A stretch of 64,000 nucleotides of DNA from Halothiobacillus sp. 35-54-62 (GCA_002281295.1 NCFS01000003.1:7577-71576), one strand, 5' to 3'. Shown: positions 1 to 64,000, counted from the stretch's first letter. Numbers and translations are program-made. The notes: generated by a model from the sequence alone, not told the origin.

Positions 1-268
1 AGCCCACTTCGGTGAATTTGGTGGCTTCGATTTTTAAAAAGGGGGCATCGGCTAGTTTGGCCAATCGCCGCGCAATTTCGGTTTTGCCCACGCCGGTAGG
101 CCCAATCATCAGGATGTTTTTTGGGGTGATTTCGCCGCGCAAGGGTTCGGGAATTTGCTGGCGGCGCCAGCGATTGCGCAAAGCAATGGCGACAGCGCGC
201 TTGGCGGCGGCTTGGCCGACGATGTGTTTATCGAGTTCAGCCACAATTTGTTGGGGTGTTAAATTCAT
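1..268 (-). CDS. hslU: ATP-dependent protease ATPase subunit HslU, N-terminal part (gene continues beyond window start)
   Basis: Reverse translation from the ATG at 266-268 gives [38 protein letters not shown]...[23 protein letters not shown]. This contains Walker A GPTGVGKT and is collinear with the E. coli HslU N-terminus. The start overlaps the hslV stop by 4 nt. Confidence 0.9.
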
Positions 269-804
269 GCGTCGAGTACTTCAATAGTGAAATTATGATT
301 GGTATAAATGCAAATATCGCCGGCGATGGTGAGCGCCGATTCAACAATGCTGCGGGCTTCAAGATCGCTATGGCGCAGCAAGGCCGTGGCGGCGGCTTGG
401 GCAAAGGCACCGCCTGAACCGATGGCAATCAGATCGGTTTCCGGTTCTATCACATCGCCATTGCCACTGATGGTGAGCATGTGGGTGCGATCGGCCACCA
501 CGAGCATGGCCTCAAGCCTGCGCATGGCGCGGTCGGTGCGCCATTCTTTGGCAAGCTCCACGGCGGAGCGCAATAAATTGCCGCCGTATTTTTCGAGTTT
601 AGCTTCAAATTTTTCAAATAAGGTGAAGGCATCGGCGGTGGCGCCGGCAAATCCCGCCAACACTTCACCGTTGTATAGCCGCCGTACTTTGCGGGCATTG
701 CCTTTTATGACGGTGTTGCCGAGGGTTACTTGGCCATCGCCGCCAATCACGGTTTGGTTGTTTTTGCGCACACACAAAATAGTGGTGCCGTGAAAATTTT
801 CCAT
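265..804 (-). CDS. hslV: ATP-dependent protease peptidase subunit HslV
   Basis: The 179-aa ORF begins [43 protein letters not shown], with the catalytic Thr after processing. It has the typical HslV length and lies directly upstream of hslU. Confidence 0.95.
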
Positions 805-861
805 TTAGAGCCTTTGCTGCGGAGTTTTAACGGATGAGGCGCAATTTGCGCGCGCCGTATT

Positions 862-890
862 AATGTGGGTTGCTTCAGTAAAATATCAAT
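862..890 (-). promoter_or_regulatory. Candidate sigma-32 (heat-shock) type promoter for hslVU
   Basis: The minus strand reads ATTGATA-N14-CCCACATT about 60 nt upstream of the hslV ATG. This resembles the CTTGAAA-N13-15-CCCCATnT consensus, and hslVU is a sigma-32 operon in E. coli. Confidence 0.3.
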
Positions 891-906
891 CGCTGTGCTT
901 AATTTT

Positions 907-1863
907 TTATGGCAGGTTCGGCGGGCTGCTGGGTTTTTGGCGTTGTGCGCGGGGGTGCGCGGCTTCATAGACCGCGGCTAAACGCTGAAAATCCAGATGG
1001 GTGTAAATTTGTGTGGTGGCCAGGCTTTCGTGCCCGAGCAGCTCTTGTACCGCCCGTAAATCGCCTGACGATTCCAGCAAGTGGGTTGCAAACGCATGGC
1101 GCAACTGGTGCGGGTGAAGCGATTGCCCGAGCGCGGTGTGCTGCGATAAACGGGCTAAGCGGTATTGAACCGAACGGGTGGTGAGCCGTGCGCCCAGCTG
1201 GTTCACAAATAAGGCCGGTTCGCTTGCATCCCGCAGCAGGCTTCTTCGCAGGGGTAACCAGGCTTCAATGCGGGTAATGGCTTGGCTGCCCACGGGCACG
1301 AGCCGGGTTTTATCGCGCTTGCCGGTCACCCGGGCAATGCCCTCAGTTCGATCAATATCGCTTAAATTTAAGCCAACGAGTTCGGCTACCCGCAAGCCGC
1401 TGCTGTACAGCAATTCAAACATGCAGCGATCGCGGTGCAGCAAGAGGTTTTCTGCCACGGGTTGATCGAGGAGTTGATTGAGCGTTTCAATCGCCGGCGC
1501 ATTGGGTAGTTTTTTGCTGGCTTTGGGCGCTTTGAGGGCATCGGGGTTGGCGGGGCAGGGGATCAATTCGCTCTGCCAATAACGCAATAGCCAGCGTAGC
1601 GCAGAGGATTTGCGGGCGATGCTGCGATTGGTCAGCCCGGTTTCACGGCAATGCGCGAGATAAGCGCGCAGGTGTATATCGTTAAGTGCGGCGGGCGACG
1701 AGAGGGTTTGCGCCTGCGCGAAGTCTTCTAATTGTTGCCAATCGATGAGATAAGCCGAGCGGGTTTTGGGCGCCAAGGGGGCGCTGTGAAGCAGGGCAAA
1801 GCGCGCCTGCGCCATGGCCGCAGAAAACTCAGCACAGGCGGGCAACAAGGGCGCATCTGTCAT
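907..1863 (-). CDS. xerC: Tyrosine site-specific recombinase XerC
   Basis: The 318-aa ORF has the C-terminal catalytic region [41 protein letters not shown] (R..HxxR..Y). It is preceded by a DUF484 gene, as in the conserved yigA-xerC arrangement. Confidence 0.88.
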
Positions 1864-2585
1864 GAGGCGCTCGTGTGTTCACAGGTTAAGTACGCCGTTA
1901 CCAACTCACCAATTTGCGTTAAAAATAAGGTGCCTTGGCTCGGGTTAAAGCCATCAGGCGTGATTCGGCCTAATGCGAGAATCCAGCGCGGCTTGGCCAA
2001 ATTTGAACCGATGGCGATTAACGCCGCCGAACCGGTGTCGGGTAATGCCGCGCCGAACAGGGCTCGGCGTTGAGCCTCGCTTAAGCGGCCACACAGGGGC
2101 GCGCGGCTGGCAAGCCAGCCTTCGAGCAGGTGTTGGGTTGGATGATTCAGGGATTCAATGGCAATTAACTGGGCGGCATCAACCGCGAAATGTTGATGCA
2201 CTAACGCGACCACCTGTTCGGCCGTTCGCTCGGTTGCATTGAGCAAGGCGCAGGCGAATTGATGCAATACGCTATCAAGCGCGGCGTTCGCTTCTGCTGT
2301 GGCACGCAACGTATCCATCGCAAAATTTAGCCGGCTGAGTTTTTCGCGCCAAAGACGCAGTTGCGTATGCGGCAATGAGGCCACGCCATCGGGCGGCTTG
2401 GGCAGGCTGAGATCAGCGAATAAATCGGGCTGTTGCAGCGCTAAGGCTTGCAGCACGGATGAAAGCTCGGTCGCGCAGTGCGTGGCCAAAAAATCGGGGT
2501 TATGTGTCAAAAAATCAGACCAACTGCGCGCATCTGGAGTCGGGTCTGTGGTTAAAATCAATCGGGCGGTAGCTTCAGTTGTCAT
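1860..2585 (-). CDS. DUF484 (YigA-like) protein
   Basis: The 241-aa ORF overlaps the xerC start by 4 nt. Its position and size match the DUF484 gene usually found upstream of xerC. No catalytic motif was recognised. Confidence 0.7.
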
Positions 2586-2899
2586 GATGAATTTTTATCT
2601 TAAATATGCGCCGAAACAAAGGCTTTGTTGAACATTAACCTTTATCTGGCTGAGCTGCAATTGTGGCCTATTTAAGCTCGGCAGATCCTTATGGCAGGCG
2701 ATGAGCATCTTTGGTGTGCTTATGGTGATTAATTTGCTTTATAATGAGCGCGCTTATTTCTTGCCGGGCCCGTATCCGGGCGGAATAAGTGAATAAATTC
2801 CAGATTCGGAACACGCTGCCACATTGTGGCAACCCACCCCGTATCGCCCCTGAAACACGCGGTTTTTTGTAGGAGCCGCCACTGCCAAAGGAGAGCGTC

Positions 2900-4813
2900 A
2901 TGCCGACGATTACCCTGCCTGATTCTTCACAGCGCCATTTTGATCACCCCGTTAGCTTGGCTGATATTGCCGCCAATATTGGCGCGGGTTTAGCTAAAGC
3001 CGCCCTTGCCGGAAAAATAGAGGGCAAATTGGTCGATTTATCCCGCGTGGTTGAAACCGATGCCCACATCGCCATCATTACGGCCAAAGACCCCGAGGGC
3101 TTGGAGGTAATTCGGCATTCTACCGCGCATCTCATGGCGCAAGCCGTCAAGCAGTTATACCCAGAGGCGCAGGTGACGATTGGTCCTGTGATTGACAGCG
3201 GCTTTTATTATGATTTTTATTTTGATCGCCCCTTTAATGACGACGATTTAGCAGCGATTGAAGCGCGCATGCACGCGCTGGCGGCTCAAGGTGATGTGCT
3301 GGTTCGCAAGGTGGTCGATCGGGCCGATGCCATCCGCTATTTCCATGATTTGGGTGAAGCCTTTAAGGTGGAAATTATCGAAAGCATCCCCGGCAACGAG
3401 GAGCTAACGCTTTATACCCAAGGCGATTTCACCGACTTTTGTCGGGGGCCGCATGTGCCAAATACCAATAAACTCGGTGTATTTAAGCTCATGAAAGTGG
3501 CGGGCGCTTATTGGCGCGGAGATTCCAAAAACCCGATGCTGACCCGCATTTATGGCACCGCCTTCGCGACCGATAAAGAACTCAAGGCGCATTTAACGCA
3601 GCTGGCCGAAGCCGAAAAGCGCGACCATCGCCGAATTGGTAAGCAGCAAAACTTATTTCATTTTCAAGAAGAAGCGCCCGGATTGGTGTTTTGGCACCCC
3701 AAGGGTTGGGCCTTGTGGCAAGTCATCGAGCAACACATGCGTGGTGTGTATCGCCAATCGGGTTACGCGGAAATTCGTTGCCCCCAAATTTTAGATGTGA
3801 GCCTGTGGAAAAAATCGGGTCATTGGGATAATTACCAAGAAAATATGTTCTTTACCGAGTCGGAAAAGCGCACGTTTGCGGTTAAACCGATGAATTGCCC
3901 GGGTCATGTGCAAGTGTTTAATCACGGGTTGCATAGTTATCGTGATCTGCCCATTCGCTATGGTGAGTTCGGTGCTTGCCACCGCAACGAGCCTTCGGGC
4001 GCGCTGCACGGCATTTTGCGTGTGCGCGGTTTTACGCAAGATGACGGCCATATTTTTTGTATGGAAAGCCAAATTGAGCCAGAGGTTCGGGCATTCCACG
4101 CACAGGCGCTGGCGGTATATGCCACCTTCGGCTTTACCGATATTCAAGTCAAAATTGCCTTGCGCCCTGAAAAACGCCTCGGCACCGATGCCGTCTGGGA
4201 TGAAGCCGAGGCGGCCTTGCGCGGCGCCTTGGCCGCCGCTGGCGTGCACTGGACAGAGCTTCCGGGGGAGGGCGCGTTTTACGGGCCGAAAATTGAATAT
4301 CACTTAAAAGATGCGATTGGCCGCACTTGGCAGCTCGGCACCATCCAAGTCGATTTCATGATGCCAGAGCGCTTAGGTGCCACCTATGTCGATGAGCACA
4401 GCGAGCGCCGCCATCCCGTGATGTTGCACCGCGCGATTGTGGGGTCAATGGAGCGTTTTATCGGGATTTTAATCGAGCACCACGCCGGGTTTTTGCCCTT
4501 GTGGCTTGCGCCCGTGCAGGTGGTGGTGATGGGGATTACCGACAAGCATGCCGAGTATGTGAAAGAAGTCACTCGGCGTTTGAAGGCTGTGGGGTTGCGG
4601 GTTGAAGAAGATCTGCGCAACGAAAAAGTCGGTTTTAAAATCCGCGAACATACGCTCGAGCGCGTGCCCTATTTGCTGGTTGCCGGTGATCGCGAAGTGG
4701 AAACCATCAGCATTGCGCTGCGCACCCGCGAAGGCCAAGATTTGGGCGTAATCACCATCGATGCCTTGATCGAGCGGCTCACAACCGAGGCGCGTCAACA
4801 AGCGCAAGGTTAA
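2900..4813 (+). CDS. thrS: Threonine--tRNA ligase
   Basis: The 637-aa ORF has a TGS-like N-terminus ([24 protein letters not shown]), class II motifs ([14 protein letters not shown]-like, [28 protein letters not shown]) and a GGAG SD-like sequence (AAAGGAGAG) upstream. Confidence 0.97.
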
Positions 4814-5107
4814 AAACAAAAGCGGCGCATCAATCAACGCATCTACATTAAATGCGTTGAGCCGGGTGGGGCGAATGCCTTTGCTTGGCAAAATAGCCGC
4901 TATTGGGTCGATAACAATCGGGTGCTTGTACGCTTTCGCGCAGGGTGTTGCGCAATTGCTTGTTTCAATGGGTGGCAATGCGTATTAACATGGCCAACTT
5001 CTGAGATTAGGCGGTACGCCGAGTCGATAAGGCGATCTTCATGCGGCAGCTCCTTTTAATCGGGTTGTGCCTGAAGGTTACATTTTTAGTATTTTGAGGA
5101 TAAGAAC

Positions 5108-5662
5108 ATAGCTCAGCTCCGTGCACAAACGCCCCCCGCCACGCGTGATTCTGATGAACCGCGTATCAATGGTGAAATCACCGCCCGTGAAGTTCGACTC
5201 GTCGATGAGAATGGCGAACAAGCCGGTATCGTGCGCACGCGCGATGCGTTAGATCGAGCCATTGCGGTCGCCCTTGATTTGGTTGAAGTTTCCGCAACCG
5301 CCAATCCCCCTGTTTGCAAAATCATGGATTACGGTAAATTTAAATATCAGCAGAGCAAAAAGCTGGCTGAAGCGCGCAAGAAACAAAAACAAATCGAAGT
5401 AAAGGAAATTAAATTCCGCCCCGGCACTGAAGACCACGATTATCAAGTCAAAATGCGCAGCATCATCCGATTTTTGGAAGAGGGTGATAAAGCCAAAATC
5501 ACGTTGCGTTTTCGTGGGCGAGAGATGGCGCACAAGGAAATTGCAGGCGAGTTGCTGGATCGAATCGAAAAAGATTTGCTCGAACTGGCCGTTGTAGAGC
5601 AGCGCCCGAAAATGGAAGGCCGTCAAGTCACGATGGTATTGGCGCCTAAAAAGACCAGCTAA
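5108..5662 (+). CDS. infC: Translation initiation factor IF-3, predicted non-canonical ATA start
   Basis: The frame is open from 5090. Conserved IF3 N-domain residues ([24 protein letters not shown]) lie upstream of the first canonical start, GTG at 5231. There is no ATG/GTG/TTG in frame between the stop at 5087 and 5231. ATA at 5108 sits 7 nt after GAGGA (5096-5100). Confidence 0.8.
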
Positions 5663-5943
5663 CGCGCCAAAAGCAAGGGAAAAAAGCAAGGGAAATCACT
5701 TGATTTTTCTTGAGGTTGCGTTTATAGTTTCGCGCCGCTGAATTGTGAGCTTATGGGGTTTTCCCCCTATGCTTAGGGTTTATGCGCTTCCCCGTGGCGT
5801 TAAGGGGTTCATTCCTTTTTCGCCATTGACTTGCCTTTGGATTTTTTAATGCAAAGTTCAAGGATTGGGAAAATAGCCTCAACTGCGTTCATTAACTCCG
5901 ACGCATTGGGTGTCACAACACTACGGTAAAACTGGAGTCGATC

Positions 5944-6138
5944 ATGCCGAAGATCAAATCTAATCGCGGCGCTGCCAAGCGGTTTAAAATCACCGCTGGC
6001 GGTGTTAAGCGTAAACAGTCGCATATGCGTCATATTCTGACCAAAAAGTCATCCAAGCGTAAGCGGCAGTTGGGTTCACCCGCGTTCGTGCACGAGCGTG
6101 ATGTTCCTTCAATTCACATCATGTTGCCCTACGCGTAA
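5944..6138 (+). CDS. rpmI: 50S ribosomal protein L35
   Basis: The 64-aa ORF begins [43 protein letters not shown], a typical L35, and sits between infC and rplT. Confidence 0.95.
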
Positions 6139-6151
6139 GGAGAGCTGAACC

Positions 6152-6511
6152 ATGGCCAGAGTAAAACGGGGCGTTAACGCCCACGCAAAACATAAAAAAA
6201 TCTTAGCGAAAGCCAAAGGTTATTACGGTGCCCGTTCACGCACCTTCCGCGTTGCGCACCAGGCGGTCATTAAAGCCGGCCAATATGCGTATCGCGACCG
6301 TCGCGCCAAAAAACGCGTGTTCCGTGCGTTGTGGATTACCCGCATTAATGCCGAAGCGCGCAACAACAACTTGTCCTACAGCCGTTTGATGGATGGTATT
6401 CATAAAGCGAATATCGAAATTGATCGCAAAGTATTGGCAGATTTGGCTGTGTTCGATAAGCCTGCGTTTGCTGCCATTGCATCACAAGCTAAGGCGGCGT
6501 TGGGTCTGTAA
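6152..6511 (+). CDS. rplT: 50S ribosomal protein L20
   Basis: The 119-aa ORF begins [51 protein letters not shown], a typical L20. Confidence 0.97.
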
Positions 6512-6547
6512 GTTTTGTCCTCTTAAGGGGTAAGACTTGGATACAAT

Positions 6548-6572
6548 AAGGCGCTCACATGAGCGCCTTTTT
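6548..6572 (+). terminator. Rho-independent terminator after rplT
   Basis: A perfect 9-bp stem (AAGGCGCTC / GAGCGCCTT) with an ACAT loop is followed by a T-run. Confidence 0.6.
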
Positions 6573-6576
6573 AATT

Positions 6577-6717
6577 AAGGAACCTCTGATCAAATCCTTT
6601 GTGAGCCGAGTTGCTGATCCAAAAGCCGCAAAACGAGGCAGAGGCCGCCGGTCGTAGTTATTCTACGAATCCAAAAAAGCCCGTCTCGGCCACAAGGGAT
6701 TTGATCAGAGGTTCCTT
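6577..6717. mobile_element. MITE-like palindromic repeat, family B, short copy (141 bp)
   Basis: Terminal inverted repeats of about 33 bp: AAGGAACCTCTGATCAAATCCTTTGTGAGCCGAG / CTCGGCCACAAGGGATTTGATCAGAGGTTCCTT. The internal sequence recurs, in reverse complement, at 51397-51703. No ORF. Confidence 0.65.
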
Positions 6718-6735
6718 AAGCCAATGGCTTATTAA

Positions 6736-7869
<1,134 letters not shown>

Positions 7870-7912
7870 AACGGCACCGTTACTCCTTACCGCTTAAAAT
7901 CGCGAGAATGTT

Positions 7913-10336
7913 ATGAGATTTTCAGAGTCTTGGTTGCGTGAATGGATCAATCCCCCGGTTGATACCCCTCAATTGGGGCATCGCCTCACCATGATTGGGC
8001 TTGAGGTTGATGCCATTGAGCGGGCAGCGCCGGCGTTTTCGGGGGTGGTCGTGGCGTTAGTGTTGTCGGTTGAGCCGCATCCTGAGGCCGATAAGCTCAA
8101 AATTACCCGAGTTAGCGATGGCACATCAGAGTTTCAAATTGTGTGTGGCGCGCCGAATGTCACCACCGGAATACGGGTGCCCTTGGCAACGCTCGGGGCG
8201 CAATTGCCCGATGGCTTGGTGATAAAATCTGCCCAATTGCGGGGCGTGGCCTCTGAGGGCATGTTGTGCTCAGCGACCGAATTGGGGTTGCCAAGCGCGG
8301 TCGATGGCCTGTGGGTATTGCCCGATGATGCGCCCTTGGGTGCCTCGATTCGAGATTGGTTAAACCTAGATGATGCCGTCATTGAATTGGGCATAACCCC
8401 CAATCGGGGCGATGCCCTATCGATTCTCGGTTTAGCGCGGGATTGCTCCGCCTTGTTCGATTTGGATATCACCCCGCCGCCGCCCAGCGTGCTGGTGACG
8501 GATTCAAGCGTTGCCCCACAAAAAGCGCAAATTCAATCGCTCGCCGATTGCCCAATCTATTTAACCCAAGTCATCGAAGGGATTGCGGTGGGGCGCCGCA
8601 CCCCGTTGTGGCTGAGTGAACGCCTGCGCCGAGCTGGCATGGGCACAATCGACCCCATTGTCGATGTGTGTAATTACGTCATGCTAGAATTGGGGCAACC
8701 CCTGCATGCCTTTGATCGCGCCGAGCTTCAGGGCGAATTACAGGTTCGGCGGGCCACCGCACAAGAGCCGTTACTGGCTCTAAATAAACAAACCCTGAGC
8801 TTAGATGCCGAATGCCTTGTGATTGCCGATGCCCACAGCGTTGTTGCGCTGGCGGGGATTATCGGTGGGCAAAATTCTGCCGTGCGCAATGAAACCACCG
8901 CCATAGTGCTCGAATCGGCACATTTTACGCCCGAAGTCATTGCCGGACGGGCGCGCCGCTTAGGCTTAACGACCGATGCGGCCTTTCGCTTTGAGCGGGG
9001 TGTTGATCCGAATTTACCCGCGCGCGCGTTAGCCCGTGCGACCGAATTGATTTTATCGATTTGTGGGGGAGCCGCCGGCGTCGTAGCAGTGGCCGGTGGA
9101 GTGATAGCGCAGCGCCCCGCCATTGAATTGGATATGGCGTGGGCAGAGCGGCGTTTGGGGTTGGCGATTGAGCCCGCGCTGGCTGAAAAACTGCTAACTC
9201 GGCTCGGGTGTGGTCTGGTGGCGCAAGGGGCTGGTGTGTTTCAAGTGACCCCGCCGAGTCACCGGTTTGATTTATCGATTCCCGAAGATTTACTCGAAGA
9301 GCTCGCGCGCCTGATTGGCTACGATGCTTTTCGCTCCCCCATGGGGCGTGCGCCACTCACGATTGGCACGCGGCCTGAAACTGAAAACAGCACCGCGCAA
9401 CTTGCCGACTTTATGGTGAAACGCGGTTATTTTGAGGCCATTACCTACAGTTTTATCGATCCGGAGATCGCCTCGCTATTTGATGAGGCGCCTGCTATCG
9501 CCTTGGCTAACCCCATTTCAAGCGAGATGGCGGTTATGCGTCAAAGCTTGTGGCCGGGCTTATTGAGTGCGGTCAAATACAATCAGAGTCGGCAGCAAAC
9601 GCGGGTACGTTTATTTGAACTGGGGCGCATTTTTACGGGCAGCTTGAATGCACAAAATTTGGATGGCGTGCAAGAAACCGATCAATTAGCGGCCGTCATT
9701 TGTGGCTCGCGTCTGCCCGAACAGTGGGCTGAAAAGCCAATGGCGGTTGATTTTTTCGACCTCAAAGGCGATTGTGAAGCCCTATTGCAAGCGATGGGGC
9801 TGGCATTAACCGCCCAAGGGGCGGCCTATGAGCGCCCGGTGGTCACCTTCCGTGCACCGACCCAAGCGGGGCACAAAGCCTTGCATCCGGGGCAAAGTGC
9901 AGACATCGAAATTGAGGGTCATCTTTGTGGGCGGTTAGGTGCCTTGCATCCTGCCGTGGCCGAGCGCTTTGATTTAACCGGCGCTATTTTTCTGCTTGAG
10001 CTTAATCTTGATGCGGTGAAAAATCGCCGATTACCCGCCAATCGGTCGCGCTCACGCTTTCCTCATATCCGGCGCGATCTTGCCTTGCTTAAGCCTGTGG
10101 CATTAACCGCCGCCGAGTTGCTCGCCATTATTGAAGCCGATCGCCCGGCTTGTTTGCAGTCGGTCGCTATTTTTGATCGCTACACAGGCGCCGGCATTGA
10201 GCCCGGTTTTGAAAGCGTTGCCGTGAAGCTAATTTTCCAAGAATCTGAACGTACCCTGACGGATGATGAAATCGTCGGTATAATCAGCAACATACGCGCT
10301 AAACTAGCGCAACATCACATTCAATTGCGTACCTGA
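7913..10336 (+). CDS. pheT: Phenylalanine--tRNA ligase beta subunit
   Basis: The 807-aa ORF begins [16 protein letters not shown], has B3/4 and B5 regions, and follows pheS. Confidence 0.97.
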
Positions 10337-10349
10337 AGGATTGTATTTT

Positions 10350-10652
10350 ATGGCCTTAACTAAAGCCGACATGGTCGAAAAGCTCCACATGGATTTGGGT
10401 TTAAATAAACGCGAAGCCAAGGATTTTGTTGATATTTTCTTTGAAGAATTGCGTGCCACCTTAGAATCAGGCGAGGAAATTAAACTCTCTGGTTTTGGTA
10501 ACTTTCAACTGCGCGATAAAAACGAGCGCCCGGGGCGCAACCCGCGCACAGGCGAAATGATCCCCGTTTCAGCGCGCCGAGTTGTCACCTTCCGAGCCGG
10601 GCAAAAGCTTAAAGCCATGGTCGAGGCCTATGACGGCTCAGTCGCTTCCTGA
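10350..10652 (+). CDS. ihfA: Integration host factor alpha subunit
   Basis: [88 protein letters not shown]. The ATG at 10350 lies 9 nt after GAAGGA. The ORF-track start at 10341 is a TTG extension. Confidence 0.9.
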
Positions 10653-11265
10653 ATCGCCCCTGCCGCCGATTCCCAATAAACGCTACTTTACTATTGGTGA
10701 AGTGGGCGGCCTGTGCGATGTGAAATCGCATGTATTGCGTTATTGGGAGCAAGAATTCACCCAGCTTAAACCCACCAAACGTCGCGGCAATCGGCGCTAT
10801 TATCAGCGGCACGATATTGAGCTGATTCGGCTTATTCGTACCCTATTGTACGATCAAGGCTTTACGATTGCCGGTGCGCGCCAACAATTGGCGCAGGCGC
10901 AAAAAAATGCCCTGAACGCAGACGCCCCCGCCCCCGTTACCCCCCCCCGTGAGCCAACGCTCGATTGGCCGGCGCTGGCAAAAGATAGTGCCCTATCCGA
11001 ACCGCGATGGGACCCTGTGTTGGTTGTGTCTGGTGATGAGCGAGAGCCACCCCAGCGGTTGGCACCTAATTTGCGGTCAACGGCGGGCGTATTACCGGCG
11101 GTGTCTAACAAGGCTGACTATGGGGCGGCATTGCCTGTCACCCTGCCGGCCACCTTGCCCCCTAATGCTGCTGAGCCCGCGTTTTTTTCACCCAGCGTTA
11201 AGCCATTAATCCAAGTGCGCCAAGCGTTAGAGCAAATTTTAAAAGATTTAGAAGCCCAGTTTTAG
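10630..11265 (+). CDS. MerR-family transcriptional regulator with Pro/Ala-rich C-terminal tail
   Basis: An HTH region ([51 protein letters not shown]) is present. The ATG at 10630 overlaps the ihfA 3' end. A MerR gene after pheST-ihfA is a common arrangement in Gammaproteobacteria. Confidence 0.75.
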
Positions 11266-11287
11266 ATTACCTACCCCCCGCGCTGCT

Positions 11288-11412
11288 ATTGATTCGGCAC
11301 GAATAATCCATGAAACCGTAGGGTGCGCCATGCGCACCATTGAACCCATCGGTGCGCATGGCGCACCCTACGACTTAGCGGATAATCACGGATAAAACGA
11401 GCCGGATCAATA
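11288..11412. repeat. Palindromic intergenic repeat, family A, full copy (125 bp)
   Basis: The ends are TATTGATTCGG...CCGGATCAATA. The core is GTAGGGTGCGCCATGCGCACC-N11-GGTGCGCATGGCGCACCCTAC. Related copies lie at 25788-25852 and 49528-49653. Confidence 0.7.
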
Positions 11413-11459
11413 AAACCAAACAAGGCTAAATTTTTTTTTGGGGTAATTTGAAAGTGCAT

Positions 11460-12788
11460 TTAAGCGCAGTGCCAGCAGAGTTGATTGCGACCTTGCGCTT
11501 TAGCGGTATACAGCGCCGCATCGGCATGCTCAAGTAGGCTTGTTAGGGTTAAATCGGTGGGTAGCGCGCAGGTGGCGCCAATGCTTACGGTGATGGATAC
11601 GGGGTGCGTCATGCCAATATCAAACAAAGTTGCTTGCACGGCCTCTAAAATGCGCTGGCCAATTTGGGCGGCTTTGTTTTGAGGGGTGTCGTCTAAAATG
11701 ACGACGAATTCCTCGCCGCCTAGCCGGCCGAGTTGATCAATTTCCCGAATTTGTTGCTGCACCGTTTGAATAAATTCTTTTAAGAGCTTATCGCCGGCCA
11801 CATGACCAAATTGATCGTTAATGCGTTTGAAAAAGTCTAAATCCAGAATAAAAATCACCAGCGACTGGTTTAAGCGCAAAAAGCGTTTATGGGCGTGATC
11901 AAGCTGCTCTAAAATTGTGCGGCGATTGGCTATGCCGGTTAATTCATCGGTGGTGGCTCGCCGCTCTAGCTCGCGCTCAAGGGTGCGGCGTTCGGTAATA
12001 TCGCGCCAGATGCCTTCAACGCCCGCATACTTGCCTTCTTCATCGAGGATAAGCGTGCTGCTAATTGAAATGTCGATAATAGCGCCATTTTTGCACTTCA
12101 TTTGGCCGGCAAAATCGCGCACAAAGCCTTGGCTGAGAATGGTTTGTTTTAAATGCTCTCGGTCTTGGGGGTTAGGATAAAAATCACTTGCCGGTTTGCC
12201 AATAATTTCATCGGCCTCAAACCCCAATACGTGCTTGACCGCCGGACAGACATAGCGGGTAATGCCGGCGGCATCGGTGCGATAAAACACATCTTGCATG
12301 GTGTTCATCATGCGTTGAAAGTGCTCTTCGGATTCGCGCAACCGATTTTCCAAGGCATTGCGTTCGGTTAAATCCATAAAGGCAGCCAGAAGGCCAGTTT
12401 CTCCCCTTATCGAATAGGACACGCTCATCATGCCAACCACCAAGAGCTTGCGCCGACAGGTGTAAATTCGGTATTCGCTCACAGGATTGGTGACCTGCTC
12501 CCGTTCAGCCCGCCGCACGCGCGCCAAGACGCGGGGCTGATCTAGCGGATGCAAAAACTCATTAATGGAATGACCCAGTAAATCAGCCGGATTTTTGGCT
12601 TGCATTAAATGCAAAGCGGCCGGATTGGCGTAAAGAAATTTATCGTGGACAACAATAATGACGCTGGTCGGTAAACGATCCAGCGTATCGGGCGGTGCCA
12701 TCATTAAAAAATGATCCATGATGAATGACTCGTGCCTTGATGCGGGTGCATCACTCAATGGTGAGGCAATTTTTCCAATTGTAAGCAA
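11460..12788 (-). CDS. PAS-domain diguanylate cyclase (GGDEF)
   Basis: The C-terminal GGDEF domain has RLGGEEFVVIL and DELTGIANRR. Two PAS-like segments lie upstream. The start is uncertain: TTG at 12788 or ATG at 12719. Confidence 0.85.
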   Translation of the reverse strand: MLTIGKIASPLSDAPASRHESFIMDHFLMMAPPDTLDRLPTSVIIVVHDKFLYANPAALHLMQAKNPADLLGHSINEFLHPLDQPRVLARVRRAEREQVTNPVSEYRIYTCRRKLLVVGMMSVSYSIRGETGLLAAFMDLTERNALENRLRESEEHFQRMMNTMQDVFYRTDAAGITRYVCPAVKHVLGFEADEIIGKPASDFYPNPQDREHLKQTILSQGFVRDFAGQMKCKNGAIIDISISSTLILDEEGKYAGVEGIWRDITERRTLERELERRATTDELTGIANRRTILEQLDHAHKRFLRLNQSLVIFILDLDFFKRINDQFGHVAGDKLLKEFIQTVQQQIREIDQLGRLGGEEFVVILDDTPQNKAAQIGQRILEAVQATLFDIGMTHPVSITVSIGATCALPTDLTLTSLLEHADAALYTAKAQGRNQLCWHCA

Positions 12789-12889
12789 AAAATTAAAATT
12801 GGGTGAAATAAGACGTTTTTTCCTTGATAGACTGGCTATCTCCCCGCGTTGAACGGGGAATTATGGAATTACTTTAGGGATTTTTAAGG

Positions 12890-15103
12890 ATGACTTTTTT
12901 GCTTCCCCCCGATCAAATATCAAGTGCCGCCCCCCGCAACCAAGGGCTGCGGGCAGTGGGTGTGGCCGCGTTATGGCTCCTGTGCGCAGGGCTCACGCAG
13001 TGGGTATTTGCTTTTATGCCCAATCAATCGGTTTACCCCATTTGGCCTGCGGACGCCATTGCCTTGGGTTTTGTGCTGATTTGGGGGTATCGGGTCATTG
13101 TGCCGCTGTTAGGGGTGGTTTTTATTTGGAACTGGGGCGTGGTGGGTCATTCACTACCCTTTTCACTACTTGGCAGCTTGGCTTTGGGTTTGGGCTTTTC
13201 GGTGGCTTTGGGACTGCGCTCTGGATTGCAGCGGGTGATTTCAAGTGATTATGGCCGCCGATTAATTGGTTTTCCGCTAACGGTATTAATGTTATCGAGT
13301 GTGATTACGGTGGTGGGCGTGTGGAAAAATCCGCAATGGACGGCGCATTATCAAACGGTCGGTTTATTTTGGTTGGCAGAATCTATTGCCTTGCTGGCAT
13401 TCACACCCCTGGTTATGGCGTGCTTGCACGAGGGCTGCCGGCCATTAATTGATCAATTATCTAAAACAGCGCAACATTATATTTGGCTGGGCGTTTGGTT
13501 AGCGCTGGCGCTGTTATCTTTGGTGGTTATCGCGGGGTTGCGCCATTGGGGCGCTTTAGATTTTAATGCGCCCAGCTTATTGGGTTTGGTTGTGGTGGTT
13601 TTGGCGGCGCATTCACTGCCCATATTAGTCGCGCGGATGTTAATTGCAGGGTATCTCTCGATTTGGAGCGTGCTTAATGTACTCGTGAATGCCCGAGCAG
13701 GCTGGGAATCGTCCCAGTTGCTTGGCGATCAAGCCTTGGTGTTTGTGGCGGCATTATTGGCGGTCATCGCCATTGAAATGGTGCAGGCTTATCGATTATC
13801 TGAGCAAAAACTCGCCCAGCGATTGCACACCGATCCGCTCACCGGTTTGCCAAATGATTTGGGTTTGGCCCAGCAGTTAGCGCAATGGCCTAAAGAGGCC
13901 AATGGGGACATGCAGCCGATGGTGGTGATAGGCGTTCATTTGCCGGATCTTGAGGAAATTGATGCCTTGATGGGCCACGAACGAAGTAACCGCATTGAGG
14001 AACAGGTCAGCCAGATTTTCGAGCGTCAGGGCATGCGGTCATCGGTCGCGCGGGTGCGCCCGGGGTTATTTGTGGCGTGTTTATCCTCGGTGATTATGGG
14101 CTCGCGCGGGGCAGATTTGGCTGAACAATTAAGAGCCCGCATTGAGTGGGAACGCACTACCAGCGGTGAGGCATTGCGCCATTTGCGGGTGGGGCTTACA
14201 GTGTTTCATCGGGCAAAAACACGGGATATTGGCTTGCTTACCTCGGCGGTGCTGGCCGGGTGCCAGCTTTCACTAACGAATCGCGACCATCCCGTACATG
14301 TTGAAGATGATTTAGCCTGTTTGTTGGATCAGCGCGTGGCTGAACTTTCTTGGGTGCAACGCATGCGGGCTACTTTGAATGGCGATGGGCTGAATGGACA
14401 TTTCATTTTATATGCCCAAACCATTCGCGATACGCGCCACCCCGATGTGAAATCGTTTGAAGTATTGCTGCGCTGGCAAGAGCCGAATGGCGAGATTATT
14501 CCACCCGCAGGGTTTTTACCCATCGCCGAGCGTTATGGATTAATGACATTAATTGATTTATGGGTGTTACAAACCACCTTAACGCAATTGGCCGCCTCGC
14601 CTTGGGTATCGGCCATTAGTAAAGTATCGATTAACTTATCGGGCGCCAGTTTAGTGAGCCCCACGTTAACGCGAGATATTGCGAGCGCCTTAAAGCAAAG
14701 TGGCTGCCGACCGGAGCAAATTTGCTTTGAGATCACGGAAACCATGGTGATTGCCGATACGGTAGCTGCTCGGCAAGCCGTTTTAGCGATTAAAGCGATG
14801 GGCTGCAAAATATCGTTAGATGATTTTGGCACAGGGTTATCAACCTTCTCTTATTTAAAGCGTTTTCCTTTCGATTATTTAAAAATTGATGGTGAGTTTA
14901 TTCGGCATATTACAGATTCCCGCATTGATCGAGCTATTGTGGAATCGATACAAGCCATTGCCTTTGAGATGAATACCATTACCGTGGCTGAGTTTGTTGA
15001 AAATATCCAGCAAATGGAAGTGTTGCGGCAAATTGGCGTTTATTATCATCAAGGTTATGGCATTGCAAGGCCGGTGCCGATCAATGCGTTTTTGATTCCT
15101 TAA
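12890..15103 (+). CDS. Membrane sensor protein with degenerate GGDEF domain and EAL phosphodiesterase domain
   Basis: There are about 8 N-terminal TM segments. The GGDEF-like region (DPLTGLPN) lacks a GG[DE]EF motif. The EAL domain carries EVLLRW, NLS, EITE, DDFGTG, KIDG and HQGY signatures. Confidence 0.85.
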   Translation: MTFLLPPDQISSAAPRNQGLRAVGVAALWLLCAGLTQWVFAFMPNQSVYPIWPADAIALGFVLIWGYRVIVPLLGVVFIWNWGVVGHSLPFSLLGSLALGLGFSVALGLRSGLQRVISSDYGRRLIGFPLTVLMLSSVITVVGVWKNPQWTAHYQTVGLFWLAESIALLAFTPLVMACLHEGCRPLIDQLSKTAQHYIWLGVWLALALLSLVVIAGLRHWGALDFNAPSLLGLVVVVLAAHSLPILVARMLIAGYLSIWSVLNVLVNARAGWESSQLLGDQALVFVAALLAVIAIEMVQAYRLSEQKLAQRLHTDPLTGLPNDLGLAQQLAQWPKEANGDMQPMVVIGVHLPDLEEIDALMGHERSNRIEEQVSQIFERQGMRSSVARVRPGLFVACLSSVIMGSRGADLAEQLRARIEWERTTSGEALRHLRVGLTVFHRAKTRDIGLLTSAVLAGCQLSLTNRDHPVHVEDDLACLLDQRVAELSWVQRMRATLNGDGLNGHFILYAQTIRDTRHPDVKSFEVLLRWQEPNGEIIPPAGFLPIAERYGLMTLIDLWVLQTTLTQLAASPWVSAISKVSINLSGASLVSPTLTRDIASALKQSGCRPEQICFEITETMVIADTVAARQAVLAIKAMGCKISLDDFGTGLSTFSYLKRFPFDYLKIDGEFIRHITDSRIDRAIVESIQAIAFEMNTITVAEFVENIQQMEVLRQIGVYYHQGYGIARPVPINAFLIP

Positions 15104-16209
15104 TTCATTCGATGCCGGAATAACCATCCGGCGGCTGCGAGTGTTACTAACCCGATGATTGCGAGTGGCCAAAATTGATTTTGCAGACTTTGAAATGAGC
15201 TGCCTTCTAAAAAAATACCACGCAAGATAATCATAAAGTAGCGCATGGGGTTGATGAGGGTTAAATCCTGCACGAAAGGCGGCATATTGGCGATGGGCGT
15301 GGCAAAGCCCGATAAAATAATGGCGGGTACCAAAAATAAAAACACGCCTAGTACGGCTTGTTGCAAGGTGGCGGCAAGGGCTGAAATCATAAGCCCGATG
15401 CCAATGGCTGAAAGTAAAAATAATCCCATGCCGATGTACAGCGTGAGTACATGGCCTTCAAACGGTACCGCGAAGGCGTTTACGGCTAGTAAAATAATCA
15501 TGCTGCCTTCTAATAAACCAATCACAAAGCCTGGAATGGCTTTGCCGATCAAAATTTCAACCGGGCGTAGGGGGGTGACCAGCAGTTGATCAAACGTGCC
15601 TTGCTCCCGTTCGCGCGCAACGGATAACGCGGTCACAACCATGACGACCACGAGCATCAAGATGGCCACAATGCCCGGCACGATAAACCAGCGGCTCTCT
15701 AAATTCGGGTTGAACCAGGCGCGGGTGACGATAACCGAAGGCGGTGCGCGCAGTTGATGGCGGGTTTGCCATTGGGTATTAAAGTCGGCAATGAGGGTGT
15801 TGGCGTAGCTTAATGCGATGGCAGCCGTGTTGGAGTTGCGCCCATCAATAATTAGTTGCACGGTGGTGGGTTGGTGGCTGCGTAAATCGGCTTCAAAGCG
15901 CGGGCCGATGGTTAGCACCATGAGGGCTTCCCGGCTATCAATGACGCGTGCGATGTCGGATTCACGGTGGATAGTTGCCACATTTTTAAAATGCCCTGAG
16001 CCTTCAAAGCGCGCCACTAACGCTTGGGCTGCTTGCCCGCCATCTTGGTTATAAATGGCGATGGGGATATTTGAGAGATCAAAGGTGGCGGCAAAAGTAA
16101 AGACCAGGAGTTGAATTAGCGGCGGACCTACAATCACAAAGCGAGATTTGGGATCGCGCAAAAGCGATTGAAATTCTTTGATCGCCAAGGCGATGATTCT
16201 TTGCCACAT
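15100..16209 (-). CDS. ABC-2 type transporter permease (YbhR-like)
   Basis: The 369-aa ORF begins MWQRIIALAIKEFQSLLRDPKSRFVIVGPPLIQLLVF, collinear with the E. coli YbhR N-terminus. It has a large loop followed by 5 C-terminal TM segments. Confidence 0.85.
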   Translation of the reverse strand: MWQRIIALAIKEFQSLLRDPKSRFVIVGPPLIQLLVFTFAATFDLSNIPIAIYNQDGGQAAQALVARFEGSGHFKNVATIHRESDIARVIDSREALMVLTIGPRFEADLRSHQPTTVQLIIDGRNSNTAAIALSYANTLIADFNTQWQTRHQLRAPPSVIVTRAWFNPNLESRWFIVPGIVAILMLVVVMVVTALSVAREREQGTFDQLLVTPLRPVEILIGKAIPGFVIGLLEGSMIILLAVNAFAVPFEGHVLTLYIGMGLFLLSAIGIGLMISALAATLQQAVLGVFLFLVPAIILSGFATPIANMPPFVQDLTLINPMRYFMIILRGIFLEGSSFQSLQNQFWPLAIIGLVTLAAAGWLFRHRMN

Positions 16210-16224
16210 GGGGTGAGCTCCGGC

Positions 16225-17382
16225 CTATTCGAGTGATTTGCGAATTTTGCGACGGCTGGCCGCAATAAAAAAAAGGGCAATCGCGAGCAGGGCGAGTGTG
16301 TTCGGCCAGAGAACAGAGGCAACATCGCCCGCCAAAAATAGGGTGTGCAAAATCACAATGAAATAACGCGCCGAAACAAGGTAAGTTAGGTTTTGTAGCC
16401 AGCCCGGCATGCTGCCGATATCGAAAATAAATCCCGACAACATGAAGGCCGGTAAAAAGGTGGTGATAATCGCAATCAAGCTCGCCACGAATTGATTGCG
16501 CGCCACAATCGAGATAAATAGCCCCATGCCGAGCGCGGTGAGTAAAAACAGGGCGGATGTGAGCACCAATAGCCACCAACTTCCTAAAAAAGGCACGCCA
16601 AACAGCCACACGGCCATCGCAACTGAGAGCGCCATGCCGCCCATGCCGAGCACAAAATAGGGCACCAGTTTGCCGATAAGCAGCTCATTGATGTGCACCG
16701 GGGTGACCATCAGCGCCTCTAGCGTGCCCCGCTCCCATTCGCGCGCCATAACCAAGGCGGTGAGCAGCGCGCCAATCAAGGTCATAATCACGGCGATTAA
16801 TCCCGGGACGAGGTAGTCCCGGCTGCGCAGTTCTGGGTTAAACCAGATCCGCGCGGCCAAAGCTACCGGTTGCGCGGCGGCGGCACTGTGTTCAAGGCCG
16901 GCAGCTTGGGTGCGTGCGGCAAGCCAGCTTTGCCAGCCGGCTTGAATATAGGCTTGGGTGAGCCGCGCCTGATTCGCATCCACCCCATTGATAATCAGTT
17001 GCAGCGGGGCGCTCTGGCTTGCGGTATGCAGTTGGGCTGAAAAATCACTGGGTACATGCACGATGGCATCGACCTGTCGATTGAGCAACCAACGCTCGGC
17101 CGTGGCTAAGTTAGGGGCAATGCGCGGGCTGAAATAGCTCGAATGATTAAACGAGGCCAGCAGCGCGGCGCTTTCCTTATCGGGGGCATCGGCCACAAAG
17201 GCCAGCGGGATGTGTTTGGCATTGAGCGACACCCCGTAGCCAAAAATCAGCAATAAAACCACCGGCAGTAAAAAAGCAATGGCGATACTGGCGGGATCAC
17301 GCAGAATTTGCAGGGACTCTTTGCGAATCAAACCGCCCATGCGCATCCAGCTGCTGCCCCGCCGTGGGGTGGGCGGGCTCAT
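16225..17382 (-). CDS. ABC-2 type transporter permease (YbhS-like)
   Basis: The ORF is open to 17544. The ATG at 17382 forms an ATGA overlap with the upstream ATPase stop and gives an N-terminus ...GGLIRKESLQILRDPASIAIAFLLPVVLLLIFGYGVSLNA, like YbhS. Confidence 0.8.
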   Translation of the reverse strand: MSPPTPRRGSSWMRMGGLIRKESLQILRDPASIAIAFLLPVVLLLIFGYGVSLNAKHIPLAFVADAPDKESAALLASFNHSSYFSPRIAPNLATAERWLLNRQVDAIVHVPSDFSAQLHTASQSAPLQLIINGVDANQARLTQAYIQAGWQSWLAARTQAAGLEHSAAAAQPVALAARIWFNPELRSRDYLVPGLIAVIMTLIGALLTALVMAREWERGTLEALMVTPVHINELLIGKLVPYFVLGMGGMALSVAMAVWLFGVPFLGSWWLLVLTSALFLLTALGMGLFISIVARNQFVASLIAIITTFLPAFMLSGFIFDIGSMPGWLQNLTYLVSARYFIVILHTLFLAGDVASVLWPNTLALLAIALFFIAASRRKIRKSLE

Positions 17383-19199
17383 GCGCCTGCGCCTGCTGGC
17401 TGGGTGGGCGCTGTGATGAGTGTGATAAACGCATCTTCCATGCTGGGATTGGGTGCAGCTTCGGTTTGGGCTTGTGCGCGAATTACGGCGGGCGTGCCTG
17501 CCGCTAAAATACGCCCCTGGCTCATAATCACGAGCCGGTCGCAATATTCTGCTTCATCCATAAAATGCGTGGTAATCATGATGGTGACGCCCAGATCCGC
17601 AAGCCCGTTGATTCGCGCCCAAAAAGCCCGCCGCTCAATGGGATCCACCCCTGAGGTGGGTTCATCGAGAAACAAGATATCCGGCTCATGCATTAAAGCG
17701 CAAGCCATGGCCAGCCGTTGCTTAAAACCTAGGGGCAACAGGCCGCTGTTGGTATCGCGGTATTGGTCAAGATCAAACTCGGCCAAGGCCCACGCGAGGC
17801 GCTGGCTTAAGTGCGCGCCCTTGAGCCCATAGGCACGGGCAAAAAATTTGAGATTTTGCAGCACACTCAATACCTCGTATAACGCGTATTTTTGCGACAT
17901 ATAGCCGATGCGCGCGCGTGCCTTGGCGGCGGCGGTGAATAAATCGACACCAGCCACCGAGAGCGCGCCACCGCTGGCAGGTAGTAGCCCACAGAGCATC
18001 CGAAAGGTGGTGGATTTGCCCGCGCCATTGGCACCGAGCAGGCCAAAAATTTCCCCGCGCTGAACGGAAAAACTAATCGCATTAACCGCAATAAATGCTC
18101 CAAAGCGGCGGGTCAACCCATGAACGGCAATCACTTCGGCAGGGCGCTCACGCGGGGTTGGCTCAATAGGCGGGCTGGCGGGGGGTGCCAAGGCCGGCGC
18201 AGTTTGTGGCGCGGGCTGGCTGTGCAGCATCAGCACAAAGGCATCTTCAAATCGTGGGGGGAGGGGCTGCCACACCCCATCGGGTAACGCGGGCGGCGCG
18301 GTTTGTTCGGCTAAGAGAACCCGCACCCAATCGCCATCGATCACGGCATCAAGGATGCCGGGCTGTTGCCTGAGCTCTGCCTGCAAATGTCGGCGCAAAC
18401 CCTGATGGCGTTTTGCACCCCACACGCGTCCCGCTAAATGTTGGGTGAAGGCGGCGGGGGTGTCTTGTCCTAAAATTTGGCCCTCGTGGAGCAAAATCAC
18501 CTCATCGCAGTGTTCGGCTTCATCGAGGTAGGCTGTAGATAGCAGCACCGTCATGCCTTCTTCCTGCACCAGTTGGATCACAATGGCCCAGAGTTCACGC
18601 CGTGATACGGGGTCTACCCCCACCGTGGGCTCGTCCAGCAGTAAGAGATTTGGCGGGCGCACGAGGGTGCAGGCCAGCCCCAGCTTTTGCTTCATGCCGC
18701 CCGATAGCTGGCCTGCGAGCCGATCGGTAAATGCGCCTAGGCCGGTCATGGCGAGCAATTGTTGGTAGCGGTCGGGGCGTTGATTAAACGGCAGGCCTTG
18801 CAAGTCGGCATAGAGCGTTAAATTTTCTTGAACGGTTAAATCTTCATACAAACCAAAGTGTTGAGGCATGTAGCCGATGCTGGCCTGCACGGTGAGCGGA
18901 TCTTTTTGAACATCAACCCCTAAAACCTGAAGGCTGCCCGCATCCGGGGTGAGTAGCCCGGCCATGAGCCGCATCAGGGTGGTTTTGCCCGCGCCATCGG
19001 GGCCAATCAACCCAACTATAGCGCCCATCGGTACGCAAAATGAGACGTTGTTGACCGCCTGCGTGCTGCGGGGGGCTTTGCCAAAGGATTTATATAGGCC
19101 CTGGATCACGAGGGCCTGGGTTCCGAGAGCCTGGGTTTCGGGGCCCTGGGTTCCGAGGGCCTGGGTATCGTTTTTCAGTAAAAGCGAGGGCATAGGCAC
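17379..19199 (-). CDS. ABC transporter ATP-binding protein with two fused ATPase domains (YbhF-like)
   Basis: There are two Walker A sites (GPDGAGKTT, GANGAGKST) and two signature/Walker B sets (LSGGMKQKL...LLLLDEPT; LPLGFKQRL...ILFLDEPT). The start is GTG at 19199 or ATG at 19193. Confidence 0.9.
   Translation of the reverse strand: MPMPSLLLKNDTQALGTQGPETQALGTQALVIQGLYKSFGKAPRSTQAVNNVSFCVPMGAIVGLIGPDGAGKTTLMRLMAGLLTPDAGSLQVLGVDVQKDPLTVQASIGYMPQHFGLYEDLTVQENLTLYADLQGLPFNQRPDRYQQLLAMTGLGAFTDRLAGQLSGGMKQKLGLACTLVRPPNLLLLDEPTVGVDPVSRRELWAIVIQLVQEEGMTVLLSTAYLDEAEHCDEVILLHEGQILGQDTPAAFTQHLAGRVWGAKRHQGLRRHLQAELRQQPGILDAVIDGDWVRVLLAEQTAPPALPDGVWQPLPPRFEDAFVLMLHSQPAPQTAPALAPPASPPIEPTPRERPAEVIAVHGLTRRFGAFIAVNAISFSVQRGEIFGLLGANGAGKSTTFRMLCGLLPASGGALSVAGVDLFTAAAKARARIGYMSQKYALYEVLSVLQNLKFFARAYGLKGAHLSQRLAWALAEFDLDQYRDTNSGLLPLGFKQRLAMACALMHEPDILFLDEPTSGVDPIERRAFWARINGLADLGVTIMITTHFMDEAEYCDRLVIMSQGRILAAGTPAVIRAQAQTEAAPNPSMEDAFITLITAPTQPAGAGA
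19097..19171 (-). repeat. 15-bp tandem repeat (about 5 units) inside the ABC ATPase 5' end
   Basis: The units are GGCCCTGGATCACGA / GGGCCTGGGTTCCGA / GAGCCTGGGTTTCGG / GGCCCTGGGTTCCGA / GGGCCTGGGTATCGT. They encode TQALG-TQGPE-TQALG-TQALV-IQGLY upstream of the first Walker A. Confidence 0.8.
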
Positions 19200-20249
19200 T
19201 CAGCGCGCAGGATTGGGTGGGGCGCAGGGGGTTTCACCTCGCGCAATGGGCTTGGCGCTTCGGGTAATCTGCACCGTAACCGGCATGCCGAGGCGCAACT
19301 CGTGGTTGGGATTGCAGGCATAAACGCGGGCCTGATAAACCAAATCGGTTCGCACCGTGGTGGTTTCAACCGTTTTTGGGGTAAATTCGGCCGTGGGTGA
19401 AATATAACCCACCCAGCCTTTGAAGGTTTTGCCCGGAAAACTATCACTTATGATTGTGGCGGGCATGCCTTCTTGCACCCAGCCTAAATCCGGTTCAGAG
19501 AGGTACACGCGCGCCCATATCGGATCGGTTAATGCCAAGGTGATAATGGGCTGTGCCGGCGAGGCCATATCTCCGGGCTCAACAATCCGATTGCGCACAA
19601 TGCCCACCGAGGGGGCTTTGAGTGTGGTGTCATCTAAATTAATTTGGGCTGTTTGCACTTGAGCGCGGGCGGCATCCACAGCGGCTTGGGCTTGATGGAT
19701 GTCTTCTACCCGCGTGCCGATAATGGCGAGTTTAAGCGAGGCTTCATCCGCTTGGAGCCTTGCGCGGGCGGCATCCCGCGTGGCGCGGGCCACATCTCGA
19801 TCTTGTGCCGAGGCCATTTTTTGGGTGGCTAAATTGGCAATGCGGCGGTAGGTGGATTCTGCATTGGTTAAATCGGCTTGATCTGCCGCCACAAGGGCGC
19901 GCAATCGTTCGATGTCTTCGGGGCGCGAGCCATGAATGAGCTTGTCCAGCACCGCTTGATTAGCCGCCAGTTGCGCTTTGGCTGCGGCCAGCGCCGCCGC
20001 ATAGCGCCGCGCATCGAGGGTGGCAATGACTTGGCCGGGCACCACCGCATCGCCCACTTGCACCACAATATGCTCAATACGCGCGGCATCATTAAACGCT
20101 AGGTTAACCTGCCGTAAATCGATATTGCCGTACAGGGTCAGCGGGTTTGCGGCGCTGGCGACGGGTTTCTTAAGCCAGTACATTCCAGCCAAAACGCCCC
20201 CAGCCATTACGATCAGGAGCAAAATCAGAATCCGCGCGCGTTTGGGCAT
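19200..20249 (-). CDS. HlyD-family membrane fusion protein (YbhG-like)
   Basis: The 349-aa ORF has an N-terminal TM (ILILLLIVMAGGVLAGMYW), coiled-coil Ala/Gln-rich repeats and a beta-barrel C-terminus. It is the first gene of the four-gene ABC operon. Confidence 0.85.
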   Translation of the reverse strand: MPKRARILILLLIVMAGGVLAGMYWLKKPVASAANPLTLYGNIDLRQVNLAFNDAARIEHIVVQVGDAVVPGQVIATLDARRYAAALAAAKAQLAANQAVLDKLIHGSRPEDIERLRALVAADQADLTNAESTYRRIANLATQKMASAQDRDVARATRDAARARLQADEASLKLAIIGTRVEDIHQAQAAVDAARAQVQTAQINLDDTTLKAPSVGIVRNRIVEPGDMASPAQPIITLALTDPIWARVYLSEPDLGWVQEGMPATIISDSFPGKTFKGWVGYISPTAEFTPKTVETTTVRTDLVYQARVYACNPNHELRLGMPVTVQITRSAKPIARGETPCAPPNPAR

Positions 20250-20422
20250 ACCGTCTCCGGTGGGTTTGGGGTAGTGCGGTATTTTGTCTGGTTAATACTT
20301 AGTCTGTATAGGGTTATTTTTGATTTAATGACGGGCGTGCGGTTCGGCTTTTCTGCTGTTAATCCCCGTAGGCTGTTAGAATGCCCGGCCTTTATTCCCT
20401 TCCGCTAGCGGATACCTATGCT

Positions 20423-22033
20423 ATGACTGCTCTTGATTTTGCCGCCGAAACCCAACGTCGGCGCACCTTCGCGATTATTTCTCACCCCGATGCGGGCAAA
20501 ACCACGATTACCGAAAAGCTGCTTTTATTCGGCGGTGCCATTCAGATGGCCGGTACGGTTAAGGGGCGCAAATCAACCCGTCATGCCACCTCCGACTGGA
20601 TGGCGATGGAAAAGGAGCGCGGCATTTCGGTGACAAGTTCGGTGATGCAATTCCCGTATAAAGATCGCATCATCAATTTGCTCGATACCCCCGGTCATGA
20701 AGATTTCTCTGAGGATACCTATCGCGTGCTTACGGCGGTGGATTCGGCTTTGATGGTGATCGATGTGGCCAAGGGCGTTGAGGCGCGCACGATTAAATTG
20801 ATGGACGTGTGCCGCCTGCGCGATACGCCGATTATTACCTTTATCAATAAGATGGATCGCGAGGGTAAAGAGCCGCTGGAATTGCTGGATGAAGTGGAAT
20901 CGGTGCTAAAAATCCGCTGCGCGCCCATTGTGTGGCCGATTGGCATGGGCAAGCGGTTTAAGGGGGTTTATCACCTGTATCAAGACCGCGTGATTTTATA
21001 CGGCCCTTCGCTGCCCACGCGGGCGCAATCGAAAACCGAAATTCAGGGCTTGCATAATCCTGAACTCGATGAGTTATTGGGCGATCAGGCCGATGAGCTA
21101 CGCATGGAAATTGAGCTGGTGCAAGGCGCGGCCGATCAGTTCGACCATGCAGCGTATCTGCGCGGTGAGCAATCGCCGGTGTATTTTGGTTCGGCCATGA
21201 ATAATTTTGGCGTGCAAGAATTGCTTGATGGCTTTATTGAATCCGCGCCCGGCCCGTTACCGCGCCCCAGCACGGCGCGCGAGGTATCGCCGCTGGAAGA
21301 AAAATTCTCGGGGTTTGTGTTTAAAATTCAGGCGAATATGGATCCGCAGCACCGTGATCGCATTGCATTTTTTCGCGTGTGTTCGGGTAAATTTACGCGC
21401 GGCATGAAGGCCAAGCATGTGCGCTTGAACCGCGATATAAAAATCCCCGACGCCTTAACGTTTATGTCGTCCGATCGGGAGCGATTAGAGGAAGCGTATC
21501 CGGGCGATATTATTGGCATTCACAACCACGGCACCATCCGCATTGGCGATACCTTTACCGAGGGCGAGCGGCTGGCATTTACGGGTATCCCGAATTTTGC
21601 GCCCGATTTATTCCGCCGGGCGCGCCTGCGTGATCCCCTTAAATCCAAGCAATTATTGAAAGGGTTAAGCCAGCTGTGCGAAGAGGGCGCCACCCAACTT
21701 TACAAGCCATTAATTAATAATGATTTAATTTTAGGGGCGGTGGGGGTTTTGCAGTTTGAAGTGGTGTCTGAGCGGCTTAAAACCGAGTATTCGGTGGATT
21801 GTCAGTTCGAGCAGGTGAATGTAACCACCGCACGGTGGATTGAGTGCGATGACCCGAAGCGATTGGAAGAATTTAAAGCCAAAAACGAGCTGAATCTTGC
21901 CCTCGATCACGCGGGCGATTTGGTCTACGTTGCCCCCACGCGAGTCAACTTGCAAATGGCGCAAGAGCGCTGGAAGGATGTGCGGTTTTTATCCACCCGC
22001 GAGCATGGCGATTACACCAGCGTGGTGGAATAA
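20423..22033 (+). CDS. prfC: Peptide chain release factor 3
   Basis: [48 protein letters not shown]...DTPGHEDF...NKMDR, i.e. the GTPase G1-G4 motifs. At 536 aa from the ATG at 20423 it matches RF3 size. Confidence 0.92.
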
Positions 22034-22043
22034 CCGCGCGGGA

Positions 22044-22733
22044 TTACGGGCTGGCAGGCGCTTGGGGCGGAATGCTGGCGCTCAGCTTGGCAAAATCTTT
22101 TGGCGAAATATATTGGAATAAATCGCGGCCTTCTTTGTTCACCGTAATGAGTAGGCCTTTGTTGGGATACAACCAGTATGCATTGGGTTCTTTGGCATGC
22201 TCGATCGATTCGGGTTTGCCAAACCGCCGCTCAATCAGGCTTTCTGAATAATCCGCCGATGGCTTGTAGGTGATTGATTCAATGGGAAAGTTTTGGGCGG
22301 TGCGAATTTGCTCATCACTCATCGGATATTTCCAGGCGCCGCTGGGGGTGGGGTCAGGCCTGGCGTGGTCTGCACTAATCCAGCTTTGGAGCAATTTTTC
22401 GTCTACCTGCGCCACAATGGCCACATTAGCCGATAGCGCGCCCACATCGGTCGGGCCGAAATACGCCTCTAGCGAGGTTTTTTTATCCGGATCAACAAAA
22501 ATCGCCAAATCGGCTTTTTGGTTATAAAGCCGTTTGAAATCCAACAGAGAATCTTTGCCCAAGTGCGCGCCAAACACCGCGCTGGTTCCATCGGGGAACA
22601 GCGTAATGTCCCACGGTAAAAACGGGTGATCGGGCGCTTTGCTGGCGCATGCGGCGAGAATGAGCGCGATAAACGCGCCCAATCCGAGTTGGCGCAAAAC
22701 GCGAAGGGAAGGGCGAATTAGGTGATGCAACAT
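22044..22733 (-). CDS. Hypothetical lipoprotein
   Basis: From the ATG at 22733 the product begins MLHHLIRPSLRVLRQLGLGAFIALILAACAS, a signal peptide with lipobox LAAC. No recognisable family. Confidence 0.5.
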   Translation of the reverse strand: MLHHLIRPSLRVLRQLGLGAFIALILAACASKAPDHPFLPWDITLFPDGTSAVFGAHLGKDSLLDFKRLYNQKADLAIFVDPDKKTSLEAYFGPTDVGALSANVAIVAQVDEKLLQSWISADHARPDPTPSGAWKYPMSDEQIRTAQNFPIESITYKPSADYSESLIERRFGKPESIEHAKEPNAYWLYPNKGLLITVNKEGRDLFQYISPKDFAKLSASIPPQAPASP

Positions 22734-22907
22734 TTGCGTGACCCCAGAAACTGCATAAGAATGTGGCTGCAATGTAGCAGAAGCGGGGCGCAAGCGGGGT
22801 GTCTTCTCGCTAAGCTAGGCGTTGGTCTGGGCGCTTTATTGTGTGAAGACGGGTTCGTTTTCAGTCGAGTTTTAGGCATGGCCTAGTTATAAATCAGGAA
22901 GTTAATT

Positions 22908-23720
22908 ATGAAACCTAAAAATAAAACCATCGCTGTAGTGTTATCGCTCGGGTTAATCAGCGGCCTGGCCGCAGCGCCCTCAATGGCTGCTGATAACGCG
23001 TTTCCGCTGCGCGCGCAGTATGAAACGGTGGGCGTAAAGCCCATAAGCATCGAAGAATTATTCGCCAATTTCGCGAACAGCACGGTTATCGATGTGCGCT
23101 CAACTTATGAATTTCAAACCTTGCATATTGAAGGCGCGCAATCGGTGCCGCTCTCTGATGCTGATTTCGATCAACAAATTCAGAAGTTGAGCGAAAAGAG
23201 CCCTAAAACGCTGGTGTTTTACTGTAACGGCACAACCTGCGATAAATCGTACAAGGCGGCAGTGCGTGCGTTAAAGGCGGGGGTGAAGCCGGTGCGGGTT
23301 TTTGATGCCGGTATTTTGGCTTGGGCGCAAGCGCACCCCACTAAAACAGATTTAATGGGCACGCTTATGACCAATGCGAGCCAATTGATCGATAAGGCCA
23401 ATTTTGAATCGCATCTGCTCAGCCCGCGTGATTTTTATGAGCAGGTATTGGCCGATCCCAATGCGATTGTGCTGGATATTCGGGATGCCGCGCAGCGCGC
23501 CGGTGTGTCGCTCTTTCAAATGCGCGATGTCCATGTGCCGCTCGATAATACCCGTTTGGCCGATTGGGTAAAAAAGGCCAACGCCGAACATAAAGCCATT
23601 TATTTTATTGATGAAACGGGCCATCAAGTGCAATGGTTGCAATATTTTTTGCAAGAATCGGGCACACATCAGTATTGGTTTATGAAGGGTGGGGCGAAGG
23701 CATTTTTTGAAACCATGTAG
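22908..23720 (+). CDS. Exported tandem rhodanese-like domain protein
   Basis: A signal peptide (MKPKNKTIAVVLSLGLISGLAAAPSMAADN) is present. The first domain has a rhodanese-type active-site loop (VFYCNGTTCDKSYKA). The second domain (IVLDIRD...IYFIDETGHQ) lacks the Cys. Confidence 0.65.
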   Translation: MKPKNKTIAVVLSLGLISGLAAAPSMAADNAFPLRAQYETVGVKPISIEELFANFANSTVIDVRSTYEFQTLHIEGAQSVPLSDADFDQQIQKLSEKSPKTLVFYCNGTTCDKSYKAAVRALKAGVKPVRVFDAGILAWAQAHPTKTDLMGTLMTNASQLIDKANFESHLLSPRDFYEQVLADPNAIVLDIRDAAQRAGVSLFQMRDVHVPLDNTRLADWVKKANAEHKAIYFIDETGHQVQWLQYFLQESGTHQYWFMKGGAKAFFETM

Positions 23721-23821
23721 TGGGGTTCCCTGCGTGTTTGGCTATTTGAAATACAAATACCTAATTTTTTTTATTTATTCCGCTAGAATCCATGGGCTCA
23801 ATTGATTACCGGAGATTTTTT

Positions 23822-24379
23822 ATGCCCCTGTTTACCCAATCCCGCGTTCTCGGTGCGGCTCTTTTAGTGGCGCTCGGTGCGCTTAATGCCCCTTTAGCGC
23901 TGGCGCAAACCCCGTCGGCTGATGAGGCGGCAACCCCCGCCCCGTTGGCGCAAGGCAGCCCTTTTCCTGCCTTGGCGTTAACCGATCAGCACGATAAGCC
24001 GGTCACCTTGCCGGGCGCCGCTCATGCCATTGTGTATGCCAACGCCAAAGCGGTAGATGAGTGGGTAAACCCGGTTTTAACTGATTTTGGGCCCGCCAAT
24101 TTAAGTGCAAAACACGTGATTTATTTATCAGATATTTCACGCATGCCTTGGATGGTGAGCAAAATGATCGCCCTGCCGCAAATGCGTGAGCGGTCCTATT
24201 CCGCTGCCTTGATTCGCAATGATGAAGAAAAAGCACTTGCCGGCCTGCCCGCACCTGCTAAAGATTGCGCCAATGTACTGACGCTGAACGCGGGCGTTAT
24301 TGCCGCCATTCAATCGGTTTGTTCGCCCGCCGCGCTTAAATCCGAGCTTGACGCTTTGCCGGTTGTGACCGCGCCTTAA
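23822..24379 (+). CDS. Hypothetical exported protein
   Basis: The ATG at 23822 is preceded by GGAGA. The signal peptide is MPLFTQSRVLGAALLVALGALNAPLALAQ. The family was not recognised with confidence. Confidence 0.45.
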   Translation: MPLFTQSRVLGAALLVALGALNAPLALAQTPSADEAATPAPLAQGSPFPALALTDQHDKPVTLPGAAHAIVYANAKAVDEWVNPVLTDFGPANLSAKHVIYLSDISRMPWMVSKMIALPQMRERSYSAALIRNDEEKALAGLPAPAKDCANVLTLNAGVIAAIQSVCSPAALKSELDALPVVTAP

Positions 24380-24430
24380 CTTTGGGTTTTGGCCGTGGCG
24401 CGGGCTTGCGTATTCTGCCCGCGTGTTCGA

Positions 24431-25660
24431 TTAGCTGGTCAACAGCAAATAACTGTTTAGGCTAACCACCACGGCCACCACCGACCATCCCAGCCAGTTC
24501 ACCCATGCGGGGTTAACATACCCGCGCATCAGGCGCTTATTGCTGGTAAAGAGCATGAGCGGCACCAGCGCAAACGCAATACCAAATGATAAAACCACTT
24601 GGCTGTACACCAGCACTTGCGTGACGTTTAAGCCCAAATAAATGATGATGAACGAGGGTGTCATGGTGATGGCGCGGCGCAGTGCGATGGGGATGCGGAA
24701 TTTCACAAAGCCACTCATGATTTCTTGCCCGGCCAACGTGCCCACAATGGTCGAGGCCAAGCCCGCTATCAGTAAACTCGCGCCAAAAATTTGTGCCGCC
24801 ATTTGGCCAAGTAAAGGTGTTAGGGTTTCATAGGCGTTTTCAATGCTGCCGGATTCCGCATTCGGGTTGCCGTAAAACACGGCGGCGGCCATGGCGAGCA
24901 TAGATAAATTAACAAAGCCTGCGATGGTCATGGCAATCGCCACATCCCATTTCATGCTGCGAAACATCGATTTGCGATGCTGCTTGCCATATTTGGTTAG
25001 TTCGGCTTTCGTCATGGCCGAGTGCAGGTAGATAACGTGCGGCATAACCGTTGCGCCCAAAATACCGGCGGCTAAAAACACGCTATCGCGGCCATCAAAG
25101 CCGGGAATGAGCGCCCCTTCGAACACGGATGCGGGGTGCGGGTGGCTGTAAAACAATTCCACCACATAAATTAATGCCACCGACAACAACATGGTGCCGA
25201 TCACGATTTGCAGGGTTTTGAAATTGCGGGACTCTAAACTTAAAACGGCCCAGCTGATAATCGCGGTAATCATCGCGCCTTCCATTAAGCTGAAACCAAA
25301 CAAGAGCTTGAAGCCTAAAGCCGCACCGATGAATTCAGCAATATCGGTGGCCATGGCCAAAATTTCGGCCTGAATCCAGTAGGGATAAACCGCCCATGAA
25401 GGCAGCTGATTGCCCAGCATCGAGGCTAAGGATTCCCCCGTGGCTAGCCCCAATTTTGCCGACAGCATTTGAATGAGCGCGGCCATGAGGTTTGCCCACA
25501 CCACCACCCACAGCAGCAAGTACCCAAAATCGGCACCGGCTTGAATATTGGTGGCGTAGTTACCGGGATCAATGTAGCCAATGGCCGCGACAAATGCGGG
25601 GCCAAGAAATAGGGCGCGCGCACGCCGACTGGTGCGTGGGGTAAGGGCGGTGGGGTGCAT
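24431..25660 (-). CDS. mntH: NRAMP-family divalent metal (Mn2+/Fe2+):H+ symporter MntH
   Basis: The 409-aa ORF carries the DPGN signature (GYIDPGNYATNIQAGADFGYLLLWVV) and about 11 TM segments. Confidence 0.92.
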   Translation of the reverse strand: MHPTALTPRTSRRARALFLGPAFVAAIGYIDPGNYATNIQAGADFGYLLLWVVVWANLMAALIQMLSAKLGLATGESLASMLGNQLPSWAVYPYWIQAEILAMATDIAEFIGAALGFKLLFGFSLMEGAMITAIISWAVLSLESRNFKTLQIVIGTMLLSVALIYVVELFYSHPHPASVFEGALIPGFDGRDSVFLAAGILGATVMPHVIYLHSAMTKAELTKYGKQHRKSMFRSMKWDVAIAMTIAGFVNLSMLAMAAAVFYGNPNAESGSIENAYETLTPLLGQMAAQIFGASLLIAGLASTIVGTLAGQEIMSGFVKFRIPIALRRAITMTPSFIIIYLGLNVTQVLVYSQVVLSFGIAFALVPLMLFTSNKRLMRGYVNPAWVNWLGWSVVAVVVSLNSYLLLTS

Positions 25661-25691
25661 CGTAATTCCGTTATTAGTCTGATCTAACTTG

Positions 25692-25726
25692 AATTTTAGA
25701 TAAGGCTAAGTTTTGATGCAAGTCAA
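25692..25726 (-). promoter_or_regulatory. Candidate mntH promoter with overlapping inverted-repeat operator
   Basis: The minus strand reads TTGACT-N17-TTATCT. Overlapping the spacer and -10 is an inverted repeat AAnTTAG-N7-CTAAnTT (25692-25712), reminiscent of MntR/Fur-type dyads. Confidence 0.3.
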
Positions 25727-25787
25727 ATTTCTGCGAACGCAGCGCGTGGTTAAGTTTCGTGCCGATAGGCGCTGCGCTATTGATTCG

Positions 25788-25852
25788 GATCGAATAATCC
25801 ATGAAGCCTTTGGCTTAGCGGACAATCACGGATAAAACGAACCGGATCAATA
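25788..25852. repeat. Family A repeat, core-less short copy (65 bp)
   Basis: The ends match the copies at 11288 and 49528 (TATTGATTCGG...ATAATCCATGAA ... CTTAGCGGACAATCACGGATAAAACGAACCGGATCAATA), but the central GTAGGGTGCGCC... palindrome is absent. Confidence 0.65.
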
Positions 25853-25936
25853 AGTAACGGTGGGCGGTGCTTTATCGCCTCACTCGAAAGCGTTTAAGGC
25901 GCCGCTAGTGATGAGCGGCTGCGCGCCAATAAAAAC

Positions 25937-26776
25937 TTAATTAAATGAGCGAATATCGATTTGGTTTTTGGCATCAAGCTCAATGAGTACGCGCTTGCCC
26001 CAGGCCGGATGATTGGCGAGTTGCTCGCCATCAAGATAAATCCCGTTGATGGCGATAATTTCAGGCTCAAATGATTCGCAAAAAATGCGCGATTGAATCA
26101 GGCCATTGACGCCTGCGGCGGCGGTGCCTTTGAGCGCGCCATGCACATAAATAGAGCCATCGGCGACCACGCGAGCGCCGGTGCTCACCATGCTGGTGAT
26201 GATGAGATCGGCTTGTTTGGCATAAAGCTCGGCCCCTGAGCGCACGGGATGGCGAATCACGAGCGGGGGGTGTAAATCATGGGATGACAGCCGGGGTTCT
26301 TTGGGCGCTTGCACCGCGTCCATTTCGGGGGGGGCTATGGTGGCAGGTTCAATAGGCGCTTGCGGCGTTGGCAGAGCGGCGGGTGCTGCGGGGGCGGGCG
26401 CATTCGGCTTGATGGGGCTGGCATCTTGCGCTCGGGATTCAATTTGTGGCAAGCGGGCGAGCTTGGCTTGTTCCCGTTGTTTGGCATTGCCACCGATAAC
26501 GGCGATCGGGTCTAGCTTGTAATTGCGCAGCAAGCTTACAAGCGCGGGAAAATCCACCCATTTACCGCTATTTTCAATGCCGGATAGGTCGATCACAATG
26601 GGTTCGGGTTGGGCGAATACCCCTTGCCCGCCGAAGGTGTCTTTAAACGCGCGGGTTAATTTGAGAAGGTGGGTTTCGCGTAGTATCAAGCGGGATAGGG
26701 GCGTTGGGATCTGTTGCAGGCTGAAGGCCTCATGCTCAATCACGGGGAAGTTGGCCGAAACGGGGGCGTTGCTCAT
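25937..26776 (-). CDS. minC: Septum site-determining protein MinC
   Basis: The C-terminal domain is collinear with E. coli MinC (HPVRSGAELYAKQADLIITSMVSTGARVVADGSIYVHGALKGTAAAG...IFCESFEPEIIAINGIY). A Pro/Ala-rich linker and an N-terminal domain are present. Confidence 0.8.
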   Translation of the reverse strand: MSNAPVSANFPVIEHEAFSLQQIPTPLSRLILRETHLLKLTRAFKDTFGGQGVFAQPEPIVIDLSGIENSGKWVDFPALVSLLRNYKLDPIAVIGGNAKQREQAKLARLPQIESRAQDASPIKPNAPAPAAPAALPTPQAPIEPATIAPPEMDAVQAPKEPRLSSHDLHPPLVIRHPVRSGAELYAKQADLIITSMVSTGARVVADGSIYVHGALKGTAAAGVNGLIQSRIFCESFEPEIIAINGIYLDGEQLANHPAWGKRVLIELDAKNQIDIRSFN

Positions 26777-26824
26777 AGATTTTTCATAAATTTTAAGGGA
26801 TGCGGTGTGACAGGCAAGGGCGCG

Positions 26825-27598
26825 CTACAACTGGCATAGCGCCATCTGAAAGGATACATCGTGATTGACTTGATAGGGGTGGCCGGTTTCCCGATCCAGC
26901 CGCATGAACCGAATCGTGACACGGTGTTTGCTGGCACTAATTTCAGGGTACACATTAGCCTGCGCCGGCAATAATACACGGGTCAGCTGATAGGGCAGGC
27001 CCGATTCCAGATTGAGCTGAAAAAAACCTTCTTCGGCACTAAATAAAGCCTCCGCCACGCTGGTGCGGATTAGGCTAAGCACCAAATCATTGGCTGTTCG
27101 CATGAGGCTGAGTGGCGCAATCCAAGCGGCTATATCGGCTTGGCGCTCGCTTGGGGGCAGGCTCAGCCAATAATGCAGGGCGGTTAAATCAAAAGCGCAC
27201 AATGCCCCGGGGATGGAGGCGCGTTGGCGTACGGCGTTAATCAGTTCATGATTTTTAAGGTGCGCGCCGGGTGTGCCGGGGTAGCGGTGGAGCGCATCGA
27301 GTAAATGGGCTTGTTGATCAAGGAGTTGATGGAGCTTATCGGCATTAACACGGGGCGTATTGGCCACGTGCAAGAGCTTGGCTTGTTGCCGTTCTAGCTC
27401 TTTGATGAGTTCGCGTTTGACATCAATTCGCCCCAAAACATCGGTCGCTTCAATTAAAATTAAAATAGCGCAAAGGGTGGATTCGGCGCTTTCATCGTTT
27501 AGGTGATAATCCATGCGGCTAAAGAGGTATTCCAGCCGTAAACAGGCGCGAATACGCTCGTTTAAAGGCTGTTCAAAAATATGGAATGACGGCGTCAT
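26825..27598 (-). CDS. zapD: Cell division protein ZapD
   Basis: The 257-aa ORF begins MTPSFHIFEQPLNERIRACLRLEYLFSRM, which parallels E. coli ZapD (..LFEHPLNEKMRTWLRIEFL..). Confidence 0.8.
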   Translation of the reverse strand: MTPSFHIFEQPLNERIRACLRLEYLFSRMDYHLNDESAESTLCAILILIEATDVLGRIDVKRELIKELERQQAKLLHVANTPRVNADKLHQLLDQQAHLLDALHRYPGTPGAHLKNHELINAVRQRASIPGALCAFDLTALHYWLSLPPSERQADIAAWIAPLSLMRTANDLVLSLIRTSVAEALFSAEEGFFQLNLESGLPYQLTRVLLPAQANVYPEISASKHRVTIRFMRLDRETGHPYQVNHDVSFQMALCQL

Positions 27599-27690
27599 TT
27601 TTTATAAATTACCTTTTTAAATCAATGGTTTGATTTGTTAAAGCGGCCTGTTGGCTAAGGGTTCGCCCCGTATGGATTGGTTATGATAGG

Positions 27691-30600
27691 TCATTCTGGC
27701 TCATAGCCCAAAATGGGTGCCAGCCAGCGTTCGGCTTCTTTGAGTGGCCAGCCTTTGCGCTCAGCGTAATCGTGGGTTTGATCGCGGCCAATTTTGCCGG
27801 TGCCAAAATAGCGCGCTTGCGGGTGCGCTAAATACCAGCCTGAAACCGCAGCCCCGGGGAACATGGCATAACTTTCTGTGAGCGATATGCCCGCGCGGGA
27901 ATCGGGTTCAAGCAAAGACCACAGCGTGCCTTTTTCGGTGTGATCGGGGCAGGCGGGGTAGCCCGGCGCGGGGCGAATGCCTTGGTATTGCTCGGTAATT
28001 AATTCCGCGTTGGTGAGCGACTCATCGGGTGCATAGCCCCAAAACTCGGTGCGCACGCGTTGGTGCAGGCGTTCGGCAAAGGCCTCAGCCAAGCGATCAG
28101 CCAGGGCTTTTAATAAAATGGCGTGGTAATCATCCAGCGCTTGCTCAAAGCGGGCAATGTGCGGCTCGATGCCATGCCCGGTGGTGACGGCAAAGCCGCC
28201 AATCCAGTCTTTAATTTTGCGGCCTGTTGGGGCGATAAAATCCGATAGGCATTGATTGGGTTTGCCCCCGCTGCGCGGCATTTGCTGGCGAATATTGTGC
28301 AGGGTGGTGTGCACGGCTTGACGCTTTTCATCGGTGAAAATGCGAATGTCATCGTCGATGCTGGCGGCGGGCCAAAAACCGATCACGCCGCTGGCGCGCA
28401 CCCATTTTTCTTCGACAATCGTTTTAAGCATTTTTTGCGCATCATCGAACAACTTTTGCGCCTCGGTGCCCACCACGTTATCGGTCAAAATATCGGGGTA
28501 TTTGCCAAAGAGTTGCCAGCTTTGGAAGAAGGGGGTCCAGTCGATACACGCCACTAAATCTTCGAGCGGATAATCCTCAAACACGGTGATGCCGGGCGTT
28601 TGGGGGGCGGTGGGTGTGTAGGTGGAAAAATCTAATAGCTGTTTGTTGGCGCGGGCTTCGGGCAGCGAGACGCGTTTATCTTCGGCCTGATTGGCTTTGC
28701 GGCGAGCGACGAGCGCCTCATATTCTTCGGTGATTTGGGCGGCATAGGCGGCTTTGTTAGCACCGAGCAAGCTCGCGGCGACCCCCACCGCGCGCGAGGC
28801 ATCGAGCACATGCACCACGGGCTGCTGGTACATGGGCGCGATTTTAAGCGCGGTGTGCAATTTTGAGGTGGTTGCCCCGCCAATCATGAGCGGCAGGGTG
28901 AAGCCTTGGCGCTGCATCTCGCTGGCCACGGTGACCATTTCATCAAGCGAGGGGGTAATAAGCCCCGATAAGCCGATGATGTCGCATTTTTCGGCAATGG
29001 CGGTATCGAGGATTTTTTGCGTGGGCACCATCACGCCTAAATCGACAATCTCGAACCCGTTGCATTGCAGCACCACGCCGACAATATTTTTGCCGATGTC
29101 GTGCACATCACCTTTGACGGTGGCCATTAAAATGCGTCCAGCGGATTGCGCGGCGCAGCCACCGGCAGCAGCTTCGGCCTCCATAAACGGCATTAAGTGC
29201 GCGACGGCTTTTTTCATAACGCGAGCCGATTTAACCACTTGCGGCAAAAACATTTTGCCCGCGCCGAATAAATCGCCCACGATGTTCATGCCGTCCATTA
29301 AGGGGCCTTCAATGACATGCAAGGGGCGGGCGGCGGCCATGCGGGCTTCTTCGGCATCTTCCAGCACAAAGGTATCAATGCCTTTAACGAGGGAATGCGC
29401 GAGCCGCTCGTTGACGGGCAATTCACGCCAGCTCATATCCATCGTTGATTTGGCTTCGCCGGTGCCCGTGCCGCGATATTTTTCGGCAATTTCTAGCATG
29501 CGGTCGGTGCCATCGGGGCGGCGGTTAAGCACGATGTCTTCGACCGCTTCGCGGAGCTCAGCGGGTATATCATCGACCAGCACGAGCTGCCCCGCGTTAA
29601 CAATGCCCATATCCATGCCGGCGGCGACGGTGTGATTCAAAAACACGCTGTGAATGGCTTCGCGCACCGGCTCGTTGCCCCGAAACGAGAACGACACGTT
29701 AGAAACCCCGCCTGAGATGAGCGCGTGCGGCAGGTTTTGCTTGATCCAGCGCGTGCCTTCGATGAACTCAACGGCGTAGTTGTTATGCTCTTCAATGCCG
29801 GTGGCAATCGCAAAAATATTCGGGTCGAAAATAATGTCTTCGGCAGGAAAACCGACTTCTTCGGTGAGGAGCCGGTAGGCGCGGGTGCAAATCTCGATGC
29901 GCCGCGCCACGGTATCGGCTTGGCCTTGCTCATCGAAAGCCATGACCACCGCCGCCGCACCGTAGCGGCGCACCAAGCGGGCGTGTTCAAGGAACATTGC
30001 CTCGCCTTCTTTCATGGAAATGGAGTTGACGATGGGTTTGCCTTGCACCCACTGCAAGCCTTTTTCGATAACGTGGAATTTTGAGCTGTCGATCATGATC
30101 GGCACGCGCGAAATATCGGGTTCTGAGGCAATCAGCTTTAAAAACCGCTCCATGGCCGCTTCGCCATCAATAAGGCCTTCATCCATATTAATGTCGATAA
30201 CTTGCGCGCCGGCTTCAACCTGCTGGCGGGCCACATCCAGCGCGGTGGTGTAATCACCTTCTTTAATCAAGCGGCGAAAGCGCGCGGAACCGGTCACATT
30301 GGTGCGCTCACCCACATTCACAAATAACGATTCGGCGGTGATGTTGAACGGCTCTAACCCCGATAAACGGCAAGCGGGTTCAGGCACGGGCGGCACGCGC
30401 GGCGGGTGGGGCGCCACCTGTTTGGCCATGTAGGCGATGTGCTCGGGCGTGGTGCCGCAGCAACCACCCACGATGTTAATTAAGCCAGAGCTTGCCCATT
30501 CGCCGATTTGCCGCGCCATGGGGTCTGCTTCAAGATCATATTCACCGAGCTCATTGGGTAAGCCCGCGTTGGGGTGCACGGATACGGGGAACTCGCTCAC

Positions 30601-31407
30601 CCGCGCGAGTTCGGCCACATATTGGCGCAGCAAATCCGGTCCCAGCGCGCAATTTAGACCAATAGATAACGGCTGGGCGTGGCGCAGGCTGTTGTAAAAC
30701 GCTTCGGTGGTTTGCCCCGATAGCGTGCGCCCCGAGGCATCGGTAATGGTGCCGGAAATCATCACCGGCCAGCGCTGGCCGAGCGATTCAAACAGGCCTT
30801 CAAGCGCGAACACAGCCGCTTTGGCGTTTAAGGTGTCGAAAATGGTTTCGATCATCAAAATATGCGCGCCGCCTTCAATTAAGCCCTCCGCCGATTCGCG
30901 GTAGGCCGAGACGAGTTCCTCAAAGGTAACATTGCGAAAACCAGGGTCGTTCACATCGGGCGAGATGGAGCCCGTGCGGCTGGTAGGCCCAATCACACCG
31001 GCCACAAAGCGGGGTTTGTCGGGGGTTTGTAAGGTTTTGGCATCGGCGCAGGCGCGGGCAAGTTTGGCCGCCGCTACATTAATTTCGCGCGCAAATTCTT
31101 GCATTTCGTAGTCGGCCATCGAAATGCGGGTGGCGTTGAAGGTGTTGGTTTCTAAAATATCCGCGCCCGCATCCAAATACCCGTTATGGATACCTTCGAT
31201 GACGCGGGGATTGGTTAACACCAGTAAGTCGTTATTGCCTTTAAGGTCGATGTGCCAATCTTTGAAGCGCTCCCCCCGATAATCGGCTTCTTGGAGCTTA
31301 TGCTTTTGAATCATGGTGCCCATCGCACCATCGAGCATCAAAATACGCGCCCGCATCAGGTCGCGAAGGGGGGTGAAAATAGGGTGCTCAGTTGGTTTTT
31401 TATACAT
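27691..31407 (-). CDS. metH: Cobalamin-dependent methionine synthase
   Basis: The 1238-aa ORF contains the Hcy-binding, pterin-binding, B12-binding ([10 protein letters not shown]) and AdoMet activation domains in canonical order. Confidence 0.97.
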
Positions 31408-31463
31408 GGGGGCAAATTTTAGGCAGTGATGGGTTGAAAGTTTTGTGCGGTTGTTAGGGGTTT

Positions 31464-31991
31464 TTATCTAACGCTTGGGGGCCGTTCAGATTGCTTGCGA
31501 CGTTTGTGCAAAATTACATTGAGCCGCCACAGCAGCCGAATTGTGACAAAACTGACCACGGCACTCACGGTGGAGATGGTTAGCAAGCCCAAAAGCATGG
31601 GTAGCCAAAGGGTATGGATTTGCGCCATCACCCATTCAAATGAGATGCCGGCTTGGGGCAGGGCAATGCGGCAACCGGTGAGCCACGCGCCAATGGTATA
31701 GGCTAACCAGAAAATCGGCACCATGGTAAATGGGTTTGAAATCAATGCCATGGCAACAGCCAGCGCCACATTAACCCGCATTAACACGGCGGCAATGGCG
31801 GCTAATACCATTTGAAAGGGAATGGGGATAAACGCAATAAATAAACCCACCGCCACGCCGCCCGAAACCGAGCGGCGATTAAAATGCCATAAATTTGGGT
31901 GGGAGAGCCATTTGGCAAAGGGCTGCATAAACGCGGGGGATAACACCGTTTCTTTGCTCGGCGCCCATCTCTTAAAGAATTTGCGTGGCAT
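31464..31991 (-). CDS. DUF2062-type membrane protein
   Basis: The 175-aa ORF begins [16 protein letters not shown]...[32 protein letters not shown], the typical DUF2062 N-terminal pattern, followed by 3-4 TM segments. Confidence 0.65.
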
Positions 31992-32071
31992 GAGGTTCTC
32001 GGAAGCGGTTATAGATAAGGTTCGCGGAGTATAACCAAATTGCGCGTTGTCGTCTGAAGCGGCGGCGGGCG

Positions 32072-33631
32072 TTAATCCAGAGCGGGTGGTGGCGCCGATT
32101 TTTGTGCGCCTGATTTTTTCGGTTTTAGCGCGAATACAATGGGTAGCATCACAATGAAACTGAATAAAATCAGCACAAACGCATCATGGTACGACAGCAT
32201 ATTGGCTTGCGATGCGAGCGTGCTGGCCAAGATGGCCGCGCCTTGAGGCGTGTCGGGTGTTAAATGCAAGGGAGCAAGATATTGCCAAACGAGCGGGTTA
32301 TCTAAGCTAATGCCGCCGCCGAGTTGATTCCAAGCGGCTTGGGCGTGGCGGCTCACGAGCGTTGCCACAATCGAAATGCCCACCGATGAGCCCACGGTGC
32401 GAATTAAGCTATATAAACCGGCCGCCTCAGCGGCATATTGCGGTGATAACGTTGAAAATGCCACGGTGGATAAGGGCACAAAAATCATGCCGATGCCCGC
32501 GCCTTGGAACAATAAAGGCCACACAATTTGCCATGTATTGACATCCAAATTGTACTGCGTCATACCCCAGCTGCCGATAATACTTAGGCCAATCCCGGTG
32601 AGAATAATCAGCCGAATATCGACGAAATTAATAATTCGCCCCACAATAATCATCGCGATCATGCTGGCAATACCCCGAGGAGCCAACGCCATGCCGGTGG
32701 TAAGCACCGGATAGCCCATTTCCTGCTCCAGCATTAAAGGCTGAACAAAAATAGCCCCGAACATCCCAAGCCCCATCAGCATCATGACGCCATTAGCTAA
32801 GGTGAAATTCCGATCGCGGAAAATAGCCAAAGAGAACACAGGCTCGCGATTGGGCACAAAACTGAGCCAAATAAAAAATACAAACGCAACAACCCCAATA
32901 ATGCAGGCACTCACAATGGCTGTGGAGCTGAACCAGTCATCCTGATTGCCGCGATCGAGCACAAATTGCAGGCCGGCAATGGCAAGTCCCAATAAGGTAA
33001 ACCCCACCCAATCCATGCGCCGCTCGGCCTTGCGGGGCATTTTGGGGGCAAAGCGGCTAATAATCGCAAGCGCGAATAAGCCTACGGGTAAATTGATGTA
33101 AAACGTCCAGCGCCAGTTAATAGTTTCGGTAATCCAGCCCCCGATGGTGGGGCCTAAAATGGGCCCCACCATGACACCAATACCCCAGATGGCCATGGCC
33201 TTGCCGCGCTGATCGGGTGGAAACACTTGCACCATAATCGCTTGGGAGAGCGGCACCAGCGCCGCCCCCGCCAAGCCCTGCAATAAGCGAAACGCAATAA
33301 TTTGCGGCAGGCTTTCCGATAAACCGCACAGGGCGGATGCCACCACAAACAAGCCCACACTGAGCATTAAATATTCACGCTGGCCAATTTTATCGGTGAA
33401 GTAGCCGGTGAGCGGCATGATGATGGCCGATGCCACGAGATAGCTTGTTAAAACCCACGAGATTTGATCGGGCGATGCGCCTAAATCACCCGCCATATAG
33501 GGCAAGGCAACCGAGGCAATAGTGGTATCTAATACCTGCATGACGGTGGCGGCCATTACCGCGACCGTAATCATCACCCGTTCAAATGAGGTGAGCTTGC
33601 TGGCATCAAAAAGTGGCCGAGATGACATGGA
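32072..33631 (-). CDS. emrB: MFS (DHA2, 14-TM) multidrug efflux transporter, EmrB/QacA family
   Basis: From the ATG at 33631 the product begins MSSRPLFDASKLTSFERVMITVAVMAATVMQVLDTTIASVALPYMAGDLGAS, the typical EmrB N-terminus. It follows an EmrA-like gene. Confidence 0.82.
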   Translation of the reverse strand, partial: SMSSRPLFDASKLTSFERVMITVAVMAATVMQVLDTTIASVALPYMAGDLGASPDQISWVLTSYLVASAIIMPLTGYFTDKIGQREYLMLSVGLFVVASALCGLSESLPQIIAFRLLQGLAGAALVPLSQAIMVQVFPPDQRGKAMAIWGIGVMVGPILGPTIGGWITETINWRWTFYINLPVGLFALAIISRFAPKMPRKAERRMDWVGFTLLGLAIAGLQFVLDRGNQDDWFSSTAIVSACIIGVVAFVFFIWLSFVPNREPVFSLAIFRDRNFTLANGVMMLMGLGMFGAIFVQPLMLEQEMGYPVLTTGMALAPRGIASMIAMIIVGRIINFVDIRLIILTGIGLSIIGSWGMTQYNLDVNTWQIVWPLLFQGAGIGMIFVPLSTVAFSTLSPQYAAEAAGLYSLIRTVGSSVGISIVATLVSRHAQAAWNQLGGGISLDNPLVWQYLAPLHLTPDTPQGAAILASTLASQANMLSYHDAFVLILFSFIVMLPIVFALKPKKSGAQKSAPPPALD

Positions 33632-33635
33632 GTGC

Positions 33636-34886
33636 CTACGGGTTTTGGGTTGATGCGGGGGTGGGCGGGCTTCCCCCCGCATCCGCTAAACCAGCCAAGC
33701 CGATGACGCCCAAGACCGATTGCCAGAAGCTTTTGGGCTGCGGGGTGAGTAAAATTCGGGTCGTTGCGCTCGTGCCAATGGGTAATAATTTGGCCGTATC
33801 GGTATCGTCTAGCGTAATTCGAACCGGCACGCGCTGGGTGACTTTAACCCAGTTGCCTGTGGCGTTTTGAGGCGGCAACAATGAGAACGCCGTGCCCGCA
33901 CCCGCTGCAATCGAGGTGACTTTCCCTCTAAATACCCGCTTGCCATAAACATCGGAATCAATTTCAGCCGGTGCGCCCAATTTAATTTCAGCCAGATCGG
34001 TTTCTTTGAAATTCGCATCCACCCAGAGTTGCTGGGTGGCAACCATCGAAAACAGCGGTTGGTTGGCGCTAACCGGTTGCCCCGGTTCAATGGTGTAGTT
34101 GGCCAATCGCCCTGTCATAGGGGCTGTAACGATGGTTTTGCTCAAATTGTATTGCGCGCCGGCTAAAGTGGCCTCGGCTGATTTAACGCGATCATTTTGC
34201 GCGCCGGGCGCGCCGGCGGTTGCCTTGGCTTGCGTGAGTGCCGCCCGCGCTTGGTTCACCGCAGCCTCGGCCACCGCAACGGCCGATCTGGCGTTCGACA
34301 CATCTTGCGCGGAAACAAACTGTTTATTGTTAATGTTCAGCAAGCGCTGCAATTGCTCTGCCGCTAATTGTGCTTGGGCTATGCGCTGCTGCAAACCGGC
34401 CTCTGCGGTGCCGATGGCTGCGGTGGCTGAATCTTGTTCACGGATAGCGGCACTTAATGCGGCTTGCGCCGTATCGACAGCGACCTGATAGGGCGTTGGG
34501 TCGAGCTTAAACAGCACTTCCCCTCGCGTCACCGCTTGGTTATTTTGCCAAGGAACCGATTGAATTTGCCCGGATACCTCCGCGCCGATTTGCACTTGAT
34601 GCGCGTTAATGAATGAATCTTCAGTGGCCAAATATTGGTCAGAATAACGCAGATAGCCCAAACCCAGCCAAGCACCCAGCAGCAAAATAATTAAAATCAC
34701 AATCAACCGAATGCGAGAGGCATTCGATTTTTTTACGCTGGATGCGGCGGAAGGGTCGGACGGAGCGTTAGGTGGGGAATTAGGCGCGGATGGCGGGGCA
34801 TCAGCGCTTGTTGGGGGGGGCGTTAGGTTAGCCCCAGTGGGTTCATCAAGCGATTTAGCTGCCGGCTCCTGGGTTGCTTGACTCAT
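33636..34886 (-). CDS. emrA: HlyD-family efflux adaptor, EmrA-like
   Basis: The 416-aa ORF has a Pro-rich N-terminus, a single TM (IRLIVILIILLLGAWLGLGY), coiled-coil regions and a barrel C-terminus. Confidence 0.82.
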   Translation of the reverse strand: MSQATQEPAAKSLDEPTGANLTPPPTSADAPPSAPNSPPNAPSDPSAASSVKKSNASRIRLIVILIILLLGAWLGLGYLRYSDQYLATEDSFINAHQVQIGAEVSGQIQSVPWQNNQAVTRGEVLFKLDPTPYQVAVDTAQAALSAAIREQDSATAAIGTAEAGLQQRIAQAQLAAEQLQRLLNINNKQFVSAQDVSNARSAVAVAEAAVNQARAALTQAKATAGAPGAQNDRVKSAEATLAGAQYNLSKTIVTAPMTGRLANYTIEPGQPVSANQPLFSMVATQQLWVDANFKETDLAEIKLGAPAEIDSDVYGKRVFRGKVTSIAAGAGTAFSLLPPQNATGNWVKVTQRVPVRITLDDTDTAKLLPIGTSATTRILLTPQPKSFWQSVLGVIGLAGLADAGGSPPTPASTQNP

Positions 34887-35334
34887 GACACATTTGCTCC
34901 AAATTATTTTTCGTTTTCGCTAGTAAGCGGATAAATTCTTCGCGCTCATTGGCACTTAACACCGCCAAAATAGCGTGCCGTACCATGCCGAGTTTTAAAT
35001 CGGCTTCGCGGATTTGCCCGGCAGCCGATTCAATCAACCAAATTGTTTTCGCGCGGCGATCATTCGGTGCCACCCGGCGCTCAATCCAGCCTAAGCGCTC
35101 TAAGCTATCGAGCAGCTTAACCAAGGTAGGCCCCTCAATACCAAGCTCGCTTGCCAGCTCTTTTTGCGTTTTGCCTTGGCCTTCATCGCGCAACACGCGA
35201 ATGACCGACCAAGCCGAAGCCGTAATGTCATATTCCGCCAGCACAATATTAAGCTGAGCACGCCACATTCTGTTTGAGTCAAAGAACAAACGCGCCGCCT
35301 GTTCATCGGTTACGGTTGAAGGTTCTGTATACAT
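34855..35334 (-). CDS. MarR-family transcriptional regulator (EmrR-like)
   Basis: A winged-helix region (QKELASELGIEGPTLVKLLDSLERLGWIERRVAPNDRRAK) is present. The ATG at 35334 lies 8 nt after AGGTGG, and the ORF-track GTG at 35346 is an alternative. The 3' end overlaps the emrA start. Confidence 0.82.
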   Translation of the reverse strand: MYTEPSTVTDEQAARLFFDSNRMWRAQLNIVLAEYDITASAWSVIRVLRDEGQGKTQKELASELGIEGPTLVKLLDSLERLGWIERRVAPNDRRAKTIWLIESAAGQIREADLKLGMVRHAILAVLSANEREEFIRLLAKTKNNLEQMCHESSNPGAGS

Positions 35335-35637
35335 AATAGTAGCCACCTAATTATTTTTCCACTTAATTATTAAACCAAAGATACTAACGATGGGCAAGGG
35401 GAGCGATCATTTGCGCAATTTCGTTAAAATCTAATAAGTAAGTCTAATCAAAAACACCGATAAATAAAAATTTATTCCCATATAAGAAAATATCCCCAAG
35501 CCTGGTTCAGGCGCTGCAAACCAAAAATGCGCCTTTGCACGAAGCTTTTTTGCTTTGGCCTGCCATGTGAAGTGTTCTTTGCGGGCTGATTGTTTTATCA
35601 TGCGCTCCCATCTTCTCAGCCATTTTGGTGATTTTAG

Positions 35638-38210
<2,573 letters not shown>

Positions 38211-38281
38211 TCTCAATTTTTGCTATTCGCTGGGTGCCTGTCGTGGTGTCGTCACGCCTGAGCGCCATACTGAATTTTTAA

Positions 38282-39583
<1,302 letters not shown>

Positions 39584-39608
39584 GCACGGCTTGGGGCGTT
39601 AACATGGA

Positions 39609-40007
39609 ATGTGTTCGTTGATTCGCGGCGTCGCTTTGCTGCTGGCTTTGCTGCTGGCGGGGTTGCAGTGGCGGCTTTGGTACAGTGATTCATCCTTGCC
39701 CGAGGTGTGGAACAAGCAGGCGCGCGTGGCCGAGCTGGTTGCTACTCAAGAATCGCTTACCGAGCGCAACCGTCGCTTATTTGCCGAGGTGGATGATCTT
39801 AAAACCGGCTTGGGTGCTGTTGAGGCACGCGCGCGTTTAGATTTGGGCTTAATCGGCCCCAATGAAACGTTTTATCAAGTGATTGACGATGCCCCATCGC
39901 GCCCTATTAGCGCAGAGCCACTGTCTTCGGCATTGAATTTGCCCGCCGCCGGCGCAGATAATGCCGATGCGCCGGCTGATATTAAGCCCAATCCAAGTAA
40001 GCCGTAA
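39609..40007 (+). CDS. ftsB: Cell division protein FtsB
   Basis: The 132-aa ORF has an N-terminal TM (VALLLALLLAGLQWRLWYSD) followed by a coiled coil (...LTERNRRLFAEVDDLKTGLGAVEARARLDLGLI). Its position between eno and ispD fits ftsB. Confidence 0.78.
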   Translation: MCSLIRGVALLLALLLAGLQWRLWYSDSSLPEVWNKQARVAELVATQESLTERNRRLFAEVDDLKTGLGAVEARARLDLGLIGPNETFYQVIDDAPSRPISAEPLSSALNLPAAGADNADAPADIKPNPSKP

Positions 40008-40091
40008 TGATCCTTGTTTTGCTTGGGTTTTTTTCTGTGGCTTGGCGTTTTGTACGCCCTTCCGATCAGCGTGCAGGCTCGGTGCGTGCGG

Positions 40092-40841
40092 ATGTCTAAT
40101 TTGTCTCAATGGCAGCCTTGGTGGCTTATTATTCCCGCAGCGGGTTTTGGCCAGCGCATGGGTGCCGATCAGCCTAAACAATATTTAACCTTAGATTCAC
40201 GCAGCGTGCTTGAAGTCACGTTATCGCGATTTATTGGGCTGCCCGGTTTACAAGGCGCCGTGTTGGCGTTAGCGCCCGATGATGCTTTGGCACCCGCGTT
40301 ACTGGCCAATTTTAAGGATTTCCCCTTGCACTATGCGGTGGGTGGGGCCACCCGTTCGGCCAGTGTGCGTGCGGCGCTGCGCACGGTGCAGCAGCACTGC
40401 CTTAATGATCAGACCTTGGTTTTGGTGCACGATGCGGCGCGCCCTTGTGTGCGCAGAGCCGACATTGAAGCGCTTCTCACCGGCGCTTTTGCCGCCAAGG
40501 ACGGCGCTTTGCTCGCAACCCCTGTGCGCGATACGTTAAAGCAGGCAAATACGTATCACACCGTGCAGGCGACCGTACCGCGTGCGGGGGTATATCATGC
40601 GCTGACACCGCAAGCCTTTGCCTGTGGGCTGCTGGCTCACGCTCTGGATTTTGCGGAACAAACGGGGTGCGCGTTAACCGATGATTCCTCCGCCATTGAG
40701 CTGCTCGGCAAGGCGCCACAACTGGTTTTAGGCCATGCCGATAATATTAAAATTACCCACCCGGATGATTTACCCTTGGCCCGCTTAATTTTGCAGGCAC
40801 AAGGGCAGTGGCACCCCGCGCAAGCGCCGCTGGTGGGTTAA
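40092..40841 (+). CDS. ispD: 2-C-methyl-D-erythritol 4-phosphate cytidylyltransferase
   Basis: From the ATG at 40092 the product begins [32 protein letters not shown] (motif PAAG.G.R) and contains VHDAARPC. It is 249 aa. Confidence 0.85.
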
Positions 40842-40858
40842 CTTTTGGATTTTTTAAG

Positions 40859-41386
40859 ATGACTACCCCCGCCGTTCTCCCAGCAAACCCCATTGTCGAT
40901 ATTCCGTGGCGTATTGGGCACGGGTTTGATGTGCATGCGTTTATGCCGGGCGATCATTTAATGATGGGCGGCATTCAAATCCCCTTTGAATGGGCATTTA
41001 AAGCCCATTCCGATGGCGATGTGTTAATTCATGCCTTATGCGATGCCTTGCTTGGCGCCGCCGCTTTGGGCGATATTGGGCAACATTTCCCCGATACCGA
41101 TCCCGCCTTTTGTGGCATTGATAGCAGCCTGCTTTTGGCGCAGGTGCATCAACTCATTTTGGATAAGCAGTGGATTATCGGCAATGTGGATATCACCATC
41201 ATCGCGCAGGCCCCGCGCATGGCACAGCATATTCCTGCCATGCGCGCCCGCTTGGCCGGTGTGCTTAAAATTGTACCAGAGCAAATTAACATCAAAGCGA
41301 CCACGACCGAGCGGTTAGGCTTTACCGGCCGGGGCGAGGGCATTGCCGTGGAAGCCGTTGCGCTCATTGCGCGCCCGGTTGTTTAG
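40859..41386 (+). CDS. ispF: 2-C-methyl-D-erythritol 2,4-cyclodiphosphate synthase
   Basis: From the ATG at 40859 the product reads ...[12 protein letters not shown]...[32 protein letters not shown]... Confidence 0.9.
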
Positions 41387-41429
41387 TTAATCCGTGTTGA
41401 AGCCCGAACCCCGCAGCGTCCCGCATTCG

Positions 41430-42614
41430 ATGCAATGCGCTTATTTTAATGCCGCCGTTTGCCGCTCTTGTGTTTGGTTGCCGGTGCCCTATGCCACCCA
41501 GCTCGCACAAAAAGCGCAGAGCGCCGCCACGCAATTAGCCGCCTTCACCGCGCTTGTGTGGCTGCCGCCCGTACCCAGCGCCGAGCAGGGTTTTCGTAAT
41601 AAAGCCAAAATGGTGGTGTCGGGTTCATCGCGCGCGCCCAAGCTGGGTATTTTAGATGCGCGAGGTCAGGGGGTTGATTTAACGCAATGCGGCTTGTACC
41701 CCAAGGCACTATCGGCGGCATTTGAGCCGATAAAACGCATGATTACGCGGTTAGCGCTTACTCCCTATGAGATTGCAGCGCGCCGAGGCGAGTTGAAGTA
41801 CGTGCTGATTACCCATTCGGCGGCAGATAATAGTTTGATGGTGCGATTGGTGTTGCGCTCAACCGCCCGAGTTAGCGCTATTCAAGCCGATTGGCTGAAT
41901 TTGGTTGCCGATTTGCCGCAAATCGCCGTACTTTCCGTAAACATTCAGCCGGTGCATCAGGCTATTTTGGAAGGCGAGACGGAGCTTATTTTGAGCCCGC
42001 GTGAAACCTTAACCATGGTTTTGAATGGCTTGCCTTTTTATCTGCGCCCGCGCAGTTTTTTTCAAACCAACACCGCAGTGGCTGCCCAATTGTATGCCAC
42101 CGCCCGTGATTGGGTGGCTGAACTCGCGCCGCGCGATCTATGGGATTTATTTTGCGGGGTGGGTGGTTTTGCGCTGCATTGCGCGCCTTATGTATCGGGT
42201 GAGGTGACGGGGATTGAGGTAAGCGCTGAGGCGATTGCCAGCGCCCAGCAATCGGCCGCAGAGTTGGGCCTAACCCAGGCGCGGTTTCGCGCGCTTACCG
42301 CCGATGATTTTGTGGCCACGGTCGCAAAATTGCCCGCCTTGGTGGTGGTTAATCCTCCGCGCCGAGGTTTGGGGACAGAACTTTGTCGCTTTCTTCATGA
42401 CGCGGCGGCGGATCAATCCCGCCCCCTGCGCTGGATGATCTATTCCAGTTGCAACCCCGAATCTTTAGCGCGCGATTTAGCCGCCATGCCAAGTTTTACG
42501 CCAATCCGCGCGCAGCTGTTTGATTTGTTTCCCCACACGGCGCACAGCGAAGTGCTGGTTTTGCTCGAGCGCAAGAGAACGGGCAAGGGCATCCCTCAGG
42601 GGCGGCCGGATTAA
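41430..42614 (+). CDS. rlmC: 23S rRNA (uracil-C5)-methyltransferase, RlmC/RumB-like
   Basis: MQCAYFNAAVCRSCVWLPVPYATQL parallels the E. coli RlmC N-terminal Cys cluster. The SAM-MTase C-terminus has DLFCGVGGF and VNPPRRG. Confidence 0.72.
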   Translation: MQCAYFNAAVCRSCVWLPVPYATQLAQKAQSAATQLAAFTALVWLPPVPSAEQGFRNKAKMVVSGSSRAPKLGILDARGQGVDLTQCGLYPKALSAAFEPIKRMITRLALTPYEIAARRGELKYVLITHSAADNSLMVRLVLRSTARVSAIQADWLNLVADLPQIAVLSVNIQPVHQAILEGETELILSPRETLTMVLNGLPFYLRPRSFFQTNTAVAAQLYATARDWVAELAPRDLWDLFCGVGGFALHCAPYVSGEVTGIEVSAEAIASAQQSAAELGLTQARFRALTADDFVATVAKLPALVVVNPPRRGLGTELCRFLHDAAADQSRPLRWMIYSSCNPESLARDLAAMPSFTPIRAQLFDLFPHTAHSEVLVLLERKRTGKGIPQGRPD

Positions 42615-43042
42615 AAGCCGTTGCCGTTTAAGGCCGGTTTTTTGGGTGGGTAAACCCCATAGGGCAAATTGGGTTGCAACGTTTCAATTAAGCCACTTTG
42701 CAGGGCTTGGGTTTGCATGATGGCAAGCCCGGGGTCGCTTGGGTTGCCCGAGTCGCCATTCGTGTTTTTATTTAAAATGAGTCGATACCACGCGTGCCCC
42801 ATCGGCTGGATAGATTGCACCGATTGGGATTGAAACGCGCGATACAGCTGGGCGAGCGTATCGCCATCGTCGGGCACATGGGGTTTAAGTTTGAACAGGT
42901 ATTCGCCCGGTACAGCGGTGGGGTTTTGTGGCATCGCATCGGCCTTTGCGGGTGGGGCGTTTAAGGCTGGGGGCAAACCGGCACTTTGGCAACCGGTTAG
43001 CAGCAAGGGCGCGAGAAGCGCGATGAATAAAGGGGTTTTCAT
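42611..43042 (-). CDS. Lipoprotein resembling a subtilase propeptide (I9-like), translationally coupled to the S8 protease
   Basis: The product begins MKTPLFIALLAPLLLTGCQS (lipobox). The mature part (PGEYLFKLKP...VQSIQPMGHAWYRLILNKN...LAIMQTQALQSGLIETLQPNLPY) parallels the N-terminal prodomain of the upstream protease (PGQVLIRYN...AQSIQP...AIGHSGYSLVELKPG...AMARLRALPGVAAVQPNYIY). The start overlaps the protease stop by 4 nt. Confidence 0.55.
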   Translation of the reverse strand: MKTPLFIALLAPLLLTGCQSAGLPPALNAPPAKADAMPQNPTAVPGEYLFKLKPHVPDDGDTLAQLYRAFQSQSVQSIQPMGHAWYRLILNKNTNGDSGNPSDPGLAIMQTQALQSGLIETLQPNLPYGVYPPKKPALNGNGF

Positions 43043-45309
43043 AGGCCAAGCTCTGTTTTGCGTTTGGCACTCAGCCCCCGATGCAGCGCAAAAAATAACC
43101 CAAACAACGTCAAAAACCCAAGATTCATGCCGCCGCCGCCACTTGAGGTTGGGGTGGTAACTTGAAAGCTTGTGGTTGCTTGCTGGCCGTAGGTATCGCT
43201 AACCGTGAGATTAACGGTCGAAGTGCCGCCCGCCGTGGCAAATAATTGTAGGGTACAAGTGCCCGGCCCTGTGCACGTGGTTTGGCCGGTAATGCCGGTG
43301 TTGGGGAGCACCGCGGTGTTGCTGCTGGTGGCGTTAAGGCTTAAGGCATCAAGGCCGCTGATTGGTACGGGCACGCTTTGGCTGACGCCTGCGGTTAAGT
43401 TGATGTTCGCGATTGGTGCAATGCTTAAATTGATTTTAGCTAATGCGTTCATGGCATTAACCACCCGGCCCGATGTGGTTTTACCCGTCAGCGTGGGGGC
43501 GGGGGTGCCGCTGGTTTCAATCGCTTGGATAATTTGATCTGGCGTGGCGGTGGGTTTCGATGCGATCAGCAAGGCGGCAATACCGGACACAATCGGGGTG
43601 GCCATTGAGGTGCCATCCAAAAGCCCCATCGCGTTTGTATTTTGCGCCACGGTATCTAGGGTGAGAAGGGCGGCTAAAGCGCCTTTGCCGCCACCATTAT
43701 TGCCACTTAAAATTTGGAACCCTACGGAGCAACTGCCGCTGGTGCAGGCCGCGTCTAGGGGGATCGATGCGGCTGGCGGGGTTAATGTGCCGCTTAGGTG
43801 CTGAAGATTTATACCGCCTGCGCTAAATGGGTCTTGGTTATTGGCAATAACAGACGTATTAAAAAAATCTCCGCTGGTGATTGCACCTGTTAATAAAAAA
43901 CTTAATGAAGCAAGCTGTGGCGCTGGGCTAAAAGTAAAATTAGCCCAAGTTCGATCATCGGTATTGGCCGCATAGGTGCCTGTTCCATAATTGGTTGGGT
44001 TGGCCGTTGCGGGTACGTTGATTTTTGTGCCATCGCTGGCCGTGAGTGCAACACTGCCAAATCCCCAGCCTGTGCTGGTAGTTGATGTTCTATTCCAATT
44101 GGAAAAATCGGTAGTTTGGCTCGCGCCGGCCACCGTGCTTAATATATTGGTGCCCGGTGCGCCCACATCGACACTGGTGGCACCATAGTTGGAAAAACTG
44201 GCAAGCTCAAAGGCTTGATCGACCGCCGCCACGCAAATGAGGTTGCTTTGGGTGAAATTGCAGGGATACGTTGGGGTTTGATCATTATCTACACCGTTCC
44301 CAGCCGCATCGCCATTACCGGCGGCCACAACAACGATGACCTCTTTGCTTTGCGCGTAGGTGATGGCATCAGAGAACGCAGGGTCTAGCGTACCGCCACC
44401 ACCCAAACTCAAATTAATGACTTTGGCGCCATGATCGACCGCGAAGAAAATGCCTTTCGTAACCGTGTCGGTGAAGCCGCCCGCTGAGCTCAATGACCGA
44501 ATCGCCATGAGGCTGGCTTTTTGGCATACGCCTGAGCCTTCAATGCCATTATTACCCTGCGCGCCGATAATGCCGGCCACATGCGTGCCGTGTTGCTCAT
44601 CGCCTGTGCGGGGGTAGGGATTGTTGTCGTTATCGACAAAATCGTAGCCATGATTGGGATACGCGCTCCCCCCATTCCACATATTGGCGGCTAAATCTTG
44701 CTGGGTGTAATTGATGCCTTCATCCACCACGGCGACGATGACCGATGAGCAATCGGATTGATGCTTCCATGCGGCTTCTACCCCGATATCATCACCCGCG
44801 ATGCCGGGGTTATTGCGGGTGTAACCGGCATTGCTGATGGTTTGGTGGCTATTTTGCAGCGCCCATTGTTGGCCGATTTGTGGATCGTTGGTGAGCGCGG
44901 TTGCGTGGTAGATGTAGTTGGGTTGCACGGCGGCAACCCCTGGCAGCGCGCGCAAACGGGCCATGGCCGCATCGATGGATTCAAAACCGGGTTTAAGTTC
45001 AACAAGGCTATAACCACTGTGACCAATGGCCGTGACGCGGCTGGCCAGCGTGGCAATGGCCGGTTGAATGCTTTGTGCCGATAACGCGGTGTTGTAGCGA
45101 ATTAATACTTGCCCCGGGGCGGCTTGCGCGGGGGGTAAGGCATTGGCCGCGCCCAACTGGCTTGCACGCAGGCTTGTCGCGTTTGCTGGGGTGAGAGAAA
45201 AAGCCGATGGGTCTACCTTAAGGCTTTGGGCGTAGCCTAGGAGGGGGAAGCCCGTGGTGGCGAGCACTAAGGCTAAGGCGGTGCGTTTTTTTGTGGCGGA
45301 TTGCATCAT
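43039..45309 (-). CDS. Secreted S8 (subtilisin-like) serine peptidase with GlyGly-CTERM-like sorting tail
   Basis: The catalytic triad motifs are VAVVDEGINY (Asp), HGTHVAGIIGA (His) and GTSMATPIVSGIAALL (Ser). There is a signal peptide and a C-terminus SSGGGGMNLGFLTLFGLFFALHRGLSAKRK. Confidence 0.9.
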   Translation of the reverse strand: MMQSATKKRTALALVLATTGFPLLGYAQSLKVDPSAFSLTPANATSLRASQLGAANALPPAQAAPGQVLIRYNTALSAQSIQPAIATLASRVTAIGHSGYSLVELKPGFESIDAAMARLRALPGVAAVQPNYIYHATALTNDPQIGQQWALQNSHQTISNAGYTRNNPGIAGDDIGVEAAWKHQSDCSSVIVAVVDEGINYTQQDLAANMWNGGSAYPNHGYDFVDNDNNPYPRTGDEQHGTHVAGIIGAQGNNGIEGSGVCQKASLMAIRSLSSAGGFTDTVTKGIFFAVDHGAKVINLSLGGGGTLDPAFSDAITYAQSKEVIVVVAAGNGDAAGNGVDNDQTPTYPCNFTQSNLICVAAVDQAFELASFSNYGATSVDVGAPGTNILSTVAGASQTTDFSNWNRTSTTSTGWGFGSVALTASDGTKINVPATANPTNYGTGTYAANTDDRTWANFTFSPAPQLASLSFLLTGAITSGDFFNTSVIANNQDPFSAGGINLQHLSGTLTPPAASIPLDAACTSGSCSVGFQILSGNNGGGKGALAALLTLDTVAQNTNAMGLLDGTSMATPIVSGIAALLIASKPTATPDQIIQAIETSGTPAPTLTGKTTSGRVVNAMNALAKINLSIAPIANINLTAGVSQSVPVPISGLDALSLNATSSNTAVLPNTGITGQTTCTGPGTCTLQLFATAGGTSTVNLTVSDTYGQQATTSFQVTTPTSSGGGGMNLGFLTLFGLFFALHRGLSAKRKTELGL

Positions 45310-45505
45310 GGAGTTGGCTGTCTCATCGGATGAATTTAATTTGCCCGAAAAAATACCACAGGAACGTTACCTAAAAGTTTCATTTGAGGCGCAAAGATAA
45401 TGCGACGTTGGCTGCGGCTGGGTTAGCGCAATTTTCCCCGCCATGGCGCAGGGTGATGGGTTCGCGGTTTAGGGCGCCTTAGGGTGGGGTTGCCATAAAG
45501 GCAGC

Positions 45506-46390
45506 TTAATGGGCATTTTTGTCGCTAAGATGCTGTTTTAAATAGCCAACTATTTCATCAATATGGAGTTCTATTTCTTCGCTGGCATCATGCTCGCCGG
45601 GTAAAATTCTTAAAATAACCTGATGATGCGGGCGGCGATCAAACAGGGCTTGGGCATCTTCGGGCGGCACGGTGGTGTCTTCACTGCCGTGCATGAGCAA
45701 AATAGGGCAGCGGATGGTTTGGATGGTGTTGATGGGGGCAATGGAATCAAAACGGATGCCAATTACCCATTGCACATAGTTGAGCACATACCAGCCGAGC
45801 GGGAAAAACGGCAGGCCTTTTTCTGCCAGCCAGCGGCGCATCATGCCATCGGGGTGGGCAAACGCGGCGAGGCTCACCACGGCAGAAATATCCGCGCGGC
45901 GCGAGGCGGCAAGCAAGGTGGCGGCGGCACCGACTGAATGCCCGATCAGCGCGATGGGTTCGTGCATAAGTGCAGGCTGGGTTTTAAGCCAATCGAGTGT
46001 GGCATCAATATCTTCGGCAAAGCGCGGCATGGATGAAAATGTGTCGCTATCGCTGCTGCCGTGGTTGCGGGCATCGAACAATACCACGGTGAATCCCGCC
46101 GATTGCAGCGGTTGCGCCAAAGGCAGCATGAGTTCCCGATTGGCCCCCCAGCCGTGGGTGATGACCACGAGGCCCTGGTTGGGCAGGCCGGGGAGCAGCC
46201 AACCATCGAGCATCCGCCCGCGTTGGGTGGGGATGCGAATATCTTCACCGATCAGCCCCCGCTGGGCGAGCGATTTTAAAATGGGTTCGCGCGGTGCCGT
46301 TAAGCTTTGACGCAAGCGGCGATTAAGCAGCAGTAGCAGCACAATAATTACGGCGAGGCTGATGAGCACAAAAATTAAAAAAGTGAGCAC
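45506..46390 (-). CDS. Membrane-anchored alpha/beta hydrolase
   Basis: An N-terminal TM (MLTFLIFVLISLAVIIVLLLLL) is followed by HGWGANRE, the nucleophile elbow GHSVGA, and C-terminal Asp/His regions (HGSEDTTV, PGEHD). It lies 6 nt downstream of the histidine kinase gene. Confidence 0.75.
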   Translation of the reverse strand: MLTFLIFVLISLAVIIVLLLLLNRRLRQSLTAPREPILKSLAQRGLIGEDIRIPTQRGRMLDGWLLPGLPNQGLVVITHGWGANRELMLPLAQPLQSAGFTVVLFDARNHGSSDSDTFSSMPRFAEDIDATLDWLKTQPALMHEPIALIGHSVGAAATLLAASRRADISAVVSLAAFAHPDGMMRRWLAEKGLPFFPLGWYVLNYVQWVIGIRFDSIAPINTIQTIRCPILLMHGSEDTTVPPEDAQALFDRRPHHQVILRILPGEHDASEEIELHIDEIVGYLKQHLSDKNAH

Positions 46391-46396
46391 AAAAAA

Positions 46397-47926
46397 TTAA
46401 CCCGTGGCGTGTGGCGTGGTTTTAGGCAGGCTGATTTGCACCCGTGTGCCGCCGCCTTCACGCGGTAAAATTAAAATATCGCCCCCCATGCCGCGCACGA
46501 TGGCTCTTGCAATGGCCAACCCCAATCCACTGCCGCCCGTATGCCGCGCGCGGGAGGATTCCAAGCGAACATAGGGCTCAAAAACCCGCTCTCGGTCGGC
46601 TTCGCTAATGCCAGGGCCCCGATCTTCAATCGATAACGTTAAGTGGTCGCGCGATTCGCTTAAATATAAATCAATGTGGCCATTGCCATACCGCCGCGCA
46701 TTTTCAAGGATATTTTGCAGGGCGCGTTGCAGGGCTTGTGGGCGGGTTTTAATGGGCTGCTCGGCCTGGCCGTGGCGCTCTATGTGGGCACCGAGCAGGG
46801 TCATGTCTTCACAGAGAATATCCAGCAAGGCGTTAAGATCAAAAGCTACCATCGGCTCAGAGGGCGTGCCCGCCCGCAAAAAGGCGAGCGTATGGCCGAT
46901 CATGTCATCCATTTCGGTTAAATCGGCTTCGATTTTTTGTTTGAGCGCATAGTCAGGTAAATGGGCGATACGCAGGCGCAGACGGGTAATTGGCAGGCGC
47001 AAATCGTGCGAAACCCCGGCCAGTGCTTGGCCACGGGCTTCGATCATGCGTTTAATATCGCTTTGCATGCGATTAAACGCGCGCGCGGCACGGGCGACTT
47101 CACGCGGGCCATGCTCATCGAGCGGGGCTTGATCGAGATGCTTGGGCAGACGGGTCGCTGCAATGGCTAAGGCATCAAGCGGGCGGGTGAGTCGGCGAAC
47201 CACAAAACCAATGCCGACAATCACCAAAACGCCCAGCAATAAAAGCCAGCCCATGGTTCTAAATGGCCATTTAATGGGTGGGGGTAGGGCATGGCGCAGG
47301 GTAAGCACGCTGCCATCATCTAGCCGTGCTTGAATGAGTAAAAATCGCTCCTCGTGCGGCGCGGGCAGGGGTTTTATTTGCCAAGGATGGGTGCGCGCCC
47401 ACAAGGGTGAGGGGAGCTCCAGTTTTTCGCTGGCTAGGGTGTCGAGTTCAAATGGGCGCCGAGGATAATCTTCCCACTGCACGGCAAACACTTGCAGGGG
47501 AATGGGGGTGACTAGGGCTTTGCGTAGCCGCGCGGCGAATATTTCGCTGGCTTGGTTGATGCGATCCGTTTGAGGGTGTTGTTCAGGTTCGCGCCAGGCT
47601 TGCCGTGACAGTAGCCGGGTGGGGGGCGCGCTCAACCAGCGTGCCAGTTGGCGTCGCTCCTGGGGGGTGGCTTCATTTTGAATTTGGATAATTTGAGCGA
47701 TGCGTTGCACGGCATAATCGCCCAGCAGGCGCTCGCCTAAGCGCGCCCGATCGGTGAGTAGCAGGCTTAAACTTAACGTAAAGGCCGCCACAATACCCAA
47801 AATTAAGGCCAGTAAAATTTGGCCAAATAGGCTTTTTGGTAAAATATTCAGCGGGCTTTGGGTTGATCTGCCCACGGGGCGAATGCGGCTTGGCTTAGGC
47901 GATTGGCTGGGGGCTGTGGTGCGCAA
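46397..47926 (-). CDS. Sensor histidine kinase (EnvZ/CpxA-type: 2 TM, HAMP, HisKA, HATPase)
   Basis: The H-box is GVSHDLRLPITRLRL, the N-box NILENARRY, and the G-boxes DRGPGI and GGSGLGLAI. A large periplasmic segment lies between the two TM helices. Confidence 0.85.
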   Translation of the reverse strand: MRTTAPSQSPKPSRIRPVGRSTQSPLNILPKSLFGQILLALILGIVAAFTLSLSLLLTDRARLGERLLGDYAVQRIAQIIQIQNEATPQERRQLARWLSAPPTRLLSRQAWREPEQHPQTDRINQASEIFAARLRKALVTPIPLQVFAVQWEDYPRRPFELDTLASEKLELPSPLWARTHPWQIKPLPAPHEERFLLIQARLDDGSVLTLRHALPPPIKWPFRTMGWLLLLGVLVIVGIGFVVRRLTRPLDALAIAATRLPKHLDQAPLDEHGPREVARAARAFNRMQSDIKRMIEARGQALAGVSHDLRLPITRLRLRIAHLPDYALKQKIEADLTEMDDMIGHTLAFLRAGTPSEPMVAFDLNALLDILCEDMTLLGAHIERHGQAEQPIKTRPQALQRALQNILENARRYGNGHIDLYLSESRDHLTLSIEDRGPGISEADRERVFEPYVRLESSRARHTGGSGLGLAIARAIVRGMGGDILILPREGGGTRVQISLPKTTPHATG

Positions 47927-47931
47927 TCGGT

Positions 47932-48660
47932 TTATCCTGGGCGACCGGCCAGCGCGGGGCTTGGGGTTGATTGGGTCACGATCAGCATATACCCTTCATT
48001 GCGAATGGTTTTAATGAGGGTGGGCTCGCGGGCATCGTCTCCTAAGCGGCGGCGCAAGCGGCTCATCATCACATCAATGGTGCGGTCGAGCGGATCGGCA
48101 TCACGCCCGGCTAAGGCATCCATCAGCTGATCGCGAGATAACACATGGTTCGGATGTTCTGCTAAGGCTTTGAGCAAACGAAATTCACCGGTTGAAAGCG
48201 GGGTGACTACCTGATCGGCACCCACGAGGTGGCGCGCGGCTAAATCGAGTGTCCAGCCGCCGAAATACAAATTTCGTACCGTGCTGCTTTGCCCCTGCTG
48301 CTCGACCCTGCGAAAAATACTACGGATGCGCGCCAGCAATTCCCGGGGGTGAAATGGTTTAGGCAAATAATCATCGGCGCCCATTTCTAAGCCAATAATT
48401 CGATCCATCTCATCGCCCCGCGCCGTGAGCATTAAGATGGGGGTGCTCATACGGGCGCGAACGTTACGACACAGCGTTAAGCCATCATCGCCGGGCAGCA
48501 TCACATCTAAAATAATAAGATCAATCGGCGTGTCGGCTAAACGCGCCCACAAATCGCCGCCTTCGGCCGCTTCGATCACAAGATAACCTTGCTCACTTAA
48601 ATACGTGTGCAAAAGGGCGCGTAAATCAGGGTCATCATCGACAACCAATAAGGTTTTCAT
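47932..48660 (-). CDS. OmpR-family response regulator
   Basis: MKTLLVVDDDPDLRALLHTYLSEQGY...LDVMLPGDDGLTLCR...ADDYLPKPFHPRELLARIRSIFRR is closely collinear with OmpR. A winged-helix C-terminus is present. Confidence 0.9.
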   Translation of the reverse strand: MKTLLVVDDDPDLRALLHTYLSEQGYLVIEAAEGGDLWARLADTPIDLIILDVMLPGDDGLTLCRNVRARMSTPILMLTARGDEMDRIIGLEMGADDYLPKPFHPRELLARIRSIFRRVEQQGQSSTVRNLYFGGWTLDLAARHLVGADQVVTPLSTGEFRLLKALAEHPNHVLSRDQLMDALAGRDADPLDRTIDVMMSRLRRRLGDDAREPTLIKTIRNEGYMLIVTQSTPSPALAGRPG

Positions 48661-48860
48661 GCGGGCGGATCCTCAAGCTCAATCAATTAACCCTTATCTT
48701 AGCCGAGTGGCGGCAGAGAACCGTGACTTAACTTTGGTAAATCACAAAATACCCACATGCGGTTTACATAAGGCGGGCAAATTGCAATGCCGTGTTTACG
48801 ATCGATTGTTTTAATGCAAGCCGTACTGAGATGTTTCTAGTTTTTATTGAGAGGTTTAGC

Positions 48861-49436
48861 ATGAACAATCATCCATCTTCGAATGTGTTGTCGCCAATGG
48901 CCGATCGGCCGCAAATGCACCGCATTACCTTAATTGCCATGGGCGTAATTGCCCTATTTGCCGTGGGTATGAATATCAGCCGAGCGGACACCCCCATCGC
49001 GCCACCTGGTGTGACCGCACAGCCCAGCACGGCCCCCGGCATGCAGCACCGTATGAATTCAGAGAAAATGGCCAAAATGCGCGAACGCCGCAAGGCGCAT
49101 GTGGAGCAAGAGCTGGATACCATGTCTAATCGGCTGGAAATTACGGCCAGTGAACAGCCCGTGTGGGATCAATACAAAGCCGCGCGATTGGGGCTGTTGC
49201 CCGATAAAATGCCCGGCATGAAGCCTTCTATGAACGCAGCCGACAGGGCGCAAATGCGGGCTGAACGCGCGGAGCAAATGGCTAAAAAAATGGCGGTGCT
49301 GAGCACGGCAACCACCCAATTGCGTGCCGCACTGGCACCTAACCAACAGCAAGTGCTGGATGAAATGGCGCAGCACTGGCGCGGAAAAATGTCGCATCAT
49401 CGGCCGGGTGACGAGCGCGGATTCAAGCATTCTTGA
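48861..49436 (+). CDS. Periplasmic Spy/CpxP-family-like protein
   Basis: The ATG at 48861 follows GAGAGG. The product has one N-terminal hydrophobic segment and is helical and rich in Q/R/M/A/K, with LTxxQ-like elements (ITASEQPVWDQY, LAPNQQQVLDEM). It is transcribed divergently from the two-component operon, as cpxP is from cpxRA. Confidence 0.5.
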   Translation: MNNHPSSNVLSPMADRPQMHRITLIAMGVIALFAVGMNISRADTPIAPPGVTAQPSTAPGMQHRMNSEKMAKMRERRKAHVEQELDTMSNRLEITASEQPVWDQYKAARLGLLPDKMPGMKPSMNAADRAQMRAERAEQMAKKMAVLSTATTQLRAALAPNQQQVLDEMAQHWRGKMSHHRPGDERGFKHS

Positions 49437-49457
49437 TGCACTGACGCCTCCCACCCA

Positions 49458-49489
49458 ACCCGCCCACCGTGGCGGGTTTTTTGTTTTTT
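49458..49489 (+). terminator. Rho-independent terminator
   Basis: A 7-bp stem (ACCCGCC / GGCGGGT) with a 6-nt loop is followed by TTTTTTGTTTTTT. Confidence 0.65.
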
Positions 49490-49527
49490 CAGCCGACTGA
49501 CAAGCCGAAACTAAATATCTAGTATTC

Positions 49528-49653
49528 TATTGATTTGGAATGAATAATCCATGAAACCGTAGGGTGCGCCATGCGCACCGATGGGCTCAATGGCGCGCAT
49601 GGCGCACCCTGTGACTTAGCGGGCAATCACGGATAAAACTGACGGGATCAATA
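49528..49653. repeat. Family A repeat, full copy (126 bp)
   Basis: TATTGATTTGGAATGAATAATCCATGAAACCGTAGGGTGCGCCATGCGCACC...GGCGCGCATGGCGCACCCTGTGACTTAGCGGGCAATCACGGATAAAACTGACGGGATCAATA has the same architecture as 11288-11412. Confidence 0.7.
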
Positions 49654-49946
49654 GTTATGAAATAGGCTCTTTGGCTCGCGCCTCACGCAAACTCTGTGGT
49701 AAGGTTTTTTAATAGTCGGCAAAACCATTGGCTGGCGGCGCTATGTGCTAGAAGATGTGAAATCACCGCGTTACCTCGCGGGTGTTTCTTAATTCAGGCT
49801 AAGTTGCACGCTTTGCTGGATGGGTTAATTCCCATCCGCGTGCTTTACCTTGAAGCGTTTAAAACTCAATTCACCCTGAACGATCAAGTGTGGTTGCTGA
49901 GAATCGCGCACGGGTTTTGAGCTAATTATGGCAAATTGGCTCATCC

Positions 49947-50192
49947 TTGCTGATGTTCATAAATTGCGCTAAGTCATTGTTGGAGCTGAAAAACTCAATC
50001 CGGCTGTTCAAACGTTGTGGTTTAACAAATGCCGAATTAACGCGTGCCAGCCTAGTTTTAGTGGGCAGGCGCTTGGGGGTGCCTGAGTTGGCCGTGCCGC
50101 GTCGTCTTGAAAAAGTCGCCGCCATCCCGCGACTGGGTTCGGGGAAAACCGATTATCAAACCTTAAAACGATGGACGCAGGAGGTCGAATGA
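49947..50192 (+). pseudogene. aas: 3'-terminal remnant of aas (2-acylglycerophosphoethanolamine acyltransferase / acyl-ACP synthetase)
   Basis: Only the last 55 or so codons are recognisable: [50 protein letters not shown], compared with the E. coli Aas C-terminus [50 protein letters not shown]. The stop overlaps the lplT ATG (ATGA). No acyltransferase or AMP-binding domains lie upstream. Confidence 0.55.
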
Positions 50193-51409
50193 ATCCCATT
50201 TCTAACGTAAGCGATCATCGTCTGGGATCCGCCGGCATGGTTGCCTTGTTGACCGCCCAGTTTTTATCGGCAATGGCCGATAACCTGCTTTTTGTGGCCG
50301 CCATCGCGTTGCTTAAAGGCGCGAGTGGCGATGATGCGTTGCTGCCGGTGCTGCAAGTGGTTTTTGTTTTTGCATTCATTGTATTGGCGCCGTTTGTAGG
50401 ACCGCTTGCTGATGGATTCTCCAAAGGGCGGGTTATGTTTTATGCCAATTTCATCAAATTAGCCGGTGCGGGTTTGATTTTATCCGGCGGCAACCCACTT
50501 TGGGGTTACGCCATTGCAGGCATCGGCGCGGCTATTTATTCGCCCGCAAAATACGGAATTCTTACCCAGTTAGTGCATCCGGATAAATTAGTTAAAGCCA
50601 ATGGTTTGCTTGAAGGATCCACCATTGTTGCCATATTGCTGGGCGTTTTAAGCGGTGGGTATTTAGCTGATCTATCCATCTCCCTCGCCGTTGGCGTTGC
50701 CGCAGGTTTGTATCTATTGGCTGCCGCGGCCAATTTAGTCATTCCCCGCTTGCCACGCATACACGCGTTATCGGTACACGAGTTTCGCCACCTGCCACGT
50801 ATTTTTGGACACAACGTAGCCACACTCTGGCGAACGCCGGATGCGCGGTTCTCCATTTTAGGCACCAGTGTTTTTTGGGGCATGGGCTCAACCTTGCGAT
50901 TGCTCATGTTCGCCTGGGTGCCGGTCGCGCTTGGGTTGCTTGATAATCAGGCGCCTGCCAATTTAATGGGCGTTGTATCCATCGGCATTATTGTGGGCGC
51001 GGCCTTTGCTGCTTTTACCGTAAAACTTGAACGCGTTAACACGGCTTTGTGGGGCGGCTTGGCATTGGGGCCGCTCGTGTTAATGCTCGCCCCATTGCAT
51101 CATCTTGAGCTGGCCGCTGCTGTGTTATTTGGCTTGGGTATGGCGGGCGGTTTTTTTGTTGTGCCGTTAAATGCGCTGTTGCAAGAGCGCGGCACAGAAA
51201 CCATCGGGGCAGGGCGCACGTTAGCCGTACAAAATTTATTTGAAAATACCGCCATGCTGCTCATGGCAGGCGTTTATTTTGGTTTAACCGCTTTGGGTTT
51301 TTCTGCCGTTACGGTTGCCTATGGATTTGGCGTTTTGGTGCTGATAGCCATCTTGCTCATAGGGGTAAATCGCCTGCGGGCACAGCCCCTTACCCCAAGG
51401 AACCTCTGA
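50189..51409 (+). CDS. lplT: Lysophospholipid transporter LplT (MFS)
   Basis: The ATG at 50189 follows AGGAGG. The product (...GMVALLTAQFLSAMADNLLFVAAIALLK...PFVGPLADGFSKGRVMFYAN...GAAIYSPAKYGILTQL...KLVKANGLLEGSTI) is collinear with E. coli LplT. Confidence 0.85.
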   Translation: MNPISNVSDHRLGSAGMVALLTAQFLSAMADNLLFVAAIALLKGASGDDALLPVLQVVFVFAFIVLAPFVGPLADGFSKGRVMFYANFIKLAGAGLILSGGNPLWGYAIAGIGAAIYSPAKYGILTQLVHPDKLVKANGLLEGSTIVAILLGVLSGGYLADLSISLAVGVAAGLYLLAAAANLVIPRLPRIHALSVHEFRHLPRIFGHNVATLWRTPDARFSILGTSVFWGMGSTLRLLMFAWVPVALGLLDNQAPANLMGVVSIGIIVGAAFAAFTVKLERVNTALWGGLALGPLVLMLAPLHHLELAAAVLFGLGMAGGFFVVPLNALLQERGTETIGAGRTLAVQNLFENTAMLLMAGVYFGLTALGFSAVTVAYGFGVLVLIAILLIGVNRLRAQPLTPRNL

Positions 51410-51703
51410 TCAAATCCCTTGTGGCCGAGACGGGCTTTTGAGGGATGAGCCGCAAGGCGTGGTGCGAAGCGAATGGTTATTCCATTCGTGAGTGCCACAA
51501 CACAGCGGATCGCCCTCAAAAGCCCGTCCCATGAGGGTTGCTGCCCCGTGTCTATCTATATGGTCCGCAACACGTCGTTATCGGCCTTGGATTCGTAGAA
51601 TTACTTCGACCGGCGGCCTCTGCCTCGTTTTGCGGCTTTTGGATCAGCAACTCGGCGGGCTTCGCCAGCTTCGCGCAGCACAAAGGATTTGATCAGAGGT
51701 TCC
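51397..51703. mobile_element. MITE-like repeat, family B, long composite copy (about 307 bp), inverted relative to the copy at 6577
   Basis: The ends are AAGGAACCTCTGATCAAATCCCTTGTGGCCGAG ... CACAAAGGATTTGATCAGAGGTTCC. It shares the internal GGATTCGTAGAAT.ACT.CGACCGGCGGCCTCTGCCTCGTTTTGCGGCTTTTGGATCAGCAACTCGG with the reverse complement of 6577-6717. It carries an extra insert of about 158 bp and a further one of about 21 bp. Confidence 0.65.
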
Positions 51704-52285
51704 CAAGGGATTAATACCCGCACCCCGCAGCAGCCGAGCGGTCGCAATTAGTGGCAAGCCCATAATGGCCGTGGGGTCGCAAGAGTGCATCGATTCGAGC
51801 AAGGTAACGCCAAGCCCTTCGGATTTCATGCTGCCGGCGCAATCAAACGGGCGCTCTTGCGCGATATAGTGATTAATTTCTGCGTCCGTTAGGTCGCGCA
51901 TGTGCGCCGTTACGGTTTCAAAGCTTGTTTGAATGCGGCCATGGGTATCAATAACCGCCACCGCTACATGAAATAAAATGGTTTGCCCCGACAGCATGCG
52001 CAGTTGCGTGAAGGCTCGTTCCGCTGAATGCGGCTTGCCCAAAATGTGGTTGCCGCAAGCCACCAATTGATCGGAGCCGATGACGACCGCCTGCGGATGC
52101 CGCAAGGCAACGGTATGCGCTTTTTGTTGCGCTAAGCGCAAACAGGCCGCCGCCGCTTGTTCGCCCGCCTGTACCTGTTCATCAATCTCGGGTTTATCGA
52201 TTTGATACGGGATATTAAGCCGATCTAGCAAGGCACGACGGGTTATTGACGAGGAGGCGAGAATTAAAGATGGGGTTTTTTGCAT
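51644..52285 (-). CDS. yceF: Maf-family nucleoside triphosphate pyrophosphatase (YceF-type)
   Basis: From the ATG at 52285 the product reads MQKTPSLILASSSITRRALLDRLNIPYQ...VIGSDQ...CAGSMKSEGLG...IMGLPLIATARLL, collinear with E. coli YceF. It is divergent from yceD-rpmF-plsX, as in E. coli. The last 19 residues and the stop codon lie inside the MITE. Confidence 0.85.
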   Translation of the reverse strand: MQKTPSLILASSSITRRALLDRLNIPYQIDKPEIDEQVQAGEQAAAACLRLAQQKAHTVALRHPQAVVIGSDQLVACGNHILGKPHSAERAFTQLRMLSGQTILFHVAVAVIDTHGRIQTSFETVTAHMRDLTDAEINHYIAQERPFDCAGSMKSEGLGVTLLESMHSCDPTAIMGLPLIATARLLRGAGINPLGTSDQILCAARSWRSPPSC

Positions 52286-52348
52286 AATCATTTTGCGTGC
52301 CAAGCAATAAATCGCTAATATTATACGATTCTGGTCTGGCATTTCGAT

Positions 52349-53062
52349 TTGTTCTTGCCGCACTGCTATTTAAGCGTTCAAGAAGGGCTGAGTTCATTGA
52401 GTACAAGTGCAAACAACGCAGATTCTGCGCCCGCCGCCGGTGTGCCTGCGATTGAGCCGCAGGATGTGTTGGTGCAGTCAGCGGCGAGCTTGCCTGATTT
52501 GTTCGTGCGAGCCTCTTGCGATAGCGAGCGTGTGTTTCGCGGCGCTGTGCGCTTAGGTGATTTGCCTCGGCTGGCGCAATGGGTGCCTTCTGATGAACCG
52601 GGCACATTGCTTGTGTTCTCGCTGCGGTTTTTTAGAGACGCGGGGCGGGATTTACTGGCTGATATTTCAGTGCAAACCACCGTGCAAATGGATTGTGCTC
52701 GCTGCTTGAAGCCGATGACTTTGCCTCTGGTGAGCGAATCGGTATTGCATTTTGTGTATAACGATGAGCAGGCGCAACACGTGATTGACGCGCGCGAGCC
52801 CATTTTAATCGACGCAGAAGGCAGTATTGCGATTGCGGCACTACTAGAAGAAGAGGTGTTGATGGCGCTGCCGCCGGTCGCTATGCATGCGCATCAGTGC
52901 CGTCCGGCTTGGCAGGAGGCCGCGTTGGATGAAACGCTGCCTACGGCGCCGGGCACAACTCGGCCAAATCCGTTTGCGGCTTTGGCAAAGCAGTGGCCAA
53001 AGCCTGAGTTAACCGTTCGGGATGGGGCGGTGCAAAAATCGAAAAAAAAGGATGATGAGTGA
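52349..53062 (+). CDS. yceD: YceD/DUF177 family protein (large ribosomal RNA accumulation protein)
   Basis: The Cys motif MDCARCLKPM and an acidic C-terminal region are present. It sits immediately upstream of rpmF. The start is uncertain: TTG at 52349 or TTG at 52397. Confidence 0.72.
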   Translation: MFLPHCYLSVQEGLSSLSTSANNADSAPAAGVPAIEPQDVLVQSAASLPDLFVRASCDSERVFRGAVRLGDLPRLAQWVPSDEPGTLLVFSLRFFRDAGRDLLADISVQTTVQMDCARCLKPMTLPLVSESVLHFVYNDEQAQHVIDAREPILIDAEGSIAIAALLEEEVLMALPPVAMHAHQCRPAWQEAALDETLPTAPGTTRPNPFAALAKQWPKPELTVRDGAVQKSKKKDDE

Positions 53063-53157
53063 AATTTCTCGCAACCCCTAGTCGCAAAGGGGTTGTGTGT
53101 TTGGTTTGGCGTCTTGTGTAAAATAGGGCGCAATTTTTAGTGTTAGGAGTTTAAAAA

Positions 53158-53346
53158 ATGGCTGTTCAGCAAAACAAAAAAAGTCGCGCCCGTCGTGATA
53201 CCCGTCGCTCACATGATGCGTTGACAAAACCCACCTTGTCTATTGATGCCACCAGCGGTGAAACCCATCGCCGTCATCAAGTAACCGCTGATGGCTTTTA
53301 TCGCGGCCGTCGTGTTATTGCCGAAAAAACCACTGCCGAAGCTTAA
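53158..53346 (+). CDS. rpmF: 50S ribosomal protein L32
   Basis: The 62-aa ORF begins [42 protein letters not shown], a typical L32. Confidence 0.95.
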
Positions 53347-53382
53347 TTAACCCCGCTCGGTGATGGCGCAGGACTAAACTAA

Positions 53383-53416
53383 CCTTGCGTGCTTATGTGC
53401 GCAGGGTTTTTGTTTT
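53383..53416 (+). terminator. Probable rho-independent terminator/attenuator after rpmF
   Basis: A 10-bp stem (CCTTGCGTGC / GTGCGCAGGG, including G-U pairs) with a TTAT loop is followed by TTTTTGTTTT. Confidence 0.45.
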
Positions 53417-53510
53417 GGCTAATTATTTAACTCAAAACCTTAGGCAAAGCCTGGGCGTTTTGGATTTATTCCCCAAAAATAAAAGCATTTGATGAGGCTG
53501 AGCGTTGTCC

Positions 53511-54533
53511 ATGAAGGCACAAATCGCGATCGATATGATGGGCGGGGATCATGGCCTGCCAGTTACCCTAGCCGCCGCCGCCCGTTTTATAAACGAGAGG
53601 CCCCATGTAACCGTTTTATTGGTGGGCGATGAAGTACTGTTGCGCTCGCAATTGGCCACTTATCACTTGATCGAGGGGGAGCGCGTGGTGATTGTGCACG
53701 CGCCTGAAGTGGTTGCGATGGGTGAATCACCGGCCGTTGCACTTCGCACTAAGAAAAAATCTTCAATGCGTGTCGCGATTGATTGCGTGCGTGATGGCTC
53801 GGCGCAGGCGGCGGTTAGCGCGGGCAATACCGGTGCGCTTATGGCCACGGCCAAGTTTGTGCTAAAAATGCTGCCGGGTATTGATCGCCCGGCCATTTGC
53901 ACCGCTTTGCCCAACCGCAAAGGCCATACCCATGTGCTGGATTTAGGCGCGAATGTGGAATGCAATGCCGATCATTTATTTCAGTTTGCCGTGATGGGCT
54001 CGGTCTTAGTTGAAGCCTATGACGATAATCCTTCGCCGCGTGTCGGCCTGCTTAACGTGGGCGCCGAGGCGATTAAGGGGAATGACACCGTTAAAGCCGC
54101 CGCGGCCTTATTAGCCGCAGGCCCCATTAATTACATTGGCTATGTTGAAGGCGATGATATTTACAAAGGCGATGTCGATGTGGTGGTTTGTGATGGATTT
54201 GTGGGCAATGTGGCTCTTAAAGCCAGCGAAGGTTTGGCCAAAATGATTACGCAATTTTTGCGTGAAGAATTTAGTCGCGGTTTATTGTCCAAACTGGCGG
54301 CGGTTATTGCTATGCCGGTGTTAAAGCGCTTGAAAAAGCGGCTGGACCCGGGTCGATATAACGGCGCCAGCTTTTTGGGTTTGCAAGGCATTGTGATTAA
54401 AAGCCATGGCGGCGCGGATGTGGCAGCGTTTATGAGTGCGTTGAATGTGGCTTTGCGTGAAATTGAAAAAGATGTCCCGAGGCGAATTGATTTGCGCTTG
54501 GGGCAATTATTAAATGAGAAGGAATTAGCATGA
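53511..54533 (+). CDS. plsX: Phosphate acyltransferase PlsX
   Basis: [27 protein letters not shown]...; GNTGALMA; [10 protein letters not shown]. The ORF-track start at 53505 is TTG, two codons upstream. Confidence 0.93.
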
Positions 54534-55507
54534 TTCATTCACGCATTACCGGCACAGGCAGTTATTTGCCCGAGCGGATTTTAACCAATCAGGAATTGGA
54601 GCAGATGGTTGAAACCTCCGATCTGTGGATTCGGGAGCGGACCGGCATTGAGCAGCGCCATATTGCCGCTAAAGGTCAACTCACCTCCGATTTAGCCGAG
54701 CCTGCCGCCCGCCGCGCCCTGGCGGCAGCGGGTAAAACGCCGGCGGATGTGGATTTACTGATCGTGGCGACCACGACCCCAGATCGAATTTTTCCTTCAA
54801 CAGCTTGCTTATTGCAGCAAAAGCTGGGGATTCACGGCTCGCCCGCCTTTGATATTCAAGCGGTGTGTACGGGTTTTGTGTATGCCTTAAGCGTGGCCGA
54901 TAAGTTCATTCAAACCGGCGCGGCCAAGTGCGCGCTGGTCATTGGGGCTGAAACCCTATCGCGCATTGTGAACTGGAACGATCGGGGCACCTGCGTGCTG
55001 TTTGCCGATGGCGCCGGTGCGGTGGTGTTGGAAGCCAGTGATACCCCAGGCATTATTAGCACCCATATTCATGCCGATGGTGCTTATGAATCATTACTGA
55101 CGACGGTAAAGCCCAGTGCAGAGAATGATTTAAATCCGGCGCATTTGGCCGATGGCACGGCGTTTATCGAAATGAAAGGCAATGAAGTATTCAAAATTGC
55201 GGTCAATACTCTAGGCCGCATCGTGGATGAGACATTAGAGGCAGCGGGCTTAACAGCCGCCGATATTGACTGGCTGGTACCCCATCAAGCCAATATCCGC
55301 ATTATTCAAGCCACGGCGCGCAAACTCGATTTACCGATGGAGCGGGTCGTGGTCACGGTGAACACGCATGGCAACACCTCGGCCGCCTCGGTGCCGCTGG
55401 CATTGGATACGGCCGTGCGCGATGGCCGCATTAAGCGGGGCGATACGGTTTTACTCGAAGCGTTTGGCGGGGGCTTTACTTGGGGCTCGGCGCTCATTCG
55501 CTATTAG
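54530..55507 (+). CDS. fabH: 3-oxoacyl-ACP synthase III
   Basis: The 325-aa ORF begins [24 protein letters not shown]. The active-site Cys is in [15 protein letters not shown], followed by HQANIRI and [12 protein letters not shown]. Confidence 0.95.
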
Positions 55508-55557
55508 CGCGTTTGTGGCGGCATTGTTTGGGGTTATTTCAGAGCGCGGGGCTTTTT

Positions 55558-56043
55558 ATGGCACGAGAAATAGAGCGTAAGTTTCTGTTAACTAATGAAC
55601 AATGGCGATCGGATGTGTCGTCAACTTCGCATCTGGCTCAAGGGTATTTAACAACCCTAAGCGCGGGCGCGCGAGCCTCAGTTCGGGTGCGAATCGCCAC
55701 CGATTCGGCCTATTTGAATATTAAAAGCATGACCCTTGGCATGGCGCGCGATGAGTTTGAATACCCGATTCCCTTGGCAGATGCTGCGCATATGTTGGCG
55801 CAATTGTGTTCGGGTGCCGTGATTGAAAAATATCGTCATCATGTGCATTTTGGCGGCTTGCTCTGGGAAATTGATGAGTTTTTAGGCGCAAACGCCGGTT
55901 TGATCGTGGCTGAAGTGGAGCTTGAGTCAGAGTCGCAAGAGATTTTTCGCCCCGCTTGGGTCGGGCAGGAAGTGACCGCCGATCGGCGTTATTACAACGT
56001 ATCGCTCGTTGAACACCCCTACCAAAACTGGCCGACATCATGA
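55558..56043 (+). CDS. CYTH-domain protein (triphosphate tunnel metalloenzyme family)
   Basis: It begins MAREIERKFLL (the ExExK signature of CYTH/CyaB-ThTPase proteins) and is 161 aa. Confidence 0.7.
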   Translation: MAREIERKFLLTNEQWRSDVSSTSHLAQGYLTTLSAGARASVRVRIATDSAYLNIKSMTLGMARDEFEYPIPLADAAHMLAQLCSGAVIEKYRHHVHFGGLLWEIDEFLGANAGLIVAEVELESESQEIFRPAWVGQEVTADRRYYNVSLVEHPYQNWPTS

Positions 56044-56092
56044 GCGGATTTAACACCATACCGCCGCGATGCGCTCATGGGGGAATGGGCTG

Positions 56093-56731
56093 ATGATTCG
56101 GGTGATGATTGTCGATGACCACACCATGGTGCGCAAAGCCTTAGCGCACCTGATTAGTAGCGTGCCGGAAATTGGCGTAACAGCAGAGGCCGATAGCGGA
56201 GAAACAGCGCTGGCACTGCTTAAAACCGAAACGGTTGATGTAATTTTATGTGATATTCACATGCCGGGCATGGGCGGGCTTGAAGCCATTCGGCGCATTC
56301 AGGCGCGCTATCCGCACATTGGCTTAATTGCCGTCACCGCCGAGGCCGATGCGGCGTTAGCGCGTTCCGTTTTAGAGGCGGGCGTGCATGGTTATGTCAC
56401 CAAAGATGCGCCGCCTCAAGAGCTCATCACCGCCATTGAAAACGCGCAGCATAAAATTCGTTTTATTTCATCGCGGATTGCGCAAGAAATTGCCCTGCAA
56501 TCGATGCGCAAAACAGCCGACCCCTTCGATAGCCTGTCGAGCCGAGAGCAGCAGGTTTTAATGATGATTTTGGAAGGCAAAACCAATCAATGTATCTCCG
56601 ATGTGCTCTGCGTTAGCCCCAAAACCGTGAGCACCTACAAGGTTCGCCTGCAGGAAAAACTGGGCGTAAATAACGATATTGAGTTATTGCGTTTGGCAGT
56701 TAAGTCTGGGCGGGTTGTCTTAAGCGAATGA
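56093..56731 (+). CDS. uvrY: NarL/FixJ-family response regulator, UvrY/GacA-type
   Basis: MIRVMIVDDHTMVRKAL...DVILCDIHMPGMGGLE... plus a LuxR HTH (LSSREQQVLMMILEGKTNQCISDVLCVSPKTVSTYKVRL). It lies directly upstream of and overlaps uvrC, as uvrY does in E. coli. Confidence 0.8.
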   Translation: MIRVMIVDDHTMVRKALAHLISSVPEIGVTAEADSGETALALLKTETVDVILCDIHMPGMGGLEAIRRIQARYPHIGLIAVTAEADAALARSVLEAGVHGYVTKDAPPQELITAIENAQHKIRFISSRIAQEIALQSMRKTADPFDSLSSREQQVLMMILEGKTNQCISDVLCVSPKTVSTYKVRLQEKLGVNNDIELLRLAVKSGRVVLSE

Positions 56732-58629
56732 CCGATTCGGCTGCGCCGCTGGATTTTTTGGCGCCGCAATCAGCGGTTAGCACTGAATTCGATGCTGCTG
56801 CATTTCTCAAATCGGTGAGCGAGCGTCCGGGCGTTTACCGGATGTTTGATGCCGCCGATACCGTCATTTACGTCGGCAAGGCCCGTAATCTCAAAGCGCG
56901 GCTATCGAGTTATTTTCGTGGGCAGCAATCGCTTAAAACTCAAGCACTCGTGCGCCATATTGCTCAGATTGAAACCACGGTCACGCAAACCGAATCTGAA
57001 GCGCTCTTGCTTGAAATTAATTTGATTAAAGCGCACCGCCCTCGGTACAACATTTTGCTGCGGGATGATAAAAGTTATCCGTGGATTTATGTGGCCACCG
57101 ATCAAGATTATCCGCGTTTGGCCTACCATCGCGGCACGCGCAAACGCGCGGGGCGCTACTTTGGCCCCTACAGCGCGCCCAGTGCCGTGCGAGAAACGCT
57201 CATTTTGCTGGAAAAAGTATTCAAGGTTCGCCAATGCGAAGACAGTTTTTTTCGCAGCCGCAGCCGGCCTTGTTTGCAATACCAAATTGGCCGATGCAAG
57301 GCGCCGTGTGTGGGGTATGTGCCGCAAGCTGAATATGACCAAGATGTTGCCGATACGATCGCTTTTTTAAGTGGTCGCAGCCAAAGCTTAGTTGAGCAGC
57401 TCGTGGCGCGGATGGAGCAGGCCGCCCACTCACTGGATTTTGAGCAAGCCGCCACGCTGCGGGATCAAATTGGCCAACTCCGCGCGATTAGCCAGCAGCA
57501 ATCCATTACCGGATTAAGCGGCGATGCGGATGTAATCGCCGCCGTGCGTGTGATGAATCTGGATGTGGTTGCGGTATCAACCATCCGCGATGGCCGCCAC
57601 TTGGGCACCCGCTCCTATTTTCCCCAAGTGCCTGCAACCACGGAAACTGCTGAAATTATGAACGCTTTTTTGGGGCAATATTATGCCGAGCGCGAAGCGC
57701 CGCCGCAGATTTTGTGCTCTGAAGTACCGCAAGAGGCTGAATTTTTAGCCGATGCATTATCGAATCGCGCCGGGCGCCGGGTGGTGCTAACCCAGCCTAA
57801 ACGGGGTAAGGCGCGGGAATGGTTAGATCAAACCCACAGCAATGCCACCCAAGCCGCTCAAGAACGCTTAGCCAGCCGAGTGGGCTTAAATGTTCGCTTT
57901 GCCGCCCTGCGTGAGGTGACCGGCGTATCGGAAATTAATCGCATTGAATGCTTTGATATTTCACACACCCAAGGCGAATTCACGGTAGCTTCGTGCGTGG
58001 TGTTTGGGGTGGATGGCGCGCAAAAAGATCAATATCGGCGTTATTCGATTGAAGGCATTACGCCGGGCGATGATTATGCGGCCATGCACCAAGTGTTGCT
58101 GCGGCGATTTGGCCGAGCCCAGCGCGAAGGCGGTATTTTGCCCGATGTGTTATTAATTGATGGCGGTGCGGGGCAAGTAGCCCAAGCGCAAGCGGTGCTG
58201 GATACGCTCGGTATTGCGACCCAAGGCGCAGGCAGTGTGTATCTTTTAGGCGTGGCTAAGGGGGTTGAACGTAAAGCCGGTGAAGAGCGGTTAATTCGCC
58301 CAAAAAATGCCGACGGCAGCGGGGGGGATGAGCGCAAATTAAGCCCGCATGATCCGGCGCTGCATTTAATTGCGCAAGTGCGCGATGAGGCGCACCGTTT
58401 TGCCATTACAGGGCATCGGGCGCGGCGACAAAAAGCCCAAACACAGTCCGATCTTGAAAAAATCCCCGGGGTCGGCGCCAAGCGCAGGCAAGCGTTGCTC
58501 AAGCAGTTTGGGGGCTTGCGCGGCTTGCGCGCCGCGAGCGTGGCAGAATTATCCAAGGTGTCGGGTATCTCGCAGGCGCTGGCGACAGAAATACACGCGT
58601 GGCTCCACGAGGGCGCCGCTGCCAGCTAA
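56728..58629 (+). CDS. uvrC: Excinuclease ABC subunit C
   Basis: The 633-aa ORF has a GIY-YIG region (PGVYRMFDAADTVIYVGKARNLKARLSSYF), a UVR domain, an endonuclease V-like domain and a C-terminal (HhH)2 domain. Confidence 0.95.
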   Translation: MTDSAAPLDFLAPQSAVSTEFDAAAFLKSVSERPGVYRMFDAADTVIYVGKARNLKARLSSYFRGQQSLKTQALVRHIAQIETTVTQTESEALLLEINLIKAHRPRYNILLRDDKSYPWIYVATDQDYPRLAYHRGTRKRAGRYFGPYSAPSAVRETLILLEKVFKVRQCEDSFFRSRSRPCLQYQIGRCKAPCVGYVPQAEYDQDVADTIAFLSGRSQSLVEQLVARMEQAAHSLDFEQAATLRDQIGQLRAISQQQSITGLSGDADVIAAVRVMNLDVVAVSTIRDGRHLGTRSYFPQVPATTETAEIMNAFLGQYYAEREAPPQILCSEVPQEAEFLADALSNRAGRRVVLTQPKRGKAREWLDQTHSNATQAAQERLASRVGLNVRFAALREVTGVSEINRIECFDISHTQGEFTVASCVVFGVDGAQKDQYRRYSIEGITPGDDYAAMHQVLLRRFGRAQREGGILPDVLLIDGGAGQVAQAQAVLDTLGIATQGAGSVYLLGVAKGVERKAGEERLIRPKNADGSGGDERKLSPHDPALHLIAQVRDEAHRFAITGHRARRQKAQTQSDLEKIPGVGAKRRQALLKQFGGLRGLRAASVAELSKVSGISQALATEIHAWLHEGAAAS

Positions 58630-58704
58630 CTTGATTGGGTGTGGGTGATTTTTTTAGTGGCTTTGTGAATATATTTTTTCAATAAATCAATAGGTTGTTA
58701 TAAA

Positions 58705-61041
58705 TTGTTGCGCTATTTTATTAAAAAAAGGTTCGTGCCTTTGTGGCACATTTTGCCGAGCTTCTTGCTTGTTATGGGCTTGGTTTGGGGTATGGCATTG
58801 CCGGCTTTTGCGGCGACATCGCTTGTGCCGGCCGAGCCAAAAGCGCCCGCCGCCCCGGTGTTAACGGCACAAGATTACGCCACCTTATCTAAAATGCTTG
58901 AAAATCCTGAGGCACGCGCGGCGTTGATTCAGCAGCTCAACGCGCTCTCAAAACAAGCCGCAGACGCCAAGGGGGGCGGGGCTGCCTTGCCCGCGTCCTC
59001 AGAGCCGCAAACCATCGCAAATCAGTTGGCGCTTGATACGTCGGGCACATTTAAATGGTTGGTGCAAACCGTGTCGGATACCAGCCGCCGCATTGATCAT
59101 CTAGTTCGCAATCCTTGGTTTGTTTTTAACCCAGAGCAATTTTGGCAAGGCACATGGCGTATAGCAGTGCTGATTTTTCTTGTGTATGCACTCTTGTTGG
59201 GTGCTATTCAGCTCTTGCGACCGATTTCATCGAAAATGGCTGATTGGTCTGAAGGCGCCTCAAAACGGCAGCATTTAATCCGAGCTTTGTTGTCACTGGC
59301 AGCGCTGGGCGCGGTGGGCTTTGGTATTTTGGCGCTTATTTATATGCTGGGTAACGCCTTATCGATTGGGATTAGCGAAAATAATTCGTATGGGTTGTGG
59401 CAGCAATCTTTGTTTTTAAATGCTTTTTTGGTGTTGGAATCGGCGCGATTGCTGTTGCGGATGATTTTATCGCCCTCTTATTCTTGCCTGCGACTTTTTG
59501 CGATTAGCGCGCCGATTGCTCAGTTTTGGACCAATCGAATTACGGTGTTGCTGATAGGCTTGGGCTATGGATTGATGTTTGCCGTGCCGATTGTCCGCCA
59601 AACCATGGGCGAGGATGGGGCGCAGGTGTTGGTTTGGTGTTTAGCGGTATTTGGCTTGGCTCTAAGTTTGGGTTCTATTTTTCAGCAGCGGGTCGTCATC
59701 CGTGCGGCATTGCTGCGCGCAGCTGAACGGCAAGGCTCGGGGTTATTGAGCTGGTTGTTGGTCGTGGTGGCGCATTCTTGGCACATCATGATGATGGGCT
59801 ACATCACCATGGTGTTTTTGGTGGGGCTAACACGCCCCCAAGATGCGTTGCCTTTTATTGCCCAAGCCAGTGGATACACCGTGCTGGCCGTTGCGGCTGG
59901 CTTATTGCTTTCCGCCATTTTAACGCAAATATTTGGCAGCGAGGTGCATCTAAAAGAGCATCATCGGCGCCGTGTGCCGATGTTAGAGCGGCGCTTAAAT
60001 GCTTATTTACCCTGGTTTTTACGCTTGATTCGGCTGCTCATTTTAATGGCCAGCGTGGGGGTGATTCTGCATGTATGGCACATTGTCGATGTCTTCAAAT
60101 GGCTGGGGTCAAAAGCGGGGCAGGGGGTTTTAACCACGGCGATTGATGTTTTATTTTTGGTGATGGCAGCGGCTTTGTTTTGGTTATTTGTCGCCAGCTT
60201 AATTGAGGCCAAGCTCAATAGTGAGCGTGATCACATGCCCTCGGCACGGGTTCAAACCTTGCTTAGTTTGTTTCGCAATGCAGTCGCCACGGCATTGGTT
60301 ACGATTACCGCCATGATGGTGCTCTCAGAGCTCGGTGTGAATATTGGCCCCTTGCTGGCCGGTGCAGGCGTGCTCGGCTTGGCCTTGGGGTTTGGGGCGC
60401 AAAAGCTCGTGCAGGATGTGATTACAGGCGTGTTTATTCAGCTTGAAAATGCGATTAATAAAGGCGATATGGTGAGCGTGGGGGGCATCATGGGTACGGC
60501 TGAGAATTTGTCCATCCGCTCGGTGGGCATTCGAGATGTGTCAGGTACGTATCATATTGTGCCGTTCTCGGCGGTCACCGTGGTATCCAATTACATGCGC
60601 GGGTTTGCTTTTCATAAGGCGGAATACAGCATCGGTTATAGCGAAAACATTGATGCGGCTATCGTTCAGCTTCGGGCGGCGTTTGATGAGCTGATGCAAG
60701 ACTCTGAAATGAAAGGAAAAATATTAGAACCCATCCAAGTGCCCGGCGTCACCGAATTGGGCGCAAGCTCGGTGAATATTCGCGTGCTAATTAAAACAAC
60801 CCCGGGTGACCAATGGGCCGTGGGTCGAGCTTATAACCGGTTGGTTAAAATTTATTTTGATCAATCAGGTATTGAAATTCCGTTCCCACAAAGCACGATT
60901 CACTTTGCAGCCGATGAACCCAATCCGCTCATTGAGGCTAAAAATAAGCAAGCGTTGGCATCTGATGAGGCAAAAAAATCACCGTCTGCGTCGGCTGCGC
61001 CGCGAGATGAGGTGCACGATGAGCAAAACGGGAAGCATTAA
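58705..61041 (+). CDS. MscS-family mechanosensitive channel (large, MscK/MscM-like architecture)
   Basis: The 778-aa ORF has a signal peptide-like N-terminus, a periplasmic segment and about 10 TM segments. The MscS core is LGFGAQKLVQDVITGVFIQLENAINKGDMVSVGG...IRSVGIRDVSGTYHIVPFS. The start codon is TTG and is uncertain. Confidence 0.85.
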   Translation: MLRYFIKKRFVPLWHILPSFLLVMGLVWGMALPAFAATSLVPAEPKAPAAPVLTAQDYATLSKMLENPEARAALIQQLNALSKQAADAKGGGAALPASSEPQTIANQLALDTSGTFKWLVQTVSDTSRRIDHLVRNPWFVFNPEQFWQGTWRIAVLIFLVYALLLGAIQLLRPISSKMADWSEGASKRQHLIRALLSLAALGAVGFGILALIYMLGNALSIGISENNSYGLWQQSLFLNAFLVLESARLLLRMILSPSYSCLRLFAISAPIAQFWTNRITVLLIGLGYGLMFAVPIVRQTMGEDGAQVLVWCLAVFGLALSLGSIFQQRVVIRAALLRAAERQGSGLLSWLLVVVAHSWHIMMMGYITMVFLVGLTRPQDALPFIAQASGYTVLAVAAGLLLSAILTQIFGSEVHLKEHHRRRVPMLERRLNAYLPWFLRLIRLLILMASVGVILHVWHIVDVFKWLGSKAGQGVLTTAIDVLFLVMAAALFWLFVASLIEAKLNSERDHMPSARVQTLLSLFRNAVATALVTITAMMVLSELGVNIGPLLAGAGVLGLALGFGAQKLVQDVITGVFIQLENAINKGDMVSVGGIMGTAENLSIRSVGIRDVSGTYHIVPFSAVTVVSNYMRGFAFHKAEYSIGYSENIDAAIVQLRAAFDELMQDSEMKGKILEPIQVPGVTELGASSVNIRVLIKTTPGDQWAVGRAYNRLVKIYFDQSGIEIPFPQSTIHFAADEPNPLIEAKNKQALASDEAKKSPSASAAPRDEVHDEQNGKH

Positions 61042-61431
61042 GCCCGCCACCGCGTGGCTAGTGGTAATCCACGGCAAAGCGGGCTCAAAACTCACATATA
61101 AAATCAAAGGCGCTGAAAGCAAAAGCATCCCCGTGAGCATGAGCATGCCGGTGCCTGAGATGCGCCGCTCTTGGCGCAGCCAGCCCGCGCGGGCATGCAC
61201 CAGCCACACGGCGCCAATTAATATCAACAATAGCAAGCCGCCCAGCACATGGGCGGCCGTTATTAGGGTGCGGGCAATGCCCGAAGGGGTCCAGGGCAGC
61301 TCAAGTTCCCACTGAAAAGTGAGTAACAAGGGCCACATGGCGAGCCCGGTGAGCAAAACCCAGGCGAATACCCCCATCAATATGGGGGCAAACCAACTGG
61401 GGTAACCCTGCTGTTTGAACTTAGCCAGCAT
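60979..61431 (-). CDS. His-rich 4-TM inner-membrane protein (possible b-type cytochrome / DUF4405-like)
   Basis: The 150-aa ORF has four hydrophobic helices with His residues inside or at helix ends (AAHVLGG, LVHARAG, SHAVAG, IVHLIS) and an Arg-rich C-terminus. The start overlaps the apbE stop by 11 nt. Confidence 0.5.
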   Translation of the reverse strand: MLAKFKQQGYPSWFAPILMGVFAWVLLTGLAMWPLLLTFQWELELPWTPSGIARTLITAAHVLGGLLLLILIGAVWLVHARAGWLRQERRISGTGMLMLTGMLLLSAPLILYVSFEPALPWITTSHAVAGLMLPVLLIVHLISRRSRRRR

Positions 61432-62275
61432 GGCAATCCCGCAGATGACTCGGGCGTGGCATAACCTCAGTGCCCAAATGGCTTGAACTTAATAATTGCC
61501 CGCCCAGTTTTTGCACCCAAGCGGCGGCCTGATCGGGGGCAGATGCGCTGGCAACTTTGGTTAAAGCGTCTGCCCGCCAAGCCTGCGGCGCGATGACCGT
61601 CCAATGGCCCTGGGTTAGGCTTTTTTGTTGCGCCATTAATTGGGCGGGGTAGCGTGTGGGGTCTAACCCCGCCGCCGAGGTCGCACAGGCACCATTGTGT
61701 AGCATGCCTAGGGGCTCGCTACCCAGCGCTTTAGCCAATTGAATCGGCTGCGGTGTACCAAAGCAACGCCAATCGCCCCCCGCATTAACCACCGCTTGGC
61801 TTATCCCTAGCTGGCGTAGCCTTGCGATGGCACGGTCAACCGCAAACCCTTTGGCGATGCCATCTAGGGTGATGAGCACAGCGCGGCGACGGCGAACTTC
61901 TAATCCCCGAAGTTCCAAGTCATCTACTGAGCCGATAGAAATAAAATCCACCCCGTGATCGGGTAATTTGCCCAAAGCAACTAAAGCGCCGCCTACCGTC
62001 GGATTAAAGCGATGGTCACTTGCCGTGGCCATGTTTTTTGCCCAATGCAATACCCGCGCAGTCCATGGGTGCACGGTGATGGGCGTGCGCGCTCGATTAA
62101 GCCGCGATAACTCGCTATCCACCGCGTGAAAACTCATCAACGATTCAATCAGCGCAATATCGCGATAAGCCGCCGCTACGGCCGATTCAATCTGTGCAGC
62201 GGGCAAAGGGGCTGACGCTGTAATCTCAACAAACGTGCCTAAAGCGGGGCGCAGCCGCCGATTGTGCCGAATCAT
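61421..62275 (-). CDS. apbE: FAD:protein FMN transferase (ApbE family), no signal peptide detected
   Basis: The 284-aa ORF begins MIRHNRRLRPALGTFVEITA (the conserved MGT-like start of the ApbE fold) and contains DGIAKGFAVD and NAGGD motifs. The start overlaps the stop of the FMN_bind gene by 4 nt. Confidence 0.82.
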   Translation of the reverse strand: MIRHNRRLRPALGTFVEITASAPLPAAQIESAVAAAYRDIALIESLMSFHAVDSELSRLNRARTPITVHPWTARVLHWAKNMATASDHRFNPTVGGALVALGKLPDHGVDFISIGSVDDLELRGLEVRRRRAVLITLDGIAKGFAVDRAIARLRQLGISQAVVNAGGDWRCFGTPQPIQLAKALGSEPLGMLHNGACATSAAGLDPTRYPAQLMAQQKSLTQGHWTVIAPQAWRADALTKVASASAPDQAAAWVQKLGGQLLSSSHLGTEVMPRPSHLRDCHAG

Positions 62276-62817
62276 TGGGCGGGCGCTGGCGGTAACAGCG
62301 CCACTTGCTGCAAGGCCAGCAAGCGCTTAACGCCATTGGTAATATTGCGGCAGGAAAGACTCGCGCCGCTAATATTTTGAATGTCTTCGCCTAAATCCAA
62401 TTTATCGCGCAAGGTTTTACCTAAAAACTGGCTGCGCCAAGTGGCTTCACGCACTTGATCGCCATAGGTTTCCAAATATTCCATAATTTCAATGCCCAGC
62501 ACATGGCCATCGGGCGAAAGCGCAGCGGCATAACGGATAAATTCGTGCTTGCCGATAACTCGATCCTCGATGTACCAACCGATGAAAGATCCGTTTTTTT
62601 CGACGCGCCACACCGGTTGCTCCGCCCATCGTTGTTTTACATCTGAAAGTGCCTTGATTTTGTCGCGTTCAGCATCGGTAAGGCTCCGCTTCGCATCTAT
62701 AAAAGCGGTTGCCGATGAAAAAAGTGCCCGCTGTGCACCCGCCGTATCAAAATATTCGTTGGCTTGGGCCATCGGCATCACGATGGGCGCCAGCAAAATA
62801 AATGGCGCATAGCGCAT
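62272..62817 (-). CDS. Exported FMN-binding (FMN_bind, NqrC/RnfG-like) domain protein
   Basis: It has a signal peptide (MRYAPFILLAPIVMPMAQA). The C-terminal DIQNISGASLSCRNITNGVKR matches the [ST]GA[ST] flavinylation site motif of ApbE substrates. Confidence 0.7.
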   Translation of the reverse strand: MRYAPFILLAPIVMPMAQANEYFDTAGAQRALFSSATAFIDAKRSLTDAERDKIKALSDVKQRWAEQPVWRVEKNGSFIGWYIEDRVIGKHEFIRYAAALSPDGHVLGIEIMEYLETYGDQVREATWRSQFLGKTLRDKLDLGEDIQNISGASLSCRNITNGVKRLLALQQVALLPPAPAQ

Positions 62818-62827
62818 GATCGACCTC

Positions 62828-63748
62828 CTAAAAGTTGTAGCCGACTTTCAATCGCACTTCATTGCGTTCGTGATCAGCCAAATGCAGGTTGGTTCGGTTG
62901 TTAAAACCTACCTGCTCGCTCGAACCGGCCCACTGATGCGCCCAGGTCAGCGTAAACCACCAATCCTTCGCACCGTAATGAATGCTGGGACCGGCAAAAA
63001 AATCCCAGTGATCAAATTCCCAGCCACCACTGCCGGGCTCGGTTGGGTCAGCTGCGGCATTCAATACTTCCATATCGACCCAGCCTTCCGCCCCAATCGA
63101 CCAATTCGGCGCAAATCGGTAAGAAACCCCCGAACGTAAACGCGGTGCCAACGCACTTTCCACCATGCCGCTGGTATTGTCTTTAGCCGTTTCTGCTTCG
63201 AGTTCGATATTGGTCAGCCATTGCAGCTGGCCATCCATAAAGGGTTTTTGAAAAATTAATTTGGTTTCAATCTCCCAGCCCCGAATACCCGCGCCGGTAA
63301 TGCTATCTACCGTGTCATACGTGAGCTCGCCATACAAAGCGACCCCTAAATCATCCTTATAGGGTGACAGCAGCATTTTTTTGACCTCAACAGAGAAGCC
63401 ACTCAATTTTGTTTGCTTCAACCCGCCTTCAATTTCACCAGGCACGGGGCTGCCGCTGTAGTTATGCCGGTAGCCATTTAAATAAACAGAGGCTGAGAGA
63501 TCGTCCGTTAAGCCGCGCTCATACTCCAGCCGGAAATAATCCGCGCGATAGCTGCCTTGGCGCTTGCCCGTGTGCACTGTGTTCCACAAATACAGCTCGT
63601 TACCCCCTTTGGGCGTTGTTTCAGCGCCTACGGTGTAGCCCAACAGATTTTCATCGGCTTTTGCCGACTCAATCATCGGTGGGGCAAAAACCCCCAAGAT
63701 ACTCAAAGAGGTGCCCCAAAACACCGATGTCCGTGAAAAACTTTGCAT
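62828..63748 (-). CDS. Predicted outer-membrane beta-barrel protein
   Basis: The ATG at 63748 follows AAGGTGA. It has a signal peptide (...LGVFAPPMIESAKA), alternating amphipathic strands rich in Y/G/W, and a C-terminal ...RLKVGYNF (terminal Phe). It lies 10 nt upstream of the FMN_bind gene. Confidence 0.6.
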   Translation of the reverse strand: MQSFSRTSVFWGTSLSILGVFAPPMIESAKADENLLGYTVGAETTPKGGNELYLWNTVHTGKRQGSYRADYFRLEYERGLTDDLSASVYLNGYRHNYSGSPVPGEIEGGLKQTKLSGFSVEVKKMLLSPYKDDLGVALYGELTYDTVDSITGAGIRGWEIETKLIFQKPFMDGQLQWLTNIELEAETAKDNTSGMVESALAPRLRSGVSYRFAPNWSIGAEGWVDMEVLNAAADPTEPGSGGWEFDHWDFFAGPSIHYGAKDWWFTLTWAHQWAGSSEQVGFNNRTNLHLADHERNEVRLKVGYNF

Positions 63749-63917
63749 AGAGATCACCTTTATTAACTTAACACCAACGAGAACCATTCGCATTATTGAT
63801 ATAAATTGTCTTATGTCAACCCCGTTGCCAAATGCGGGCAGGCTTAGGGAAGTTGTGTTTAACTGGGTAAACCGATGCCGGGACATAATCCAAGCATCGG
63901 TATTGAGTAAAAAGATA

Positions 63918-63947
63918 AACAATTCAACTAATTGTTTTAAAACAATT
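63918..63947. promoter_or_regulatory. Overlapping palindromes, candidate operator upstream of the OMP/FMN_bind/apbE operon
   Basis: AACAATT-CAACT-AATTGTT (63918-63936) overlaps a perfect 18-bp palindrome AATTGTTTTAAAACAATT (63930-63947), in an AT-rich region about 180 nt upstream of the OMP start. Confidence 0.3.
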
Positions 63948-64000
63948 ATAAGAATGCATGCCGCCAAAAATACGCCTTGGCATACCCGCCAATTGACGGC

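Follow-up and report, generated by a model that had tools for sequence, protein, structure and literature searches.

A widely conserved four-gene cassette led by a DUF6662 outer-membrane protein, with a possible role in reductive iron acquisition

A compact cassette of four genes in Halothiobacillus sp. 35-54-62 encodes an outer-membrane protein (OMP), an exported FMN_bind protein, an ApbE-family protein and a small four-helix (4-TM) membrane protein, in that order; it is widely conserved, undescribed, and related to the known flavinylation-associated electron-transfer systems. On balance, we lean towards the view that it is a Fur-repressed module for reductive iron acquisition. The cassette lies at 60979-63748 on the minus strand of the window, which is the whole 64,000-nucleotide stretch of DNA that was analysed (GCA_002281295.1 NCFS01000003.1:7577-71576) and to which all coordinates refer. 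A literature search found no paper describing the cassette and none naming DUF6662, the family of its first product, and two surveys of flavinylation clusters (PMC8238504, PMC11334425) do not mention an outer-membrane partner of this kind. The original prediction recognised no characterised system led by an outer-membrane barrel, and indeed no system of such composition turned up in the literature.

The tight packing on which that prediction was built is confirmed by the ORF coordinates and the junction sequences. The OMP and FMN_bind genes are separated by a 10-nt gap, with an AGGAGG that overlaps the OMP stop codon; the FMN_bind and ApbE genes overlap by 4 nt (ATGA), the ApbE and 4-TM genes by 11 nt, and the 3' end of the 4-TM gene overlaps a convergent MscS-like gene by 63 nt. 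Comparison of gene neighbourhoods showed the four-gene order to be retained in 59 of the 67 related loci with enough downstream sequence, to which this count is limited. The OMP is present in all 80 loci fetched, the FMN_bind protein in 77, ApbE in 66 and the 4-TM protein in 64, with ApbE absent from three Methylophilaceae-type loci (L045, L050 and L059). The hosts are Gamma-, Beta- and Alphaproteobacteria and a few members of other phyla, among them the metabolically unrelated Acinetobacter, Novosphingobium, Shewanella and Methylotenera, and many are sulfur oxidisers. The flanks are otherwise unrelated, and beyond the four genes no gene family is common to more than 11 loci. The recurrence of the same order means that the arrangement of the four genes is not due to chance. 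Of the single translationally coupled operon that had been proposed, co-conservation is thus established and co-translation is probable: the four genes probably form a single co-conserved, co-translated unit.

Profile searches place the first three products above the Pfam thresholds. The OMP (306 aa; 62828-63748, minus strand) belongs to DUF6662 (PF20367, E=3.8e-45; 155 bits against a gathering cut-off of 27), a domain carried by all 447 of its database relatives, and a 306-aa homologue that aligns over 100% of the length at 89% identity supports the ATG at 63748 as its start. A signal peptide precedes the mature protein, whose N-terminus (ADENLLGYTxGAET) is conserved and which ends in GYNF, and about ten acidic and two His residues are conserved in the family. 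Its AlphaFold2 model (pLDDT 84.7) is a 12-stranded barrel of about 280 mature residues, which Foldseek matches best to FapF (5o65) and to the COG4313 channel 4rl8, with TM-scores of 0.6-0.7 (for 4rl8, TM 0.59-0.67 at 12% identity). The model and these channel matches support the earlier claim that the first gene encodes a beta-barrel; the electron path across the whole envelope that had been proposed along with it is unlikely. MtrCAB-type conduits, which serve metal reduction, likewise pair an outer-membrane barrel with redox proteins in the periplasm and a source of electrons in the inner membrane, but in Mtr-type conduits the barrel encloses a periplasmic redox protein (MtrB around MtrA). 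A barrel of 12 strands and about 280 residues is too narrow to enclose a redox protein such as the 17-kDa flavoprotein, so that electrons are not expected to cross the outer membrane directly, and a conduit of the porin-cytochrome type was rejected. Because of this size, a channel is likelier than a trans-outer-membrane wire, and the DUF6662 barrel, as modelled, is probably a channel for a substrate or a shuttle.

The FMN_bind protein (181 aa; 62272-62817, minus strand; PF04205, E=6.4e-8) carries a Sec signal peptide, MRYAPFILLAPIVMPMAQA, ending in AQA, and the flavinylation motif D-x-x-N-I-S-G-A-S(153)-L-S-C (DIQNISGAS153). It thus combines the FMN_bind domain, the D-x-x-[S/T]-G-A-[S/T] motif and the export signal of a flavinylation substrate. 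Its SGAS aligns onto the TGST, with the flavinylated Thr, of RnfG (9eri_G, E=7e-5); all 78 homologues keep G151 and have either Thr or Ser at position 153, and conservation extends to the AxA-type signal peptide. From these features the protein is predicted to be covalently flavinylated at Ser153. RnfG and NqrC, the best matches among solved structures (9eri_G) and in NCBIfam, share its fold and flavinylation site, but they are membrane-anchored subunits of large ion pumps, whereas the cassette protein is soluble and signal-peptide-cleaved. Its NCBIfam scores are far under the cut-offs (29 bits vs 102), and no Rnf or Nqr genes lie near the cassette.

The ApbE-family protein (284 aa; 61421-62275, minus strand) aligns to positions 1-258 of the 266 in PF02424 (E=7.8e-32), and a search with its family profile recovers 13 solved ApbE structures, 1vrm at the top (E=8.5e-36; 6nxi, E=3.9e-30). 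The motifs GIAKG, NAGGD and ADALTK are retained in the window protein, and the 67 homologues show little or no variation at G139-I-A-K-G143, N164-A-G-G-D168, S200 and D236; the FAD-binding and Mg/catalytic residues are therefore present, including the counterparts of V. cholerae Ser241 and Asp285 (correspondence by alignment to 6nxi; roles from PMC12052999). The flavin transferase that had been predicted is thus backed by its domain and its FAD and Mg motifs; two other features speak against it. The catalytic His257 of the V. cholerae enzyme, its general base, aligns to Gln212 here, and across the family this position is C, P, A, Q, L, K, H or W, with His in few members. In addition, none of the 67 homologues has an export signal or lipobox: all start with RRMRPLLGTFVEI, the first strand of the mature fold, preceded by a few residues at most, and the window ORF cannot be extended upstream. 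ApbEs with periplasmic substrates typically carry one or the other, though neither strictly defines them. The predicted cytoplasmic location of ApbE does not match that of its presumed substrate, which is Sec-exported.

The last product (150 aa; 60979-61431, minus strand) is a putative di-haem b-type cytochrome of the inner membrane, as suggested by its invariant His residues and by an AlphaFold2 model with four long helices (pLDDT 89.4). Helix 2 bears His61 and His79, helix 4 bears His126 and His140, and all four are invariant across 65 homologues and in alignments A3 and A4. By the positive-inside rule both termini are cytoplasmic, with His61 and His126 near the periplasmic side and His79 and His140 near the cytoplasmic side. 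The His residues that had been described as positioned like haem ligands are therefore conserved and placed as two putative bis-His haem sites, compatible with the bis-His two-haem four-helix bundle of PF01292. Among 34 family members, 14 match PF01292, cytochrome b561 (best E=3.4e-6), and 14 match DUF4405 (best E=2.3e-4). The window protein itself has no PF01292 match, though many of its database relatives carry that domain, and its only Pfam hit is a sub-threshold one to DUF4405 (PF14358; E=0.048, 14.6 bits, cut-off 26.7); with this score, and with four helices modelled rather than six, membership of DUF4405 was rejected. A Foldseek search with the model returned no significant haem-protein match. 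For DUF4405, haem b binding and clustering with apbE have both been demonstrated (PMC11334425).

Regulation is suggested by the region ahead of the OMP gene. A promoter scan identified TTGACA-16 nt-AATAAT (11/12 matches), with the -35 hexamer at 63814-63819 and the -10 hexamer at 63792-63797 on the minus strand. Overlapping the latter and ending 30 nt ahead of the ATG is a Fur-box-like operator, AATAATGCGAATGGTTCTC (63779-63797, minus strand; 13/19 matches to the consensus GATAATGATAATCATTATC). In a footprint of seven upstream regions from the Halothiobacillus clade, the -35 hexamer, with its invariant TTGAC, and the box, with its core ATAATGCGAA..TT.TC, are the only invariant elements, and the surroundings have diverged. 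Boxes with at least 13/19 matches occur in 28 of 69 cassette upstream regions, against 21 of the 469 control regions taken from those loci, and in a GC-matched comparison the enrichment of cassettes over controls, which falls at one and the same position in different taxa, is strong overall (Mann-Whitney p=1e-17). In the AT-rich class 72% of cassette upstream regions reach 13/19 compared with 11% of controls; in GC-rich loci no box was found upstream of cassettes. The motif derived from the cassette upstream regions themselves is nAtAATG(A/C)(T/G)AA(T/c)(C/g)(A/g)TTaTC. The assignment to Fur comes from consensus matching, and the site is a predicted operator that may belong to another Fur-family regulator; the cassette appears to be switched on by iron starvation.

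The neighbours of the cassette also point to iron. In Thiomicrorhabdus and an Omnitrophota MAG the cassette is followed immediately, in the same orientation, by exbB-exbD-tonB, which adjoins it convergently in the Halothiobacillaceae clade. In Sulfuricurvum, feoA-feoB occupies the place of the cytochrome gene, and in a Muproteobacteria MAG the cassette sits within an island of FTR1, P19, a NapH-like protein, an FbpA-like protein, Bfd, two bacterioferritins and HemP. Upstream of the cassette in six loci is ribBA. As flanking genes are mostly unrelated housekeeping genes, these iron neighbours come from a minority of lineages. Together with the Fur-box enrichment they lend real support to the earlier idea of metal reduction, with the difference that what is handled at the outer membrane would involve a channel, not a wire. 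Precedents exist: flavinylation clusters have been linked to iron assimilation (PMC8238504), and the iron-linked ApbE cluster CC_3059-CC_3063 of Caulobacter crescentus (transporter, DUF2271, DUF4198, ApbE, flavoprotein) is under Fur control and rises 17- to 50-fold in expression when iron is low (PMC3751524). The flavinylated domain there is DUF2271, a proven ApbE substrate (PMC8238504), rather than FMN_bind, and that cluster has neither a DUF6662 barrel nor a 4-TM cytochrome.

We infer the following course of events. Under iron starvation a Fur-type repressor would leave 63779-63797, freeing the promoter (63792-63819), and the four products would be made together. The 4-TM protein of the inner membrane would hold two b-haems, each sandwiched between helices 2 and 4; it would take electrons on the cytoplasmic side, from quinol or from a donor in the cytoplasm, carry them to the periplasmic side and there reduce the covalent FMN at Ser153 of the exported FMN_bind protein. 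The reduced flavoprotein may then reduce Fe(III), which could be presented as a small chelate or be reached by way of a diffusible shuttle (free flavin, for example), with the DUF6662 channel, lined by its conserved acidic and His residues, carrying the substrate or shuttle across the outer membrane; the resulting Fe(II) would enter through separate transporters such as FeoB. The ApbE-family protein would be the source of the covalent FMN, and its missing export signal would imply either that flavinylation precedes export of the substrate or that ApbE serves an additional function on the cytochrome's cytoplasmic face.

Other readings of the same data have to be weighed. Ferric siderophores might enter by separate TonB-dependent receptors and be stripped of their iron in the periplasm by the cytochrome b/FMN_bind pair, in the manner of FoxB, FpvG or PepSY-like proteins, with the barrel serving to recycle the chelator once it is empty, or some other small molecule. 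The exbB-exbD-tonB genes beside the cassette in at least three lineages, the Fur-type boxes and the association of PepSY-like flavinylation clusters with TonB receptors and siderophore reduction (PMC8238504) would all fit, but the related loci compared do not conserve a TonB-dependent receptor or a gene for siderophore biosynthesis beside the cassette, the feoAB neighbour is equally consistent with any reductive route, and the barrel is the most strictly conserved partner, which suggests that it handles the substrate itself; we consider this reading unlikely. A function other than iron uptake, in which the flavoprotein replaces a periplasmic c-type cytochrome of a respiratory or detoxifying pathway during iron starvation and the barrel admits the substrate of that pathway, seems very unlikely. 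Iron regulation alone would be equally expected of such iron-sparing substitutes, flavinylated proteins and cytochromes are reported to be used interchangeably (PMC8238504), and the many sulfur-oxidising hosts have cytochrome-rich periplasms; yet the module itself requires two haems, its metabolically unrelated hosts share no conserved oxidoreductase partner across the related loci, and its informative neighbours serve iron uptake (feoAB, tonB, FTR1/P19) rather than respiration.

ApbE also has a part in two further readings. Instead of acting as a transferase, ApbE could be a cytoplasmic FAD-binding partner docked on the cytochrome b and feeding it electrons or flavin, completing an inner-membrane chain from cytoplasmic flavin through two haems to periplasmic flavin that would resemble the NOX/FRE ferric reductases or the Fre-MsrQ pair, with the FMN_bind protein flavinylated by another, exported ApbE. 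This proposal, which we regard as improbable, is favoured by the uniform lack of a signal peptide (67/67), the unconserved catalytic His, the 11-nt overlap of the ApbE and 4-TM genes, the retention of the flavinylation motif in some cassettes without ApbE, a second ApbE gene within the island that holds the cassette at locus L087, and a 412-aa ORF in Acinetobacter sp. P8-3-8 in which ApbE and the 4-TM protein are fused, which would put ApbE cytoplasmic of helix 1. That lone fusion is possibly a sequencing error, however. The protein strictly conserves the FAD-binding and Mg/Asp motifs seen in true transferases, and the gene directly ahead of its own codes for a perfect flavinylation substrate; there are also ApbE transferases that reside in the cytoplasm (PMC12052999). 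Nor is any redox role known for the ApbE fold, which lacks an NAD(P)H site. Rather doubtful, too, is a self-contained reductive iron uptake across both membranes, in which the barrel is a "mini" TonB-dependent channel, its lumen-filling ADENLLGYTxGAET N-terminus possibly gated by TonB-ExbBD, and the His-less cytoplasmic ApbE possibly flavinylates a Sec substrate before export or is the cytoplasmic flavin entry of an ApbE/di-haem/FMN chain. If true, this would be a previously unrecognised uptake route with two unprecedented features.

Among known systems, the modules of Meheust 2021 (PMC8238504) and Huang 2024 (PMC11334425), which combine ApbE and FMN_bind with a DUF4405, MsrQ-like or PepSY-like cytochrome, share with the cassette the clustering of apbE, an exported FMN_bind protein with [S/T]GA[S/T] and a small His-rich haem-b membrane protein, and they too are proposed to send electrons to the periplasm, often for iron assimilation. 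The DUF4405 cytochromes of Huang have six helices and that of the cassette four, although the four His and the clustering with apbE are common to both; the cassette differs further in that its ApbE lacks an export signal and mostly the catalytic His, and in that a DUF6662 barrel leads it. COG4313 (Pput2725, 4rl8) and FapF (5o65) are, like DUF6662, built of 12 strands and about 280 residues behind an N-terminal segment, and are small channels whose lumen this segment occludes, filling it in Pput2725. Sequence identity to DUF6662 is only 10-12%, and as no match to PF13557 was found at E<=1, membership of COG4313/Phenol_MetA_deg was rejected, the likeness being one of fold. The conserved acidic and His residues of DUF6662 are also unlike those of a channel for hydrophobic molecules. 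We know of no COG4313 or FapF member that partners a flavoprotein. These closest structural relatives of the barrel move hydrophobic molecules or unfolded protein, not metal ions.

The cassette consists of four minus-strand genes, whose limits follow from a six-frame ORF list and the junction sequences: gene 1, a DUF6662 outer-membrane protein (OMP; 62828-63748, 306 aa), gene 2, an FMN_bind protein (62272-62817, 181 aa), gene 3, an ApbE-family protein (61421-62275, 284 aa) and gene 4, a four-helix membrane protein, here the 4-TM protein (60979-61431, 150 aa). The packing described in the original prediction, a 10-nt gap followed by overlaps of 4 and 11 nt, is what the junction sequences contain: the stop codon of gene 1 lies inside an AGGAGG ribosome-binding site, with 10 nt to the ATG of gene 2, genes 2 and 3 have an ATGA in common, and genes 3 and 4 overlap by 11 nt. 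Two features support a start of gene 1 at the ATG at 63748: a 306-aa homologue that aligns over its full length at 89% identity, and a GGTGA 7 nt upstream. At the other border, the cassette meets a convergent MscS-type channel gene (58705-61041, 778 aa), with 63 nt common to the two 3' ends (60979-61041), an arrangement also seen in two related loci, L081 and L086. Base composition over the four genes is not unusual, their nearest relatives are in Halothiobacillus genomes, and no second copy of any of them was found within the 64-kb window.

Relatives of DUF6662 were found in 258 loci (one genome per species), the best 80 of which were fetched. By tblastn and ORF clustering, the gene order OMP, FMN_bind, ApbE, 4-TM is the same across loci, and among these best 80 of 258 the counts are 80, 77, 66 and 64, respectively. 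Sequence extends 2.2 kb or more beyond the OMP gene in 67 loci, and 59 of these contain all four genes, so that co-conservation is upheld; in one further locus, L070, there is a divergent 4-His protein that the clustering missed. Among the hosts are Gamma-, Beta- and Alphaproteobacteria as well as Sulfuricurvum, and also MAGs classified as Opitutaceae, Omnitrophota and Chloroflexota. Immediate neighbours are mostly unrelated housekeeping genes, and no other gene family in the 80 fetched loci is common to more than 11 of them. Distant members of the 4-TM family also lie within the cassette, in one case with a divergent barrel gene. At locus L089 (3537-6423) the barrel gene is divergent from FMN_bind-ApbE-4TM, with a 135-nt intergenic region between them and a VIT1-family iron transporter gene nearby. 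The Thiomicrorhabdus and Hydrogenovibrio loci L084 (8540-8794), L088 (8546-8800) and L021 (7470-7730) have an 84-86-aa ORF without a Pfam match immediately upstream of the barrel gene and divergent from it.

The product of gene 1 is assigned to DUF6662 by Pfam (E=3.8e-45). Behind its signal peptide, the mature protein begins with a strongly conserved segment (ADENLLGYTxGAETxPxG), and it ends in GYNF. AlphaFold2, run on a 16-sequence alignment, returns a confident 12-stranded barrel (pLDDT 84.7, pTM 0.80), as the original prediction had proposed for this protein. Its closest PDB folds are FapF and the COG4313 channel Pput2725 (TM 0.6-0.7, identity 10-12%), the latter known to have an N-terminal segment folded into the lumen (PMC4493636). 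The conserved columns of the family comprise about ten acidic residues, five basic residues and two histidines, which suggests a polar, cation-friendly barrel interior. A sheath of the porin-cytochrome type is ruled out by the size of the barrel: as 12 strands cannot enclose a flavoprotein, electron transfer across the outer membrane itself, an earlier suggestion, is not favoured. In two Halothiobacillus strains, L038 (4622-7415) and L086 (9001-11809), the flanking genes are the same (pstSCAB upstream; MscS and uvrC downstream) and the DUF6662 genes are only 39-40% identical to the window gene; the other L038 genes show 92% (FMN_bind), 79% (ApbE) and 84% (4-TM) identity, and it seems that only the barrel was replaced or has diversified.

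Gene 2 encodes an FMN_bind protein (Pfam, E=6.4e-8) whose nearest NCBIfam models, RnfG and NqrC, score far below their cut-offs. It has a Sec signal peptide ending in AQA, and its DIQNISGAS motif aligns with the flavinylated TGST of RnfG (9eri_G). All 78 homologues have G151 and either Thr or Ser at position 153, and the signal peptide is conserved among them.

Gene 4 has only a sub-threshold match to DUF4405 (Pfam, E=0.048). Its structural model contains four long helices (pLDDT 89.4), and from the distribution of charges the two termini and the central loop are predicted to be cytoplasmic. The histidines highlighted in the original prediction proved to be conserved: His61 and His79 in helix 2 and His126 and His140 in helix 4 are invariant among 65 homologues, as are Gly29 and Tyr112. 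One His pair would thus lie near each membrane face, the layout expected if electrons are carried across the membrane by two b-haems. The prokaryotic cytochrome b561 model matches 14 of 34 family members (best E=3.4e-6), DUF4405 also matches 14 of the 34 (best E=2.3e-4), and many database relatives carry PF01292. An exhaustive profile search (E<=1e-10) places the family at 1,122 clusters at 50% identity, with lengths of 114-261 aa among the best 150 of them. Foldseek matched the model significantly to no PDB entry; generic 4-helix bundles ranked first, and NOX5, cytochrome b6 and HyaC reached only E ~1; the cytochrome assignment therefore rests on the sequence pattern and the weak family matches, and the predicted fold lends it no independent support. 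The family profile likewise found nothing meaningful among PDB sequences. A flavinylation motif in the cytoplasmic loop (RRISGTG) was considered and ruled out, as it is not conserved as [ST]GA[ST].

The only strong promoter-like site upstream of the cassette is TTGACA-16 nt-AATAAT (63819-63792, minus strand, 11/12 matches). Its -10 hexamer is overlapped by a Fur-box-like sequence, AATAATGCGAATGGTTCTC (63797-63779, minus strand), which matches the Fur consensus at 13 of 19 positions and ends 30 nt before the OMP ATG; in many taxa a comparable box is located 15-50 nt ahead of the barrel gene. With 469 other genes from the same loci as controls, each represented by its 100 nt of upstream sequence, cassette upstream regions score higher against the Fur consensus (Mann-Whitney p=1e-17), and in the AT-rich class 13/19 matches are reached by 72% of cassette regions versus 11% of controls. 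In a footprint of seven Halothiobacillus-clade upstream regions (55% mean identity), the invariant blocks are essentially only the -35 hexamer and the box. The Zur and PhoB consensus sequences fit less well (mean fraction matched 0.53 and 0.55 vs 0.64 for Fur). A pstSCAB operon lies divergently upstream of the barrel in the Halothiobacillus relatives L081 (5611-9559) and L086 (4619-8564), and the window ends before it; a Pho link suspected from this neighbour was dropped because it is confined to the genus, and the upstream regions of the cassettes showed no enrichment of PhoB boxes.

Where the neighbouring genes are informative, they link the cassette to iron. An exbB-exbD-tonB set follows the cassette directly on the same strand in Thiomicrorhabdus and an Omnitrophota MAG, and is convergent to it in the Halothiobacillaceae clade; ribBA lies upstream in six loci. 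A Sulfuricurvum MAG (L013, 8001-12798) lacks the 4-TM gene and has FeoA (Pfam E=4.9e-18) and FeoB after ApbE on the same strand, and the cassette island of a Muproteobacteria MAG holds a second ApbE, FTR1, P19, a NapH-like and an FbpA-like protein, Bfd, two bacterioferritins and HemP.

For many bacteria, among them sulfur oxidisers without obvious siderophore systems, iron has to come from insoluble Fe(III). To our knowledge, periplasmic ferric reduction is understood in outline, with few complete modules defined. On balance, we favour a role of the cassette as a Fur-controlled module for reductive iron acquisition, for which we infer every biochemical step. Electrons would cross the inner membrane via the putative di-haem 4-TM protein and reduce the covalent FMN of the periplasmic FMN_bind protein; the reduced flavoprotein would in turn reduce Fe(III), a small chelate or a shuttle, the DUF6662 channel would let the substrate, or the shuttle, pass through the outer membrane, and Fe(II) would be imported through other transporters. 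A Fur-like box and tonB or Feo neighbours could also accompany periplasmic reduction of ferric siderophores, which we consider improbable as the task of the cassette. An iron-sparing carrier, unrelated to iron uptake, could have the same box, but the informative neighbours (feoAB, tonB, FTR1/P19) are iron-uptake genes and speak against it; we regard it as less probable still.

A third alternative concerns gene 3 (ApbE; Pfam, E=7.8e-32). Its ORF allows no upstream extension, and in 67 of 67 homologues a few residues precede RRMRPLLGTFVEI, which in an alignment with solved ApbEs falls on strand one of their mature fold; the protein thus has no Sec, lipoprotein or Tat signal, and a Tat signal in the conserved RRMRP was ruled out by the same alignment. 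The FAD-binding motifs and the residues equivalent to V. cholerae Ser241 and Asp285 are invariant in the family. The position of the catalytic His257, which a review gives as conserved (PMC12052999), is variable and is Gln212 in the window protein, and most cassette copies, that of the window included, lack the catalytic His; PDB entry 6nxj differs from 6nxi exactly here, by His to Gly. Cytoplasmic ApbEs exist, and the documented ones work on cytoplasmic substrates (PMC12052999). The protein might then be no transferase but a cytoplasmic flavin partner of the cytochrome, a reading to which we give little weight beside its invariant FAD-binding motifs and the flavinylation motif of gene 2. In three Methylotenera and gammaproteobacterial MAGs (L045, L050, L059), barrel, FMN_bind and 4-TM genes are present with no ApbE between them, and the flavinylation motif is kept nonetheless. 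In Acinetobacter sp. P8-3-8 (L056, 9439-10677), ApbE and 4-TM form one 412-aa ORF, either through a true fusion or through an error in sequencing; the genes are separate in the related Acinetobacter loci L058 and L063. If real, the fusion would put ApbE at the cytoplasmic side of helix 1.

The closest known kind of system is that of the flavinylation-associated cytochrome modules (Meheust et al. 2021, PMC8238504; Huang et al. 2024, PMC11334425), with which the cassette has its logic in common. It differs from them in its 4-helix cytochrome candidate, below the DUF4405 threshold, in its signal-less ApbE with the catalytic His lost in most copies, and in its dedicated outer-membrane barrel. A Fur-regulated ApbE cluster is known from Caulobacter, but its composition is different (PMC3751524). 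The literature searched contains no mention of DUF6662 and no description of the cassette as an iron-regulated ApbE, FMN-binding and outer-membrane system, and the portion of the PMC8238504 supplement that was available has no match for Halothiobacillus or Thiomonas. If the proposal is true, it assigns a function to DUF6662, a Pfam family of unknown function, defines a small membrane protein family (about 1,100 clusters at 50% identity) without a Pfam model of its own, and adds to flavinylation-based extracytosolic electron transfer a dedicated outer-membrane partner for a separate FMN_bind flavoprotein, the first of its kind. An ApbE with neither a signal nor the catalytic His also poses the question of where and how exported proteins can be covalently flavinylated.

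Some loci depart from the common layout. A tandem pair of DUF6662 genes precedes FMN_bind in L049 (8001-9823) and L057 (1267-3020). A probable decayed copy is present in a Tepidimonas MAG (L035, 1592-2281), where the truncated DUF6662 match covers residues 16-241 only and the FMN_bind, ApbE and 4-TM genes are missing downstream. In Thiomonas bhubaneswarensis (L085, 2741-6255), znuA, an ABC ATPase, an ABC-3 permease and GCHY-1 (FolE2-type) lie a few kb upstream and together look like a zinc-starvation set.
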